From IMG/VR virus record IMGVR_UViG_3300043436_001870, positions 1-64,000 of that record: a stretch of DNA of 64,000 bases; one strand, written 5' to 3'. The DNA comes from a virus. A program made the position numbers and the translations under genes. Shown here in pieces: positions 1 through 64,000 of the stretch. The first letter of the stretch is position 1, and each line of letters begins with the position of its first letter. Under the pieces are notes generated by a model. It did no database searches and was not told the origin of the DNA. It saw only the letters and a program-made list of their open reading frames with translations.

Positions 1-41
1 TTATCATACAGAGGTATGTCAGTGTAGAAATATGAGTCCAT
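1..41 (-). CDS. 5' fragment of next gene, possibly terminase large subunit (runs off window)
   Basis: ATG at 41 overlaps stop of 41..559; frame MDSYFYTDIPLYD open to window edge; identity inferred only from crAss-like gene order. Confidence 0.3.
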   Translation of the reverse strand, partial: MDSYFYTDIPLYD

Positions 42-559
42 TACATTTGGTCATATGCAAGACCAGCTCCTCCACGGACACGGCCTTTTTGTTCTTCTTG
101 TAAATCTTTGTAGGCTCCTTTGAATGACTGTCTGATATCATCAAAGTCTTTGGCCATAGCTCTAATCTGACCAATATTACCATCCCTACCATCAGTAATT
201 CTAGTATTTTTCATATAACCAGCAATGTTATCAAGAGCTATTTTAATACCCTCATAAGCTCTGCTAGTTGGTGTCTCATACATTTTCCGGCAGAAGTCCA
301 AAGCAATAAGAATATCAGTGTCCTCTGTGCTGAACTCAGCATTAATTTCATTGATGATGATGTCCTCTTTTTCAGCGTCTAGTAAATGAAAAAATGGATT
401 AAGATCAGGATTAGGACAGGTCATGTAGAACAAGTATTCGTAGATCTTGATATGATCTTCTGGATAGTCATCCATGATTTTCTTTAATGTCTTGAGGGTG
501 TAACAATGCTCCGTAGGAACAACCTTACCACCCTGTATATCAAATAGTTTTATTGTCAT
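41..559 (-). CDS. conserved crAss-like packaging-region protein (possible terminase small subunit)
   Basis: 172 aa; ITDGRDGNI and RGGAGLAYDQ motifs resemble genes preceding the terminase in crAss-like phages. Confidence 0.5.
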   Translation of the reverse strand: MTIKLFDIQGGKVVPTEHCYTLKTLKKIMDDYPEDHIKIYEYLFYMTCPNPDLNPFFHLLDAEKEDIIINEINAEFSTEDTDILIALDFCRKMYETPTSRAYEGIKIALDNIAGYMKNTRITDGRDGNIGQIRAMAKDFDDIRQSFKGAYKDLQEEQKGRVRGGAGLAYDQM

Positions 560-1364
560 CTTTCATGTAATTTATAATACTAATTACCTCATCTTTAAGA
601 TAAGGCAAATGATATTGTACAATCTTATCTACAACCGGTTCTCCTTTGTCATCATAAAGAACTACTCTGTTATCATATGCATCCTTACCAGCTTCTTTGA
701 ATAGAATATGTTCAATCACAAGCTTCCCAGCTTTAAGCTTAGGATTGTGCTTAAGAATAATATACATATAGATACTCAACTGAATGTTGTAATGATTTAG
801 ATTACAGTCATCCAAATGATTAACTGGAGCTAACATTTTCTTGGTAATACCCTCCCAGTTGGTAAAACCCTCTGATTTGATTTCCTTGTTAGTCTTATAG
901 TCATAGATGTTGACTATACCATTAATTACTTCTACTCTATCAGCCTGACCACAGATACCGGCTGATTTAAGATAGACCATATGTTCAGGATAAATACCAT
1001 TATCAAGTTTCTGAACTGGAGCCTGTTTGATTCCATCCTTTTCTATATATGGTACTATGGGAATGACACAGTCTTCAATACTAATTGTGCTACAAGATAG
1101 AAGATCACGTTCTCTCTGGGCATGATACCAAGACCCAAGGTTCACGGCTTTTAGAGATTCATTTTTCCAGGCTTCCTTGATTACCTCTGGATCAAGACCA
1201 TACCATTTACTTTTTTTGTTCTTTGCTGCTTTTGCTGCAATGGTATCAGCATCAAAAGGTTCTTTGAATTTAGAAATAACACTTGTAACACTAGTCCATT
1301 CAATTGATTCAGAAGGATCTATGTTAATGTATTTATGTTCCTGCGGTAGAAAAAGTATAGCCAT
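540..1364 (-). CDS. PD-(D/E)XK (Cas4/RecB-like) nuclease
   Basis: GICGQADRV...IYDYKTNK...HYNIQLSIY catalytic motifs. Confidence 0.8.
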   Translation of the reverse strand: MAILFLPQEHKYINIDPSESIEWTSVTSVISKFKEPFDADTIAAKAAKNKKSKWYGLDPEVIKEAWKNESLKAVNLGSWYHAQRERDLLSCSTISIEDCVIPIVPYIEKDGIKQAPVQKLDNGIYPEHMVYLKSAGICGQADRVEVINGIVNIYDYKTNKEIKSEGFTNWEGITKKMLAPVNHLDDCNLNHYNIQLSIYMYIILKHNPKLKAGKLVIEHILFKEAGKDAYDNRVVLYDDKGEPVVDKIVQYHLPYLKDEVISIINYMKDDNKTI

Positions 1365-1581
1365 GTTGTGTGTTTAGAATAGTTTTTGCAATAAAGTAAT
1401 CAGTTTGATCACGTGAGTTCAACATCTGATCTAGTCTGTCTGATTCTTCTTGTGATATTTTTTTATGTTCTAACAAGAAATCTAAGTAATCAAGCATGTT
1501 TCTTAATTCCATCTCCTCTCTGATAGCAGCATCAATCCTCTCAATTCCGGCTGGACCGGTGTACATCTTATACGTTCTCAT
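1333..1581 (-). CDS. hypothetical protein carrying shared helical motif
   Basis: 82 aa, overlaps neighbours; ISQEESDRLDQMLNSRDQTDYFIA motif. Confidence 0.6.
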   Translation of the reverse strand: MRTYKMYTGPAGIERIDAAIREEMELRNMLDYLDFLLEHKKISQEESDRLDQMLNSRDQTDYFIAKTILNTQHGYTFSTAGT

Positions 1582-1894
1582 TATCAGAGTTGATATGATT
1601 ATCTAATGCATCATCTTCTTCTTCGGATAATACAGCATCCCATTTACCAGCCTCACACTTTGAGGATAGAGATCTCTGCAAGAACTGTAAAGAACAGCCA
1701 CAGACACCACAGCATGGTTGAGTACCAGGCATAAAACATTTGTCACCAGATCTATCTATAAGATTACATGATTGACAAATAGCATCTCTCTGTAGTGCAA
1801 TCTCTTCTATATGTTCTTGTTTAAAGACAGAGTTCTTAATTCCCTCAAAAATTTTCCCCTTGTCCTTCCATATTTCCAATAGACTTTTTCCCAT
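1568..1894 (-). CDS. Cys-rich Zn-binding protein
   Basis: CQSC, CCGVCGC, CEAGKW. Confidence 0.65.
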   Translation of the reverse strand: MGKSLLEIWKDKGKIFEGIKNSVFKQEHIEEIALQRDAICQSCNLIDRSGDKCFMPGTQPCCGVCGCSLQFLQRSLSSKCEAGKWDAVLSEEEDDALDNHINSDNENV

Positions 1895-2252
1895 ATCTTT
1901 CTTCTCTTAAATCTTTTTTCTTCAACATTTCCTTTAATATTTGCTCTTTGAGACCACCAAACTTAGTGAGTCTTTCAGTAGCAATCTTGTAGAGAGGATA
2001 CCTGTCATAGTTCTTAGGATTAATACCTCTCAGGTAAATCTGGTTTTTCTCAATCTCTTGCTGCAAATTCTTTAGTCTTACATAGAATGTCCCAAAGTTC
2101 TCAATATGAATATAGGCATCATTAAGATTTTCCATTTTCTTTCTAAGATTAGTCCAATAGAAAGATACAATGTCTGATACTTCAGACTCAGGAATTCCTA
2201 ACTGATCAGCTAGTTCCTTATAAAGATCATTTGCCTTCTTTGGGTTCAACAT
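1845..2252 (-). CDS. HU/IHF-like DNA-binding protein
   Basis: LYKELADQLGIPESEVSDIV...IHIENFGTFYVR matches the HU/IHF fold; typical crAss-like position. Confidence 0.7.
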   Translation of the reverse strand: MLNPKKANDLYKELADQLGIPESEVSDIVSFYWTNLRKKMENLNDAYIHIENFGTFYVRLKNLQQEIEKNQIYLRGINPKNYDRYPLYKIATERLTKFGGLKEQILKEMLKKKDLREERYGKKSIGNMEGQGENF

Positions 2253-2601
2253 ATATAAACTTGTAGTCTAATAGAATATTACCTGTAATCTGAATTTTCA
2301 TATCTGGGTTCAAGGATATCTTCTTTTTACTCTTACCATTCTTCACAATTAGTCCTTTTTTCTCAGCCTTTGTAATAGCATTTCTAACTGATTGGCTACT
2401 ACCAAAGATTTTATTCTTGGTAGCAGCCTCACAAAACTCAGTTAGTTCTTTTTCACCGGCAAGAGCCAAAAAGGCTAAACAAGACAAATCTTGATCAGAT
2501 ACGTTCAATTGTTTCAGATGACAATGCACAGCAAGCTGGAACTTTACAATGCCCCAGAGATCCATCTTTACATTTTTCCGTACTTGATTAACTATTGCCA
2601 T
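2227..2601 (-). CDS. winged-helix DNA-binding protein
   Basis: SSQSVRNAITKAEKKGLIVK...ISLNP wHTH-like pattern. Confidence 0.55.
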   Translation of the reverse strand: MAIVNQVRKNVKMDLWGIVKFQLAVHCHLKQLNVSDQDLSCLAFLALAGEKELTEFCEAATKNKIFGSSQSVRNAITKAEKKGLIVKNGKSKKKISLNPDMKIQITGNILLDYKFIYVEPKEGK

Positions 2602-2873
2602 TACTGTTCTTTTCTAAGGGTTCTTGGTTTTGAACCATCAGTTGGTTCTGAATTAGGTTGGTCTGTATTAGCTGCCTGAGGAGCCATAATCTGAGCCACT
2701 CTCATTACAGCCATAGCACGTCTTGCTTCTAATTCTTGAAGCTCTGTAATTAGAGTTTCATAATCCTTCTGAACTTGTAGGAAAGGAATCTGTGATTCAT
2801 AGTAGCTCTGAATCTCCTTTTGTTTTGCAGCCATTTCTTCTGCATTGAACTGTTGTTCTGCTTGATTTAACAT
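2601..2873 (-). CDS. coiled-coil hypothetical protein
   Basis: start moved to MLNQ (2873) because the promoter lies at 2897-2927. Confidence 0.65.
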   Translation of the reverse strand: MLNQAEQQFNAEEMAAKQKEIQSYYESQIPFLQVQKDYETLITELQELEARRAMAVMRVAQIMAPQAANTDQPNSEPTDGSKPRTLRKEQ

Positions 2874-2896
2874 GTTGTTGGTTTTAAATTGTAAGA

Positions 2897-2927
2897 CAAA
2901 TATAGTAAAAGGTTTAAACTTTACAAA
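2897..2927 (-). promoter_or_regulatory. Bacteroidota sigma-A type promoter
   Basis: minus strand TTTG-N19-TATATTTG, exact match to the -33/-7 consensus, just downstream of a terminator. Confidence 0.75.
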
Positions 2928-2935
2928 TTTAAACA

Positions 2936-2967
2936 AAAGAAAAGCCTGAGTTTACACCCAGGCTTCT
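2936..2967 (-). terminator. intrinsic terminator
   Basis: minus strand AAGCCTGGGT-GTAA-ACTCAGGCTT followed by TTCTTTT. Confidence 0.8.
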
Positions 2968-3001
2968 TAACCCATAAAACACTAAACAATGACAAGAAAG
3001 C

Positions 3002-3370
3002 TTAACCGTCTTTCTTGGCTTTTATATATCCTGTCAATTCTGAAAGATTGGTATTCATAGTAGACAAGTGTCCAGACATAGCATCTATTTTTACTTCTAA
3101 CTTCTCATGAGCAATTTTCTGCTCTTCTTTAATCTCATCAATTCTTTTGTAGATTAGTTGTTCTTTTTTATCAGAATCATCTTTGTGGTCTTTCATAGCC
3201 TGCATAACAGATTGGTGATCATTTTTTTGTTTAGATTCTAGATCCTCAAGATCATTACCAACCTTTTCTACAGATCTTTTAAGAGCATAGTAGAAGCCAA
3301 GAAAAGAGCCAATCCCTACAACTATGGTGACTACATCCTTGACATTAAAAGTTAGAGAAGTTACTTCCAT
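3002..3370 (-). CDS. membrane-anchored coiled-coil protein (holin/antiholin-like)
   Basis: N-terminal TM helix then heptad coiled coil. Confidence 0.55.
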   Translation of the reverse strand: MEVTSLTFNVKDVVTIVVGIGSFLGFYYALKRSVEKVGNDLEDLESKQKNDHQSVMQAMKDHKDDSDKKEQLIYKRIDEIKEEQKIAHEKLEVKIDAMSGHLSTMNTNLSELTGYIKAKKDG

Positions 3371-4003
3371 TTAGTATGTCTTATTTAAAATAAATATGTC
3401 ACTGTAAATACTATTTCCAGCATTAGCACTTCCCCATTGTACAGTAATATCTAATGTATTAGCTATTGTAGTATTAAAGGTAGTGTTGTTTACTGTATTA
3501 AATGCAAATCCTTGAGTACTACTATTTGATGTCTTAACATAGTGAAAGGTACCTAAAGACACAATAGAACCAACACCAGCAGCACCTAATTGTCTAATGG
3601 TGAAGTCTACATTTAAAGAAAATACATCATTAGTGATATTTGAAATAGGTTGAGCTCCGCTATCTATAAGAACCACACTACCAGTCTTTACTCTAATTCT
3701 TATGGTTTGATTATTTACAGTATTTAAAACACCTGCTACTATAGCTCTAAAGCTATCTCCCACTTTAAATCCATTTGCTGGGATAGAAAGAGTACCCACA
3801 CCTCCATTTACTAAAGATGTCTCAACAGTAGTATTTGTAATAGGGATGCTGTCTGCTGTTTGTGCAAACAAACCAAGATTTGTTGTATCAGCTTTGTTTT
3901 CTAAGGTTTCAGCAATAGAATCCAAGGCCTGTAAAACCTTAAGTTCATAATTAAAATTTGAACCTTTGTCTCCTGATTTTGGATTTCCGTTACCTAGTGC
4001 CAT
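3371..4003 (-). CDS. virion/tail accessory protein with conserved N-terminal module
   Basis: beta-rich Thr/Asn/Gly body; first ~30 aa nearly identical to 4153..4734. Confidence 0.6.
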   Translation of the reverse strand: MALGNGNPKSGDKGSNFNYELKVLQALDSIAETLENKADTTNLGLFAQTADSIPITNTTVETSLVNGGVGTLSIPANGFKVGDSFRAIVAGVLNTVNNQTIRIRVKTGSVVLIDSGAQPISNITNDVFSLNVDFTIRQLGAAGVGSIVSLGTFHYVKTSNSSTQGFAFNTVNNTTFNTTIANTLDITVQWGSANAGNSIYSDIFILNKTY

Positions 4004-4151
4004 AATTTATTAATCTTAATGAATTGCTATAATCAGATAGCATTCCGCGATAAGTATCAATTATATCTTCTGAACAGCCTCCCTTTTCTCCACATCTTGA
4101 CTCTGAGTCAAAATATGTTCTGAATGATATTGTAGGTATTTTTTGTGCCAT
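3990..4151 (-). CDS. small hypothetical protein (53 aa, not in ORF track)
   Basis: MAQKIPTISFRTYFDSESRCGEKGGC... fills the gap between two co-oriented genes. Confidence 0.5.
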   Translation of the reverse strand: MAQKIPTISFRTYFDSESRCGEKGGCSEDIIDTYRGMLSDYSNSLRLINYGTR

Positions 4152-4152
4152 G

Positions 4153-4734
4153 TTAGTTTGCAAATGTTACTGTTGTACCTACTGGTACACCAAAGTCCAT
4201 ATCAATATAAATATCACAGGAAAAATTAGCAGATCCTGTTGTAAGGAATGTAATAAACCACTCATTAGATAGTGCTATACTATTATCCAATATAACAAAA
4301 CCATTGACTGCTAATGGGTTACCTGACAAGTCATCAACAGCTAAACTGCTGGTACCGTAAGGAGTAGTAATAACATTAAACACATTAACTTCTCTAGCAA
4401 CTACTTGGTTTTGCGTTGTTAGTGGCAAAAGCTTACTAGATGCAACTAAGACTCCCACAAGATTAGCATAGAATGTGGTACCACCTAAATTAATGATACC
4501 TTTTAGTTTATATACTTCACACTCTATATCATCTTTAGTAGTTATGGTTTGATTCATTTTTACTAAAGCTGCTTGTGCAGCTGGCTCAATTATTCCTTCT
4601 GTATAGATAAAATCCTGTGAACCAACATTTTGGACACTGTTTGCTATACCATCCAATAGCTGCAAAACTTTGAGCTCATAATTAAAATTAGAGCCTTTAT
4701 CACCGTATTTAGGATTACCATTACCTAGTCCCAT
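4153..4734 (-). CDS. virion/tail accessory protein with conserved N-terminal module
   Basis: MGLGNGNPKYGDKGSNFNYELKVLQLL paralogous N-terminus. Confidence 0.6.
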   Translation of the reverse strand: MGLGNGNPKYGDKGSNFNYELKVLQLLDGIANSVQNVGSQDFIYTEGIIEPAAQAALVKMNQTITTKDDIECEVYKLKGIINLGGTTFYANLVGVLVASSKLLPLTTQNQVVAREVNVFNVITTPYGTSSLAVDDLSGNPLAVNGFVILDNSIALSNEWFITFLTTGSANFSCDIYIDMDFGVPVGTTVTFAN

Positions 4735-4841
4735 TACTGTAATGCATTAAGGATTCTTTCTAAAAGTCTCAACACCTTTAATTGAAAGCTGTAGTTAGAC
4801 TTCTTTGATCCTGATTGATAATTATTATTTCCTAGTGACAT
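4734..4841 (-). CDS. 35-aa stand-alone copy of the N-terminal module (not in ORF track)
   Basis: MSLGNNNYQSGSKKSNYSFQLKVLRLLERILNALQ; TAATG-coupled to both neighbours. Confidence 0.75.
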   Translation of the reverse strand: MSLGNNNYQSGSKKSNYSFQLKVLRLLERILNALQ

Positions 4842-5389
4842 TATACTATAGTTTGAAGTTCATAATAGACAAGAAACTCTCCAGTAAACTGATTGGTACT
4901 TCCAACATTAAGCGGAGCTAGATCATAGATATCTGCTATGTAAACACCTGGATTAGTAGTTACACCCATAATATAGGGTTTAGAAGTATCCTTAATATTT
5001 ATAACAGCATAGGCTGTTGTAAACTGAACATAACACTTATCAGCATCAGCAATACCAGCAAGCCCGAGTTCAAATGTAAGCACAGCATTAAAAGGACCCA
5101 GTGCTGAAGTAAATACTGTATCAGCTCCAGATACCTTAATAATACCTTTCTTTGTGGTAATATTAACTGTAGTACTAGTAGGAACATCCATCGTGTAATA
5201 TCCAATAGTTTCCTGACCAGCACCAATTGCCTGGGCAAAATCAGAAACACTCATACCATATGAGAGATATTTATCATCTCTTTTTTCATAGGTAACATTA
5301 GTTCCTAGTACCACGAGATCATCTGGTGATTGAAGCTGTTGTTTAACTAACTTCTTTTTTACTAAGTAAATCCAATTTAGAATATCCAT
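4841..5389 (-). CDS. virion accessory/fibre-like protein
   Basis: MDILNWIYL...KRDDKYLSYGMSVSDF N-terminus and beta-rich C-terminus; start reassigned to 5389. Confidence 0.55.
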   Translation of the reverse strand: MDILNWIYLVKKKLVKQQLQSPDDLVVLGTNVTYEKRDDKYLSYGMSVSDFAQAIGAGQETIGYYTMDVPTSTTVNITTKKGIIKVSGADTVFTSALGPFNAVLTFELGLAGIADADKCYVQFTTAYAVINIKDTSKPYIMGVTTNPGVYIADIYDLAPLNVGSTNQFTGEFLVYYELQTIV

Positions 5390-5408
5390 AACTATAAAAT
5401 ACAATAAT

Positions 5409-5954
5409 TTATCTTGATATCAAAGGTTTTACTAAACCAAAATATAAAGTTGTTACACCCAATGTAATTGTGCCTGTTTTCCAAATAAAATTTCCAAGTT
5501 CTAACTGACTGTTCTCTTTGGTTAGTTTAACATTTGTAGCTTCCATGTCTTTAAATAAGGTTCTGTAATGCTCCATATTAGCCGTTGCATAAACAGCCTG
5601 AGTCTCAGCCTTTTGAAGATCTTGTTCTAACTTTATATTACGAGCAATTACCTCATTAATTCTTTCTTCAAGTGCTTTGTTTACCCAATACATGGACACA
5701 GCATCCTGACGGTACTGCTCTTTCCACAAAAGTTTTTCCAGGGTGATCTGTTCCTGAAGTTCATTCAAGAATACACCTTTCTCCTGTTGATATGTAATTC
5801 TCTTAGGAGGTAGAACAGGTTTGGGTAAACTATCAATAAGGGAGACTGTCCTTTCTACTCCATTCGTCTGTCCATAAGCTGTCCCGGAACTCAGTACTAG
5901 GATTAGACTTAATACGCTGAATAGTAGCACCAGTCTGTTTACGTGATTTTTCAT
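5409..5954 (-). CDS. spanin-like protein (signal peptide, coiled coil, C-terminal hydrophobic segment)
   Basis: lies in the lysis cassette; overlaps 5833..6198 by 122 nt. Confidence 0.5.
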   Translation of the reverse strand: MKNHVNRLVLLFSVLSLILVLSSGTAYGQTNGVERTVSLIDSLPKPVLPPKRITYQQEKGVFLNELQEQITLEKLLWKEQYRQDAVSMYWVNKALEERINEVIARNIKLEQDLQKAETQAVYATANMEHYRTLFKDMEATNVKLTKENSQLELGNFIWKTGTITLGVTTLYFGLVKPLISR

Positions 5955-6198
5955 TCTTCAAAAGTATGTAATTAATTTTTGCTGTTCTCAAACTGTCTCT
6001 GTATCTAAAAGCTTCAAGATCCTTAGCACGGATAATCTGTCTAATCTTTATGCTGTCCTCTACTGACTTAGCCTCCTGGTAGTTTAATTCCTCTTTCAGG
6101 GCTTTATGTTTCTGGGCAGCATACTCATACATCAGTATCAAAGCTAATGACATGATTATAAATATGATAAGTCTCCAATGTTTTTGTATTAGTACCAT
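5833..6198 (-). CDS. inner-membrane spanin-like (Rz-like) protein
   Basis: N-terminal TM plus coiled coil directly after the endolysin. Confidence 0.5.
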   Translation of the reverse strand: MVLIQKHWRLIIFIIMSLALILMYEYAAQKHKALKEELNYQEAKSVEDSIKIRQIIRAKDLEAFRYRDSLRTAKINYILLKNEKSRKQTGATIQRIKSNPSTEFRDSLWTDEWSRKDSLPY

Positions 6199-6824
6199 GA
6201 TGATATTGAATGTATTGTTCCTATTGGTCTGAGGATAACATAAACTCCATCACCCTCTCTTGATTTTCTGTCATTTGTATTACCCTCTACTGTCTGTATA
6301 ATTCCCTCATCAGCCCAACCATCAAAAAATCCGGTGTGTCCTATTCTACCTTTCTTAGGGTAGTAAAGAGTAAAAACATGGCCAGGTTCAGGCATATCTA
6401 AAAATTTACCTTTGTCATACACCAGAGCTTTTCTATTATGAGCTGTAGGTGACCAGGCTGTAATTGTATTACTAAATCCTGCAAGATCTAGGCAGAAAGA
6501 TACAAAGGCTGCACACCATGCATATCCTTTACCAAGTCCTTCATGAGCCAAAAACTCTTCAACTTCAGGACCATCATTCTTACCTGTCTTCTCCCTAACT
6601 CCAACATACCCTCTGTATATCTCTACAAGCTTATTCTTTCTATCTTGTAGGGAAACTGCTTGTTCCCATTCTGGAGCATCCTGAACTACCTCGGGCTCCT
6701 CAGGAGTAAGGTAATCAATGCTGCCAGTAGTAGGAGAGATTACTTGACTACGTCCACAACTACATAGAAGTAGAGTGCTAATAATAGCAATTGCAAGACC
6801 GGTATAAAAATTACTCTTACCCAT
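6189..6824 (-). CDS. CHAP-domain endolysin/amidase with lipoprotein-like signal
   Basis: WCAAFVS, GHTGF and EGNT CHAP motifs; hydrophobic N-terminus ending LLLCSC. Confidence 0.85.
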   Translation of the reverse strand: MGKSNFYTGLAIAIISTLLLCSCGRSQVISPTTGSIDYLTPEEPEVVQDAPEWEQAVSLQDRKNKLVEIYRGYVGVREKTGKNDGPEVEEFLAHEGLGKGYAWCAAFVSFCLDLAGFSNTITAWSPTAHNRKALVYDKGKFLDMPEPGHVFTLYYPKKGRIGHTGFFDGWADEGIIQTVEGNTNDRKSREGDGVYVILRPIGTIHSISSWY

Positions 6825-7153
6825 GCTGGTACTTTTTCAAAATCATTCTTTACGTGAGGAGTCAATTCTGCAGTCAGTTTACTTCTCTTTGAGTAGTAAT
6901 ATCTAAACCATCCTCTGTGGTACAAATTTATGGTAATATTTACTACACTCAACCCTAGGAAGTAAACAAATGTTCCAAGGAACACCTTGTTAATCAATCC
7001 AGGACGGAATATTCCTACCTCTGGTCCCCATAGATAAACCAGGAAACTAGACATTACTAGGAAAAGAATAAAGAGTATTGGAACTAACCACACTCCCTCC
7101 CATAGTTGTAGCCATCTAAGTAATTTTTTAGCAATTTTTTTCATATTATTCAT
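6740..7153 (-). CDS. putative holin (3 TM)
   Basis: three hydrophobic segments, immediately upstream of the endolysin. Confidence 0.55.
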   Translation of the reverse strand: MNNMKKIAKKLLRWLQLWEGVWLVPILFILFLVMSSFLVYLWGPEVGIFRPGLINKVFLGTFVYFLGLSVVNITINLYHRGWFRYYYSKRSKLTAELTPHVKNDFEKVPAWVRVIFIPVLQLLLLALYFYVVVDVVK

Positions 7154-7430
7154 TATTTAATTCATCTTCCAATACCTGCGGATCACCAAGATCTTCAGTA
7201 ACAACTACTGGAATTACAGCAGTATACTGAGCAAGTGTCAATTCGGTTACAGTTATTGTAACAATTGGTTCCTCTCCTCCACACATTCTTTTAGCAGATA
7301 CCCTTGCATGTAGCTCAGCATGAACAGTTTCCTGATCATAATTGATATCTTCACAGGACTGATATATTGTACTTGTATTTGAATTTCCATTAGGAAGAAC
7401 AAACTCAGCAACCAATTTAAAGTATCTCAT
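7146..7430 (-). CDS. hypothetical protein, possible fibre assembly factor
   Basis: 94 aa acidic protein coupled to the tail fibre gene. Confidence 0.45.
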   Translation of the reverse strand: MRYFKLVAEFVLPNGNSNTSTIYQSCEDINYDQETVHAELHARVSAKRMCGGEEPIVTITVTELTLAQYTAVIPVVVTEDLGDPQVLEDELNNE

Positions 7431-8755
7431 ATTGTACCTCCTTTCTTACTAAGTGCAAGATAGTCAACATCTAAGGTTCTAGAAGTTGTACCAGCAGATT
7501 TTTGAATACCCATACTTGGTGCACCACCATAAGCTGATGATACTCTAACAAACATGCTATTTACAGTATAGACAACACCACCATCCGCTGAGTAGAAATA
7601 TACACAGTCTCCATTGGTATTAGGATACCAGCATCCAAGCACTACAGAATTAGTACTTAAAGGTAATGCTGATATGGTAGTACTAATTATAGTATTTGAT
7701 GTATTTGCTGCACGACATTGCCAGAAGGTACTATTAATATCAGCGACCCATCCAACACCAGAAGTAAAGTTAACACCACTAGAAAGAGCAGTCTGAGAAA
7801 CACCCATCATAGCATACCAGTTTTCAGCAACTGTAGGTGCCGTTGGTAATTGAAGTCTTGATACAACAAGAGCTTTAGACCCACCACCACCTGTTACCAA
7901 ATTCCATTGTCCACGAGGATTTGACTTAATTGTAGATGCTCCTGTAGTTGTAGTACCAGTGCTTAAACCAATAGTACCAATTGCTTGAGACAAAGGATTT
8001 TCATTTCTTGCCAATGCTCCTGTTCCAGTAGCCAAAGCAAATCCTGTGTTACTGAATGCAGAAGTAACAGCAGCTCCATAGTTAACACCTAGAAAATCTT
8101 CATAGTAATCATGACCATTATTTGTCTTACTTCCAAACTGAGCCCATTCAACTCCATCATAAAGGAGAGTTACTGTTTCTTCTGGAAAGAGGAAGTATGC
8201 TCCCCGACCATCAAATCTGAATCGATTGGCAGCAAGAGATCCTGTACCACCATTCTCTAAAAGAATGAGGTTATCCGTAGACATATTACGAATAGATACA
8301 ATTCTACCAGCAGTACCATTGGCTAAACCACTGATAATATTGATCTTGTTAGTAATGTTTGGTGTATGATGAATAACCTTGATAATATCTGTTGTACCAG
8401 GCCATCCAACAGGAGCCCAGTTATCCAATCTCTCAGTAGTAGTTGATGTAGCTAGTACAGCTAAATCAATATTACCAACATTTAAAGTTGTTCCTGATAA
8501 ATCTAAACCGGTTCCAAGAGTAATCTCCTCCATAACTCCTGTACCTGCACTACCCCTACCAATTAATCTATTGGTATTCATCAGGGTGGATATTACAGGA
8601 GTCAAACCACCAGATGAGGTAATAGGACTTGTAGCAGTTACAGAGGTAACCCCACCACCACCGGCAGGAAACTTCTGTTTACCATTGGCACCATAGACCC
8701 TTACTAAAACGGATCCAAATACCTGACCTTGTATGTCTGTTACTCCAAATGCCAT
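7427..8755 (-). CDS. tail fibre / receptor-binding protein
   Basis: GGGGVTSVTATSPITSSGG and EEITLGTGL fibre-like repeats; Gly/Thr-rich lectin-like C-terminal domain. Confidence 0.7.
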   Translation of the reverse strand: MAFGVTDIQGQVFGSVLVRVYGANGKQKFPAGGGGVTSVTATSPITSSGGLTPVISTLMNTNRLIGRGSAGTGVMEEITLGTGLDLSGTTLNVGNIDLAVLATSTTTERLDNWAPVGWPGTTDIIKVIHHTPNITNKINIISGLANGTAGRIVSIRNMSTDNLILLENGGTGSLAANRFRFDGRGAYFLFPEETVTLLYDGVEWAQFGSKTNNGHDYYEDFLGVNYGAAVTSAFSNTGFALATGTGALARNENPLSQAIGTIGLSTGTTTTGASTIKSNPRGQWNLVTGGGGSKALVVSRLQLPTAPTVAENWYAMMGVSQTALSSGVNFTSGVGWVADINSTFWQCRAANTSNTIISTTISALPLSTNSVVLGCWYPNTNGDCVYFYSADGGVVYTVNSMFVRVSSAYGGAPSMGIQKSAGTTSRTLDVDYLALSKKGGTI

Positions 8756-9081
8756 TATGCTGTAGTTGATGTTTCATTTATTTCAAAGAAACAGTTTGTA
8801 TTTGCAGCTGAGATGTTCACCTCAATTGAGTCACCTACATTCAGCTTGTAGGATGTGCTGTCAACTACAACATCCCCAGCCGATAATGTAAAACTATAAC
8901 CAACAACACTTGATGCTGGATTTATTCTATTTACCGTAAAGGTTATATTATATGCAGATGGGTTGTTAAACCTAATTGCAGATATTGATGCAAAGTATCC
9001 AGGAGGACATGTATACAATGTAGTAATACCAGCAGGTAATGTATCCTGATATAGTATACTTCTAAAAGGTAGTTGTGGCAT
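8755..9081 (-). CDS. small beta-sandwich virion protein
   Basis: TTLYTCPPG...KLNVGDSIEV pattern common in phage structural accessory proteins. Confidence 0.5.
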   Translation of the reverse strand: MPQLPFRSILYQDTLPAGITTLYTCPPGYFASISAIRFNNPSAYNITFTVNRINPASSVVGYSFTLSAGDVVVDSTSYKLNVGDSIEVNISAANTNCFFEINETSTTA

Positions 9082-9371
9082 TACTTCTTCTTTTTATTGT
9101 TACCCTTACCATTTCTACGACGATTTGAGGACTGATTCTCCTTTACAAGCTTGCCCTCAGTAGTATGGGACATGTCCTTACCATCTCCATTACCATAGGT
9201 GCCGGCCCTACGGTTAGCTGTATTCAACTTTGCTCTATACTTGTTCCTCTCCTCAGATGAATGATACTCTTTATTATATGCATTCTTCTTAGCACGTGCC
9301 TCAGGATTAGCAGCAAAGTACTTAGCCGACTTAGATTTACCCGTAGATTTTCCTGCAAGCTTGTTTCTCAT
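9081..9371 (-). CDS. basic HNH-like protein
   Basis: GDGKDMSH...ENQSSNRRRN degenerate HNH; very Lys/Arg rich. Confidence 0.5.
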   Translation of the reverse strand: MRNKLAGKSTGKSKSAKYFAANPEARAKKNAYNKEYHSSEERNKYRAKLNTANRRAGTYGNGDGKDMSHTTEGKLVKENQSSNRRRNGKGNNKKKK

Positions 9372-9380
9372 ATGACAAAA

Positions 9381-9614
9381 TTAGTTATTTTTACTTAAGG
9401 CCTTGATAAACAGGTGCTGTTTTTCTTGCTCAGCAGCCATAATAGCCATGATACCTCTTAGCTCCTCATACGTAAACTGAGCAACCATATCACCATCAGG
9501 TGTATTTATCTGGATCAAGAGCTCATCAATATAAATCTCAGGAGCAACAAGATCATCATCCTTCCCTAAGTAAGGATCCGGCTGATAAAGACCGGCCTTA
9601 ATGCTAGTAGCCAT
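9381..9614 (-). CDS. hypothetical protein
   Basis: 77 aa, coupled to the phosphoesterase. Confidence 0.55.
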   Translation of the reverse strand: MATSIKAGLYQPDPYLGKDDDLVAPEIYIDELLIQINTPDGDMVAQFTYEELRGIMAIMAAEQEKQHLFIKALSKNN

Positions 9615-10621
9615 TAATGTACCTCCCCGTTAATTACTGTATAGTTCTTTATTATAAAAGTCTTGTCTGCTTTTAGGGAAATTCTAGCAAACCCATGCAC
9701 CCAGTCATTACCCTTAGGCATGTACTCAGGATTGAGTTCACATAGACACCCTGTTGTCCAGGCTCCGTAAACCTGTTCCCCTATATCTTTAGTAAGGAAC
9801 TCTGATTTTCTATGGAAGTGACCACAGATAGCAGATGACTTAGCCTTAAGATAAAGATTTCTAGCAGGGTTAACTGTACCAGAACCCTTGTACTCATGAC
9901 CGTGAAGCACATAAAGATTACCAGCTCTCATAATGGTGTTACTATGGATCAAGTGAATCTTATGTTCAGCAAATCCTAAAAGTACCTTTAGTTCAAACTC
10001 ATCAGTACCCAACCATTCAGGTGCCTTTAGTCTGAGCCACTTCTCTAATCTGGCTTCATGATTACCGATTTTAAAGTAAATCTGAGCCTTTGGGAATGTC
10101 TCTCTAAGAGCCTTCATTAACCAGCGGCCATACTCAAGCTCCTCTCTCATCTTAGGTTTGGATGGATCCTTATCAAATGAGGACAACCAATGAAAGTCCA
10201 GGGTATCCCCATTAAGTATAACACAATCAACCTCATCAACAACACCCTTCATAACAGCAGCCCGGAGAGCATCCTCATCATGATAAGGCATATGTATATC
10301 AGAGAGAAGAAGAATCTCCCTAATAGAACTTGGAAGATCATAGAACTCAGGACCAGAACCATATGACCTAGGAATATTATCAAAGGGATTATTAGTTGTA
10401 TTATAATCCTTAACTAGATCTGGATTAGCCTTTAAAGCATACTTCCTATCCAGCTTACCTTTTTTCCCAGTATAGTATCTAACCATAGTATATGCCTGCT
10501 TCTCAGAATTAAACAGGTGTGTATACTCATTATATACTAATCTACCTATGGTGCGGTCACCATGTTTAGGATACTTCCTAAGATATTCCTTAACAATATC
10601 AGATGCCTTCTTAACAGCCAT
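9614..10621 (-). CDS. calcineurin-like metallophosphoesterase
   Basis: SDIH, NGD, GNHE, HGHE and GHFH motifs. Confidence 0.85.
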   Translation of the reverse strand: MAVKKASDIVKEYLRKYPKHGDRTIGRLVYNEYTHLFNSEKQAYTMVRYYTGKKGKLDRKYALKANPDLVKDYNTTNNPFDNIPRSYGSGPEFYDLPSSIREILLLSDIHMPYHDEDALRAAVMKGVVDEVDCVILNGDTLDFHWLSSFDKDPSKPKMREELEYGRWLMKALRETFPKAQIYFKIGNHEARLEKWLRLKAPEWLGTDEFELKVLLGFAEHKIHLIHSNTIMRAGNLYVLHGHEYKGSGTVNPARNLYLKAKSSAICGHFHRKSEFLTKDIGEQVYGAWTTGCLCELNPEYMPKGNDWVHGFARISLKADKTFIIKNYTVINGEVH

Positions 10622-10816
10622 GTTAATTGTGTTTACATTACAATATACGAATTATCCATGATATTTCCATCCCTACAAGAACAGTAACCTAATTTTCACA
10701 TTGTATATAAGAGAATGAGGTGGGTCTCTTATAAACAAGCCCCGGCTTCAAACCAGAAGTGGTGGTACCCCCTAGGCTTTGAGGGCAGCCTAGAAAAAAT
10801 TTGACCTAGTAGAAGA

Positions 10817-10834
10817 AGTTTATATTTACTTAAA
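10817..10834 (+). promoter_or_regulatory. early promoter-like repeat, copy 1
   Basis: AGTTTATATTTACTTAAA. Confidence 0.65.
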
Positions 10835-10851
10835 AACAATTAACATAATGA

Positions 10852-10869
10852 AGTTAATATTTACTTAAA
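10852..10869 (+). promoter_or_regulatory. early promoter-like repeat, copy 2
   Basis: AGTTAATATTTACTTAAA followed by N4-TCCA. Confidence 0.7.
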
Positions 10870-10923
10870 TATATCCATGTAGTAGCTGATGATAATGTTG
10901 TCATCATTAATCCCTTTATCAAC

Positions 10924-11331
10924 GTGAGTAAAAATCATGGAGCAATCAGCATGGTGTCTGGTTACGGTATTAAGCCCGTGCAAGTTGACGGTGTCACCCT
11001 TGCAACAGTTCTCAAGTTTGCTGTCAAGAAGAACAGCCTATTACACATGGCCTATTGGGCTGCGTTTAGGATACATGACTTCAATGGCAGACCAACACTG
11101 TATCTGCACGAGCAGGATGTATGCAAGAACAAGTCTAACATTAGACTCTATTGCATGGCTAAGTCTAATCAGGAACTGGACCTTTGGGCTATCTATAAGA
11201 GAGCACAAATCCTTGTAAGGGAAGCAGAAATTGCTGACTTCAGGGGGAATGCACGTCCTGAATGGGTAGACATGTTCTGGGCTAGTAGAGAACAGTTTGT
11301 GCGATTCATTGATGATGAATTGCCATTCTAG
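10924..11331 (+). CDS. first early protein, ending in SSB-like tail DDELPF
   Basis: GTG start after TAATCCCTT leader; followed by a terminator. Confidence 0.7.
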   Translation: MSKNHGAISMVSGYGIKPVQVDGVTLATVLKFAVKKNSLLHMAYWAAFRIHDFNGRPTLYLHEQDVCKNKSNIRLYCMAKSNQELDLWAIYKRAQILVREAEIADFRGNARPEWVDMFWASREQFVRFIDDELPF

Positions 11332-11337
11332 TCTTGT

Positions 11338-11375
11338 AGGGATATCTGGGTAACACCAGGTATCCCTTTATTTAT
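11338..11375 (+). terminator. intrinsic terminator
   Basis: AGGGATATCTGG-GTAACA-CCAGGTATCCCT then TTATTT. Confidence 0.75.
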
Positions 11376-11405
11376 GTTAACTATAATCCTTTTAATAAAT
11401 CAACA

Positions 11406-11645
11406 ATGAAACACACGTTAAAGTTTTTATACAAGGTATGTTTAATATGCCTTGTAGCAGCAGTAGTATTTGTATTGCCAGCTATCATAGCTTCATTAAT
11501 GTTCTTAGACTTATCATTATATCTCAAGGGTATAACAAGTCCAGAGTATTGTGTAATAATGTTCTTCATCACAATGTTTGTGACATGTACATATATAAGT
11601 TATATGGTAGATAAATCTAAGAGCAATGCAGATACTAGTAAATAA
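11406..11645 (+). CDS. small early membrane protein
   Basis: two TM segments. Confidence 0.6.
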   Translation: MKHTLKFLYKVCLICLVAAVVFVLPAIIASLMFLDLSLYLKGITSPEYCVIMFFITMFVTCTYISYMVDKSKSNADTSK

Positions 11646-11808
11646 AGAGAATGCTGGTCACAATACAGTTGACCAGGTAGTACAGAATTATGTCTCTCAA
11701 GGCTGGAGACTCATTGGGTATTTCCTTGACCACAATGATAACAGGGCAGCACGTCTTGTCAAGCCTGAGAGTCACCGAGATTATCTGTTGAGAAACAGAC
11801 ATCGTTGA
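11626..11808 (+). CDS. small early hypothetical protein
   Basis: 60 aa, YVSQGWRLIG; followed by hairpin. Confidence 0.55.
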   Translation: MQILVNKENAGHNTVDQVVQNYVSQGWRLIGYFLDHNDNRAARLVKPESHRDYLLRNRHR

Positions 11809-11825
11809 TAAAGGGGAAGGAACAG

Positions 11826-11854
11826 CAGATAGGGCAGCAATGCCTTATCTGTTT
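11826..11854 (+). terminator. intrinsic terminator
   Basis: CAGATAGGGCA-GCAA-TGCCTTATCTG-TTT. Confidence 0.65.
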
Positions 11855-11868
11855 AACTTCTCTGGTTC

Positions 11869-11886
11869 AGTTCATATTTACTTAAA
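11869..11886 (+). promoter_or_regulatory. early promoter-like repeat, copy 3
   Basis: AGTTCATATTTACTTAAA-N4-TCCA. Confidence 0.7.
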
Positions 11887-11915
11887 CCTATCCACGTTGT
11901 GGCTAGGATGGTATG

Positions 11916-11928
11916 GTTTACTATCACC
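11916..11928 (+). repeat. 13-bp repeat GTTTACTATCACC, copy 1
   Basis: identical copies at 12745 and 13523. Confidence 0.8.
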
Positions 11929-11939
11929 TCTTGATCATA

Positions 11940-11973
11940 CTCCTCCTACAAGAAATCCTCCTCCTCCTACAAG
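11940..11973 (+). repeat. tandem CTCCTCCTACAAG repeat
   Basis: copies at 11940-11952 and 11961-11973; related to 12788-12798 and 13548-13554. Confidence 0.7.
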
Positions 11974-11989
11974 CTTAGCCTTAGTCATC

Positions 11990-12007
11990 AGTTAATATTT
12001 ACTTAAA
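11990..12007 (+). promoter_or_regulatory. early promoter-like repeat, copy 4
   Basis: AGTTAATATTTACTTAAA-N4-TCCATGTAGTA, nearly identical to copy 2 context. Confidence 0.7.
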
Positions 12008-12074
12008 CTATTCCATGTAGTATCTAGGCATAAAGGATAGCCTGTAATATCCGTAACCTAATCCCTTATCAGCC

Positions 12075-12173
12075 ATGATGAACTTCTTTGAATGGCTTAA
12101 GACTCTGTCCCCCAAGGAGCAGAAAGAAGCTAGAGCTCTGTTTGCAGACACAACAGGGCTTGAGTTTGAGTAA
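12075..12173 (+). CDS. 32-aa early microprotein (not in ORF track)
   Basis: MMNFFEWLKTLSPKEQKEARALFADTTGLEFE, between promoter repeat/TAATCCCTT leader and a hairpin. Confidence 0.7.
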   Translation: MMNFFEWLKTLSPKEQKEARALFADTTGLEFE

Positions 12174-12178
12174 CTTAT

Positions 12179-12204
12179 AGGACAGGTGTAATAGCCTGTC
12201 CTTT
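12179..12204 (+). terminator. terminator-like hairpin
   Basis: AGGACAGG-TGTAATAG-CCTGTCCT-TT; short U tract. Confidence 0.55.
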
Positions 12205-12232
12205 ACCATGTAATCCCTTAATAACCAATAAT

Positions 12233-12433
12233 ATGGAAACAACTGTTTGTGACAAAGTATCTGTAATCAAGTCAATAGCACACACCTGGTTTGACTTAAC
12301 AGGTAAAATTATTGACTCTAATGAGTTTGACTTCCTGTATGATCAGTGTATTGAAGACCTCACACTTTATGCTGAGCAGTTAAAGTTCAAGCTTAATTTG
12401 CACAACTTCCTAGTTGACTTAACCAAGAGATAG
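12233..12433 (+). CDS. early hypothetical protein
   Basis: 66 aa after TAATCCCTT leader. Confidence 0.65.
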   Translation: METTVCDKVSVIKSIAHTWFDLTGKIIDSNEFDFLYDQCIEDLTLYAEQLKFKLNLHNFLVDLTKR

Positions 12434-12452
12434 GGTAACACCTATCTCTTTT
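12425..12452 (+). terminator. intrinsic terminator
   Basis: AAGAGATAGG-GTAACA-CCTATCTCTT-TT; same loop as 11338. Confidence 0.65.
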
Positions 12453-12480
12453 ACATTGTAATCCCTTAATAATCAATTAT

Positions 12481-12705
12481 ATGAAGAAACCAACCAAAGC
12501 AGATCTCATCAATGAGATCCTCATAAAGTGGAAGAAACTAGGTAAACATGCTAAAAAACCTAGTCCTAAAGATTATGCCCATCTCAATAAGCAGAACAAA
12601 GACGGTCTTGAGTTTATACTGAATGTTATCAATAGCAGACTAGACATGCTGAGAATTGAGAAATATATAAACAAGTTAGAACGTAGTATAACCTTGCCAG
12701 ATTAA
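12481..12705 (+). CDS. early basic hypothetical protein
   Basis: 74 aa after TAATCCCTT leader. Confidence 0.65.
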   Translation: MKKPTKADLINEILIKWKKLGKHAKKPSPKDYAHLNKQNKDGLEFILNVINSRLDMLRIEKYINKLERSITLPD

Positions 12706-12714
12706 CCAGGAGAT

Positions 12715-12738
12715 GGGGAGCAATCCCCTTTTCTTTTT
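12715..12738 (+). terminator. intrinsic terminator
   Basis: GGGGA-GCAA-TCCCC-TTTTCTTTTT. Confidence 0.8.
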
Positions 12739-12744
12739 ATTGTT

Positions 12745-12757
12745 GTTTACTATCACC
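12745..12757 (+). repeat. 13-bp repeat GTTTACTATCACC, copy 2
   Basis: immediately after terminator U tract. Confidence 0.8.
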
Positions 12758-12926
12758 CATGTTGGGGGACCATCAGTCAACAATTTCCTCCTCCTACAGC
12801 AGGCATTATTGGAATCCTATTGACTGTGCGGTCTCACATTTCTCGGGGTGGAGACCAAACATTAATGACAATGTGAACTGGTAATCAATTAGTTAAGTAA
12901 TTGTCTATTCTTGTAATCTTATTAAT

Positions 12927-12944
12927 AGTTCATATTTACTTAAA
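12927..12944 (+). promoter_or_regulatory. early promoter-like repeat, copy 5
   Basis: AGTTCATATTTACTTAAA-N4-TCCA. Confidence 0.7.
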
Positions 12945-12988
12945 TCTGTCCATTATGTCTCTAATATTAATTAAATAAATCAGTTATC

Positions 12989-13468
12989 ATGAGCAAAATG
13001 AATCTCACAGTTTCCTATCGTAACAAGTTTACACGTACAAATGAAGAAGACGGCAGTGTTTACAACATCTACTGCTATCTTGTGTCTAAGAACAACAATC
13101 CTTTGGCCATTGCTCAATTGGAGCAGGACATCAAGGATGCAGGCCACAACGTCATTGTTGATGAACCATCAGGCTCTATCCTGTTCAAGTCAACAAGACC
13201 AATCCCACGTGGATGCCAAATCACACGTACCTCTAAGGGTAAATGGATTGCAGACACAGCCAAATGGGATGAAATTGCAGCCCTTGACAAGCTATATCCA
13301 AACCTAGGATTGGGTGCAGCCATGGCCAAGGAACTCATGGCAGACATCATGAAGAAGGACAGGAACCAACCTGTTGATACACATGATGAACAGACTGAAC
13401 AGCACCAAGCTGAAAACCAGTCTACGGAAGGAACAGGTGATGCAGGGATAGACCCATTCAAGCTATAA
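12989..13468 (+). CDS. early protein with acidic tail (paralog A), possibly ssDNA-binding
   Basis: alignable to 13700..14158; ends AGIDPFKL. Confidence 0.7.
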   Translation: MSKMNLTVSYRNKFTRTNEEDGSVYNIYCYLVSKNNNPLAIAQLEQDIKDAGHNVIVDEPSGSILFKSTRPIPRGCQITRTSKGKWIADTAKWDEIAALDKLYPNLGLGAAMAKELMADIMKKDRNQPVDTHDEQTEQHQAENQSTEGTGDAGIDPFKL

Positions 13469-13482
13469 CAGCTTGGGTGGGC

Positions 13483-13515
13483 AGGGTAGCCGTCTAAGGA
13501 CGGTTACCCTTTTTT
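13483..13515 (+). terminator. intrinsic terminator
   Basis: AGGGTAGCCGTC-TAAG-GACGGTTACCCT-TTTTT. Confidence 0.85.
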
Positions 13516-13522
13516 AACTGAA

Positions 13523-13535
13523 GTTTACTATCACC
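13523..13535 (+). repeat. 13-bp repeat GTTTACTATCACC, copy 3
   Basis: immediately after terminator U tract. Confidence 0.8.
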
Positions 13536-13616
13536 GTTTATACAGTTCTCCTACGGAAAATACTGTTAATCAGTTACCTACGGAATAAACAGTAAATCAG
13601 TTTGTATCTATTCTTT

Positions 13617-13634
13617 AGTTCATATTTACTTAAA
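13617..13634 (+). promoter_or_regulatory. early promoter-like repeat, copy 6
   Basis: AGTTCATATTTACTTAAA-N4-TCCA. Confidence 0.7.
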
Positions 13635-13699
13635 TTTTTCCATTCTGTTCCTAATTATATATTTCATACACAAATTAACAAACAAAACAGTTTAACAAA

Positions 13700-14158
13700 A
13701 TGAGAGCAAACTTTCAAAACAGTTACCCAAAGCGTACTAAGAACAACACAGTAGTAGATGTATTTGTCTACTCAGTTGAAGGTACAGATGCAGAATTAGA
13801 TGCATACCGTGATGCAAAAGGATCAGAGTACCGTGAGGACTCAGATACAGGTAAACCACTGTGGTTCAGTCTTAACTATGTAGGTGAGACATGTCCGATG
13901 ATCATTACTACCAATGGTAATGTAGTAGCTGATACCTCACAATTGAGGAAGGCAGCAAATCTTGTAGGGCAGTATGATTTCTTAAAGGAACAACTGGCAG
14001 ACCGTCTGTTGGGACAGCTTGGATTTGACAGTCCACGTAGCCGTCAATCTGTTCAGACACCTACTAATAAGGTAGAAACACCAGTTGAGAATAAAACTGA
14101 AGCTTCTGTTGATCAGAATGCAGGTTCTGACCCAGGAATTGATCCATTCAACATCTAA
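13700..14158 (+). CDS. early protein with acidic tail (paralog B), possibly ssDNA-binding
   Basis: alignable to 12989..13468; ends PGIDPFNI. Confidence 0.7.
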   Translation: MRANFQNSYPKRTKNNTVVDVFVYSVEGTDAELDAYRDAKGSEYREDSDTGKPLWFSLNYVGETCPMIITTNGNVVADTSQLRKAANLVGQYDFLKEQLADRLLGQLGFDSPRSRQSVQTPTNKVETPVENKTEASVDQNAGSDPGIDPFNI

Positions 14159-14185
14159 TGGATTAATTTTCAGTTAGTTAAAGGA

Positions 14186-14232
14186 GGTTTGTGAGGGTGG
14201 GAGGACAACAATCCTCTCATCCTTTACAAGCC
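14186..14232 (+). other. long RNA hairpin without U tract (possible processing site)
   Basis: GGTTTGTGAGGGTGGGAGGA / TCCTCTCATCCTTTACAAGCC, ~20 bp with one bulge. Confidence 0.5.
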
Positions 14233-14282
14233 AAATCCTTAAAAATTACCAAACAGGTTCCTACTTAAACCATAGTATAGCA

Positions 14283-14546
14283 ATGATCAAGAAGAAAACC
14301 TACATTGTGAGTACCTATAACTCCTATGAATGGATTACTACCAGAGATACCTACTCTCTATTACTCCTTAAGTTGAAGTATATGAAAGAGGGTTACAGAG
14401 TGTTTACTTTTCCCCTATGGTTTGTTAAGGCTTGGTATAAGATTACTTCCCGGTCTATCTATAAGTCTAAGACTGCTGTTTTTGAGAAGTATGTCCCGGG
14501 GTCAGATCAGATTACCTACCACACACCATATCATAACTTCTATTAA
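14283..14546 (+). CDS. hypothetical protein
   Basis: 87 aa ORF on coding strand. Confidence 0.5.
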   Translation: MIKKKTYIVSTYNSYEWITTRDTYSLLLLKLKYMKEGYRVFTFPLWFVKAWYKITSRSIYKSKTAVFEKYVPGSDQITYHTPYHNFY

Positions 14547-14564
14547 CCTTAAAACTATTAAGCC

Positions 14565-14882
14565 GTGAATAAAGCACAAGAACTATTTCTTACTGACTTT
14601 TCTCTTTCACCTATTAGTAAGGATCATACTGTTATTGACTATTCAGAGTTTTGGGATAAGATCCTAGATCCTAGGCATAATATTAACCTTGCCCAGAATG
14701 CATGTGAGAATAAGATTCACCGAGCTTCTTATTACCATGATGGATATGTATACTTCTACTATTCTGTCAAGAGTCATAGTGAACAGCTTGTAGATGAAGA
14801 TGTCTTTGCCTGCAAGTATATTGATGATGATTTACCTCTACCATCAGACCATTGGGATGGTGGTATGTATGAAGAGTTTTAA
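14565..14882 (+). CDS. hypothetical protein with acidic C-terminus
   Basis: 105 aa, GTG start. Confidence 0.55.
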   Translation: MNKAQELFLTDFSLSPISKDHTVIDYSEFWDKILDPRHNINLAQNACENKIHRASYYHDGYVYFYYSVKSHSEQLVDEDVFACKYIDDDLPLPSDHWDGGMYEEF

Positions 14883-14887
14883 AATAT

Positions 14888-14999
14888 TCCCCAGTGCACT
14901 AACCAAATGGGTGGGCAGTTGTAATGAGCATGGATAAGCTCTTAATACTATACGCTTAAATGTGTGTCCTTATAGTATTACAACTAAGTGCATTGGGGA
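14888..14999 (+). ncRNA. structured RNA motif, compact copy
   Basis: 13-bp closing stem TCCCCAGTGCACT/AGTGCATTGGGGA, inner AGTTGTAA/TTACAACT stem and two hairpins; homologous to 15642..15924. Confidence 0.7.
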
Positions 15000-15040
15000 T
15001 TAACTTTAAATAGTACCCACAACCTTTAATATTAAACAAC

Positions 15041-15319
15041 ATGAAAGTAAGAACTCAAAAAGAACTTCTTGAGGTTATGCTGACTAACATAGGTAGTCTT
15101 AGATCAGGACTTTGTTTTCTTAGTAGTGAATTATTCACTCAAGGTATTATTACTTTTGACGAGCATATTGTTATTGGTAATTACATCATAGGCAACAAGC
15201 CTTCCATATTTAGTAGTTGTAATGCCTTCTGGAATGCTGGTAGCCGTTTCTATTGGACTAAAGGTGATGTTGAGCCACGTATCAAATGGCTAAAGCAACA
15301 TATTAAGAAACTATCATAA
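15041..15319 (+). CDS. hypothetical protein
   Basis: GLC...FYW...PRIKWL small phage protein pattern. Confidence 0.6.
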   Translation: MKVRTQKELLEVMLTNIGSLRSGLCFLSSELFTQGIITFDEHIVIGNYIIGNKPSIFSSCNAFWNAGSRFYWTKGDVEPRIKWLKQHIKKLS

Positions 15320-15519
15320 TGCCTAATCCTATGGATACTTCTTCTATTATTCCTATTCTATACTTCCTTATCATGACTATTATCTGTAGTATGGTAGCCG
15401 GCAGGCTGCTTATACTTGCAGATGAAAAGGATAGTCCTGTTCATTTTATTACAGGATGTATTGTTACAGCACTTGCTGTTTTTAATTTATGCGTACTTGT
15501 AGTTGCTATTATAGAATAG
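15319..15519 (+). CDS. small membrane protein
   Basis: two TM segments. Confidence 0.55.
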   Translation: MPNPMDTSSIIPILYFLIMTIICSMVAGRLLILADEKDSPVHFITGCIVTALAVFNLCVLVVAIIE

Positions 15520-15641
15520 TATTGTTGCCTTTTCTTTAACCAGGCATCTATCCAGTAAGCTGCTGGCGTGAGTTCAACACAGTACATAATGAATGTAGGC
15601 TGATATATCTGAATATATATCCATTAGGTAGTAATACCTGA

Positions 15642-15924
15642 TGATTTAATGCACCATAACCTGAGTGGATATAAAGACTTCTTATTAATCTGCAGCTCTA
15701 ACCAATTGGAAACAGCTACTTATCTTTTAAGATGTAAAACCACATGATTAATTAACAATGTACAACAGGTAAACTGCTCAGCCTGTGTATTAGCAGTAAG
15801 TACATAAGTTAATCAGCTCCCAAGATCAGGCAGTTGTAGTGGGTACCTAAATGGTAGCTAAAACCCTTAACATACCGTGAGCTTCTCGAAGTATGCTACA
15901 ACTGAGTGCAGAGGGGATAAATCA
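15642..15924 (+). ncRNA. structured RNA motif, expanded copy with pseudoknot insertion
   Basis: TGATTTA/TAAATCA, TGCAC/GTGCA, CCTGA/TCAGG and AGTTGTAG/CTACAACT stems; covaries with 14888..14999. Confidence 0.7.
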
Positions 15925-15953
15925 ATCAACTAAAAATTAATTCACACCAACCT

Positions 15954-16262
15954 ATGAGAAATGCCAAAGAAGAATTTTTACAGCATACTACTGGTAAAGT
16001 AGTTAAGTGTGCTCACATAGATTTAATTAATGCTGATTATAAGCTATATAACTTAGCTGATTTACCTGTTAATTATACACCGGAGAAACTAGATGTTTTT
16101 CTAAAAGCTCTTGACATCAGATATGACAGTGGCTATGGTTCACAAGAATTATTCGGAGTCATATGGTATATGGATGGTACATACTCTACAAGATGGGAGT
16201 ATGATGGTTCAGAAGGATGGGAGTATCATGCGTGTCCTACAATACCAGATAAACTTAAATGA
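15954..16262 (+). CDS. conserved phage hypothetical protein
   Basis: YDSGYGSQELFGVIW...RWEYDGSEGW motif. Confidence 0.7.
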   Translation: MRNAKEEFLQHTTGKVVKCAHIDLINADYKLYNLADLPVNYTPEKLDVFLKALDIRYDSGYGSQELFGVIWYMDGTYSTRWEYDGSEGWEYHACPTIPDKLK

Positions 16263-16543
16263 TGACTAATATTTTTCTAGAACCTGGACAAGTATTCAGA
16301 GTTGTAAAAGATGATGAGCCCTTACAACCACACTTTCTTGTAAGAGAGATGTATGAGGATCCGCATACAGATGCTGGATGGGATACTACTTTCAAATCTA
16401 AAAAATGGTTAGGTACTGCTTGGCATACTGTTAAACAAGAACTTCCTGCCTGGATAGGAAAGAGTTATAATGATCTAAATGAAGGTATTACACCTCCATC
16501 TAGAAGATTTTACTATGAAATTATTGAAATCTTTGAATATTAA
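16259..16543 (+). CDS. hypothetical protein
   Basis: ATGA-coupled 94 aa ORF. Confidence 0.55.
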   Translation: MMTNIFLEPGQVFRVVKDDEPLQPHFLVREMYEDPHTDAGWDTTFKSKKWLGTAWHTVKQELPAWIGKSYNDLNEGITPPSRRFYYEIIEIFEY

Positions 16544-16558
16544 TCTAATCAAATAATT

Positions 16559-16687
16559 ATGATGTATTATTACTATGGCCGCAATGGTCAGGAGTTTATT
16601 ACTCCAAACAGAGACTTGGCTTTTGCTCGTGCTACCTTCCATGGTAGTGATGTGTTTACAATTGAAGAAAATTCTCAGGAACAATGA
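16559..16687 (+). CDS. 42-aa hypothetical protein (not in ORF track)
   Basis: MMYYYYGRNGQEFITPNRDLAFARA...; ATGA-coupled to 16684. Confidence 0.6.
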   Translation: MMYYYYGRNGQEFITPNRDLAFARATFHGSDVFTIEENSQEQ

Positions 16688-16884
16688 TTAGCCTACTAGC
16701 AAACTTTATATCAGCATTTTTTATACTTATGGTGCTGATGTTCTCTTTTGCTTTTATAAGTGCAAAGTCTGAGGGAACCTGGATTGAGAAGGTGTTTGAT
16801 CTATTAATGGTTATAGTCTTTATTCTATTCATTGTTACAGTGATCTGCACCATTTATAATTTTATTCAAATCCTAATAGCATAA
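16684..16884 (+). CDS. small membrane protein
   Basis: two TM segments. Confidence 0.55.
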   Translation: MISLLANFISAFFILMVLMFSFAFISAKSEGTWIEKVFDLLMVIVFILFIVTVICTIYNFIQILIA

Positions 16885-17117
16885 TGAAAAACAAGGAAAA
16901 AAAGTCAAAGAAGGAAACCAACAAGATCTTAGAAAATCAGGTACAACTCCTACTACAAGAAGTAACCCTGCATGAGAATTTACTTGGCATGTTTAAAGCA
17001 CATCTTCAAGGATGTCTTACTCATGCTGGGAATATTACTCAAGATGATCTAGACTACTGCTACAAGCTTGCTAATAGAACCTTAACACATTCTAGAAAGA
17101 GCTGTGTACAACCATAA
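16884..17117 (+). CDS. hypothetical protein
   Basis: TAATG-coupled 77 aa ORF. Confidence 0.55.
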   Translation: MKNKEKKSKKETNKILENQVQLLLQEVTLHENLLGMFKAHLQGCLTHAGNITQDDLDYCYKLANRTLTHSRKSCVQP

Positions 17118-17412
17118 TGGCACGTTCCATATAATCAATGGATAGTATGCCCAATATGATGAGAAATGGTGTGATAACCATATGGGTTTGTACTGTTACA
17201 AGATAACAGCAGGGTGATTACCTGATGATGAACTTCTGAATAATCAATCTAACCAAGGGCAATGCGGGCTCATACCTGCGGAGCAAGGTGACGGTCAGGA
17301 AAGACTGACAATAATGTTTGTAATAATCCAAAGGAGAAGCACATTTTTAATGGAGCAGTATCAAAAGGGATGAAGGTAATAAGAGTGAAGAATATCTTTA
17401 TTACAGACATTA
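17118..17412 (+). ncRNA. candidate structured RNA region
   Basis: ORF-poor 300-nt gap with serial hairpins and a 15-bp long-range stem (17312-17326/17398-17412). Confidence 0.4.
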
Positions 17413-17436
17413 ACTTTCAACTAAAAACTTATTTAT

Positions 17437-17742
17437 ATGATACCTATAAAATACACAGTAAAGGGTGGTATTACCCATTTTCATTACAACTACTCAGAGC
17501 TGAGAGAGTTTGTAAGACTTGGTAAAGCCAATGGAAATGTAGGATTACTTCTTGTAAAGAGAGAAGGTGACTTCCTTACCTACAAAGGTTTTGGTACAAT
17601 TCAGAATCCTATGCGCTCTATGATTAGTATTAAATCAAGACATTTAGAAATGCTTGATGGACCAATGCCTTCTGATGATGAGAGATTGATTCCTCCTGCT
17701 TCTCCTTATACAGATTATAAAATGATCTTTCTAAATGAGTAG
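17437..17742 (+). CDS. hypothetical protein
   Basis: 101 aa ORF. Confidence 0.55.
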   Translation: MIPIKYTVKGGITHFHYNYSELREFVRLGKANGNVGLLLVKREGDFLTYKGFGTIQNPMRSMISIKSRHLEMLDGPMPSDDERLIPPASPYTDYKMIFLNE

Positions 17743-17959
17743 CTCTGATTATGGCTATCCTTACTACAATAAGAAGAAGCCAAAAAGTTATATCATGTCC
17801 CTGTATGATTCTAAGATTGAATCTATTGATCTTCAGATTAAAAAACTGCAGATAGAGAGGCAGAGTATCATAGATGAGATGAGTAAAATAAAATCAACTA
17901 TAAATCAATATGAAACAAAAAGAAGTTCCAATCAAACAAACAATTCTTCAGAGCCATAA
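17735..17959 (+). CDS. coiled-coil hypothetical protein
   Basis: 74 aa, heptad pattern. Confidence 0.5.
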   Translation: MSSSDYGYPYYNKKKPKSYIMSLYDSKIESIDLQIKKLQIERQSIIDEMSKIKSTINQYETKRSSNQTNNSSEP

Positions 17960-19118
17960 TCATGATGTGCTGATGGCTGCATATAGCAGTGATGAGATTA
18001 CCCAGAGAAGTTTAGTATTTCTAGAACAGACTGTTGGTAGTATTATAAATATTTCAGAATTTGAGGATAAGATATGTCTTGGTAGATATGTTCTTAAACC
18101 AAGGTTTGTAAAGAAATACTGGGTTCAGTACAAAGCTGATTCTGGTATGACCTATAACAAGAAGACTAAGACTGTTAAGATGTGGTTTGGTAAGCAACTA
18201 TATACTACATCAGATCCTTTGGCTGGTCATTTCTATGAGTTTATGGTTGAGACTGTGAACATGAACTTCATACAAAAGGATCTATTTACAGCTCTTAATC
18301 CAAGTGTTAAAACAATCAATAGAATTCTCAAGGGTAAGATTACTAATCCAAAAGATTTTATTGCTTCTGTTTTTAGAGACAGGCATCCAGGTGTGAAGGT
18401 ATCAAAAGAATTACTTTGGCAGGTTTATAACAGTAATTATAGTAATGTGATTACAAACATATTGAGACCTAATGTGTATGTTGTTCAGACCTGTGAAAAT
18501 ATAGATAGATACCTGGCTTATGTTTTAAGCGGTGCTCTTCATGGAAGTTATTCTTTAGACATGACAATGAGAGACTTGAGTGCTCAGGCAATGGCATTGA
18601 ACAAGACATTTTCCTATTGCTGGTCTCCTAAAAGATTACAAGAGGTTCATACTGAATTATCTAGGGAGATTGCAATTGAAAAATTCAAGTCTGTTCCATT
18701 TATTGATTATGAGTATAAGGGTAAATTCCCTAAAGCCGACTTCATAGAACTCCTTACAAGCAATAAAGAGGTCTTTGCAGAAGGTAACATAATGAGTCAC
18801 TGTGTCTATGGTAGCTATGAATCAAGTATTAGAAACAAGACATACTTTGTATTAAAATATGAAGATGACAATGGTGTAAGAGGTACTGTTGGTATTAGAA
18901 AGTCTTTTGGAAGTAATTATTATACTGTAGATCAGTTCTATGGTAAAAAGAACTCAATCATTAATCCTGAAATACATGATTATGTTAATCAGTTTGTAGC
19001 AAGGGTAGATGTGCAAGACTTCTTTGTACAAAATAGTGTAACTGTACCATACACTACAGAAGTGCTTGATCATATATTAGGTGCCATAAGAGTTGAACCA
19101 ATCTTTGAAGCAATATGA
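17910..19118 (+). CDS. PcfJ-like domain protein
   Basis: C-terminal EGNIMSHCVYGSY...QFYGKKN PcfJ-like motif. Confidence 0.7.
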   Translation: MKQKEVPIKQTILQSHNHDVLMAAYSSDEITQRSLVFLEQTVGSIINISEFEDKICLGRYVLKPRFVKKYWVQYKADSGMTYNKKTKTVKMWFGKQLYTTSDPLAGHFYEFMVETVNMNFIQKDLFTALNPSVKTINRILKGKITNPKDFIASVFRDRHPGVKVSKELLWQVYNSNYSNVITNILRPNVYVVQTCENIDRYLAYVLSGALHGSYSLDMTMRDLSAQAMALNKTFSYCWSPKRLQEVHTELSREIAIEKFKSVPFIDYEYKGKFPKADFIELLTSNKEVFAEGNIMSHCVYGSYESSIRNKTYFVLKYEDDNGVRGTVGIRKSFGSNYYTVDQFYGKKNSIINPEIHDYVNQFVARVDVQDFFVQNSVTVPYTTEVLDHILGAIRVEPIFEAI

Positions 19119-19582
19119 GTGCAACTGTTTATATTCATGATCATGAATTAAATAAAATTATAGATTCTATTGTAAAAGATGGAATCAATAATAGGGCAGA
19201 TGTAGTTGAGTGTATTACATCTCTTATCAAAAGAGGTTATTCAAACCCTGAAGTTCTAGTAAAATGTATTCTTGGAGTATTGGATGAACCAATATTTGTT
19301 CCTGGTGATATAGTCTATGTAAGAATAGAGGGTTTATATCTTGGTAGTTATGATCCAGATCTAACCAATGATGCTGGAAATATGATTGAAGATAAGACCT
19401 ATATAAAAGGTAAGATAGTTAATATAGATAAGTTCAGTTCACAGTGTTATCATGCTGAGATTGAAACTGTTAGTACTAATGGTAATGTAGACAAGCGGTC
19501 TATTCATGTCAATCAAAATCAGTTAAATCTAAAGATTTTTATGCCAGCACCAGGAAGAATTAATGTTGGGGATATTTTATGA
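19115..19582 (+). CDS. hypothetical protein (SH3-like C-terminus)
   Basis: FVPGDIVYV...GKIVNID. Confidence 0.55.
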   Translation: MSATVYIHDHELNKIIDSIVKDGINNRADVVECITSLIKRGYSNPEVLVKCILGVLDEPIFVPGDIVYVRIEGLYLGSYDPDLTNDAGNMIEDKTYIKGKIVNIDKFSSQCYHAEIETVSTNGNVDKRSIHVNQNQLNLKIFMPAPGRINVGDIL

Positions 19583-19812
19583 GTAAAGACACAAGAGTGG
19601 TGTATATGGGCACCTTTGAAATTAACAAGAAGCTTACAGATGAAAAGATTACTAACCTAAGGTTAGATGTTCTTGATAAACAAGAGCGGTTATTACAGTT
19701 AAGAAATGACTATGAGAATGATACAAGGTATATCAATAAAAAGCTCATACTCATTGCTATATGTACTATTATTAATACAGTAGCTATATTACTGCAATAT
19801 ATTTTTAGCTAG
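19579..19812 (+). CDS. coiled-coil protein with C-terminal TM
   Basis: 77 aa. Confidence 0.5.
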   Translation: MSKDTRVVYMGTFEINKKLTDEKITNLRLDVLDKQERLLQLRNDYENDTRYINKKLILIAICTIINTVAILLQYIFS

Positions 19813-19852
19813 AGCTTGTAATTTGTGAGAAGTTTTATTATGTAGATTATAT

Positions 19853-20149
19853 TTGGATATGTATTATCAACTTCCTAATGGTAAGACAGTTTGGGTAGAT
19901 CCTTCGGATGCAATTGACATGACACCGGAGGATATACAGCTGTTGTTAGCCATGAACATGGGAGAGTATGTACACAATCCTTTTAAGAGAGGAGTTCTTG
20001 ATAAGGCTCCTGATCCTCCAGAAGCTGATGAGGATGAAACTGAAGAAGAAACTGAAACTGAGAATGTATCTGACTATTACCGGGAATTCTATCCCGATGA
20101 GTTTCCAGATGTCCCTGATGAGGATGTAGATCTGGACAACTTTGAATAA
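19853..20149 (+). CDS. highly acidic hypothetical protein
   Basis: YQLPNGKTVW N-terminus and D/E-rich tail; start may be ATG 19859. Confidence 0.6.
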   Translation: MDMYYQLPNGKTVWVDPSDAIDMTPEDIQLLLAMNMGEYVHNPFKRGVLDKAPDPPEADEDETEEETETENVSDYYREFYPDEFPDVPDEDVDLDNFE

Positions 20150-20170
20150 TTATCCTAAACTAATTTTAAT

Positions 20171-20641
20171 ATGTTTAATCAAGTAATCGTTACTGGCAAT
20201 GATGCCGGTGAGACTGTTATTGTCTCAAAAGAAAATCCAAAGTTTGGTCACATTCGTGTAGAACAAAAGAGAACTATCCTGAATAATAAGGGCTGGGTAA
20301 ATACAAAAGTACTTAGTTCACTTATCCATGGATCAGTTGAGGAATTACAATCATTGGATTTTGTTGCAGGTCAGGTATTACCTGGTAAGATTGTTATCAA
20401 AGAATCTTTGTTTCCTTTTAATACAAAGGAACCTAGTGCTGATTACAAGATTGCAGGTCGTACCAACATCGTGTGTACAGTAGGAGGTCAACCTATTTAC
20501 AGAAAGACTTTCTATAATCAGAGTGGAACAGAGAATGATGAGTTTGTTTCACATGATAATGTAGAAGACATTCGTCGTGCTAACATGCATCAAGCAGAAG
20601 TTAGTGTTGAGGATACAGACACTGTAGATTTCAATCTATAG
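20171..20641 (+). CDS. conserved crAss-like protein with acidic tail (possible OB-fold)
   Basis: LPGKIVIKES...GQPIYRKT; ends DTDTVDFNL. Confidence 0.6.
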   Translation: MFNQVIVTGNDAGETVIVSKENPKFGHIRVEQKRTILNNKGWVNTKVLSSLIHGSVEELQSLDFVAGQVLPGKIVIKESLFPFNTKEPSADYKIAGRTNIVCTVGGQPIYRKTFYNQSGTENDEFVSHDNVEDIRRANMHQAEVSVEDTDTVDFNL

Positions 20642-20694
20642 ATGGTCTAACATCCTGTGCCAATTCAATTACAAATTAAAACCAACTTATTACA

Positions 20695-21168
20695 ATGCCT
20701 ACCTATCAGAAAATTGTCTACAATGGTAGACTTGCTGACTATCAGAGATTTGGTAATCAGTTCAAGAAGTCTAATGTTGAGTATGAAAGAGACAAGTACA
20801 ACCCCTATCAGAACTTTCTTTACAAGAGAGCACTGTTTGGTTTATCTGTCTATAGTGAAGAGGAGAAGGCAATAATGCACAATGACAAGAAGAAGAGAAT
20901 TGCAAAGGTTAATGAAAGAGCCCAGCAGATTCTGAATGCATGGAAGCAGGAACTTACTCATGACTATACTGCTACTCTACTGAGTGGTATGTTTCATCAT
21001 AGTAGTTTCATAAAGGATTATTGTGAGAAATTTGCTGGAGTAACTGATCCCGACTATATTAGCCCTATGGAATTTAAGGATCTTGGTATTACTAAAGATC
21101 ATATAGTTCAAAAGCTTGTAGAGGAGAGGATACTTCCGTTTAACTTTTATCAATTGAACCAGCCATGA
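20695..21168 (+). CDS. hypothetical protein
   Basis: 157 aa; QNFLYKRALFGL, FKDLGITK motifs. Confidence 0.65.
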   Translation: MPTYQKIVYNGRLADYQRFGNQFKKSNVEYERDKYNPYQNFLYKRALFGLSVYSEEEKAIMHNDKKKRIAKVNERAQQILNAWKQELTHDYTATLLSGMFHHSSFIKDYCEKFAGVTDPDYISPMEFKDLGITKDHIVQKLVEERILPFNFYQLNQP

Positions 21169-21473
21169 CATTCCAAGACTTAACAAATGAAGAGATATTG
21201 TTCTTGTTTCATGAGATAAACCAAGAACTTCACAGGTATAATGAAATACTTGAAACAAAAAAAGTAAGAGAGTCAGTTGAACTATTTGACTACGGTCAGA
21301 TTACAGTTGACTATATACTTACTAATGATGAAGTTGAGGAGCTCTCGAGTGACAGACACTATCTCTTTGTTGTTAGTCTACATAAGAAGCTTGAGCTGAT
21401 TACCTCTATGATTTCTGAGGCTGATCCATCACTTGCTTCTAAAGTTGAAGTATCATTCCAAAAAAGATTCTAA
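21165..21473 (+). CDS. hypothetical protein
   Basis: ATGA-coupled 102 aa ORF. Confidence 0.6.
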   Translation: MTFQDLTNEEILFLFHEINQELHRYNEILETKKVRESVELFDYGQITVDYILTNDEVEELSSDRHYLFVVSLHKKLELITSMISEADPSLASKVEVSFQKRF

Positions 21474-21647
21474 ATGAAAGTAGTATCAATCTATGATTCA
21501 AAATTAAAACTCATACTTACTCCTGAAACAAAGACGGAGGAAGCATTGCTTGATGAATTAACCAAGCAGTCTGAGTGTGCAACCAAACTAAGTGATTCAC
21601 CTGAGCATGCCCATAACTATGGGTCCGGTTCAATTATGATTCAGTAA
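21474..21647 (+). CDS. 57-aa hypothetical protein (not in ORF track)
   Basis: MKVVSIYDSKLKLILTPETKTEE...; fills gap exactly, TAATG-coupled to next gene. Confidence 0.6.
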   Translation: MKVVSIYDSKLKLILTPETKTEEALLDELTKQSECATKLSDSPEHAHNYGSGSIMIQ

Positions 21648-22045
21648 TGTTGCAATCAAAACCTAAGGTCTGTTCTGGCTGCGGGAAAGAAAAGAAAATA
21701 TGGAAGAGGAGGGGGACTGAGAAGTTCTGTAAAGAATGCTGGAGTTGCCATTCTAGCAAAGATATTAAACCAACAAAGCAGAAACCTCTGTCCCCTAAAT
21801 CTTCTAAGCAGCAGAAGTTAGATGCTATTTACTCTATCCTACGGGAGAAGTACCTGAAGCATCATCCCATGTGTGAGGCAAATCTGCCTGGCTGTTCCTT
21901 ACAAGCTCATGATATACACCACAGTAAAGGAAGAACTGGTAATCTAATGTTAGATGATGCTGAGTTCATTGCTGTCTGTAGGAGCTGTCATACATGGATC
22001 CATGAGAATCCTAAGCAGGCTAAAGAACTAGGCTTGTATCACTAA
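21647..22045 (+). CDS. HNH endonuclease with Zn ribbon
   Basis: CSGC, CKEC, DIHH, CRSCHTWIH. Confidence 0.75.
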   Translation: MLQSKPKVCSGCGKEKKIWKRRGTEKFCKECWSCHSSKDIKPTKQKPLSPKSSKQQKLDAIYSILREKYLKHHPMCEANLPGCSLQAHDIHHSKGRTGNLMLDDAEFIAVCRSCHTWIHENPKQAKELGLYH

Positions 22046-22057
22046 TTCCCTAAAAGA

Positions 22058-22285
22058 ATGGAAATTACTATTTACACTGATAGTCTAACAGTGGATAAGG
22101 CATATAGTCAAGTAAAAGTAACTATTGATGTTGATGTTGAAGATATGCTTAGTCAACTAAATGCTGTTCACAAAAATGATCATACAATATTAAATGATCA
22201 ATATGAGAAATTAAGTGAACAGTTTGATGAACTTAAGGAAGCATATGATGAACTCTGTGAAAAGTTTGACATGTTAGACCCGTAA
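22058..22285 (+). CDS. coiled-coil hypothetical protein
   Basis: 75 aa. Confidence 0.5.
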   Translation: MEITIYTDSLTVDKAYSQVKVTIDVDVEDMLSQLNAVHKNDHTILNDQYEKLSEQFDELKEAYDELCEKFDMLDP

Positions 22286-22296
22286 ACCCCGTTTGT

Positions 22297-23418
22297 ATGA
22301 ATAAAGATCAAATTCAACAGCATGCTCTGTCTGTTTTACTATCACTGTTCTCCTGTCCAGGCCGTCTACGTGTTGGCCTTGACATCAGCATGGGCGTAGG
22401 TAAAACATTATTAGCACTCAAGTTTCTTAATCAGACAGCCGTCAGTGCAAAGATCCTAGTTGTAGGACCCAAACTAACCGTTAAGAAGACATGGTTGGAT
22501 GAATGTGATACTCATGGTCTATCCCATATCAAGGATGACATGAGTTTTGTTGTTTACCGTTCTCTCAATAAGATTCCTGATATCAACTCTTACCAGTATA
22601 TTATACTAGATGAGTGTCACAATCTTTTAGAGAGTCACCGAGGTATTCTAACCAAGTTTAATGGTCATATCATAGGACTTACTGGTACACCACCAAGGTA
22701 TAAGCATACAGGTAAAGGAAAGATGGTCAATGACTTCTGTCCCATTACATATAACTATAAGACTGATGAGGCCGTTGATGACGGAATTCTGAATGATTAT
22801 GTTATTTATGTGCACCTGATTGACCTGAACACTGATAACACCTTCCACAAGAAGAATAAGAAGGGTGGTGGTTACTATACATCTGAGAAAAAGATGTACG
22901 AGTATTGGTGTAATGCCATTGATGATGCTCCAGATGGACATCAACATTTAGCCAGAATCATGAGGATGAAGTCCATGATGAGTTTTCCAAGCAAAGAAAA
23001 GTATGCTAGGGAGCTGATTGACTTCATTGATGACAAGGTATTACTGTTTGCCAATACAAAAGATCAGGCATCTAAACTTTGTAATAACACTTATTTCAGT
23101 GGTAATTCAGAGTCAGAAGTTAACCTTGAAAAGTTTAAAGCTGGGGTGATTACTAAACTTGCAGCTGTACTCCAGCTCAATGAGGGTATAAACATTCCTG
23201 ATTTAAAGCAAGGTATCATCATGCATGCATATGGTAATGAGAGGACTACTTCCCAGAGATTGGGCAGATTGCTTCGTTTAAAACCTAATGAAACAGGTAA
23301 GATTCACATCCTCTGCTACAAGAATACTGTAGATGTCCAGTGGGTTGAATCGGCACTAGCAAGTTTTGATCAGTCCAAGATTCAATGGGTAGAACGTAAA
23401 AAATCTATTACTAAATGA
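22297..23418 (+). CDS. superfamily 2 (DEXH) helicase
   Basis: MGVGKT, DECH, GLTGT, EGINIP, QRLGRLLR. Confidence 0.85.
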   Translation: MNKDQIQQHALSVLLSLFSCPGRLRVGLDISMGVGKTLLALKFLNQTAVSAKILVVGPKLTVKKTWLDECDTHGLSHIKDDMSFVVYRSLNKIPDINSYQYIILDECHNLLESHRGILTKFNGHIIGLTGTPPRYKHTGKGKMVNDFCPITYNYKTDEAVDDGILNDYVIYVHLIDLNTDNTFHKKNKKGGGYYTSEKKMYEYWCNAIDDAPDGHQHLARIMRMKSMMSFPSKEKYARELIDFIDDKVLLFANTKDQASKLCNNTYFSGNSESEVNLEKFKAGVITKLAAVLQLNEGINIPDLKQGIIMHAYGNERTTSQRLGRLLRLKPNETGKIHILCYKNTVDVQWVESALASFDQSKIQWVERKKSITK

Positions 23419-23687
23419 GTACTGAAACTCTAGAAGTTACTAAAACAGATGTAGACACGGAACAAGAGCCTAAGATTGTAGTATTTAATGATAATCACAA
23501 CAGTTTTGACCATGTGATTATGTGTCTTGTTACGTTTTGTAAACACAGTACAACCCAGGCAGAACAATGTGCCTGGATTATCCACACCAAAGGTAAGTAT
23601 GCTGTTAAGCATGGTTCTCTAGAAGAACTATTACCAATTAATGAAGCTCTTGGAGCAAATGATTTAACAACAGAAATTCAATTTTAA
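23415..23687 (+). CDS. clpS: ClpS N-degron adaptor homolog
   Basis: VVFNDNHNSFDHVI...QAEQCAWIIHTKGKYAVKHG matches Bacteroidetes ClpS. Confidence 0.85.
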   Translation: MSTETLEVTKTDVDTEQEPKIVVFNDNHNSFDHVIMCLVTFCKHSTTQAEQCAWIIHTKGKYAVKHGSLEELLPINEALGANDLTTEIQF

Positions 23688-24418
23688 TGGAAGCAAAATT
23701 TCACAACTACACCCAAGTATCAGTAGAAAAAGTAAAAGAACTAAGTTTTAACAGAAACAAGAGTGAAAAGCATATTAAGACCTTATCAAGATCAATACAT
23801 AAGGTTGGTGTTTTGAGAACACCTGTGATTGCAAAAACCAAGGCTCTAAGTGGTACCACAGAATACTACATTATTGACGGTCAACATCTTATAGAGAGTC
23901 TGAAGAGACTTGAGGTAGAGAAGGTTTATGCAATTGTTGTAGAGACTGACTCTATTGCTGAGATTGTAGATATGATGGCCCTGTTGAATAATGTTCAGCA
24001 GAAGTGGACCCTCATGAACTATGTAGATGCATATATTGGCATGGGTGTTCAGGATTACTTTATCCTAAAGGAACACAGCAAGAAAAATGGCTTTAGTATC
24101 AATCTATCTGCAGGTATTTTAGGAGGCTGTAGACACTATGGTAGAGGTACAGATCCTGTAAAGAATGGTACTTTTAAAGTATCTGCTGCAGATTCAGATG
24201 AATTAACATCTAGACTTCAAGAAATCTGTGCTATTACTGGTGTTACCGGCAATAAGTTCCAGAGTGCTTATATTGAATTCTTCAGAGCAAACTATAAGGC
24301 TTACAACCATAGTAAGTTCATGAAGAGAATCAAAGATAACTTGAGCATGTTTGAAAACATGCCCCATGACATAAACTATTGTCATTCTCTACTGGTCAAG
24401 CTTTACAAAAGCAAATAA
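23687..24418 (+). CDS. ParB/Srx-like N-terminal domain protein
   Basis: YIIDGQH motif, LNNVQQKW. Confidence 0.7.
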   Translation: MEAKFHNYTQVSVEKVKELSFNRNKSEKHIKTLSRSIHKVGVLRTPVIAKTKALSGTTEYYIIDGQHLIESLKRLEVEKVYAIVVETDSIAEIVDMMALLNNVQQKWTLMNYVDAYIGMGVQDYFILKEHSKKNGFSINLSAGILGGCRHYGRGTDPVKNGTFKVSAADSDELTSRLQEICAITGVTGNKFQSAYIEFFRANYKAYNHSKFMKRIKDNLSMFENMPHDINYCHSLLVKLYKSK

Positions 24419-24450
24419 TAGTTTCTATATATTAGCATAAAAATTACCAG

Positions 24451-24858
24451 ATGGCAACTCTCATTCTACTTCTAATAATTGCAGGACTAGCTAAGGCTTG
24501 GTCAGATGCTTTGTCTGACGAAGAAATCAAAGAAAATGATTGGCATAACAAGTATGATTTTACAAAACCTGGTGAATTTAATCACTGGTGGTACTTTGGG
24601 TTGTACAAACCTAAGTACCCAGAAAAGTTCCCGTTTAGTTCAACAATACTTGTATTCATTACAGACAGATGGCATCTTAGCCAGTTTATTATGCTAAGAT
24701 CATTCTATACTGCTATTGCAACATCCTTAACAGATAACTTCTGGTTGATTATGTTTAGCATATTCATTATATTCCCTATAACCTTGGGAATAGCCTTTGA
24801 AGCAGGATACAATCAGATCAGAGAGCATTATAAATCCAGTAAAAAAATAAAGAAATGA
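24451..24858 (+). CDS. membrane protein
   Basis: hydrophobic segments, TDRWH motif. Confidence 0.55.
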   Translation: MATLILLLIIAGLAKAWSDALSDEEIKENDWHNKYDFTKPGEFNHWWYFGLYKPKYPEKFPFSSTILVFITDRWHLSQFIMLRSFYTAIATSLTDNFWLIMFSIFIIFPITLGIAFEAGYNQIREHYKSSKKIKK

Positions 24859-25064
24859 AATTTGTCATCTGGTTAGTTAAATCAACCTTATTTCATCTGC
24901 TAATCTTATTAGCGATGATTATTATGGCAACTACCTGGGAAGCAGGTGTAGATAAAACTGTAGCATTATACATGACAGTTATCACACTTGTTGTACTTGT
25001 AGTAGGGAAGCTAATTTATTTTAGAAAAAATGCAAAACAATCTAACAAAACAGACCAGAAGTAA
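24855..25064 (+). CDS. small membrane protein
   Basis: two TM segments. Confidence 0.5.
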   Translation: MKFVIWLVKSTLFHLLILLAMIIMATTWEAGVDKTVALYMTVITLVVLVVGKLIYFRKNAKQSNKTDQK

Positions 25065-25263
25065 ATCTAAACCTTCTTGGAATACAGAAGACTTCTGTAG
25101 ATACTGTGACCTTGATACTCTAAAAGACATTGCTAAAGACAATGTATCAGATCCTGATGATGAGTATGAGTATGACAAAGTGTTTAATGAAATCTATATC
25201 AGTACAGGTATCTGCCGTCATTGTAAAGAAGAAGAGACGGCAGATTTCAGGGATGATGATTAA
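25030..25263 (+). CDS. small Zn-binding acidic protein
   Basis: CRYC and CRHC. Confidence 0.55.
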   Translation: MQNNLTKQTRSKSKPSWNTEDFCRYCDLDTLKDIAKDNVSDPDDEYEYDKVFNEIYISTGICRHCKEEETADFRDDD

Positions 25264-25274
25264 ATCTTTCTAAC

Positions 25275-25535
25275 ATGAAAACAATTTTTAAAGTGGTGGC
25301 TGCACAAATATTTGTGACGGCCCTGATTGCTATTTTTATATTTAACAAGCCAAATATTGACAAGAAACTTGTTGAGCATAAGATACCTTGTGAATACTTA
25401 GAAGCTAGGTATGAATCTTTGATAGATAGTGTAGCAGACCTTGAAGAAAAGGCAGAAATACTTAACAGATACTTGAATATGAAACATATTGAGTATATGG
25501 AAGTATGTGATTTGGTGCACAAGTCTAAAAAATAA
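25275..25535 (+). CDS. membrane-anchored coiled-coil protein
   Basis: N-terminal TM. Confidence 0.5.
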   Translation: MKTIFKVVAAQIFVTALIAIFIFNKPNIDKKLVEHKIPCEYLEARYESLIDSVADLEEKAEILNRYLNMKHIEYMEVCDLVHKSKK

Positions 25536-25564
25536 TCTATATTTGATCTATAAAACCATCAAAC

Positions 25565-25843
25565 ATGAAAGCAGTATTAGGTAAAAGAGTTATTATTAAG
25601 AAACCAGTAATCAAAAAAGAATCTCTTATTGAGTTTACTCCAGCAATGGAAGCTGAGCATGAACAAGAGATGATGAAAAAGTACAGCCAACTTGAAGTAT
25701 TTGCTGTAGGAAATGCTGTAACAGATGTGAAAGCTGGTGACCTAGTTTATGTAGGCTCAGCCATTGCACATTCTGAAGTATTAGAAATTGAAGGTAACAT
25801 TTATTTCATGGTCAATGAGCAAGCTATTTCCATTATTTGGTAA
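25565..25843 (+). CDS. groES: GroES-like co-chaperonin
   Basis: LGKRVIIK...VFAVG...VKAGDLVYV...EIEGNIYFMVNEQAI; TATATTTG -7 box at 25538-25545. Confidence 0.75.
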   Translation: MKAVLGKRVIIKKPVIKKESLIEFTPAMEAEHEQEMMKKYSQLEVFAVGNAVTDVKAGDLVYVGSAIAHSEVLEIEGNIYFMVNEQAISIIW

Positions 25844-26072
25844 AATAATTCTTGTAGGAATGTTAACAGCTGTGGGGTGTAAAGCTCCACAGCCTACTCC
25901 TTCTGCATATGATTCAGCAAACTACCTATTCTTGGTAGAAGATGCTGCAAAAAACCGTTACTACACCAATGATTATAAGCAGGTAACAGCTACCTGTATT
26001 ACATTCATGGCCCAGGATTCTATTCCAAAGAAGGTGTGTGGTAACTATACAATCAGTCTTTTAAGGTATTAG
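25815..26072 (+). CDS. putative lipoprotein
   Basis: hydrophobic signal ending LTAVGC; start reassigned to 25815. Confidence 0.5.
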   Translation: MSKLFPLFGKIILVGMLTAVGCKAPQPTPSAYDSANYLFLVEDAAKNRYYTNDYKQVTATCITFMAQDSIPKKVCGNYTISLLRY

Positions 26073-26102
26073 ACATACCAAATCAATTTAATTTTAGTAT
26101 AG

Positions 26103-26993
26103 ATGAGCAAAGTTAGTTTTGTTCAGAGGAAATCTATGGAGATTAAGTCCTCTGGAAGATCAACTGATTTTATTGGACCAAGCTTTGGCTTTGGATGCTT
26201 ATTTGACTGCTCTTACTGCTATTGTAAGAGACATGTTAATGATGGTGTTAAGGTTGCCGAAAATGTAGATGACATTTTAGAAGCAATTATTGATCATGCA
26301 TATACCCATTTACATAATGGATGGGTGATAAAAAATAAACCTAATCAAACTGATAGTCATTTTATTACCTATGATATTGGTTGCAATGAAGATTTAGCAC
26401 TTCATGCTAAGTATTATGATATGCAGAAGATATTTAGAACTGCCGGAAGATCATCTTACATAAAGTTTTCATTTGCTACTAAGTATGTTAACTATGATTT
26501 GCCCAATCTATATATTGATTATGTTGGTAAGGTTAGAATCAGATTCAGTCTAATGCCTCAGAAGTATTCTGATATACTTGAACCTAATACTAGTCTTATC
26601 ATAGATAGAATCAAAGCAATTGATAAGTTTATAGAAAAAGGCTATGAGGTGCACATCAATTTCAGTCCTGTTATAGTGACTGATACTTGGCACCAAGACT
26701 ATTCAGATCTATTCCTTCTTGTAGACAAGTTTGTTTCTGATGAGAATAAGGATAAGGTCAAAGCTGAAGTTATCTTTCTTACTCATAATGAGAAGAAACA
26801 TGAATACAACTTGAAACATAACCTTCCTGGAGAGGACATGTTATGGAGACCTGAGTTACAGGAGGCCAAAAAATCCCAGTATGGAGGAGACAACATCCGT
26901 TACAACCACATCCTAAAAGCCCAGTATGTTCATGAGTTTAAGGCATTGCATAATCTTATAATTCCTTGGAATACAATTAGATATTGTTTTTAA
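26103..26993 (+). CDS. splB: spore photoproduct lyase-like radical SAM protein
   Basis: GCLFDCSYCYC cluster motif, DIGCNED (equivalent of SPL H-donor Cys), FATK, RIRFSLMP. Confidence 0.8.
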   Translation: MSKVSFVQRKSMEIKSSGRSTDFIGPSFGFGCLFDCSYCYCKRHVNDGVKVAENVDDILEAIIDHAYTHLHNGWVIKNKPNQTDSHFITYDIGCNEDLALHAKYYDMQKIFRTAGRSSYIKFSFATKYVNYDLPNLYIDYVGKVRIRFSLMPQKYSDILEPNTSLIIDRIKAIDKFIEKGYEVHINFSPVIVTDTWHQDYSDLFLLVDKFVSDENKDKVKAEVIFLTHNEKKHEYNLKHNLPGEDMLWRPELQEAKKSQYGGDNIRYNHILKAQYVHEFKALHNLIIPWNTIRYCF

Positions 26994-26997
26994 AAAT

Positions 26998-27129
26998 AGT
27001 TAGGTGGCGGAAATATAGACGCTGTTAGTTGTGTAAGGGAAAGGTAAGGGTGGAATCTTACTTGTCCGTCAGGTAACCACACCAGAGAAGCAACTATACC
27101 ATTACAGGTATTTAATCCTGTTCTAACCA
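26998..27129 (+). ncRNA. tRNA-like element with expanded anticodon domain
   Basis: acceptor AGTTAGG/TCTAACC, D arm GCG..CGC, T arm ACAGG/CCTGT, ~75-nt insert in place of anticodon arm. Confidence 0.55.
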
Positions 27130-27132
27130 AAC

Positions 27133-27223
27133 CCCCTGTTAGTGTAACCAGGAATAAATACTGGCATTGAGAGTAACACCAGTCATTATTGACTGAATGT
27201 GGGTTCGAATCCCACACAGGGAG
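27133..27223 (+). ncRNA. tRNA-like element with expanded D loop and non-canonical anticodon loop
   Basis: acceptor CCCCTGT/ACAGGGA, perfect T arm GTGGG-TTCGAAT-CCCAC, CAGTC-ATTATT-GACTG arm with 6-nt loop. Confidence 0.65.
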
Positions 27224-27226
27224 CTG

Positions 27227-27284
27227 ATACCTTTTAGGGTATAATAACATGCATTTACTAATCTATTATACCTTATAGGGTATA
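27227..27284. repeat. two near-palindromic ATACCTTWTAGGGTATA sites
   Basis: 27227-27243 and 27268-27284. Confidence 0.6.
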
Positions 27285-27302
27285 TAAAACTAATTACAGT
27301 CT

Positions 27303-27680
27303 ATGGCAAAGAAAAAACCAACACAAAAGGTAGAAGAGATTCTATCAAATGAGCAAATCTATTTTGTATTAGATAAAACTAATAGTGAACATGAGATAGA
27401 GTATGTTATCAAGACATATGATACTGAAAAAGGTACTCTTGTACAGATGTTTATTGCAGATAATGGTTCATGGAGTCCTTCAGTTGCAGGTAATAAGGTA
27501 GCTTCTGTTACTGATACCGGTGAAGGGTATGAATGGGACATGCTGCCTGTAACTAAAAAGCATGACTATTCTGATGCATCTGTTATGTGGATTATGTTGA
27601 GCTTCTTGGATTCAGTAAACTCTCTAAGATCTAGTTATGAGATCATTAAAACAGAGGTAAAAATTAAGGTAAATGTCTAG
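27303..27680 (+). CDS. hypothetical protein
   Basis: 125 aa ORF. Confidence 0.6.
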   Translation: MAKKKPTQKVEEILSNEQIYFVLDKTNSEHEIEYVIKTYDTEKGTLVQMFIADNGSWSPSVAGNKVASVTDTGEGYEWDMLPVTKKHDYSDASVMWIMLSFLDSVNSLRSSYEIIKTEVKIKVNV

Positions 27681-27714
27681 TCTATAATATCTTTGGATTA
27701 TAAATTTAATCCAA

Positions 27715-28341
27715 ATGAAAACACTTATCTTATTTTCTCTGCTACTGTTAACAGCATGTACTCCTGATTATTTGATGATGCCATCTAATCCTAGTGAGTT
27801 TGAACTTAGTCAAAGTCAAGTTAACACTTTACTTTATAATGAAAATGGTCAGCTATTACTTGACTTTATTCCTGCACTGCAGCCATTTGTAAATGAAGGA
27901 TGCAACACTGCTTGGGACAATCTATCTGCTATTGTCAATCCTGATGGTAGCTTAGTTTACTTTACCAATTTACCAGCATATACTGAGAGTCCTACTGACC
28001 TAGATAAAAGTAGATTTACATTTATCTATCAAGCACAGAATCCTTGGTTCGGAGTTTTCCCTGAGGAAGAACCTTATGCTCAGATTGCAGGAGCAGGATG
28101 GTACACACTTCCAATAGATGACTATGGAAATATGACATGTCAGGGCTTGCAGGAGATAAGGATATGGGTACTTGATGAAGTAACTAATCAGTGGTATATG
28201 AATTCCCAAGTTTGTTGGGCCGCTTTATTATGTAATGGTCAGTCTGACTGTGACCAAGGTTGGTCATTTGATCAGATAGAATTTACAAGTTATCAATCCG
28301 GGTATGTCCATTTAAGTAATGTACCTATAAATAATAATTGA
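27715..28341 (+). CDS. lipoprotein
   Basis: MKTLILFSLLLLTAC lipobox; TATCTTTG -7 box at 27688-27695. Confidence 0.7.
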   Translation: MKTLILFSLLLLTACTPDYLMMPSNPSEFELSQSQVNTLLYNENGQLLLDFIPALQPFVNEGCNTAWDNLSAIVNPDGSLVYFTNLPAYTESPTDLDKSRFTFIYQAQNPWFGVFPEEEPYAQIAGAGWYTLPIDDYGNMTCQGLQEIRIWVLDEVTNQWYMNSQVCWAALLCNGQSDCDQGWSFDQIEFTSYQSGYVHLSNVPINNN

Positions 28342-28515
28342 ACTTGCAAAAGAGACTAAGTAAAATCTATTACACCGTCATCTATGTTACTCTTCAATTG
28401 GCAATAGTGAGATTTGTTGTCCATATTGAACATAAGTGTAAGACTACATTGCCCGGACAATGGCATTGGACAGATGGTTATTATGATTATGTTGAATGTT
28501 TAAGAAAGAAAATCT

Positions 28516-28737
28516 ATGAGTGAACAAGAAAAAATAGAATACATGAGACTTGCATTGGCACTTCAAAGAATAAGTGTTGATGAAGCTGTAGCTGACACAA
28601 TAGTTCAGACATACGGAGCTATCCTAAAACTTGGTAGCAAGTTCAGTATAGAGGATGCAGTCAAGATTGAAATGGATATCCGTGAGAAATATGCTAAAAA
28701 ATCCTTGGAGGCAGACAATGTGGATAAGAACAGTTAA
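28516..28737 (+). CDS. hypothetical protein
   Basis: 73 aa ORF. Confidence 0.55.
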   Translation: MSEQEKIEYMRLALALQRISVDEAVADTIVQTYGAILKLGSKFSIEDAVKIEMDIREKYAKKSLEADNVDKNS

Positions 28738-28804
28738 TGGAATAACTTGGATAGAAGTTGAGCAAACTTCACAAGGAATTTGGATACCAAAAATACGGAG
28801 GTGA
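28718..28804 (+). CDS. 28-aa mini-gene (not in ORF track)
   Basis: MWIRTVNGITWIEVEQTSQGIWIPKIRR preceded by GGAGG. Confidence 0.45.
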   Translation: MWIRTVNGITWIEVEQTSQGIWIPKIRR

Positions 28805-28807
28805 GCA

Positions 28808-28888
28808 ATGATATACTTAGTACTGATATATTCGCTTGCTCTTTTAGGTTATGTATTTTTAATACGGACAATTAGAAAATGGAGGTGA
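28808..28888 (+). CDS. 26-aa single-TM mini-gene (not in ORF track)
   Basis: MIYLVLIYSLALLGYVFLIRTIRKWR preceded by GGAGGT. Confidence 0.5.
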   Translation: MIYLVLIYSLALLGYVFLIRTIRKWR

Positions 28889-28891
28889 CAA

Positions 28892-29080
28892 ATGAGTAAC
28901 ATGGAAAATAAGTTAATGACAGCTGCTGAATATATAGCTGATCAAGGTAAGAATCTTGATGAAGCTATTGCAGGTGATATTTTTGAGATTATGGCTGATT
29001 ATACTAAGTATGTCTTGTTTTTTATGAAACTGAATAACTTAAAGCCTGATCAAGTAGAAGTTAAAGGAAGTGACAAATGA
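28892..29080 (+). CDS. hypothetical protein
   Basis: 62 aa, preceded by GGAGGTGACAA. Confidence 0.55.
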   Translation: MSNMENKLMTAAEYIADQGKNLDEAIAGDIFEIMADYTKYVLFFMKLNNLKPDQVEVKGSDK

Positions 29081-29268
29081 GTCCGGATATATCTATGTGT
29101 AAGAACAAGACATGTCCTTTGAGGAATACTTGTTACAGGTTTATTGCAAAACCTAATCCATGGGCTCAGACTTACTCTGACTTCCAGTGGAATGAAGATA
29201 ATGAAGGTAGAGTTACCTGTGATGATTACTGGGACTCTGCTCCCTACAAGAGTAACTATGATGAGTAA
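29077..29268 (+). CDS. small Cys-rich protein
   Basis: DISMCKNKTCPLRNTCYRF motif. Confidence 0.65.
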   Translation: MSPDISMCKNKTCPLRNTCYRFIAKPNPWAQTYSDFQWNEDNEGRVTCDDYWDSAPYKSNYDE

Positions 29269-29446
29269 TGAAATCAAGATTCACCTACAGTTTGATTTAA
29301 CTTTACTCTATTTTGATGACGTGATTACTACTGAGGAACATGACCGTCTTGTAGAGATGTTCAAGTCTCCAGATAATGAGAATCATGTTCTTGCTATTCT
29401 TGCTATTGAATCATTTAAAAAAAGAGCCCATGAGAAAAGAAAGTGA
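29258..29446 (+). CDS. small protein carrying shared helical motif
   Basis: ITTEEHDRLVEMFKSPDNENHVLA; start reassigned to 29258. Confidence 0.6.
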   Translation: MMSNEIKIHLQFDLTLLYFDDVITTEEHDRLVEMFKSPDNENHVLAILAIESFKKRAHEKRK

Positions 29447-29693
29447 AATTAGAGAAAGACTAGAGCAGGTTAAGAAAGATCTTGAGCATGCTAATGCATG
29501 GCATGATCAGGCTTATAAAAAGTATATAGAAGAAAGAAAGAATTGGGGTAAAGATGCTGACCATGGTGAAATGGATGCAGCATCTGATGTTGCCACTAAT
29601 TGTGCAAATGAAATAAGATTTTTAGAATGGGTATTGGCTAATGCTAAACCTGGGAACCCTATTAAATTTAATACTGATGAAGGAGATGAATAA
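29430..29693 (+). CDS. helical hypothetical protein
   Basis: start reassigned to MRKESE (29430). Confidence 0.55.
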   Translation: MRKESEIRERLEQVKKDLEHANAWHDQAYKKYIEERKNWGKDADHGEMDAASDVATNCANEIRFLEWVLANAKPGNPIKFNTDEGDE

Positions 29694-29838
29694 AAAAGTA
29701 TTTGTTAGACATAATCTCAGACTCAAGGAAGAAGTCTTCTTAAAAGTTGAAAAACTAGCAGAGATTGAAAATAGAACCATTAATAATATGGTAGAAACTC
29801 TTCTTATAAGAGGTACTGATCATGTTGGAAAACAATAA
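29686..29838 (+). CDS. Arc-like ribbon-helix-helix regulator
   Basis: HNLRLKEEVFLKVEKLAEIENRTINNMVETLL. Confidence 0.7.
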   Translation: MNKKVFVRHNLRLKEEVFLKVEKLAEIENRTINNMVETLLIRGTDHVGKQ

Positions 29839-29858
29839 CTGTATTATATATCAAGACT

Positions 29859-30101
29859 ATGAATAAATTAATTAGACTTTTTGGGGTTATAGCATTGACC
29901 CTTATGATGGCATCCTGCTCAAAGGATGAAGAATGTAACTGTGGAGTTATTGTGAGTGATGGTATCACTGGTGACTGCAGTTGGTTGGATATCAGAAATG
30001 ATTGCACCAATAACACAAAGAGATTTTGTTTTGATGAGTACACCTGGTCGAATAACTACGTAGGTGATAATTTCTGTGTTACAAATGAAACCCAATGGTA
30101 A
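29859..30101 (+). CDS. small Cys-rich lipoprotein
   Basis: LMMASC lipobox, six further Cys. Confidence 0.65.
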   Translation: MNKLIRLFGVIALTLMMASCSKDEECNCGVIVSDGITGDCSWLDIRNDCTNNTKRFCFDEYTWSNNYVGDNFCVTNETQW

Positions 30102-30105
30102 TATT

Positions 30106-30438
30106 ATGTCAGAAGAAGACAAGCTAAAAGTCATAAATCTACTGATGTTACTACAGGTTGCAGTTTATGCAGCTGATGAAACAATGCATATAACTTGGTT
30201 TAATAGACACAAAACTAAGGCTATATCAAAAAATTTTCTTAATATTGTCCTTCAGGAACACGGAGATGTGATCAAAGTATTTTGGGATATCCCACAGCTA
30301 GACATTAATCAGATCATCAAAACCTTAGATGAATTTGGTAAAGCTGCAGGAAGTCTTAATTATTATGATCTCAAACCTGTTACTGAATTAATAAACCAAT
30401 ATAAACAACAAGAAAAAACAAAAAAAGATGGACATTAA
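30106..30438 (+). CDS. hypothetical protein
   Basis: start reassigned to MSEEDK (30106). Confidence 0.55.
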   Translation: MSEEDKLKVINLLMLLQVAVYAADETMHITWFNRHKTKAISKNFLNIVLQEHGDVIKVFWDIPQLDINQIIKTLDEFGKAAGSLNYYDLKPVTELINQYKQQEKTKKDGH

Positions 30439-30889
30439 AATGATTGCCATTATCGGATTATCCCTTGCAGCAGTATGGGGATTTGTGTCAGCATTAATCA
30501 ATGCAGCAGCTAACAGACAATTGACTCATGACAATGAGGAATTGTCATCTGAAAACAACAAGCTTAATCATAGTATCTCCAGAAGAGAGAAGGATGTAGC
30601 AAAGCAACTTGATCAGATTACTCATCTTGAAAGTAAGTTGAGTACTGCTAATCTACTCCTGCATAATAAGGATGTGGAGATTGCTGAACTTGAAGGTAAG
30701 CTTAAGGCTACCTCCAGAACTAATACTAAGTTGCTTAAAGAAGTAGCCGATGACATTACTGTAAATGTTAAAGCTGGTGATGATGCACCTGTTAATGTCC
30801 AAAAGCCAAAGAGACGTAAACCTTATAAGAAGAAGAAGTCAAATGCCGGATCAACTACCAGTAACAATCAAGCTGGAGAAAAGAAGTAA
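30428..30889 (+). CDS. membrane-anchored coiled-coil protein with basic tail
   Basis: N-terminal TM, long coiled coil, KPKRRKPYKKKK. Confidence 0.6.
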   Translation: MDIKMIAIIGLSLAAVWGFVSALINAAANRQLTHDNEELSSENNKLNHSISRREKDVAKQLDQITHLESKLSTANLLLHNKDVEIAELEGKLKATSRTNTKLLKEVADDITVNVKAGDDAPVNVQKPKRRKPYKKKKSNAGSTTSNNQAGEKK

Positions 30890-31220
30890 TCAGCTTGTTG
30901 TAAGCAACGAATTAGGTAGAACAAAATTGGACCTGTTCATCAAAGGATTAGCCGATGGTGAACAGGTCTTTGTAACTTATGAAGTTGCTAGTAATAGTGG
31001 AAACTATGCTCAATTATCAAAGCTGCATAAATGTATCAGAGAACTTGCCAGTTTTACTGGTAACACCTTTGAGGACATGAAGCTGCAGGTGAAGATGAGA
31101 GCTGGTCTATGTATGGATAATAACTGCAGATCTTTTGGAGATTGTTCTGTTCAAGAACTAAGTCTAGCCATTCAGGCTGCAGTTGAGATTGGAGACATTG
31201 TAGGATTTAATCTTCATTAA
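30843..31220 (+). CDS. NinB-like protein
   Basis: QLSKLHKCIRELASFTGNTFEDMK...SFGDCSVQEL pattern; start reassigned to 30843. Confidence 0.5.
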   Translation: MPDQLPVTIKLEKRSNQLVVSNELGRTKLDLFIKGLADGEQVFVTYEVASNSGNYAQLSKLHKCIRELASFTGNTFEDMKLQVKMRAGLCMDNNCRSFGDCSVQELSLAIQAAVEIGDIVGFNLH

Positions 31221-31524
31221 CTTCTGTTCTTGTCTTTGTTTCTGGGTCATATTCAACTGACTTAAGTAGACTCTGCTCTCTTGCAGAACTCTCTACAAGA
31301 TTTAAAAAGGCCAACACAGTTGACATGTGGTACTCAAAAGGTCCTTCAATTTTTCCGTCTGTTATATTTTTCATGACGGAATTAAAATGTTCTTGATCTT
31401 TAAAAGGTATAAACTCTAATAGAAGCTGGTTGAATCTATAAACATATTCAACAGGAAGATCTAATTTTACAGTTGTTCCTTCTTTATATACTTCAAGAAT
31501 CATTTTCTTTTTTTCTTCACTCAT
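31207..31524 (-). CDS. lone antisense-oriented hypothetical protein
   Basis: 105 aa ORF filling the gap between plus-strand genes, with its own promoter. Confidence 0.65.
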   Translation of the reverse strand: MSEEKKKMILEVYKEGTTVKLDLPVEYVYRFNQLLLEFIPFKDQEHFNSVMKNITDGKIEGPFEYHMSTVLAFLNLVESSAREQSLLKSVEYDPETKTRTEVNED

Positions 31525-31541
31525 TTTTATTATAGTTTATA

Positions 31542-31572
31542 CAAACATACAATGGAACAAATCAACCTGCAA
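31542..31572 (-). promoter_or_regulatory. Bacteroidota sigma-A type promoter
   Basis: minus strand TTG-N20-TATGTTTG upstream of 31524. Confidence 0.55.
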
Positions 31573-32256
31573 GAAATCCAAACTAAACTGTATGAGAAAG
31601 TCAAGGTATCAGGTTGGGGACCAGCTATGGTTAACCAAGTTATGAGCCAGGACTTTCTGAAGATCCTTCAGACTCTCTTAAAAGAGTCTCAGGATGGTAA
31701 GAAATTTACTCCTCAGATTAAGTATCTGTTTAATGCCTTTGAGAGTTGTCAATATGATAAATTGCAAGTTGTAATCATTGGCCAAGATCCTTATCCAAAT
31801 GTAAATGTTGCTGATGGTATTGCATTTAGTTGCAGTAATCTAGGTGTTGTTGAGAAATCACTTGAATATATGTTCAAGTCTATTGAAGAGACTGTTAATC
31901 CTGATTATGTTCAGGATCCTGATCTTAGAAGATGGGCTAGTCAAGGTGTTTTACTTTTGAATTCTGCTTTGACAACAACATTAAACAAACCAGGATCTCA
32001 TCAATTGTTATGGAAACAATTCATGACAGAGATACTTGATCATCTTTTATGGAATAAACCTGATATTGTTTATGTATTCATGGGTAAGAAAGCTGCAGAG
32101 TTTGCAGACATGATACCTGATAATCATCTAAAGATACATGTATCTCATCCGGCTAGTGCTGCCTACATGAAATCTTCAAAGTGGGACTGTGGTGACATGT
32201 GGAACAAAATAAATAAATATCTAGAAGAGAATGATAAAAGAAAGATACATTGGTAA
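31552..32256 (+). CDS. ung: uracil-DNA glycosylase (family 1)
   Basis: VVIIGQDPY, GIAFS, QGVLLLN, SHP. Confidence 0.92.
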   Translation: MEQINLQEIQTKLYEKVKVSGWGPAMVNQVMSQDFLKILQTLLKESQDGKKFTPQIKYLFNAFESCQYDKLQVVIIGQDPYPNVNVADGIAFSCSNLGVVEKSLEYMFKSIEETVNPDYVQDPDLRRWASQGVLLLNSALTTTLNKPGSHQLLWKQFMTEILDHLLWNKPDIVYVFMGKKAAEFADMIPDNHLKIHVSHPASAAYMKSSKWDCGDMWNKINKYLEENDKRKIHW

Positions 32257-32521
32257 AGTTGTAATTAGTAGTGCTCTTAATGCTAAATCAGGAGAATGCT
32301 GGTTTTATATTGGATCTGAAAACTTTACAAGAGTAGTAGAAAATAAGTGTCTTTATGATGCTCTTTCAGACTATGGTATTGGTTATGAGAAGGCTAAAGA
32401 AATAGTAAAAGAATGTGCAAAATCTTTTGATTCTAAAAATAGATTTGATCTCTATACTACTGATCTTTACAAGCCTTTAGGGAATAGTACCAAACCTGCA
32501 AAAAGAAATAATAATGAATGA
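32231..32521 (+). CDS. hypothetical protein
   Basis: 96 aa, overlapping neighbours. Confidence 0.5.
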   Translation: MIKERYIGKVVISSALNAKSGECWFYIGSENFTRVVENKCLYDALSDYGIGYEKAKEIVKECAKSFDSKNRFDLYTTDLYKPLGNSTKPAKRNNNE

Positions 32522-33104
32522 TTTTTATGAATATATTGAGAAGTTGGGTATAACACCCAATGCCTTCTTTGTATTATGGTCAATCAAGGTTAGTAGAAGA
32601 ACTAATATTCTCAACCCTTGGGGAGAACTAAGACTTCTCAAAATTGCTGAGCTTATTGATGATCAGTATAAGATCAGTACTAAAGGTCAAGATGTGCTTG
32701 TAGAGGGTGAACAACTGCTCTGCAATGGGTCTATGCCTAAGAAAAAGCCAGGGCCTGTTATTGCACACCTTGAGGAGAATGCTGTTAAGTATCTTTTGTT
32801 GTTTCCTGCTGGTAAGTTACCTAGTGGTAAAGCTGCTAGAGTAAACATAAAGGATATCATAAAAGCATTTGTATGGTTTTTTAATAACTATGACTATAGT
32901 TGGGAAACCATTCTTACTGCTACTGCTTACTACATTGATACATATGAGCAGAATAAATTCATGTACATGAAGAACTCTCAGTACTTTATTCGTAAACAGA
33001 TAACAGGTGTCAACTTTGAGTCTGATCTTGCAAGCTATTGTGAGATTATATTAAACGGAGGTTATGATGAATCCGGTAACCAAATAATTGAGAAAGTTGT
33101 ATGA
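32514..33104 (+). CDS. putative replication initiator/helicase loader
   Basis: wHTH-like N-terminus, LFPAGKLPSGK, YMKNSQYFI; upstream of DnaB. Confidence 0.45.
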   Translation: MNDFYEYIEKLGITPNAFFVLWSIKVSRRTNILNPWGELRLLKIAELIDDQYKISTKGQDVLVEGEQLLCNGSMPKKKPGPVIAHLEENAVKYLLLFPAGKLPSGKAARVNIKDIIKAFVWFFNNYDYSWETILTATAYYIDTYEQNKFMYMKNSQYFIRKQITGVNFESDLASYCEIILNGGYDESGNQIIEKVV

Positions 33105-33295
33105 CAAAACCACGAGTTAGTTATAGTCTAATTGTATTTATGCTTGCCCTAAGTATTTTATTCTCAGTATTTATTTGGGTAATTGCAAACATCTTCTTTG
33201 AGATATCTCTTGTTCAGCTCTTTTTTATTGAATTAATGTTGTTCATCTCAAGGAAATTATATATGTTTATATCCCGTAAAGTCTTATCAGAATAA
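33101..33295 (+). CDS. small membrane protein
   Basis: two TM segments. Confidence 0.5.
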   Translation: MTKPRVSYSLIVFMLALSILFSVFIWVIANIFFEISLVQLFFIELMLFISRKLYMFISRKVLSE

Positions 33296-33327
33296 ACTGT
33301 AATTCTTACGGTTTAATTCCAACTCCT

Positions 33328-34317
33328 ATGTCAATTACTAATAAGCCCTGGAAGGGGCAGAGGGATGGTTTTACTGAAGCTTTGCAATACATGCAAGGAA
33401 GGCAGAAGGGATTGATCAAAAGTATCAAGACACCTTGGCCAAAATTTAATGATGCCGGCACAGATGGAATAGAATGGAACACTCTTACTGTAATAGGTGG
33501 CCGTTCTGGTGCAGGTAAAACTCTTGTTAAAGACAACATCATTAACAAAGCCTTTGACCTAAACAAAGGAGAGAATTTCCGGATACTAGAATTTCAGTTT
33601 GAAATGCTTGCCCGGGTAACTGCAATACGTGAGTTCTCAAGTATTGTAAGAAGGTCTTATAAGGATTTATGTTCAGCTAATGAACCACTAGATTCTGGAA
33701 TATTACAGACCTGTTATGATTATGCTAAAGAGAAGATCAAACATCCAATTGATGTTGTAGAAACACCAATGTCTGTTTCAGAGATTGAGAATACTATTGC
33801 TGAATATATGGAGGATCATATTAACCATGAAGGTTCTTCTCCTATGTATACTAAGACAATAATTACATTGGACCACTCTTACCTGATTAAGGTAACAGGT
33901 TCTCAGAGTAAGCAGGACATGCTATATGATTTTGCTGAAATGCTGACCAAGCTCAAGAGAAGGTATCCAATTGCTTTTATTATTCTGAGTCAATTGAATA
34001 GAAACATTGACAATCCTGAACGTAATGAGGATGGTCGTGCTGGTAACTACATTATGACATCAGATCTAATGGGTGCTGATGCTTTGCTGCAGCATGCTGA
34101 TATTGTAGTTGGTCTGAATAGACCAGGGTACTTCAAGATTAAGTACTATGGTCCTGAAAGATATATGATTCATGATGAGACTGTCATGGTTATGCACTTT
34201 CTAAAGTGTAGAAATGGTGACACCAGAATGAGTTTTTTTAGAGGAGACTTTGGAACAATGACTGTTGAAGAAATACCAACTCCTCCAAAGCAAGAAAAAC
34301 GTTTAACAACCAAGTAA
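33328..34317 (+). CDS. dnaB: DnaB-like replicative helicase (C-terminal domain only)
   Basis: GGRSGAGKT, FEM, LDH, LSQLNR, KCRNG. Confidence 0.88.
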   Translation: MSITNKPWKGQRDGFTEALQYMQGRQKGLIKSIKTPWPKFNDAGTDGIEWNTLTVIGGRSGAGKTLVKDNIINKAFDLNKGENFRILEFQFEMLARVTAIREFSSIVRRSYKDLCSANEPLDSGILQTCYDYAKEKIKHPIDVVETPMSVSEIENTIAEYMEDHINHEGSSPMYTKTIITLDHSYLIKVTGSQSKQDMLYDFAEMLTKLKRRYPIAFIILSQLNRNIDNPERNEDGRAGNYIMTSDLMGADALLQHADIVVGLNRPGYFKIKYYGPERYMIHDETVMVMHFLKCRNGDTRMSFFRGDFGTMTVEEIPTPPKQEKRLTTK

Positions 34318-34318
34318 T

Positions 34319-34846
34319 ATGTTGAGTACAGTAAAAAAAACAGAAGACAAAAAAAAGATTTATCAAGAACTAAAAGATTATCATCAACCATTATTTACAG
34401 CATTAGGAATTGAGGAGCCTTTTTATGTTACATCTATGGCATATAAGCCAATAGGTAAGACAGAAAAGTACATCAGTCTATTTCCTAGTCAAATGAAAAG
34501 AGGTGTAGATATCTACACTGAGTTTACAAACAAAGAACTAAAGCCAGAAGATCCAGCACGTACTCTTTATAAGTGGAGATTCAATCCACATTGGAATGAG
34601 GAGTATGAGTCAGTTGAGATTGAAGGTAGTACAGATTCACGTTATCTTGTACCAGTTGCAGAACTTATCTCTTTATCATTACCTGATCCTAAAAGTAAGG
34701 GAGTGGTAACATTTGAAAGTTTTGATGATATTATGGATCCTGATCAGGATTGTCCTATGGACCAAATGACAGCTAGAGATCTTGCTGCTATCTTGTTAAA
34801 GAAGCCAGTCAGTAAGAAGAAGTGGTTGAATGATCTTATCAAGTAA
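34319..34846 (+). CDS. replication-cluster hypothetical protein
   Basis: MTARDLAAILLKKPVSKKKWLNDLIK C-terminus. Confidence 0.6.
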   Translation: MLSTVKKTEDKKKIYQELKDYHQPLFTALGIEEPFYVTSMAYKPIGKTEKYISLFPSQMKRGVDIYTEFTNKELKPEDPARTLYKWRFNPHWNEEYESVEIEGSTDSRYLVPVAELISLSLPDPKSKGVVTFESFDDIMDPDQDCPMDQMTARDLAAILLKKPVSKKKWLNDLIK

Positions 34847-34865
34847 AATTAATTAGTTATTTATT

Positions 34866-35609
34866 ATGGATATTATACTTCCCAAAAAGAAGGTACCCAT
34901 GGCATCTACAAGCCCTGAGAACCTGATCATTTTTAGTAAGCCTAAAGTAGGTAAGACAAGTCTATTTGCTGCTCTTGATGACTGCCTGATTCTTGACCTG
35001 GAGAAAGGTTCAAGATATGTTGAGGCATTAAAGATTGCTGCATCTAGTGTGGATGAGATTATGGCTATTGGTAAACAAATCAAAGCTGAAGGATTCCCTT
35101 ACAAGTATGTAGCAGTAGATACTGTTACTGCATTAGAAGAGATGTGTATTCCTCTTGCTGAGCAATTGTATTCACAGTCTGCTCAAGGTAAGAACTGGTT
35201 TACAGAAGGTAAGCTAAAGTATGGTAGTATCTTGAATATGCCGCAAGGTGCCGGCTATCCCTGGTTAAGGGAAGCCATGACTAAGGTTACTAACTATATC
35301 AAGCTATGGGCTCCTAGAGTAATCTTCTCTGGTCACGTAAAGGACATCCTTTTAGAGAAGAATGGTACTGAGTTTTCAGCAATGGACCTGGATCTTACAG
35401 GTAAACTTAAGAGGATAATGACCTCACAATCAGATGCTATTGGGTATTTGTACCGTAAAGGAGATACTAACATCCTTAGTTTTAAGACTAAAGATGATGT
35501 ATCTTGTGGTGCAAGGCCAGAGCATTTGCGTAATAAAGAATTTGAAATTTCAAAGATTAACCCAGACGGTCAAATAGTAGTTGACTGGTCACAAATTTTC
35601 ATCGATTAA
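34866..35609 (+). CDS. AAA_24/Sak4-like P-loop ATPase
   Basis: SKPKVGKTS, DLEKG, VAVDTVT, SDAIGY. Confidence 0.8.
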   Translation: MDIILPKKKVPMASTSPENLIIFSKPKVGKTSLFAALDDCLILDLEKGSRYVEALKIAASSVDEIMAIGKQIKAEGFPYKYVAVDTVTALEEMCIPLAEQLYSQSAQGKNWFTEGKLKYGSILNMPQGAGYPWLREAMTKVTNYIKLWAPRVIFSGHVKDILLEKNGTEFSAMDLDLTGKLKRIMTSQSDAIGYLYRKGDTNILSFKTKDDVSCGARPEHLRNKEFEISKINPDGQIVVDWSQIFID

Positions 35610-35619
35610 TTTAAAAGTT

Positions 35620-36321
35620 ATGTTAAGTACTAAAAACATCAACACAGGTGGTGGATCTTCTGTCCCCAAAACATTATCTCCAGGAAACACAGAGATTAAA
35701 ATTAACAAAATAAGACTTGAAACAGTGCCTTACAAGGCAGATGGTTATCATCTTATCCTAGAAGCTGAAGGTCCTGATATGGGTCCTGATTATCAAGGCT
35801 TCCTTATCAATAAAGATGATGCAAGCAGTGGATATTACAAAGGTCAGGTAGGCCGTATCCGTATGTCTGAGTATGCATATGCTGATGGTGTCACTAAAAG
35901 AGGTGATATAATCAAACGTGATGAGGAAATTCTTGCAGCAATCAAGAAGCTGTGTGAAAACTTTGGCTGTGTTGAATGGTTTGATAACCAGGATGAGAAG
36001 CATGATACAATTGAATCTTTTGTTTCTCAGTTTGACCAGGACAAACCATTTGCTGGTAAATACTTACGTGTATGCATTGCAGGCCGTGAGTATAAAAATA
36101 GAGCAGGATATACTGCCTATGATCTTTTCCTACCAAAACCTTCTAGAGAGGGTATACAAATGGAAAGTATCAGTGTACCTGCAGACCTGTCACGTGTTGT
36201 ACAGTACAACGAAGGTCTTCACATAAGAAAAGCTAAGACACAAGATGTTACATCTTTTGGTACTGATGCTGGAGCTAGTGTGACTACCACTAATGATGTG
36301 GCAACTAATTTTGAATTATAA
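35620..36321 (+). CDS. putative single-stranded DNA-binding protein
   Basis: follows Sak4-like ATPase; beta-rich; flexible tail ending NFEL; start reassigned to 35620. Confidence 0.5.
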   Translation: MLSTKNINTGGGSSVPKTLSPGNTEIKINKIRLETVPYKADGYHLILEAEGPDMGPDYQGFLINKDDASSGYYKGQVGRIRMSEYAYADGVTKRGDIIKRDEEILAAIKKLCENFGCVEWFDNQDEKHDTIESFVSQFDQDKPFAGKYLRVCIAGREYKNRAGYTAYDLFLPKPSREGIQMESISVPADLSRVVQYNEGLHIRKAKTQDVTSFGTDAGASVTTTNDVATNFEL

Positions 36322-36323
36322 TT

Positions 36324-36356
36324 AAGGGGGAGAGAAATCTCCCCTTTCTTATTTTT
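36324..36356 (+). terminator. intrinsic terminator
   Basis: GGGGAGA-GAAA-TCTCCCC-TTTCTTATTTTT. Confidence 0.8.
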
Positions 36357-36362
36357 ATTACT

Positions 36363-37334
36363 ATGCTAAGTACTAAGGTTGTATGCAATATCAATGAGGT
36401 TCCTGTAACTTGGATATATGAAACGTATTGTAATCTTACTGAGTCATTGACCGGTCAAGATATTATGATGAAATCTATATTCAATCTTAATGATAAGAAC
36501 CCAAGTTTTTCTATCTATTACAAGAATGGAATGTATAAATGGAGAGACTTCTCAATTGGAGATGGCGGAGATCATATCAATCTTGTAAGGGGTCTGTTTG
36601 ATTTGGATCATGTTAGTGCAGTAAGAAAGGTCATGAAAGATTACCAGACCTTTCTAAGGAGTAATAGGGATGGTTATTCTAGTAATATTATAATTCCACA
36701 GGCTAGGTATTCTGTATCTTCTGTAAATGCTAGATCATGGAATAACCTAGATGCTGTATACTGGACTCAATATAATATTGATTCAGATACATTATCTAAA
36801 TTCAATGTCCGTGCTCTTGAAGAATATACTTTCTCTACAGATGATGACAGCCGACCTGCCATTATCAAAGGTGGTAACTTCATCTATGGTTTCTTTAATA
36901 ATGATGGTCAGATCATGAAGATCTATCAGCCAAGAAATCTTGATATGAAGTTCATTAAGATCCGCGATTACATCCAAGGTATAGAACAACTGGAGTATAA
37001 TCAACCTAATCTAATCATCACCAAGTCCCTAAAAGATGTCATGTGCTTATCCAAGTTTGGTTATAATGCTGAGTACATTGCTGTAGAAAGTGAAGGTGTC
37101 ATGCTTAGAAAAGAAATGATTGATATCTTTAAAAAGAGATACAAGTCTGTGTGCACATTGTTTGACAATGATGGGCCAGGTATAAAAGCCAAGCAAGCCT
37201 ATAAGACTAATTTTGATATAGATGGTATTCACTGCACACTTGCAAAAGATCCTTCTGATTCAGTAGAAAAGTTTGGTCTTGATAAAACAAGAGAAAATCT
37301 AACCCCCTTATTAAGAGAGGTATTAAAGAAATGA
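36363..37334 (+). CDS. dnaG: DNA primase (Toprim)
   Basis: DKNPSFSIY...WRDFS, ITKSLKDVM, FDNDGPG, KDPSD. Confidence 0.8.
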   Translation: MLSTKVVCNINEVPVTWIYETYCNLTESLTGQDIMMKSIFNLNDKNPSFSIYYKNGMYKWRDFSIGDGGDHINLVRGLFDLDHVSAVRKVMKDYQTFLRSNRDGYSSNIIIPQARYSVSSVNARSWNNLDAVYWTQYNIDSDTLSKFNVRALEEYTFSTDDDSRPAIIKGGNFIYGFFNNDGQIMKIYQPRNLDMKFIKIRDYIQGIEQLEYNQPNLIITKSLKDVMCLSKFGYNAEYIAVESEGVMLRKEMIDIFKKRYKSVCTLFDNDGPGIKAKQAYKTNFDIDGIHCTLAKDPSDSVEKFGLDKTRENLTPLLREVLKK

Positions 37335-37849
37335 AAACATATATTGGTATTGATATAGGTAAGAAGGGATCCATTGTGGTTCTTTCCCCAGAAGGTATCC
37401 AGACTCATCCTATGCCTATGATTAAAGATGAGCTTGCTTATTCTGATCTATTTGACTTACTTCAGCATATTCAAATGACTGAGGTAGCTAAAACAGGAGG
37501 CAATCCTCATGTAGTATTTGAGAAGCTAGGTGTCATCTTTGGATCTAGTAAAGTAACAGCATTTAGCATGGGTTACCAGTCTGGAGCTATAGAGATGATG
37601 GCTATTGCCTTAGGTATTCCTTACACAAAGGTACCTGCAAAACAATGGCAGAAAGATATGTTCCAGGGTGTTGATGTTATTAAGAAGACTGGTAAGTCAT
37701 CTAATGATACCAAGGCAATGGCACTTATTGCTGCTAAAAGATTATTTCCCAATCAAAAACTGGTATTTGGAGACAGAGCAACTAAACCACATGATGGATT
37801 AGTGGATGCTCTACTAATGGCAGAATATGCAAAAAGAAAAAACCTATGA
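37331..37849 (+). CDS. ruvC: RuvC-like Holliday junction resolvase
   Basis: YIGIDIG, VVFEK, WQK, DGLVDALLMA. Confidence 0.8.
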   Translation: MKTYIGIDIGKKGSIVVLSPEGIQTHPMPMIKDELAYSDLFDLLQHIQMTEVAKTGGNPHVVFEKLGVIFGSSKVTAFSMGYQSGAIEMMAIALGIPYTKVPAKQWQKDMFQGVDVIKKTGKSSNDTKAMALIAAKRLFPNQKLVFGDRATKPHDGLVDALLMAEYAKRKNL

Positions 37850-38217
37850 CAAAAGAACTAAATGTAAAAGGAATGTTCATTGCACTTGAACAACTAGGAG
37901 TACATCATATTGATATAGCTTATTCAGGAGGAGGAGATTCAGGAGCAATTGATGAAGTAAGATTTTATGATAAGGACAAAGATGCAATTGAAGTTGATTC
38001 TAACATAGACCAGATTGTAAATGATCTTGGCTATCATATTCTAGACAAACATTATGATGTTGATTGGTATAATAATGAGGGTGGTTTTGGAACTATTGAA
38101 ATAAATATACCAGATCAAAATTGGACTATTGATGGTTATATCAATGTACAAACTAGTGAAGAGGCTTTTGAATCAGGTTCTTTGACTGATGTTATTGAAG
38201 CATATACTAAAGACTAA
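37846..38217 (+). CDS. DUF6878-like protein
   Basis: YSGGGDSGAI...DWYNNEGGFG. Confidence 0.65.
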   Translation: MTKELNVKGMFIALEQLGVHHIDIAYSGGGDSGAIDEVRFYDKDKDAIEVDSNIDQIVNDLGYHILDKHYDVDWYNNEGGFGTIEINIPDQNWTIDGYINVQTSEEAFESGSLTDVIEAYTKD

Positions 38218-38558
38218 TGGCACATCCTTATGATCATGCAAGATCCTCTGCTAAGAAATGGGGAGGAGAGCCTGAAGAGTACATGCACATTCACAACTGG
38301 TTTGATGAAACAAAGTCCTGGTATGCTCACAGTACGCACAGATTATTCAGACATCATAGTGAAGGTATATTTGAATGTGAGAGGGTCTTCGGACCCTTTT
38401 TTATTAACTCTGTAGGTAAAAAAGTAATGACCCGGTATGTAGGGGAACAACATGTAAAAGAAGATTGCTATGGTTATATACCAAGTGCAAAAGAGTGGCT
38501 TCTTAATAGAAACAAGCCACCTGAGTGGATGATTAGAACTTTAAAAATAGAAGACTAA
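38217..38558 (+). CDS. DUF6915-like His-rich protein
   Basis: HPYDHARSSAKKWGG...HRLFRHHSEGIF...EQHVKED. Confidence 0.7.
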   Translation: MAHPYDHARSSAKKWGGEPEEYMHIHNWFDETKSWYAHSTHRLFRHHSEGIFECERVFGPFFINSVGKKVMTRYVGEQHVKEDCYGYIPSAKEWLLNRNKPPEWMIRTLKIED

Positions 38559-38989
38559 TGGAAGAAACATTAAAACTTACACCAGAAACATGTGATAATA
38601 TTTTGAAGATCATGGAAAGCAATGACCAATCTAATTTAGTTATTGCTACTGAGACAATTAGAAATATTAATGTTGTAGAAAATTTACCTTATTTGTTAAT
38701 CATGTACAAACAGTCATCAGTTACAAATCGTCAAACAGTTTTTCTTGATACAATTAAAGACAAGATTCAGAGTACTTGTAAGACAATAACCTTTACAGAC
38801 AAGGTAAAGGATCTTACATATAATAAGTTGTACTATGAATTGAAAGCTCATAAAGAAATTGATCCTGAGGCAATGAATTACTTCCTTGATAAGTTTTCTG
38901 ATAGTTTGTCAGAGGTTATGATTAGCTGGGGGTTCAGTTTTATGGAAGATTTCAAATTGAAACTTATACCAAGAAAGAATGGATTATAA
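38558..38989 (+). CDS. hypothetical protein with shared helical motif at N-terminus
   Basis: LTPETCDNILKIMESNDQSNLVIA. Confidence 0.6.
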   Translation: MEETLKLTPETCDNILKIMESNDQSNLVIATETIRNINVVENLPYLLIMYKQSSVTNRQTVFLDTIKDKIQSTCKTITFTDKVKDLTYNKLYYELKAHKEIDPEAMNYFLDKFSDSLSEVMISWGFSFMEDFKLKLIPRKNGL

Positions 38990-40181
38990 TACATTATCCA
39001 AAGCCAGTAAAGAACTAATGTTGATGGAGCCCTTTTATGGGCTCTTTCTTATTAGTCTTAACAAGGAGTTTGATGAGAAGAGAATACCTACAGCAGGTGT
39101 GTCTAGAAATGGAATCAACTATCAATTGTTGATTAATCCTACATTCTGGACTGAACTACCAAATGAGCATAGAATAGGTCTTCTTAAACACGAGCTTCTT
39201 CATATTGCTTTATTTCACCTTGAGTATGATAACAAGGGGAAAGATAAGGAACTTGTAAATATTGCAATGGACCTTGAGATTAATCAGTACATTGAAAAGA
39301 AATATCTTCCTGAAGGAGGATGCACTATTGACAATGAGACATTTGCTCCAATGAATCTGCCTATAAAAGCTGGCTGGCATACCTATTATGATCTTCTCCT
39401 ACAAGAAGCACAGAATCAGGCACAGTCTCCTATGGGTCAGAAGATTCAGCAAATGGTAGATGCTATTGCTAAAGGTCTATCTCAAACAGAAGATGGAACT
39501 CCTGTACCAGATCACAGCACATGGGAAGAGTTTGAAGGACTCAGTGAAGCTGAGAAAAAGCTTATTAAGTCTCAGATTGAACATAACCTACAACAAGTTG
39601 CTGAGCAGATAGAAAAATCTAGAGGTACAATTCCAGGTGAGCTATCTGGTATTATCAAGAAATTAAAAGAGAAAGAACCACCCAAGTTTGATTGGAAAGG
39701 TTATCTGAGAAGATTTGCCGGTGGTTCTCAGATTGTATATACAAAGAAGCTGAGAAGGAAGGATAACAAGAGATTTGAGGATAACCCAGGTCTTAAGATT
39801 AAGCAACGTAGACATGTTCTTGTTGCTATTGATACTTCACAATCAGTAAGTGATAAAGAATTGATAGAGTTCTTTTCAGAGATTGATCATATTAATGCAA
39901 CTGGTAGTGAGATTACAGTTATACAATGTGATGTAGCAATTAAATCTATCAAGGCTTATAGGAAAGGAGATGAGGTTACAGTTCATGGCCGTGGAGGCAC
40001 AAGCTTTGACCCAGTCTTGGAGTATTATAATGAGAACTTAAGAAAATATTCTTGTCTTGTATACCTCACAGATGGTGAGTGTTATACAGATGTCAATGTA
40101 AGAGGTAGAATGCTTTGGGTTATATCAACCCGTGGGCAAATAAACAAATCATTAAAAGGACCACAAATCAAGTTAAATTAA
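38979..40181 (+). CDS. DUF2201-type metallopeptidase-vWA protein
   Basis: HELLH, DLEIN; vWA MIDAS DTSQS, GRGGTSF, LTDG. Confidence 0.85.
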   Translation: MDYNTLSKASKELMLMEPFYGLFLISLNKEFDEKRIPTAGVSRNGINYQLLINPTFWTELPNEHRIGLLKHELLHIALFHLEYDNKGKDKELVNIAMDLEINQYIEKKYLPEGGCTIDNETFAPMNLPIKAGWHTYYDLLLQEAQNQAQSPMGQKIQQMVDAIAKGLSQTEDGTPVPDHSTWEEFEGLSEAEKKLIKSQIEHNLQQVAEQIEKSRGTIPGELSGIIKKLKEKEPPKFDWKGYLRRFAGGSQIVYTKKLRRKDNKRFEDNPGLKIKQRRHVLVAIDTSQSVSDKELIEFFSEIDHINATGSEITVIQCDVAIKSIKAYRKGDEVTVHGRGGTSFDPVLEYYNENLRKYSCLVYLTDGECYTDVNVRGRMLWVISTRGQINKSLKGPQIKLN

Positions 40182-40183
40182 TT

Positions 40184-41374
40184 ATGGCACAAGTAAATCT
40201 TAATACTGATGAACTTAAGAAGTTCATGAACCACATTGTAAGTAACAATCAGTATCTTCAAACTAATGGTAAGATTCCAGTAGCTGTTGCTGTTGAGGGT
40301 GAGGCTGGTATTGGTAAAACCAGTACAATTTTGCAGATTGGTAAAGAACTTGGACTTCAAGTAGTAAAGATTAATCTATCTCAGATTGAGGAGATTGGTG
40401 ACCTTACTGGTTTTCCACTTAAGGAATTTGAAGTAAAGAAACAAGGTGAAGACGGCAAGGTAGTTACCAAGTGGGTACCTGAGTCTTTGATGCCTATGTA
40501 TGTACAGAATAAATATATTCCTTCTGGAGAGAAGAGAATGTCTCATGCTGCTCCTGAATGGATTCAAGGTAGAGGAGAAGGTGGTCTTCTAATATTGGAT
40601 GACTATACTCGTGCTGACCAGAGATTCCTACAAGCTTGTATGGAATTGATTGACCGTCAGGAGTACATCTCTTGGAAGCTTCCAAAGAACTGGCACATCA
40701 TCCTTACTACTAATCCAGACAATGGTGATTACAATGTAAACTCTGTTGACATTGCACAGAAGACCAGATTCATTACTGCAAACTTGAAGTTTGATATTAA
40801 TTGCTGGGCCCAGTGGGCAGAGGAAAATGGTATTGACTCACGTTGTATCAACTTCCTATTGATGAATCCAGATGTTGTAAAGAAGGAAACTAATGCTCGT
40901 GCTATTACTACTTTCTTTAATAGTATTTCAAGCATTCCAAACTTTGAAACTACAGAATCCCTTGCTATGATTCAATTCATTGCTGAAGGTTCTGTTGGAC
41001 CAGAGATTGGTACCATGTTTACCTTGTTCATCAATAACAAGTTGGATAAATTGATGAGTCCAGACAAGGTTCTTCTTGGTGAAAAGTGGGAAGATGTTGA
41101 GAAAGAATTGTCAAGTATCATTGGTAGAGATGCTGCATACAGAGCAGACATTGCTAGTGTAATGGCAACACGTATTATCAATTACACAATTAATTATTCA
41201 AATACCCAAGATGTTACCCAGGCTATTACTGATCGTGTAACAAAGCTTGTAACCACTGAGGTATTCTCATTTGATCTTAAGTATCATATGTTAAAGTCTA
41301 TTCTTAATGGTAACAAGACAAAGTTTGCAAAGCTTATGATCAATACTGAGGTAGCAAAAATGGCTGTTAAATAA
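40184..41374 (+). CDS. MoxR-like AAA+ ATPase
   Basis: GEAGIGKT, LILDDYTRA, LTTNP, AQKTRF; start reassigned to 40184. Confidence 0.85.
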   Translation: MAQVNLNTDELKKFMNHIVSNNQYLQTNGKIPVAVAVEGEAGIGKTSTILQIGKELGLQVVKINLSQIEEIGDLTGFPLKEFEVKKQGEDGKVVTKWVPESLMPMYVQNKYIPSGEKRMSHAAPEWIQGRGEGGLLILDDYTRADQRFLQACMELIDRQEYISWKLPKNWHIILTTNPDNGDYNVNSVDIAQKTRFITANLKFDINCWAQWAEENGIDSRCINFLLMNPDVVKKETNARAITTFFNSISSIPNFETTESLAMIQFIAEGSVGPEIGTMFTLFINNKLDKLMSPDKVLLGEKWEDVEKELSSIIGRDAAYRADIASVMATRIINYTINYSNTQDVTQAITDRVTKLVTTEVFSFDLKYHMLKSILNGNKTKFAKLMINTEVAKMAVK

Positions 41375-41380
41375 TAGCTT

Positions 41381-42403
41381 ATGAAATCAATTCTAAGTGA
41401 TGAGCAGTTATCTAAACTTAAGTTCATCAAAAATCAAGCTTATGTTTGTCCAAAAAGGCTTGCTGTTATTGTTGGGCATGTTGTAAATAAAGATTCATAT
41501 GACCGCATAGTGTCTCTCCTTAAGGGGAGAGATACTATGGATGGTATTATAAAAGGAAAGAAAGCATATGTTCTTCCTGAAGTAACAACCAGTGTAAATG
41601 TTTACAAAAACTTCTTGAGAAAGAATGGATATGGAGTAACAACCAATCCTAAAAATGCAGATTTTATTGTAGGTAGTGGTGAGCTTGCATCAATAGGAGC
41701 TGTTAGAGACTTTTATATTGCTCATTTTTTTGATGGTACTGAAGTTTTAAAGAAATGTAATGACCATCTATTACCTTACTTTATTGATTATACAGGAATA
41801 GTTTCACCTGAAAATTATGAATCTATATTTGATAGACACAATTTATGTCATAAGGCAACAACATTATATAGTGAGTGTGACTCATCTCTTACCTATGTTG
41901 TAAGAGACAACATTATGGAGGTTATATACTGGACCCTTGCAAACAAACTTCCTGTTGTAAATTGTGATACACTTTTTGATTCTTTTGATAAAGTTATAAT
42001 AGATCAAGAGATGTATGAAACACTAAAGCAAATGATTAGAAGTGGTAGAGAAGATTTAGAATTGGCTACAGAAATATTGTCTAATTGCAATTTGAATAAA
42101 TCAGCCTACTATCTTTCAAAACTGACTGGTCACAGGTACTCTTTTTTAGAAAAAACTGGTAAGACTAAGATTGGTATAAGATTGTATGATTATTTAAATG
42201 AATTAAATAACATAAGCAATATCAAGCTTTTGGATCTATTGCATAAAGAGGATGTACTTACAGAGGATATTTTTAATTCTATAATTGAAGATGAGCTGTC
42301 TCAGTATCATTACATAAAAACAGAGAGTGTTTTGCTAACAATAGATCCTAAACCAAAGTACTCTTATCAAGAGTTCATTCTAGAAAAATCAAACATTGAA
42401 TAA
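41381..42403 (+). CDS. BRCT-like domain protein with shared helical motif (paralog 1)
   Basis: KKAYVLP...GVTTNPKNADFIV; IDQEMYETLKQMIRSG. Confidence 0.55.
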   Translation: MKSILSDEQLSKLKFIKNQAYVCPKRLAVIVGHVVNKDSYDRIVSLLKGRDTMDGIIKGKKAYVLPEVTTSVNVYKNFLRKNGYGVTTNPKNADFIVGSGELASIGAVRDFYIAHFFDGTEVLKKCNDHLLPYFIDYTGIVSPENYESIFDRHNLCHKATTLYSECDSSLTYVVRDNIMEVIYWTLANKLPVVNCDTLFDSFDKVIIDQEMYETLKQMIRSGREDLELATEILSNCNLNKSAYYLSKLTGHRYSFLEKTGKTKIGIRLYDYLNELNNISNIKLLDLLHKEDVLTEDIFNSIIEDELSQYHYIKTESVLLTIDPKPKYSYQEFILEKSNIE

Positions 42404-42405
42404 TA

Positions 42406-43518
42406 ATGAAACACTATTTTATTTATCCTCATACATATGATCTAAAGAGTCCTTTTGAGCATGTGAACAGTTCTAAAATAACTGGTTACAGTCTTGGTAT
42501 GTATCCTGACTTTAATATTGTTGAGTGCAAAGTATTTTCTAATAAGGAATTTTCAGAATTTTCAGAAACTTTCAAGTATAAACCTGAGGTTTCTGATATT
42601 GATTTTTCTGCACATAAGAAATTCTATTTTATGCCTGGTTGTACAATACCTAGATATAAAGTAAATGATTTGCTAGAAAAACATAATGCTGCAAGTATAA
42701 GAGATCCAAAAAAAGCTGATGTTGTTATTACTCACAAGGGAATTATTGATAGACAACTGAAGAAATGTTTCTTATCATATAAAAGTTTTGAGATAGACAA
42801 GAACACGTTAGATATTTATCTTTCACTGTCTAAGGTAAATGATTTTAAATTCTCAGCAGGCAGCTTGTTAGAAGGAATCTTACATGATCCTAATGTAAAA
42901 CTATGGGGACTTCCAAATACTAATCATCATCTAAAACTGTGTGTAACTGGTATTGCAATTCCAACAACATTTTCAAATGATGAGAGATACAATCATGGCT
43001 CTCTTAATCATATATTAAGTTTAGACGTAGATAATGTTCTTGCCAATCTTCACTTTCATAAAGCTGCTGATGAAAAAATATTATCTGGTCTTTTAGGTGA
43101 AACTGAGATTGATGAAGAAATGTGTAAGGGTATTGAAGATCTTTTGAAATCAGATAACCGTTCAGATGTTGCTATGGCTATCAATGTTATGGTCAATTCT
43201 TCTTTTGAAAAGAGTTACTTTAGATTAATGTATCTTGTTCACACATATTACCAAAAGCTTCATACAACAAAAGAAGCTTATTTGGTAGGATTCAAATCTC
43301 TAAAAGAGTACATAGGTTTCTCAAAATCTCATCTAAGTCGTAAGAATGGTATGCATCACATTGATCATGTAATCAAAGCAGCTATTCAAAATGGTATGTA
43401 TGATGACACCTTCATGCAAAAGATCTATGATGTGTATCCTGCTGAGTTTGATTATATTGGAAGTAAGTATGTAAAACCATTAACATTCATGCTTACTGAT
43501 CTTGGTAAAGGGCTTTAA
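42406..43518 (+). CDS. BRCT-like domain protein with shared helical motif (paralog 2)
   Basis: KKFYFMP...SIRDPKKADVVI; IDEEMCKGIEDLLKSDN. Confidence 0.55.
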   Translation: MKHYFIYPHTYDLKSPFEHVNSSKITGYSLGMYPDFNIVECKVFSNKEFSEFSETFKYKPEVSDIDFSAHKKFYFMPGCTIPRYKVNDLLEKHNAASIRDPKKADVVITHKGIIDRQLKKCFLSYKSFEIDKNTLDIYLSLSKVNDFKFSAGSLLEGILHDPNVKLWGLPNTNHHLKLCVTGIAIPTTFSNDERYNHGSLNHILSLDVDNVLANLHFHKAADEKILSGLLGETEIDEEMCKGIEDLLKSDNRSDVAMAINVMVNSSFEKSYFRLMYLVHTYYQKLHTTKEAYLVGFKSLKEYIGFSKSHLSRKNGMHHIDHVIKAAIQNGMYDDTFMQKIYDVYPAEFDYIGSKYVKPLTFMLTDLGKGL

Positions 43519-43535
43519 TTTTGTAAATTTAATCT

Positions 43536-44486
43536 ATGCGTGATATACTATTGGAAGAAGAGTTCTATTCCAAAAAATTCTATTTTAGTTACTCTGGTTT
43601 GAACAAGTTGTTGTTCTCACCAACAGTGTTTTACAGACACTACATTCTAAATCAATGGGAAGATAAGACAGATGCTCACCTGATTGAAGGTAAGCTTTTA
43701 CATTGTCTGCTTCTAGATGAACAAAGCTTTGAAGATCAATTTGTAATAATGCCAGGGATAGTTCCCAGTGGCCCAACAAAAATTGTTCTTGATACTGTTT
43801 ACAGAAAAGCTACAGAACTCAACGTTGATTTAGATTTGTCTAAGTTAAATGATCATGTGCTCCAGGCAATGACTGATGTAAACTTTCATCAAAGATTGAA
43901 GACAGATCAACAAAGACTAGACAAGATTATTACTGATGACAACATTAGTTATTTTCAGTTTTTAAGTGCAAAGAAGAACAGAGACATTATTGATCAGGAA
44001 ATACTCACAAAGGTTAAGGAGTATGTTGAAGTCATCACTTCTAATGTTAATGTTATGAATGTTCTACAAGGTCCTAATACCTACCAAAGTGAAGTAAAGT
44101 TGGCTGTTGATTTGCCAAATTACAAATTTGGTATTAAAGGTATTGTGGATAGAATTGTGGAGCATGATGATTACATACACATAATTGATCTGAAGACTAC
44201 AAACAAGACTCTTGCTGATTTCAAAGAAACTGTTGAGTATTACAATTATTGGTTACAAGCAGCAATCTATAAGAAATTAGTTTCTGTGAATGATGCTAGA
44301 CCAGTAAAATTCTCATTTGTTGTTATTGATAAATACCAGCAAGTATATGAGTTTGAAGTTTCTTATGACACCATGCAGATATGGACTGAAAAGATGAACC
44401 AAATGTTTGGCACTGCACAGTATCATTATGATACTAGACAGTATGATTTACCATATGAATTTGCAACATCTAAAGTAATTCTCTAA
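43536..44486 (+). CDS. PD-(D/E)XK exonuclease (RecB/RecE-like)
   Basis: SYSGL, KGIVDRI, IDLKT, YWLQAAIY. Confidence 0.8.
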   Translation: MRDILLEEEFYSKKFYFSYSGLNKLLFSPTVFYRHYILNQWEDKTDAHLIEGKLLHCLLLDEQSFEDQFVIMPGIVPSGPTKIVLDTVYRKATELNVDLDLSKLNDHVLQAMTDVNFHQRLKTDQQRLDKIITDDNISYFQFLSAKKNRDIIDQEILTKVKEYVEVITSNVNVMNVLQGPNTYQSEVKLAVDLPNYKFGIKGIVDRIVEHDDYIHIIDLKTTNKTLADFKETVEYYNYWLQAAIYKKLVSVNDARPVKFSFVVIDKYQQVYEFEVSYDTMQIWTEKMNQMFGTAQYHYDTRQYDLPYEFATSKVIL

Positions 44487-45043
44487 TGATTAAGACACTT
44501 CATTCCGAGTATGTACAGAAATCAAGAATATTTCTTTACCCTCTTCTAAACATACCAAAAGGTTCTGATGCAGTTCCTTTGGAAAGTTATGTATCTTGGT
44601 CTGAAAAGTTTTTACCTAACTCCTACAAGTTTGTATGTACTTATTACCTAAGAGATGATACAAGTTTTATAAAGTTTGAAAAGACAATGCTTACTGGTAA
44701 TAAACTGTTTCATTCTTTCTATGAGACAGATGAATCACATGGTGTGTATGTTTTTGATTTTGAAGAATACTCTAAAGATTGGGACCACTTCCTACAAGGT
44801 AAGTACTCTAAGATGAGTAGTAATTCCAAGAACAACATACTTAAGTTCTTCTTGAAGAATAAAGCAACGTATCATCACATTAATAGCTACCTAAATCCTG
44901 AAATATACTTTGAAGAGTATGCTAAACTACTCAATGTAAATGAAGGGCTTGTAAGGAGTGTGGGTGAGCTGTGTTCTCCTCCAGATATGTCAAGAGAAAC
45001 CTTAGTTGCAAAGGAGAGGAGTATTGACATTTTTAAAATTTAA
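44486..45043 (+). CDS. conserved crAss-like hypothetical protein
   Basis: KSRIFLYPLL, FLQGKYSKMS, VGELC. Confidence 0.6.
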   Translation: MIKTLHSEYVQKSRIFLYPLLNIPKGSDAVPLESYVSWSEKFLPNSYKFVCTYYLRDDTSFIKFEKTMLTGNKLFHSFYETDESHGVYVFDFEEYSKDWDHFLQGKYSKMSSNSKNNILKFFLKNKATYHHINSYLNPEIYFEEYAKLLNVNEGLVRSVGELCSPPDMSRETLVAKERSIDIFKI

Positions 45044-45053
45044 CCTATCTTTG
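45024..45053 (+). promoter_or_regulatory. Bacteroidota sigma-A type promoter
   Basis: TTG-N19-TATCTTTG upstream of 45073. Confidence 0.7.
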
Positions 45054-45072
45054 TAGGGTAAAACCAACAATT

Positions 45073-45477
45073 ATGAATAACATGATGCTTGTCACGTCTT
45101 CTTGGAAAGACGGAAAGACATTTAAAATGATTCCTACATCAACAGATTGTCCATTTGTTGAATGTATTTTTGATCCTCAGATCAAAGTTCTTGCTGTAAT
45201 CAGCCGTAATAAAAAGGAACAATTCCATATGGTAACAAGACTTGATGCCAATGGTGATCCTGAACAACGTAAAAATCCTGGTAGAAATGGTAATCCATAT
45301 AAGGAAGAAAGACGTGCTCTTGAGACTTATCAGGAATATTACATTGAAGTAAAATCTGAGATTGAGGCTTTTATAAAAGGATTTGGTGCAAACAGCGATG
45401 CTTTTGATTATGACCAATATCTAAACAAAGTTGTAGAAAATAATACTGCAGCTGATGCAGCTGGTATCCCTTCATAA
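45073..45477 (+). CDS. conserved hypothetical protein
   Basis: 134 aa; CPFVECIFDP; followed by hairpin at 45463-45489. Confidence 0.65.
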   Translation: MNNMMLVTSSWKDGKTFKMIPTSTDCPFVECIFDPQIKVLAVISRNKKEQFHMVTRLDANGDPEQRKNPGRNGNPYKEERRALETYQEYYIEVKSEIEAFIKGFGANSDAFDYDQYLNKVVENNTAADAAGIPS

Positions 45478-45532
45478 GGGGTACCATTTTGAAAATAAAA
45501 AAATGGGGGAACAGCTTAACTGAACAGAACAT

Positions 45533-47539
45533 ATGCAATCACATTGGATAATGGACTATGAGACACTGATCAACTGTTTTGTTGCAGTGTTTCAGCATTA
45601 TAAAGAGGATGATGACATCCGGGTTTTTGTTATCTCTGATCTAAGAGATGACAGGGAAGCCCTGATAGATTTCCTGCACGAGAATGTTTTAAATACTGAA
45701 TGGCACATAGCATTCAACGGTCTAGATTTTGACTCCCAGCTTACACAATATCTTCTTTTACATTCTACTTCTATACTAAATGATTCACCTGACAAGGTTG
45801 CTCATAATCTGTATATAGAAGCTCAAAGAGTTATTGAACATAAGAATGAGCATAAGTATCCCTCCGTTTCAGAAAAGAATCTTAGTATAAAACAGATTGA
45901 TCTGTTTAAGTTAAATCACTGGGATAATCCAGCAAAGTCTTCTAGCTTAAAGTGGATTCAGTATAGCATGGATTGGTATAACATCCAGGAGATGCCTATA
46001 CATCATAGTACACTGATTGAAACACAGGATCAACTTGATACTGTTATTCAGTACTGTATTAATGACGTGAAGTCTACCTATAACATATTCCTTAAAAGCA
46101 AGGACCAGATTGCATTGAGATTAAATCTTACCAAAGACTATAGTATCTATGGTATTAATTTGACCAGTGCTTCTGAGCCAAGAATATCTAAGGAGTTGTT
46201 CTCATTATTCTTAGCTAAGAAGATTGGTATGACCAGGTATGACCTAAAGCAGTTACGTACTTATAGGGAATTCATAAATGTAGGCAGTATTCTGTTGCCA
46301 TACATAAAGTTTACACTTCCTGAGTTTAAACAAATACATACACAGTTTAAATCTTTGGTTATTAATACCAAGGATACTAAAGGTGGATTCAAGTATTCTG
46401 TTAAACACAAAGGAGTCACAACAGATTTTGGATTAGGTGGTGTGCATGGTGCCACAAAGCCTGGAGTATATGAGTCGGATAATCAGATGATAATCATGAC
46501 TTCAGATGTTACCAGCTTTTATCCTAATCTAGCAATTAAGAATAAGTGGGCACCTGCTCACTTACCAAAGGATGATTTTTCTGACCAGTATGAATGGTTC
46601 TTCCAGGAAAGAAAAAAGATTCCAAAGAAGGATCCAAAGAACTATGTCTACAAGATCATTCTCAATAGTACATACGGTCTAAGCAATGATGAGAATAGCT
46701 TTCTGTATGACCCAGAATTTACAATGAGGATTACAATCAATGGTCAGTTGAGCTTGACTATGTTGTATGAGATGTTGTCTGCAGGCATACCTGAGAGTAT
46801 TCCTTTAATGCAGAATACAGATGGTCTCGAGACAATGATACCTGTTCACATGAAAGATAAATATCTTGAGATATGTGCAGAGTGGGAAAGAATTACGGGA
46901 CTGCAGCTGGAACATGACCAGTACAAGAAACTTGTTATTGCTGATGTAAATAATTACATAGCACTATTCAATGAGAAGGAATGTTCCAAAGATGATTTTG
47001 ATAAGCTGAAGAAAGAAAATCCACATTATGTATTTACTGAAAGAGGTGGTAAGTATTACTACAATGCAAGTAAATGCAAGGGTAGATTTGAATTCTCAGA
47101 CTTAGCACTTCATAAGAATAAAAGCTTTCTAATTATTCCTAAGGGTATATACAATTACTTTATTCATAACATGCTACCTGAAGAAACAGTATCAAAGAGT
47201 AAAAACATCTTTGAATACTGTGGTGGTGTAAAAGCCAAAGGTGACTGGATGTTTAAAGAAGTGTGTTATGTCAAAGGAGTAAGATATGAAAGAGACCTTC
47301 AGAAAATTGTAAGATACTATGTAAGCACAACTGGGTGTAAGATTCACAAGATTAATAAGATCGATGGAAGAGAGATACAAGTTCAGGCAGGTAAGTGGTT
47401 ACTTACTGAGATGAATATGTTTGAGAGAAAGGACTGGTCTAATCGTGATGTAGATACTCAGTATTATGCTGATTCAATGTACAAGGAAATAAATAACATT
47501 ACTGGCTACAAGCCGGTGCAACAATTAAGTTTGTTTTAA
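45533..47539 (+). CDS. polB: family B DNA polymerase
   Basis: exonuclease DYE and FNGLDFD; polymerase DVTSFYP, KIILNSTYG, NTDG. Confidence 0.9.
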   Translation: MQSHWIMDYETLINCFVAVFQHYKEDDDIRVFVISDLRDDREALIDFLHENVLNTEWHIAFNGLDFDSQLTQYLLLHSTSILNDSPDKVAHNLYIEAQRVIEHKNEHKYPSVSEKNLSIKQIDLFKLNHWDNPAKSSSLKWIQYSMDWYNIQEMPIHHSTLIETQDQLDTVIQYCINDVKSTYNIFLKSKDQIALRLNLTKDYSIYGINLTSASEPRISKELFSLFLAKKIGMTRYDLKQLRTYREFINVGSILLPYIKFTLPEFKQIHTQFKSLVINTKDTKGGFKYSVKHKGVTTDFGLGGVHGATKPGVYESDNQMIIMTSDVTSFYPNLAIKNKWAPAHLPKDDFSDQYEWFFQERKKIPKKDPKNYVYKIILNSTYGLSNDENSFLYDPEFTMRITINGQLSLTMLYEMLSAGIPESIPLMQNTDGLETMIPVHMKDKYLEICAEWERITGLQLEHDQYKKLVIADVNNYIALFNEKECSKDDFDKLKKENPHYVFTERGGKYYYNASKCKGRFEFSDLALHKNKSFLIIPKGIYNYFIHNMLPEETVSKSKNIFEYCGGVKAKGDWMFKEVCYVKGVRYERDLQKIVRYYVSTTGCKIHKINKIDGREIQVQAGKWLLTEMNMFERKDWSNRDVDTQYYADSMYKEINNITGYKPVQQLSLF

Positions 47540-47540
47540 A

Positions 47541-48518
47541 ATGAGCAGAAAGCTTCAAGCCAATACAACAAAGGACTTTCTAAAGAATGTTCCTTTACCA
47601 ACACATGGAGGTAGATATACTCCAATCAGTCACACATCTATTATTGATCAATCTTTAAATGAACTTGCTGCCAACAATCTTGAAGTAAAAGCTGAACTGT
47701 ATAGATCAACTCTTACTGGTAATATTGCCAATGGCATTGTTCTGGTTGATCACGGATCAGAGCTGGATATGAAGATGGTTCTTGCCTGGGGTAATTCCTA
47801 TGACAAGTCAACCAAGTTTACATGTGGTATTGGTGCCTATATAATGAGCACCAAGACTTTCATATTTGCTGGAAATCTATCCAACTTTATCAGGAAGCAT
47901 ACAGGTAAGGCAGACCAGGAAGCTATTGAGAAAATCAAAGAACAGATTTCTAATGCAGATCAGTACTATGATATACTTGTAGAGACCAAGAAGAAACTTG
48001 AGGTAATCAATCTTACAGAAAGACAGATTGCTCATGCTATTGGTGTACTTCTAGTTGAGAAGCAGGCTTTAACCAAAGAGCAAGTTGGTGGTATCTTTGA
48101 TATGATCAAGACTAAGCAAGTTCTTTTTGTTGGGCTTAACTATAATAATGCATGGAATGTTTACAACATCTTTGCTAAGTACTTGAGAGAATCACATCCT
48201 AAGGTATGGTTCCAATCTCAGTTTGAGGTGCACAGATACTTCATGCATGAAATAGTAAAACAGGTTGTCCCTGTTGCTGTTAAGGAAGATGTTGATGTTA
48301 TTAGTTCTGATGTTCCTGAGGTTCCTACTAATCAGTTGAATCTGTTTGATGCAATAGCAGAGGCGGAAAAAGAGCAGGAGCCGGAAGAGTGTCCGGAGCC
48401 AGAGGAAGAAACAACAATAAATTCCCTACAAGAAGAGGAAGAAATAGTTGGAGATTCAGATGAATTTGTTACTTTTGATACTGGTTCAGACAGTGGTTTT
48501 GAATTACCTGAACTATAA
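47541..48518 (+). CDS. DUF932-like protein with acidic tail
   Basis: RYTPISH, NSYDKS, RKHTG, NAWNVYN. Confidence 0.65.
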   Translation: MSRKLQANTTKDFLKNVPLPTHGGRYTPISHTSIIDQSLNELAANNLEVKAELYRSTLTGNIANGIVLVDHGSELDMKMVLAWGNSYDKSTKFTCGIGAYIMSTKTFIFAGNLSNFIRKHTGKADQEAIEKIKEQISNADQYYDILVETKKKLEVINLTERQIAHAIGVLLVEKQALTKEQVGGIFDMIKTKQVLFVGLNYNNAWNVYNIFAKYLRESHPKVWFQSQFEVHRYFMHEIVKQVVPVAVKEDVDVISSDVPEVPTNQLNLFDAIAEAEKEQEPEECPEPEEETTINSLQEEEEIVGDSDEFVTFDTGSDSGFELPEL

Positions 48519-48537
48519 ATTTAGTTGTTTGAGGTAT

Positions 48538-48563
48538 GAGGGGGAGAAATCCCCCTTTACTTT
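48538..48563 (+). terminator. intrinsic terminator
   Basis: AGGGGGA-GAAA-TCCCCCT-TTACTTT. Confidence 0.65.
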
Positions 48564-48577
48564 CTAAATCCCTAACT

Positions 48578-48931
48578 ATGGAAAGACATGAATTTGTAAA
48601 GATTGCAGAGGATACCTTATCCCAAATCAATGAGGTCATTGCAAAAAAAGGTAAAGAGTATTCTACTGGTGATGCCTTCTCTAATTTTAAGGATGCTGCA
48701 GGTGGTCTAAGCTTTCATAATAAACCAGAGATGGTTGCTTGGGAGTTTGCTACTAAGCACTTCCAGTCTATTAAAGATATCATCTCAGGAAAAGTCCCTG
48801 CAGATCAAGCTGTGATAGATGAGAAGATTGGAGATGCCATTGTGTATCTTCTACTAATCAAAGGTATGATGTCTGAAAAGATTCATAACATTGAAGAGGT
48901 TCGTATTAGATATGAACTTACACGTGATTAA
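48578..48931 (+). CDS. DUF1599/nucleotide-modification-associated all-alpha domain protein
   Basis: KKGKEYS...DAFSNFK...KH...EKIGDAIVYL; start reassigned to 48578. Confidence 0.55.
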   Translation: MERHEFVKIAEDTLSQINEVIAKKGKEYSTGDAFSNFKDAAGGLSFHNKPEMVAWEFATKHFQSIKDIISGKVPADQAVIDEKIGDAIVYLLLIKGMMSEKIHNIEEVRIRYELTRD

Positions 48932-48946
48932 TTTCTAAACCTGTAT

Positions 48947-49330
48947 ATGAAGCAATATGTAAATATGGTGGGAGAATTCCACCAGGTCTTTGACCAAAAG
49001 GATGCTACTAAACCAACACTGGTACCTAAGAACCTTGGCAAGCTAAGATACTCTCTCCTGTTAGAGGAGAATAAAGAATATCTGGAAGCTGTTGAGAAAG
49101 AGGATCTTGTAGAGATTGCTGATGCCTTAGGTGATCAGCTTTACATTATCTATGGTACTATATTAAAACACGGTCTTCAAGATAAAATTGAGGACGTATT
49201 CAAAGAAATTCATCGGTCCAATATGAGTAAACTGGGTGCAGATGGTAGACCCATCTACAGAGAGGATGGTAAAATACTCAAGGGTCCCGGTTATACAAGA
49301 CCAGACATTGCTTCAATAATCAATAAATAA
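48947..49330 (+). CDS. MazG-like NTP pyrophosphohydrolase
   Basis: EENKEY, EIADALGDQLY, EIHRSNMSK, GKILKG. Confidence 0.85.
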   Translation: MKQYVNMVGEFHQVFDQKDATKPTLVPKNLGKLRYSLLLEENKEYLEAVEKEDLVEIADALGDQLYIIYGTILKHGLQDKIEDVFKEIHRSNMSKLGADGRPIYREDGKILKGPGYTRPDIASIINK

Positions 49331-49337
49331 ATAAAAC

Positions 49338-49580
49338 ATGGAAGCTTCAAGACCAATGACATTTGGTGAAATGTTGGTGGGCATTACATTTAACCCATCA
49401 CAGGATGATAAAGTAGCAAAAGCAAAACAGCTCTGTGCTGAATTAGCTGATCTACTTAATGATCATAATGAAAGCAGAGGAGAGAAGTCTCAAGATTCTC
49501 AAAGACTGTTCTCCCATGCAGTAGGAGAAATCCTTAATGCTCAAATGAATGTAGTTAAGGTTCTTACTTACAAGTACTAA
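49338..49580 (+). CDS. Acb2/Tad1-like helical hairpin protein (candidate immune-signal sponge)
   Basis: VGITFNPS...KAKQLCAELADLL...RLFSHAVGEILNAQMNVVKVLT. Confidence 0.5.
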   Translation: MEASRPMTFGEMLVGITFNPSQDDKVAKAKQLCAELADLLNDHNESRGEKSQDSQRLFSHAVGEILNAQMNVVKVLTYKY

Positions 49581-49627
49581 GTAGTCGGTCTCCCACACTC
49601 TGTAAGACTCTTAGATAAATTAAGGGG

Positions 49628-49665
49628 AAAGAGAACCCCGGTGTAATTGCCGGGGTTTTTCTTTT
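49628..49665. terminator. bidirectional intrinsic terminator at convergence of early/middle and late blocks
   Basis: AAAGAGAACCCCGG-TGTAATTG-CCGGGGTTTTTCTTTT. Confidence 0.85.
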
Positions 49666-49804
49666 ATCCTTGTCCTCTGTTCAGTTTCTTGTAAAGCTTA
49701 CTAGACTTCAGCTTACTGAACTTGGTTTTTGCCTGCACTCCAGGACGTTTTTTTTTACTTCCTTTTGGTGCATAGTTGTTTTTTGATGTTACTGTCTTTG
49801 CCAT
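49664..49804 (-). CDS. 46-aa highly basic protein (not in ORF track)
   Basis: MAKTVTSKNNYAPKGSKKKRPGVQAKTKFSKLKSSKLYKKLNRGQG. Confidence 0.7.
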   Translation of the reverse strand: MAKTVTSKNNYAPKGSKKKRPGVQAKTKFSKLKSSKLYKKLNRGQG

Positions 49805-49808
49805 TCTA

Positions 49809-52800
49809 TTATCTCCAATTTTGTGCTTTTACAAAGTTAGTTACTGCCATTGCAGGATCCAAAGATTTACCTGTTGCTCCAAATGATCTAGCTAAATATG
49901 TTAAGGGTTTATACCCTTCAATCGGATTATCAGTGCCTCCTTCCTGCATCCATACATATGGTCCTTCACGTTGATCAAAGTAGGCCTTTGAATCATCAGT
50001 ACCAAAAAGACTATGCATAGCACTTGTAGTTAAGCCTCCTATGATTTTCCCATAGTTGTCAAATGTATTGTGCATTGCAACTGAGTCAAACTTTAACATC
50101 TCTAGATAGTTACCACCAGTTAACCATTGTTGTTGTTCATTTTTTAAACCCATAGCCATCATCAATGCATGGTTAGATAACCAACCCATAAACTTAAAAT
50201 CTGTTTCAGTTTCTGATGTGCCTATGAATGGTAATGGTCCAGACTTCTTACGGAGTTTTTCAAACTTATCTGGATCATCATAATCAAATCCAAATATCAT
50301 TGATATTGATAATACAAGTAATGCTAAGCTTCCTACATCAACTAGTGATTTAATCACAGCAATTTTTTCAGAATCTGTTCTAGATCTATAGTAGTCACTA
50401 CCTTGTCTGATACTTCTTACAAGAAGTCTTAATGACTCAACGTGGTAACCCATTACTGTATCTCCTACTGCTGCATCAAATCTATATTGAGGATCTCTCC
50501 ATGAACCTCTAAACTGGAATCGATTTAAGAACATTCTTACAAACCATCTCTTGAATGCAATGATCCATTTGAATAGTAAGTATCTATCAGCATCAGCATA
50601 GTCAAACTTAGCAAATGAACCGGCCAGGTTATTTGTTACACCCTGTACCTTATTCTTAAATGCTTTGAATTTTTCTCCACCAACTCCCCATTCAGGATCT
50701 ACTCCTTCTTTAATTCTTATCTGACCATCTACAGTTTCCCATGCATCCATGTAGGGAATTCTTTCTGTTCTACCATTTACAGTTCTTTCTACGGTTTGAT
50801 GATACATCATGGCACCAAAGATTGAAACTGTTGAGTTTAATTCTGTCCATTTTCTAAAGCTAGTCATCCAACTCAAACCACCAAGGGCATCCTGTGCAAA
50901 GGATCTTGACATCTGCTCACCAAACTTTTCCTCAAATCTTCCCTGATATGCATCAAAGACCATGATCAATTGTTCATTATGAGTCTTTGGTTTACCTGTA
51001 TATAAGTTCATGCTGAGATCCATTGCTGCATTTGTTGCCCACAATTGACCTTTACCATAGTTAGCAGTATTAAAGTATCTACCTCCTGCTGCTTCAATCA
51101 TAGATTGAATTCTTAATGAGAAGTCATTCTTTAATGCTGATGGAATGTCTAATGCAAAATAACCAAAAGCAGAATACTTCATGATCTGCTGTGCTGTTTT
51201 TGTTACCCATCTTGCATCATTATCATTACCAAGAGCACCCTTTGCCATCACACCTTCAAATTCTCTTTCAATAAAGTTGTCTATAGCTCTTTGTCTTACT
51301 GATTTATCCTTCTGTTCCTGTTGCCAAAGAGCCTTCTGTTTAATATTATTAGCAATGTTTCTTGCTTTTATTTGGCTATTAGATATACCTTTCTGAATGT
51401 TTACATAGTTAGATGGATCATGTAGTACAGACTGTAAAGCTCGGGCCATTGGATTCATCTCAATCAGAGCTCTTTGTTTTTCAGCTGACAACATATATCT
51501 AAGCATACCTCCTACAACATCCAATGATACATCACTTACACCTAAGTCGGACAAACCATGAATAGGAATACCTGCATACTGATCATCATATAAATCTCCA
51601 TCCATAATCATTGATTGCTCTTCATAATTGAAGCCACGATCAAAGTCATCTGATGAACCTTTAAATAAATTTCTGACATTCCTCCACCATCCAGATATAG
51701 GATTTTCTGGTTTCTTATCTGCATTTAGGAAGTTCAGATTTCTTTCATAGTTACTAGTCATGAATCTTGGAATGTCCAAGAATAATTTAGATTGACTAGG
51801 ACTTCCCTCTTGAAATCTTAAATGATATTTAGAGAGAGCAAGAATAGCATCATAAAGAGGCTTATCATTCTTCTTAATATCAAAGAACTGTTGATTGATG
51901 AATCTATTATCAGGAGCATCAAGACGTGGTAAGTGTCTACCATAATTATCTACAGTAGCCAATGTAGGATCACCTTGTTCTAATGCCTCAAGCATTGTTA
52001 CTTCCTTTACAATATACTCATCCTTTACAATACGTTTGGTATACTGCTGTGAAGGAACACCAAGAACTGTTTCAGTTTCACCCTTAGAATTAGTAAATGT
52101 AAATGTCTCATAGTGTTTAGCATTGCTAGGTCTTGTGACATTCCATGCTCTTACTCTTGAGATCTTTGTTGTAGGTGCCCCTGTTTTATCTCGGGTCTGC
52201 TTCATTGTATGGTTTTCATCAAACCATGCCTTTACTTCAGGATATTTTGAGATAACTGTGTTATAGAATGTTGGATCAAGAATTTTATCTGCATTATCTG
52301 GAGTAATATCCTTAGAACCAATTGTATCTATAAGAGTTTTAATAGGAATAAGACTAAATATTGAATTGGCTGTATCAAGATAATAAACTGTAGGAACAGA
52401 CTGTCTCAATTCTGAGAGCTCGTTGTATAGTTCCATGATTCTTTGCTTGTCTGCCTTTGACAAACCATACAAGGATCTCTTATCCATAAGACTACTAAAT
52501 CTTGAAGACTCAAATTGATCTAGTCCTCTTGTAGATTTGATTTCAAATAAATCATTTAATTCCTGCTGCTCTAATTTAGTGAGACCGGTGATACCTATAA
52601 GAGCATCCTTAGCCTTTTCAATCTTCTCCTCAACAGCTTTAATTGCAGCAATGTTGTTTACACTCATTGCTGTACCATCTGGCTGCATATCCTCATCTCT
52701 ATAAGGATTAAGGAGCTGTCTCATTTCTTCATACAACTCATCAATCTTAATAGTAGCAGCAACAGTTGCAGGGAGTTTAGCTTTGATAGCATTGATCTCA

Positions 52801-55529
52801 TCCACTATTCTCTGCTGTTCTTGGTAGTAACTTTCCTTCAGTTGAATTCTTGTATTCTTTGCTATCCACTGAAGTCTGAGTTTATCCTTTACTTGTTGAG
52901 GATAGTTCTTTCTGCTAAGCTCATCCTCATATCTTGTAAGGGCATCTGTAAACAAGGTAGGCATGACCTCTGATGTATAGAAGTCCTTTGAGGCTTCTCT
53001 AAACTCTCTCAGTCTCTGTGCTATTGCAATTTCCTCAGGGCTCTTTAGTTGACCGGCTGCATTAAAATTTGAATGCATTAGTCTATACTCCTTCCATAAT
53101 ACATCAAGACCTTCAGTTACGGCCTTGTTTTCTTCCTCACTGTTTCTATCTACAGTAGTACTAAGGTTTTGAATTCTAGCAAGCAAATCTTTTCTTCTTG
53201 CCTCAGCTATAGGACCAACTGTATCATTATCATCCTTCTTAAATATTTTATATCTTTCATAATACTCTTTTACAAAAGGAGTATGAAAGTATGTTCTCAT
53301 GAAAATATCCTTCTCTAACTTGAGACGGATTGCTTCTGAGTCATCACCTGTTTGCTGAGCTTTTAATACGGCATCTTCAATGTCTTTGTCCATCTTAGCT
53401 GTTGCAGCTCTATAATCCTTGTAAGGATTGATGATGGTTCTCACTTCTTTGTCACTTGTAGTGCCACTTGCATCTCTTGCTGGTCTGCGATCAACAAATG
53501 TAATCTTTGCACCAAATGCTGCTGGATTGCTTTGATTGTATCCTGCTCTATCAAGTATTGGTTTTACATCACTAATAAAAGCATTACCTCTACTCTGTGC
53601 AGTAGTCATGACATCAGTTACTCTGTTCTTTACCCACATTGCAAATCCAAATACAATTGGATCCTGGTTATAAATGTAACCTTCCAAGAATGAATTTAAA
53701 GCACTGGCATCACCAATGTTACCCTGCATCAAATAATCAATTTTCTCTTCAGAGAGATATGCTCCTTTCTTAAAGGAGATTCTCTTAAGCTTCTCATAGT
53801 TCTCAGCAGCTACACCAGTAAGCTTTTCTCCTTTTTCAATTCTTTCTTTAAATGACAAGAATGCTTTTAGCTGATCTGGTTCAAGACCCCAGTAATCTTT
53901 CATACGGAGAAGTCTAGTTTGTTCAGATAAACCAAGTTTGTCTATATCTTGCATCAACTTCTTGTACTTATCATCAATGTACTGCTGCATTGGTTTCAAC
54001 TGAGTTTTAATTAACTCACTTGTACCATTGAAATATACCTTTCTTGTAGAGATCTTAGCTGTATCTATCTGACCCTTGATATTCTCTACCAATTCAAAAA
54101 TAGGATTCTCTGCCTCAATGTATCCATCTTGTTGAGCCTGTGCAAGAGTTTCCTTGAAATTATCAATGAAATTTTCCCATCCATTAAGAACATCATTGAA
54201 GTAGAATACAGTAGCAATATTATCCTTAGAATTTGGATCCTTTACAAGCCCAGTAATAGCACGGTTCATTTTAGTAGCCATACTTAATAGTCTGTCCAAA
54301 CTCTGAACAAATGCTGTAGTGTGACTTTGTGCAGTACGTATCTCCTGCATTATTTTGTCAATCTCCTGGGTTATAAAAGTAGTTGCATCCTGAAATGGTG
54401 TAAGGTTTCTTTTAATTTCCTCAAGGTCATTTCTATTATACTTATCTTTGATAATCTCAGCAGCAGCTGCATAGTCCTTGTTCTTTTGAATAAGACCTAA
54501 GTACTTATTCATTACAACATACATCTCATTAGTAGACTCAATGAGTGCATTCTTTGGTAAGTTATCTAACCCCTGTATTACTTCTTGTAGGTCAGTATAG
54601 TATTTGACTACATCTTCTTCAGACACAGCATCTAGATCAAGAATAAACTTGTCTAGAACAAGCATGTCTGCTAGTTGATCTAATGTGGTGTCTACACTTA
54701 ACTTCTCAATGGTAATCTTTTCCTCCTTGCCAAAAATCTTTCTTAAGATTTGGCGGATTGCATATAGAATATCAGAGATGAACTTATTAAAGGCACTGTC
54801 TTTCTTCTCTACTGCAGCTTCAGTAAGAGCCATTACTAATAGCTCTTCCATAATAACAGGATCGTCCTCTGCTAATTCAGGGTAAGCTTGTTTAGCTGCC
54901 TCAAGAAGTTTTGGACCCATTGATGTCTGAAGTACCTGGCTAACCAGTTTATCAAACAATGGTTTATTAGATAACTGAATTGCTCTAATTACAGGGTGAG
55001 CAAACTCGTGGAATGCAGTCTTCTCTGTAATCAAATTAGGAATTACATATACTCTCCCCTGAAAGAAGAATGCTGGCTGACCTTTCCATGGATTGGCAGA
55101 ACCTGCTGTAATTTCTGCAGCTGTCTCTGCTGTAATAACATCATAAGGAATACTTGTACTCTGACTTAAAGCAAAAAGAAACTGAGTCATTCTTGCTGTT
55201 ACCTTAAGACTACCCTGTGACTTTGCATCAAGAGTAATAGGATTAACAATTGTACTGTATGCTGGATCTGTATTTATTGATGTTTGAAATCCATTATACA
55301 TAGCACCAAGTGGTACATTCTTTAATCCCGGAGCATGAATTGCTAATGTCTCAAGCATGTCATTAAACTGCTCAATTGTAGGAATCTCTATATCCTCACC
55401 AGCTTGTTTGTTCTGGTTAATTGTAAGATATGCACGTTTTACTTCCTGCTCTGCTATTTCAGCAAGACCAATTGATTTAGCATATTCAATAAGGGGATCA
55501 AGCACCCCAGGCATAGGACAAGCTACCAT
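49809..55529 (-). CDS. giant virion (ejection/vRNAP-associated) protein with zincin-like motif
   Basis: 1906 aa; FHEFAH...EEL HExxH motif near N-terminus; hydrophobic C-terminal segments; adjacent to vRNAP. Confidence 0.75.
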   Translation of the reverse strand: MVACPMPGVLDPLIEYAKSIGLAEIAEQEVKRAYLTINQNKQAGEDIEIPTIEQFNDMLETLAIHAPGLKNVPLGAMYNGFQTSINTDPAYSTIVNPITLDAKSQGSLKVTARMTQFLFALSQSTSIPYDVITAETAAEITAGSANPWKGQPAFFFQGRVYVIPNLITEKTAFHEFAHPVIRAIQLSNKPLFDKLVSQVLQTSMGPKLLEAAKQAYPELAEDDPVIMEELLVMALTEAAVEKKDSAFNKFISDILYAIRQILRKIFGKEEKITIEKLSVDTTLDQLADMLVLDKFILDLDAVSEEDVVKYYTDLQEVIQGLDNLPKNALIESTNEMYVVMNKYLGLIQKNKDYAAAAEIIKDKYNRNDLEEIKRNLTPFQDATTFITQEIDKIMQEIRTAQSHTTAFVQSLDRLLSMATKMNRAITGLVKDPNSKDNIATVFYFNDVLNGWENFIDNFKETLAQAQQDGYIEAENPIFELVENIKGQIDTAKISTRKVYFNGTSELIKTQLKPMQQYIDDKYKKLMQDIDKLGLSEQTRLLRMKDYWGLEPDQLKAFLSFKERIEKGEKLTGVAAENYEKLKRISFKKGAYLSEEKIDYLMQGNIGDASALNSFLEGYIYNQDPIVFGFAMWVKNRVTDVMTTAQSRGNAFISDVKPILDRAGYNQSNPAAFGAKITFVDRRPARDASGTTSDKEVRTIINPYKDYRAATAKMDKDIEDAVLKAQQTGDDSEAIRLKLEKDIFMRTYFHTPFVKEYYERYKIFKKDDNDTVGPIAEARRKDLLARIQNLSTTVDRNSEEENKAVTEGLDVLWKEYRLMHSNFNAAGQLKSPEEIAIAQRLREFREASKDFYTSEVMPTLFTDALTRYEDELSRKNYPQQVKDKLRLQWIAKNTRIQLKESYYQEQQRIVDEINAIKAKLPATVAATIKIDELYEEMRQLLNPYRDEDMQPDGTAMSVNNIAAIKAVEEKIEKAKDALIGITGLTKLEQQELNDLFEIKSTRGLDQFESSRFSSLMDKRSLYGLSKADKQRIMELYNELSELRQSVPTVYYLDTANSIFSLIPIKTLIDTIGSKDITPDNADKILDPTFYNTVISKYPEVKAWFDENHTMKQTRDKTGAPTTKISRVRAWNVTRPSNAKHYETFTFTNSKGETETVLGVPSQQYTKRIVKDEYIVKEVTMLEALEQGDPTLATVDNYGRHLPRLDAPDNRFINQQFFDIKKNDKPLYDAILALSKYHLRFQEGSPSQSKLFLDIPRFMTSNYERNLNFLNADKKPENPISGWWRNVRNLFKGSSDDFDRGFNYEEQSMIMDGDLYDDQYAGIPIHGLSDLGVSDVSLDVVGGMLRYMLSAEKQRALIEMNPMARALQSVLHDPSNYVNIQKGISNSQIKARNIANNIKQKALWQQEQKDKSVRQRAIDNFIEREFEGVMAKGALGNDNDARWVTKTAQQIMKYSAFGYFALDIPSALKNDFSLRIQSMIEAAGGRYFNTANYGKGQLWATNAAMDLSMNLYTGKPKTHNEQLIMVFDAYQGRFEEKFGEQMSRSFAQDALGGLSWMTSFRKWTELNSTVSIFGAMMYHQTVERTVNGRTERIPYMDAWETVDGQIRIKEGVDPEWGVGGEKFKAFKNKVQGVTNNLAGSFAKFDYADADRYLLFKWIIAFKRWFVRMFLNRFQFRGSWRDPQYRFDAAVGDTVMGYHVESLRLLVRSIRQGSDYYRSRTDSEKIAVIKSLVDVGSLALLVLSISMIFGFDYDDPDKFEKLRKKSGPLPFIGTSETETDFKFMGWLSNHALMMAMGLKNEQQQWLTGGNYLEMLKFDSVAMHNTFDNYGKIIGGLTTSAMHSLFGTDDSKAYFDQREGPYVWMQEGGTDNPIEGYKPLTYLARSFGATGKSLDPAMAVTNFVKAQNWR

Positions 55530-58500
55530 TTACTTAAAGCATTTATTATTAAACTCAGCAATTTCTTCATCTGTTACAGGAGCACCATATTGTACAACAA
55601 TACGTCCTTCACCAAAAGTCAAGTAGTGAGGATTGATATATCCAAACTTCTCAAATAATTGTTGTGAAAGATACAAAAAGGTTTGGACACCTATGGTTGT
55701 TTTATCAGCATACTGTGCATCAGCAGCTGCCGGGAAGTATTCATTGTAACCAATGAGGTACTGACCATATCCATTAGAATCAAATGCAAGGTTGACACCA
55801 GATTCTTTCTTCTCCATAAGAGCAGCAATGTCTTCATCAATCATTGCTTTGTTCTCTTTAAGAGTAGCATCTGTCCATGCAGCCTTAGCATTGAAGTCCT
55901 TGATCTTACCTTCCTTAGCTTGAGAGACACGTGGTAATGATTTAGTTCTTATACCCAAAGAATTGTCACCCATAGCTCTGTAAACAACATTAGTACCAGC
56001 TGTATCTCTACTTTGTGTTGATGCTTCATTCCTCACAAATATTGTATTAGGATAGTCAACACTTAGCTGTATAGCATTCTGATCTGTTAGTTTATCAAAC
56101 TGATTAACTACCTTTTTGGTTTTTTCATCTGTGCTTGTAAGGAGGTTGAATGTAAGTACACCTGTAGATGTATCCTGCAGCAATTCAAACAAAGTTAAAG
56201 TCTGAATATCACCAACTCTTTTCTTATTTGTAGACTTACTGATTTTACCAGCAACTACTTTTTTAGAACCAAAGTCACCGTTCCATTCAATGTTTTGACC
56301 CCCCGATTGACCATTTCTATTTAGAGCATAAGCAATGTTTGTCGCTCTAGATAAAGCTACATACTTTAATTGGTTTTTTTCTTCTAGGGAAACAGGTGCC
56401 TCAATAATTGACTCTGTATCTACAAACACATTTGTATATGTTGATCCTTGTGACTTATGAATAGTATGAGCATAGCCATAGTCTATTGACTTTTTAAGAA
56501 CTACTCTACCTTTTTTATCCGTAACGTCAAATGGAGTCATTATAGAATCTTTCAATCCACTGTATATTGCAAATGCTTGATTTGCTCTTAGCTCTCCTGA
56601 TTCAACCTGAGCATCTAAAGATTTTTGATATTCAACCAGTTTCTGAGCAAGAAGATTAATAATTTCTTGAGAGGTGCTTCTACTTAATACAAACTTCTCA
56701 TATATATCACCATCACCATCTATTTCTTGTAGTTGTATTGTATATCCAGTTAGTTCAAGACCTCCTAGACCATTAAATGTCATTTTATTTTCTGCTTGAA
56801 CGGATAGTACTTCATAATCAACAGAGTTATTTATTTGAAATGTTCCACCTTTTTTATAGCCTACATTTTCATATGCCATAATAATGTCACCTATAACATA
56901 TTCTAGAATCTTAGACGTATCTACTTCTTTATCAAACCAGATTTTGTTTCTTACAACCTGGTTAAAATCCTCTACCCTTTCATTAGAATGTGACAATATT
57001 CTTACAAAGTTTCTATTGTTCTTAAAGTTTTCAGACTTAAAAGCAGCAATAGCTTGTCTTGTGAAATCAACTCCAGTCTTTGTTGTAACAATGCCTTGAT
57101 TACCAGAAAGTTCTGTTTTAGCATCTATAGCTGATGTATCCTTTTTCTGATTATTACGAATGTCTTCAAGTATAGGACCTAATGGATTTGATCCAGCTTG
57201 TCTTTCTACTTTAGTCAGTTCATACTTATAGGGATGATCAAATGCTTTAGATCTCTTAGAGGTAGTCTTATCTTCCTCTACAGGATTAAGCTGTGCAGGA
57301 TCTCCAATGAATAAGATCTTTGTTTTACCTTCTCCAGCATAATCAGACAGAGCATCAAATAACTCATCACCTACAAGTGAAGCCTCATCTACAATTACTA
57401 CATCAGGTTTATAAAGAGATTCTTTTTGTACAGTTAACTTAATTTTACGAAGGTCTGTCTTAGTAAGCTTAGATGAGCTACCAAGACCTAGAAGCTTCTG
57501 TAATGTCACAGCTCCTGTCTTTGCTAGTTTGGCAATTACCTTCTTAGCTTTATGAGTAGGTGCTGTTACATTAATAGAGAGACCTCTTTGTCTCATGTAC
57601 TCAAGGGCAATCTTTGTGATACTTGATTTACCTGTACCAGCATAACCCATCAGAGTAAATACATCCTGGTTAGGATTATCAATGAAGTCAGCAATCTGCT
57701 GCAATGCTTCAAGCTGTTGATCATTAGGTGTAAATGGTATATCAAGCTTATCAAGATTTAGATTAATACCATTTATTGTAACAATACGACCAGGAGTCTC
57801 TTCCTCTGTTTCAAGTGGTGTTTCTAATTCAGATACAGTGTCATCTGTAATTCTAACAATATCTGAAGGTATTCCCTCAGGATTAAATGCGTAGTTCTTA
57901 AGCTTGTTACTTACATTCTTATTGTCAATTCTATACTGATTATTAAACAATGATGTATACTCATCAAGAACAGTATTAGGTCTAGCCTTTAGATCAGTAA
58001 GAAACTTATCATAGGATGACTTAAGAAGACCATAGAACATATCATTAGGAACAGCTCTGATTAAGCTGAACGCAGATGTAGTATCAATACCTGTCTGAAG
58101 TAATGCATATAAACCAAATCTTGCAAATACCTTTGAGATTCTTTCATTCTCAATTGGATCTTCTACCTTAATTACATTAGGGTCAGCTAGTTCTTCAATC
58201 TGCTGAGTATATAGATCAAGTTCTTCAGGTGTAGGTCTGTCACCAGTAAACTTAAGGTTGTTAATAGTAACCTCTTGTTTCTTACCATCATTGGTTACAA
58301 ATGATGATCCTCCTGTACTAATCTCAAGTCTATCAAGAACCTCATACTTGTCTAAAAGTGATGGGTTCTCCTTACCAATTTCAAGTACTTGCTTAGCATA
58401 AGATCTACCACCAAAGAACATGTGTCCATGGTAGTTGAGATTATCCAAAGCCATATCTCTTAGAGTAGCCTCATAAGCTTTAAATGCTGGCTTTGAATCA

Positions 58501-61500
58501 TTCTTGAATGTATTTAGATGCGTCTTATAGATAGATGAGTTCTTTAAGTTTTCTGGACTATTCTTCTCAAAAGATCTTAGGACTTCTCTTTCATATACAA
58601 ACTTAGTATAGAGAGCCTCAGCTGTCTTAGCATCATACAATGCAAATACAGATGACTCCACAGGTGCTACCTCGTTCTCCCACATAGAATCTTTAGAATA
58701 CAATTCCTGTTGGAAAGTTGTAAGGATATCAGACTTACTTGCATACAAGATACCATTTTTTACTCTTGCTCCGGCACGAAGATATGTGACACCTTCAATA
58801 GGAACTTGTACTTCAAATCCTCTGTATACACCTTGTGTCTGATTGAATCTATAGTAATTAGATTGGAATACATAGTTAATCAAATCACTTCTGAATCTTT
58901 CAATGTACTCATCAGCATCAAGACCAGTCATCTTCTTATATGCAGATATAGGAGGCATACCCGAGATATCCTTATCAGTAAGGGATGCTATTTTTCTATT
59001 TACCTCCTTGCTATCTCTTAATGGGAATAGGTCACTGAATAAATCAAGGATGAAGTCTTGAATCTTGTAGGCAGACACCGGTGAATTTTCAATGATGTTC
59101 TGAATAGACTCGGGCTCAATACCATTAGCAAGGTCATCAATCTTAGCTAGTCTTAATCTAGCATCAAGAAGTGTCTCTGTCTTAGTACGGTCAAAGTTCA
59201 AGTTCTGAGTAAGCTGAGTAATCTGTGAAGACATCTCACTTATTTCAAGGAAGTGAAGGAATACAGAACGGTCATAATTATCAAAATCATTTGACTTATT
59301 AAGACGGCCTGCTAGGTCTGCTTTCTTAAACTCACCTATACCTTCTACAAGTCTATCAATTTCTTCAAAAACAAGTCTCTTACTAGGCTTCTTGTTCTTA
59401 TACTTGGAGGTAGAATCCTTATCAGACTTCTCTTGGAAATCTGCTACAAGCCAGTTAAAGCCATACTTATTATCACCCTTATCAGCAAATAGTATACGGT
59501 CTCTTGCCTCATTTCTAAAGAAGTTACCTACATCACCATAGCCAATAGCTCTAGAGTACTGACTCTTAAACTTACGTTGCTCCTTAACAAAGTCACGTAT
59601 GATTGGTTGAGACAAGAAGTATACGGCATCCTCAACAGGTACACCTGCCATGGTCATAAAGAGAAGACTGTTAATCAGCTCCTTGTTACCCTGAACATCA
59701 AAGATCCATGCTTTCTTAGCCACGTCAACAGAACCGTTGATCAATTGGCTGATAATGTCTGAGATCTTGTTTAACTGTTCGGCATCATAATTTGCTGATA
59801 ATGTTATACTATCACCTATCTTGTTGTGTGCAAACTTCAGTCTTTGTGGGTGCTCTACCGAACCTCTTTGAGTCTGAGTAATAATACGATTCTTTGTAAG
59901 AACCAAACCTGATCTACCAAAGATTGATTGAAATGTATTTACAACTGCAATGATACCTAGTACATCCTTCCCTACGTTGTTTGACTGATGCTTATATAGG
60001 TTTCTTCCTACCTCAAATATTTCAGAAAGTCCTTTAGCCTTCTGTGTGCCTGCTCCTTTAGTTTCTTTAGCAATAGTCTCACCCAACGGTTCCATAGTGT
60101 CCGTTGTATTAGGTGTAATAAGACTGCTGAAGTTAAATGGATCAAGAAGAATATCCTTGATTACACCTAGAAGTTGGTTTTCAAGACCGGCCTTATCATC
60201 ACCAAAGTTCATTACTGCAGAGGTCTTGTCTTCATAGTAAGTATCAATAGCTCTAAGTATATCTTTCTCCTCTTCTGTAAGAGTAGAGATGTCTAGATCT
60301 TCACCTAGTTGAACTAATTCTTTTATTTCATTGACTATAGCAGCATCAATTCCAAAACCAAGAATATCAGATATTAAAGCATAGTCTTCCTCATTAACCT
60401 CTCTCTTTGTTTTGATGGTTGGGAAGAAGGTAAACATCTTATCAATGTCAAAGTCACCACCAGACTTAGCAACAATCTCTGCAGGAAGAATAACAATGTT
60501 ACCTGACTCCTCTGGAAGGAATTCAAACACCTCCATGACCTCCATAGAGTTTAGACCTTGAACTGGGATACGTACAGCAGCAGTTGTTACCATTGCTCTG
60601 TTGTCCCCTTGGTTCAACCACCACTCCTGCTTTATAAGATGATTTAATGCATCCAGTCTAGTTACTCCATTCTCATTAGAGTATTTTACTACATCAGCAT
60701 GATTTAGTAAGTTCTTAAATGGACCTTGTAAGGATATCTTGATCTTCATTGCTGATACAGATATCACATTACCTTTCTTATCTAATTTAGGATTATAGAA
60801 TGGTAGACCATTTGTACCACCATATCTTCCTATTTCTTCTTCTGTAGCTGTTCTTAATCTACCTTGTTCAAATCCTACTCCAGATACTTGTACTAATGAT
60901 TCACCAGTTAATTTCTGATTAAGTATTCTCTTCTGAGCAATGTTTACAAGAGCTCTTTCAATTACATCTGCTGATGGAGATAAGTCTAGATCTCTTAACA
61001 GAGTATCTGTAGCTTCATCTACACCTAAGAAGTCTACCTCATGCTCAGACAGTTTCTTACCTGGGCCAGACAATTCACTCTTAATGAATTCAATCAGACT
61101 TTTCTTAGTAGAACCTACCTGATCTCTGATTTTCTGTTTCTCAATCTCTACAAGACTGTCTAGAATCTTTTCAAATCTAGATGCATATCTAGCAAACTTT
61201 GTAGAAAGCTTATCATTCTCAGCATTCCAGAGTCTGTATCTTTCATTCTTGTCTGCTATATTTGGTTTGTAATCTACAGGAACCTTATTTTCAAATAGAC
61301 CCTGCTCAATTAATTTACGTAGCTGAGAAGAGAATGTAACTTTCTTTTTGTAATACTCAGCTACTTCTAACTGATCCTTGAAGTAATCAAGGAAAACAGT
61401 ATTCTTTGTAAACTGATAAGTTGGTGCATCAAATGCATAACCCTCAGTTGTTCTTTGATTATCATTGTAGAACTTATCTGCCTTACCATCTTTAGTAATA

Positions 61501-64000
61501 GTGCTAACCTTAGACCCTGACTGCATCAATGCATAGTCAATATCCTGGTCAACCATTTTGTTATGAAGGTTTTCTAATGGAGTATTCTTGATAACACTTG
61601 GAATCAACGGCATCAATGAGTATTTGTGGAATGCTGTTGCAGGTAATCCTGTACCCATAAGTGGGCCCCAATACTGCATCTTTTTAACTGGGAAGAAGTT
61701 TAGCACATCATCCATGGCTACTTCTTCACCCTTCACAATCTTGTTATATAGAAACTCCTGATTAGGTGTCCATTTATTCAATGACATCAATAATGCTCTA
61801 TAAGCATCAAAGCTGATCCAACCCTGACCATCTGCTTCAGTCATCTCAGTATACTTAGAGAATACTTTTTTAATAGATGCCTCGGCTTTAGCAACAGTTT
61901 CTGGACTTGCATTTACTTTCTTTAGACGGTCCTTCTCAATCTTGAGAGCTGCTTCTAAATACGTATCATAGTAAATTGATTTACTTACAACATCCTGCAT
62001 TACTGCAGAGTTCATAGTATTACCAAATGATGCTCTTGTCTTACCTCTTGTAGCAGCATAACTGACCTGAGCAAACTTGCTGTCAATATATGCCGTCATT
62101 GCTGGACCTGTTCTAGCAAAGTCACCGGTTGCTGCAATACCAGCATTACGTTTAAAGAAGTCATCTACATTCTTGTAGAGAGCTGGGTCACCATAGAACA
62201 TTACACTAAACTCATACTTATGGATCCAGTCATTAGCTGTATATCCATCAATAAGAGCCGTAATCATTTTTTCTCTTCGTTCAGCAGTAAGTCCGTTGAT
62301 AACATCCTTAGGTGATCTTTCTGAATCACCTGTCTCAAGCTTTTCCAAAAGACTGTTTATCACACCAGTATTACTCAGGATGCCACTTTCCTGAAGCATT
62401 TTAGCATTCTTCTGTCTTTGCTCAGTAAGATAATCTGTAATGTCTGTTTGTAATAAATTCTTGAGATCAAGATTACCATCAACAAACTTTAGAAACTGTT
62501 CTGATGTTTGCACCTCAGGACTTGTAGCTAACTGTTCCTTAAGGTTAGTAATTGTCTCGGGCTTAAGTATACCATTAAATATTACAAAGTCTTGAGCAAC
62601 TTCACCATAGGTTTTATCACCAACAGTTACTGTTGCCGATGGATCTCCATTCTTAAGTTTTTGTATACGTTCAAACTCTGAAGACAGGTACCCAATTAGT
62701 GTATCTGCAAATTCAGTTTTACCACCAGCAGTCTTAAAGTTTTTTAGATCAATGTAATGTAACTTACCATTAAGTAACTTGTACAATAATGTAGTAGCCT
62801 TGTCTGCATGTCGGGTTGCCTCAGTAGCACCGTACAGAGTAAGCATCAAGAAATCTCCTACAAGCTTTGTTGTTTCATCAGCAGAGGATGCATCAATACC
62901 ACTACGTTCCATTATGTTACGTGTGTTGGTATATTGATTCATGAACCCAGCCATGTTATTAAGCTGAATAGAAACAGGAACTTGCTGACCACTACTAGAA
63001 TCTTTATAAGTTCTTCTTACACCATTTTCATCAAAGGTTGATTTATATATGATGGTTGATTTTACAAATGGATTTCTAGAAGGACTAAGATGACTCATGC
63101 TTAAATCATTGGCATTAGGCACACCTTCCTGAGTAAGCTCTGTAATAGATTTAGCTCTATTCCATTTACCAATCTGATTAGATATAGTACTTCTTAATGA
63201 TCTTTCTTGCTGGCTTTGATTGTTTGCATTGTTTACTGTAGTATCTGCAAAATCATCAGACCATTTTAATTGGAACTTCTGTAATCCGTTGTATATACCA
63301 GAACCACCACCAAGAACTTGTCTTACAGAAACTTGTTCAATCTTTTTAGGAAGCTTATATGCTGAATCTGATTTATAGTTCTTATATATATCTGATGGTG
63401 CCTGAATTTTTATAGGATTTAATAGACCATCCTTTGATTTGTTATAGGCATAAATTGCCTGTAGGTAGTCCATGGTACGTTTACCATAGTTAGCAAGGCC
63501 TGACTTATAAGCATCAGCCTTAGCTGATTTACCATCTTCTAATACAATACCTATGCTATCAAAAAACTTATAGATATCATCTATATTGTCTTTTGTAAAT
63601 TTAGTATTTCGGAATTGTCTATAAACAGCATTAACATTTAGAATATTATTACCATAGATGTCTTTAGTAATATATTCTCCTTCATCTGCAATAGCAAAGT
63701 TATCATTCCATCTTCTTCCTACTTTTCTGAACTCACCAGTTGCCTCAACAGGACTTACAATATAGGATGTTTCTTTACGTCCAAATCCTCCTTGAACATC
63801 CTGAATAAATCTATCAGTCTGCTTAAGTTCAAGCATTCTCAGATTAATTCTAGGCATTGTCAGAATCTTTGTAAAGTCAGTCCAAAGATTCACTGATGCT
63901 TCATCTAAGTTCTGTGGAGAACCTATCTTGCTCATTAATTCCTTAATAATAGGATAGTCTTCAGCAGCAAGCTTTAACTTCTCATAAACTTCATTATCTG
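55530..64000 (-). CDS. virion RNA polymerase (crAss-like gp66 type) fused to C-terminal RecD/Dda-like SF1 helicase; 5' end outside window
   Basis: ADGQGW, RIPVQG, GGDFDIDK (60438-60461); helicase GYAGTGKS, IVDEAS, IGDPAQL, HKSQGST, YVALSRA; frame stays open from 63935 to 64000. Confidence 0.88.
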   Translation of the reverse strand, partial: DNEVYEKLKLAAEDYPIIKELMSKIGSPQNLDEASVNLWTDFTKILTMPRINLRMLELKQTDRFIQDVQGGFGRKETSYIVSPVEATGEFRKVGRRWNDNFAIADEGEYITKDIYGNNILNVNAVYRQFRNTKFTKDNIDDIYKFFDSIGIVLEDGKSAKADAYKSGLANYGKRTMDYLQAIYAYNKSKDGLLNPIKIQAPSDIYKNYKSDSAYKLPKKIEQVSVRQVLGGGSGIYNGLQKFQLKWSDDFADTTVNNANNQSQQERSLRSTISNQIGKWNRAKSITELTQEGVPNANDLSMSHLSPSRNPFVKSTIIYKSTFDENGVRRTYKDSSSGQQVPVSIQLNNMAGFMNQYTNTRNIMERSGIDASSADETTKLVGDFLMLTLYGATEATRHADKATTLLYKLLNGKLHYIDLKNFKTAGGKTEFADTLIGYLSSEFERIQKLKNGDPSATVTVGDKTYGEVAQDFVIFNGILKPETITNLKEQLATSPEVQTSEQFLKFVDGNLDLKNLLQTDITDYLTEQRQKNAKMLQESGILSNTGVINSLLEKLETGDSERSPKDVINGLTAERREKMITALIDGYTANDWIHKYEFSVMFYGDPALYKNVDDFFKRNAGIAATGDFARTGPAMTAYIDSKFAQVSYAATRGKTRASFGNTMNSAVMQDVVSKSIYYDTYLEAALKIEKDRLKKVNASPETVAKAEASIKKVFSKYTEMTEADGQGWISFDAYRALLMSLNKWTPNQEFLYNKIVKGEEVAMDDVLNFFPVKKMQYWGPLMGTGLPATAFHKYSLMPLIPSVIKNTPLENLHNKMVDQDIDYALMQSGSKVSTITKDGKADKFYNDNQRTTEGYAFDAPTYQFTKNTVFLDYFKDQLEVAEYYKKKVTFSSQLRKLIEQGLFENKVPVDYKPNIADKNERYRLWNAENDKLSTKFARYASRFEKILDSLVEIEKQKIRDQVGSTKKSLIEFIKSELSGPGKKLSEHEVDFLGVDEATDTLLRDLDLSPSADVIERALVNIAQKRILNQKLTGESLVQVSGVGFEQGRLRTATEEEIGRYGGTNGLPFYNPKLDKKGNVISVSAMKIKISLQGPFKNLLNHADVVKYSNENGVTRLDALNHLIKQEWWLNQGDNRAMVTTAAVRIPVQGLNSMEVMEVFEFLPEESGNIVILPAEIVAKSGGDFDIDKMFTFFPTIKTKREVNEEDYALISDILGFGIDAAIVNEIKELVQLGEDLDISTLTEEEKDILRAIDTYYEDKTSAVMNFGDDKAGLENQLLGVIKDILLDPFNFSSLITPNTTDTMEPLGETIAKETKGAGTQKAKGLSEIFEVGRNLYKHQSNNVGKDVLGIIAVVNTFQSIFGRSGLVLTKNRIITQTQRGSVEHPQRLKFAHNKIGDSITLSANYDAEQLNKISDIISQLINGSVDVAKKAWIFDVQGNKELINSLLFMTMAGVPVEDAVYFLSQPIIRDFVKEQRKFKSQYSRAIGYGDVGNFFRNEARDRILFADKGDNKYGFNWLVADFQEKSDKDSTSKYKNKKPSKRLVFEEIDRLVEGIGEFKKADLAGRLNKSNDFDNYDRSVFLHFLEISEMSSQITQLTQNLNFDRTKTETLLDARLRLAKIDDLANGIEPESIQNIIENSPVSAYKIQDFILDLFSDLFPLRDSKEVNRKIASLTDKDISGMPPISAYKKMTGLDADEYIERFRSDLINYVFQSNYYRFNQTQGVYRGFEVQVPIEGVTYLRAGARVKNGILYASKSDILTTFQQELYSKDSMWENEVAPVESSVFALYDAKTAEALYTKFVYEREVLRSFEKNSPENLKNSSIYKTHLNTFKNDSKPAFKAYEATLRDMALDNLNYHGHMFFGGRSYAKQVLEIGKENPSLLDKYEVLDRLEISTGGSSFVTNDGKKQEVTINNLKFTGDRPTPEELDLYTQQIEELADPNVIKVEDPIENERISKVFARFGLYALLQTGIDTTSAFSLIRAVPNDMFYGLLKSSYDKFLTDLKARPNTVLDEYTSLFNNQYRIDNKNVSNKLKNYAFNPEGIPSDIVRITDDTVSELETPLETEEETPGRIVTINGINLNLDKLDIPFTPNDQQLEALQQIADFIDNPNQDVFTLMGYAGTGKSSITKIALEYMRQRGLSINVTAPTHKAKKVIAKLAKTGAVTLQKLLGLGSSSKLTKTDLRKIKLTVQKESLYKPDVVIVDEASLVGDELFDALSDYAGEGKTKILFIGDPAQLNPVEEDKTTSKRSKAFDHPYKYELTKVERQAGSNPLGPILEDIRNNQKKDTSAIDAKTELSGNQGIVTTKTGVDFTRQAIAAFKSENFKNNRNFVRILSHSNERVEDFNQVVRNKIWFDKEVDTSKILEYVIGDIIMAYENVGYKKGGTFQINNSVDYEVLSVQAENKMTFNGLGGLELTGYTIQLQEIDGDGDIYEKFVLSRSTSQEIINLLAQKLVEYQKSLDAQVESGELRANQAFAIYSGLKDSIMTPFDVTDKKGRVVLKKSIDYGYAHTIHKSQGSTYTNVFVDTESIIEAPVSLEEKNQLKYVALSRATNIAYALNRNGQSGGQNIEWNGDFGSKKVVAGKISKSTNKKRVGDIQTLTLFELLQDTSTGVLTFNLLTSTDEKTKKVVNQFDKLTDQNAIQLSVDYPNTIFVRNEASTQSRDTAGTNVVYRAMGDNSLGIRTKSLPRVSQAKEGKIKDFNAKAAWTDATLKENKAMIDEDIAALMEKKESGVNLAFDSNGYGQYLIGYNEYFPAAADAQYADKTTIGVQTFLYLSQQLFEKFGYINPHYLTFGEGRIVVQYGAPVTDEEIAEFNNKCFK

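Follow-up and report, generated by a model that had tools for sequence, protein, structure and literature searches.

A twister-type RNA family of phages, with a probable self-cleaving form and an apparently non-cleaving derivative at one locus

The stretch of DNA analysed here (the window, 64,000 nt) comprises positions 1 to 64,000 of the 113-kb virus record IMGVR_UViG_3300043436_001870, whose genes include those for a helicase, a DnaB-like protein and a metallopeptidase. Reading the sequence together with its ORF list places two related elements, both on the + strand, in the gene-free gaps 14883-15040 (copy 1, 14887-15000) and 15520-15953 (copy 2, 15639-15928), which are the only sizeable ORF-free intervals in a run of small co-oriented ORFs. 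Two small ORFs (15041-15519) lie between the copies, about 120 nt of gene-free sequence outside the ribozyme model (15520-15638) precedes copy 2, and an ORF at 15954-16262 follows it. The sole tRNA in the window, a tRNA-Leu with anticodon GAG, is at 27133-27224.

An earlier note on this DNA had reported two structured elements with shared stems, together with a list of compensatory changes between them, and the sequence bears out both claims: every listed change is present, and a pattern for the shared stem (a 9-nt stem word, 40-70 nt, an 8-nt return word) matches 14916-14985 and 15831-15903 and no other site in the window or the 113-kb record. At the ninth pair of this long stem copy 1 has A-U where copy 2 has G-C, and each copy has two inner hairpins that pair perfectly and differ in sequence. 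A covariance model built from relatives of the two copies (R1) and searched against the 113-kb record finds copy 2 at 24.6 bits and copy 1 at 21.6 bits, all remaining matches having E>0.2. Those remaining matches (at 25176, 46797, 33438 and elsewhere) were rejected as further genomic copies; the ones inspected look like chance, some sitting within long ORFs and that at 25176 lacking the CCCAAG loop. Both elements are built of inverted repeats, and copy 2 matches the stem pattern on the minus strand as well, features that would fit chance inverted repeats, a miniature transposon or a terminator. We regard any such origin as extremely improbable: none of 100 dinucleotide-preserving shuffles matches the stem pattern, the genome holds two copies only, promoter and terminator motifs around the window copies do not rise above shuffles, with no T-run terminator among them, and hundreds of homologs covary.

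Searches of the window, its region and 11 related loci against Rfam 15 leave the elements undetected at the gathering threshold and at E<=10, in agreement with the earlier description of an unrecognised RNA; weak matches to SNORA20 and the Trp leader are at chance level. A collection of phage genomes from GenBank holds no DNA similar to the elements, and the literature that we searched contains no description of the variant family. The IMG/VR phage contigs that contain the family number several hundred. A pattern of exact words from both copies matches 99 IMG/VR stretches, whose flanks gave a fuller consensus, and a second pattern, consisting of the 5' core and the loop with the long stem left free, matches more than 120; each of three word patterns matches about 100 or more stretches. 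The smallest members are ~60 nt. The long stem covaries as a helix and differs greatly in length; among 139 elements gathered with its sequence left free, 76 share the commonest 10-bp version of its base, with many compensated alternatives besides, and its interiors are highly heterogeneous, with 1 to 5 hairpins and no common motif.

Because the alignments were gathered with word patterns, conservation of the pattern words is partly built in. In our alignment of 34 sequences (A1), 92% of cells are paired; column shuffles give 80% and sliding the partners gives 31-46%, and the observed pairing is reached in 0 of 500 shuffles. Stem P2 is 100% paired, P4 98.8% and the pseudoknot T1 99%, with P1 weak at 71%; both-sided changes occur in all five P4 pairs and in nine of the ten pairs of the long stem, and T1 changes from C:G to A:U in 4 of the 34 sequences. 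The columns of the catalytic G and A 3' of P2, and of the U, CCC and AA of loop L4, are invariant. A relaxed parse of 108 elements, in which the first base of the UAA was left unconstrained, nevertheless has UAA in 108 of 108, the CCA/UGG version of T1 in 7 and both-sided changes in P2 in 7, and RNAalifold arrives independently at P2, P4 and the base of the long stem. This upholds the earlier proposal that the RNA is structured, its junctions conserved and its stems covarying, with one exception: the UUAA junction, which is indeed common to both copies, lies within the long stem and is not a feature of the family.

The fold described by these columns is that of the type-P1 twister ribozyme (Roth et al. 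2014, as reviewed in PMC5408937; Rfam RF03160). Both have, in order, P1, U^AA, P2, a P4 hairpin with a U-CCC-AA-G loop, the P2 return strand, G-A-GGG and the P1 return strand, and both form T1 between CCC and GGG, the compensatory CCA/UGG variant being found also in a canonical twister of one related locus. In the family and in copy 2, the essential stems come in the order P1-P2-P4-P2'-P1', the P1-P2 junction contains the scissile N-A step and the A that follows it, T1 joins L4 to the purine run 3' of P2 by three pairs, and the general-base G, the A beside it and the U, CCC and AA of L4 are all retained. Copy 1 has P2, a mere remnant of P4, no N-A step of this kind, a nested helix instead of T1, U-U at the catalytic positions and no L4. 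The weakly paired P1 is dispensable in twister (PMC5408937). Canonical twisters may also carry an optional stem between P4 and the P2 return strand, in the P5 position, and we infer that the long variable stem of the family is its counterpart, because PMC5408937 puts P3 on the other side of P4. The twister-like words that had been pointed out in copy 2 are thus real, its loop and core matching the RF03160 consensus; the accompanying view that the twister fold is not fully matched gives way once the pairing of L4 with GGG is recognised, and what had been called an unrecognised family is a variant of twister, not a wholly new class. The HDV-like CTRA word that was also proposed is irrelevant, as it consists of the end of the P5-position stem plus a junction A, and no HDV-like model matches.

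The family nonetheless departs from type-P1 twister in several respects. Where the canonical ribozyme has GC after P2, contacting two bulged L4 bases to form T2, the family has CC. The first of these Cs finds a local partner in the base that precedes the P2 return strand, giving P2 five pairs instead of exactly four, and this fifth pair (17:116) is supported both by RNAalifold and by covariation: 7 elements in differing contexts change it from C:G to U:A, a single G-U being the exception. An L4 G is within reach of the second C alone, and as neither base varies this is a candidate T2 contact; at most one or two long-range T2 pairs are left in the family. The fifth pair occupies the end of P2 away from the cut, where T2 stacks in the canonical fold (PMC5408937), and it appears that a local pair has replaced the first T2 pair. 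Compared with canonical twisters, L4 is one base shorter and is not closed by the invariant G-C pair, there is no P3, the P5-position stem is always present with a largely fixed 10-bp base, and a subfamily carries a two-stem insert in L4, a site for which PMC5408937 gives no optional stem. The family goes undetected by the Rfam twister models: RF03160, RF03154 and RF02684 leave the elements without a match both at the gathering threshold and at E<=10. For the active twister fold no tertiary contact is as critical as T2, and the length of P2 matters (PMC5408937); because these departures in T2 and P2 are real, we file the family as a twister variant and not as a plain member. Twister-sister (RF02681; Weinberg et al. 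2015, per PMC5408937) resembles the family in its multi-way junction, its occurrence in phage-rich sequence and its vague likeness to twister, but it cuts the opposite strand and has no pseudoknot (PMC5408937), whereas the family has U^AA and a covarying T1; RF02681 does not match the elements at E<=10. At the locus with the canonical twister mentioned above (L027:855-923; RF03160, 48.5 bits against a gathering score of 67.2), that ribozyme lies 110 nt upstream of a variant element, and this phage therefore uses canonical and variant forms in tandem.

Copy 2 keeps the entire catalytic core. The 5' strand of P1 (15639-15646), which pairs with 15920-15928, leads into the predicted scissile step U15647/A15648 and A15649; then come the 5' strand of P2 (15650-15654), C15655, a junction (15656-15659) and the 5' strand of P4 (15660-15664), with P2 and P4 placed by their covariation. 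L4 (15818-15825) and the 3' strand of P4 (15826-15830) are assigned from sequence and alignment, C15819-C15821 pairing with G15913-G15915 as T1 and C15655 and G15824 being the candidate T2 bases. The P5-position stem (15831-15839/15896-15904, spanning 15831-15904) encloses hairpins 15841-15866 and 15871-15895 with UUAA between them. The element closes, over 15905-15928, with A15905, the 3' strand of P2 (15906-15910), G15911, A15912, the T1 bases 15913-15915 and the 3' strand of P1, and alignment to the Rfam twister-P1 consensus makes G15911 the equivalent of the twister general base. Taken as a whole, copy 2 does not stand far above shuffles in its fold (z = -1.1). Its last L4 base is A, not G, as in two other parsed members, and either this substitution or the presence of a 153-nt insert within the loop that builds the active site could impair folding. 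With this core in place copy 2 is most likely an active self-cleaving ribozyme, and the earlier guess of a ribozyme looks sensible.

The insertion of ~160 nt that had been reported in copy 2 is there, at 153 nt (15665-15817), between the 5' strand of P4 and the L4 loop. It comprises two stems, arm A (15665-15743), whose base stem 15665-15668/15740-15743 is followed by a conserved internal loop (15669-15678 and 15733-15739), and arm B (15745-15751/15809-15815). Dozens of contigs carry this module, which a strict parse finds in at least 21 elements. In these the arm A base stem covaries through three pair combinations, the internal loop is near-invariant (its 5' side is the same in 18 of the 21), and beyond it come a short second stem and a variable tip; arm B is an 8-bp stem with four compensated variants, again with a variable tip. 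Hairpins with a loop word like that of the tRNA T-arm are found within the variable tips of two insert-bearing relatives (L038 and L213). Of 29 IMG/VR occurrences of the module's signature word, the twister 5' core precedes 26 and the L4 loop follows 25, so that the module was seen almost only inside the twister-type ribozyme. A single-sequence fold of the copy 2 insert does not recover the comparative stems (z -0.3), a result of little weight in so AU-rich a region. By inspection, a hammerhead core within the insert is rejected, the CUGAU word lacking the essential G and no GAAA being in register, and the internal loop of arm A seems a poor fit to the defining base order of a K-turn, a loop-E or an 11-nt receptor. 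Both the L4 module and the P5-position stem are peripheral expansions whose basal parts are conserved and whose tips vary freely. UAA is intact in 20 of the 21 insertion-type elements and GAGGG in 19, which speaks for continuing selection on their catalysis. The module may be a sensor or a protein-binding domain that gates twister folding, which would make insertion-type elements natural allosteric ribozymes, a proposal that we put forward as a long shot.

Copy 1 is of a different kind, and treating the two copies as equivalents, as had been done, does not survive the comparison, since only copy 2 keeps the catalytic core. Copy 1 by itself is far more stable than shuffles (MFE -42 kcal/mol, z = -4.5), and folding, sequence reading and its relatives agree on a three-way junction, a form that we call type B. 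The closing helix is formed by 14889-14899 and 14988-14998, strands that covary in relatives; it is nested and 11 bp long, made of the five P2 pairs and six pairs that take the place of T1. A UAA junction (14900-14902), a mini-hairpin of CC/GG with a 4-nt loop (14903-14910) that is a remnant of P4, and a second junction (14911-14915) follow, an architecture conserved in 16 parsed type-B elements. The P5-position stem (14916-14924/14978-14986, spanning 14916-14986), in which the closing C-G pair is broken by A14986, encloses hairpins 14926-14941 and 14946-14977 with UUAA between them. Copy 1 has no U-A cut site, paired bases preceding P2 instead, and neither the L4 loop nor the catalytic G-A, the family G-A plus GGG having become U-U plus GGGG. 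In its closest relative (L258), whose upstream gene end is 94% identical, an AA x GA internal loop is retained at the place where the window has A-U and G-U pairs, and because of this the catalytic G-A of the window copy can be said to have mutated so as to zip up the helix.

Two pattern searches of IMG/VR find the type-B form in ~40 contigs. The purine run after P2 there pairs with a pyrimidine run directly 5' of P2 to make one continuous helix, and in the 16 parsed members changes in the purine run are matched in the pyrimidine run, with many G-U pairs; 6 of the 16 mini-hairpins have a GNRA or UUCG loop. We conclude from these features that copy 1 would be unable to act as a twister and is probably maintained as a stable three-way junction that presents the P5-position stem. 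Colinearity of the two forms suggests that type B, and copy 1 with it, descends from the cleaving form, type A. In hammerhead ribozymes, non-circular permutations show that a pseudoknot of one form can be a nested helix in another, and a search for unknown rearrangements of twister gave no promising candidate (PMC10085705). The copy 1 form likewise turns T1 into a nested helix, but type B lacks the scissile dinucleotide, the bases beside P2 are in many members paired (UU with GA) or mutated, and there is no conserved active site, so we reject a non-circular permutation of twister; the best reading of type B, in which the active site is not kept, is a derivative that has lost its function.

That derivatives unable to cleave are conserved means that cutting is not essential to the role of the scaffold, and this raises a serious rival, in which the whole family is a structured scaffold with no need for self-cleavage, a protein-binding or decoy RNA acting through the P5-position stem and the L4 arm, for which the twister-like core, active or not, is only a folding platform. 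Type-B elements would fit such a role, in that they keep P2, the P5-position stem and a stabilised mini-hairpin under a covarying closing helix; so too would the fixed P5 base word in 76 of 139 elements, which is more than a plain helix needs, and the invariance of the arm A internal loop in 18 of 21 elements. Two type-A elements (L014 and L051) and one of type B (L312) carry the same P5 interior, which can be read as one arm being used on both scaffolds and which suggests recent conversion or exchange of the arm. We judge this rival unlikely, since type-A and insertion-type elements keep every twister catalytic base, which a mere scaffold would not require; the absence of a motif common to the P5 interiors also speaks against it, as does the lack of any evident partner protein, the flanking ORFs varying between loci and belonging to no known family. 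Both elements belong to a twister-type phage RNA family absent from Rfam, and we consider it probable that copy 2 cleaves and copy 1 cannot.

Elements of the family lie outside ORFs in 106 of 108 cases and on the strand of the surrounding genes, with ORF coverage within 1.5 kb of 37% on the same strand and 8% on the opposite one, and the G-U pairs in their stems point to selection at the RNA level. ORFs flanking the elements gave no known function either. The two small ORFs between the window copies are absent from the relative closest to copy 1 (L258:677-950). There, the same upstream gene end and a type-B element are followed ~240 nt further on by a second element, which lacks its 5' half, with no ORFs between, whereas the window has 970 nt and two ORFs between the matching anchors; the difference could reflect gain or loss of a cassette at repeated elements. 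This comparison is compatible with a mainly DNA-level role, in which the conserved words would be boundaries where recombination exchanges small gene cassettes among phages and the two copies would mark the ends of an inserted cassette at 15041-15519. Of the 8 type-B elements that have a downstream neighbour, 6 have an insertion-type element within the next 1.5 kb, a count in which relatedness is uncontrolled; these pairs occur at L012, L038, L056, L258, L330 and in the window, and at L038 the predicted cut site of the next element is a few bases past the type-B helix. A purely DNA-level role leaves unexplained the compensatory changes, the G-U pairs and the co-orientation with genes, all of which show selection on the RNA strand. 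The cassette ORF at 15041-15319 has no relatives that we could detect in viral contigs, so its movement is untraceable, and recombination at repeats would in any case be a side effect compatible with an RNA function. We hold this explanation to be very doubtful.

On the minus strand of the window two giant ORFs adjoin (49809-55529 and 55530-63935; 1906 and 2801 aa), the 1906-aa one with no match in Pfam. We take them to resemble the giant proteins of crAss-like phages. Together with the helicase, DnaB-like and metallopeptidase genes they lend the record a crAss-like appearance; the phages of the family look crAss-like. Among genome bins, two Chitinophagaceae MAGs contain true family matches, which hints weakly at Bacteroidota as the probable hosts. 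The family lives in RNA-rich islands: a RAGATH-1 hammerhead match (L032:2710-2795, 35.5 bits) abuts a variant element, a GOLLD-like RNA (L072:1538-1937, 100 bits against a gathering score of 150) and a freshwater-1 RNA (L058:71-132, 84.7 bits, above the gathering score) each share a short locus with an element, and tRNAs too are among the neighbours. Self-cleaving ribozymes are known to cluster near each other and near phage genes (PMC10085705, PMC6765202).

Returning to the twister-type reading, we propose that copy 2 would be transcribed with the + strand early genes and would fold co-transcriptionally, with P1, P2 and P4 stacking on one another and the CCC of L4 pairing with the GGG after P2. 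The RNA would then be cut between U15647 and A15648. Processing of transcripts is a role that has been suggested, never proven, for bacterial twisters (PMC6765202), and the biological role of twister is still called speculative (PMC5408937, PMC6765202). Cleavage of copy 2 would separate the message of the upstream small genes, which would end in a 2',3'-cyclic phosphate, from a downstream message (from ORF 15954-16262 onward) that would start with a 5'-OH and the folded ribozyme.

Few self-cleaving ribozymes are as widespread as twister, and the present analysis adds the type-B form, a fifth pair in P2 and the detailed layout of the L4 module. Together these suggest that the fold tolerates more change than its canonical form implies: the T2 contact can be largely replaced by a local base pair, and the loop that carries catalytic bases can host a conserved module of 150 nt. 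The gap in Rfam for this family affects the annotation of phage genomes. Phages repeatedly keep what appears to be a non-cutting version of the scaffold, and, if the L4 module does gate folding, the persistence of type B would show that the P5-position arm has a function of its own, kept after the death of the ribozyme. Lying between early genes and on their strand, the elements may offer a natural test system for the role of ribozymes in phage transcripts and for the regulation of twister.
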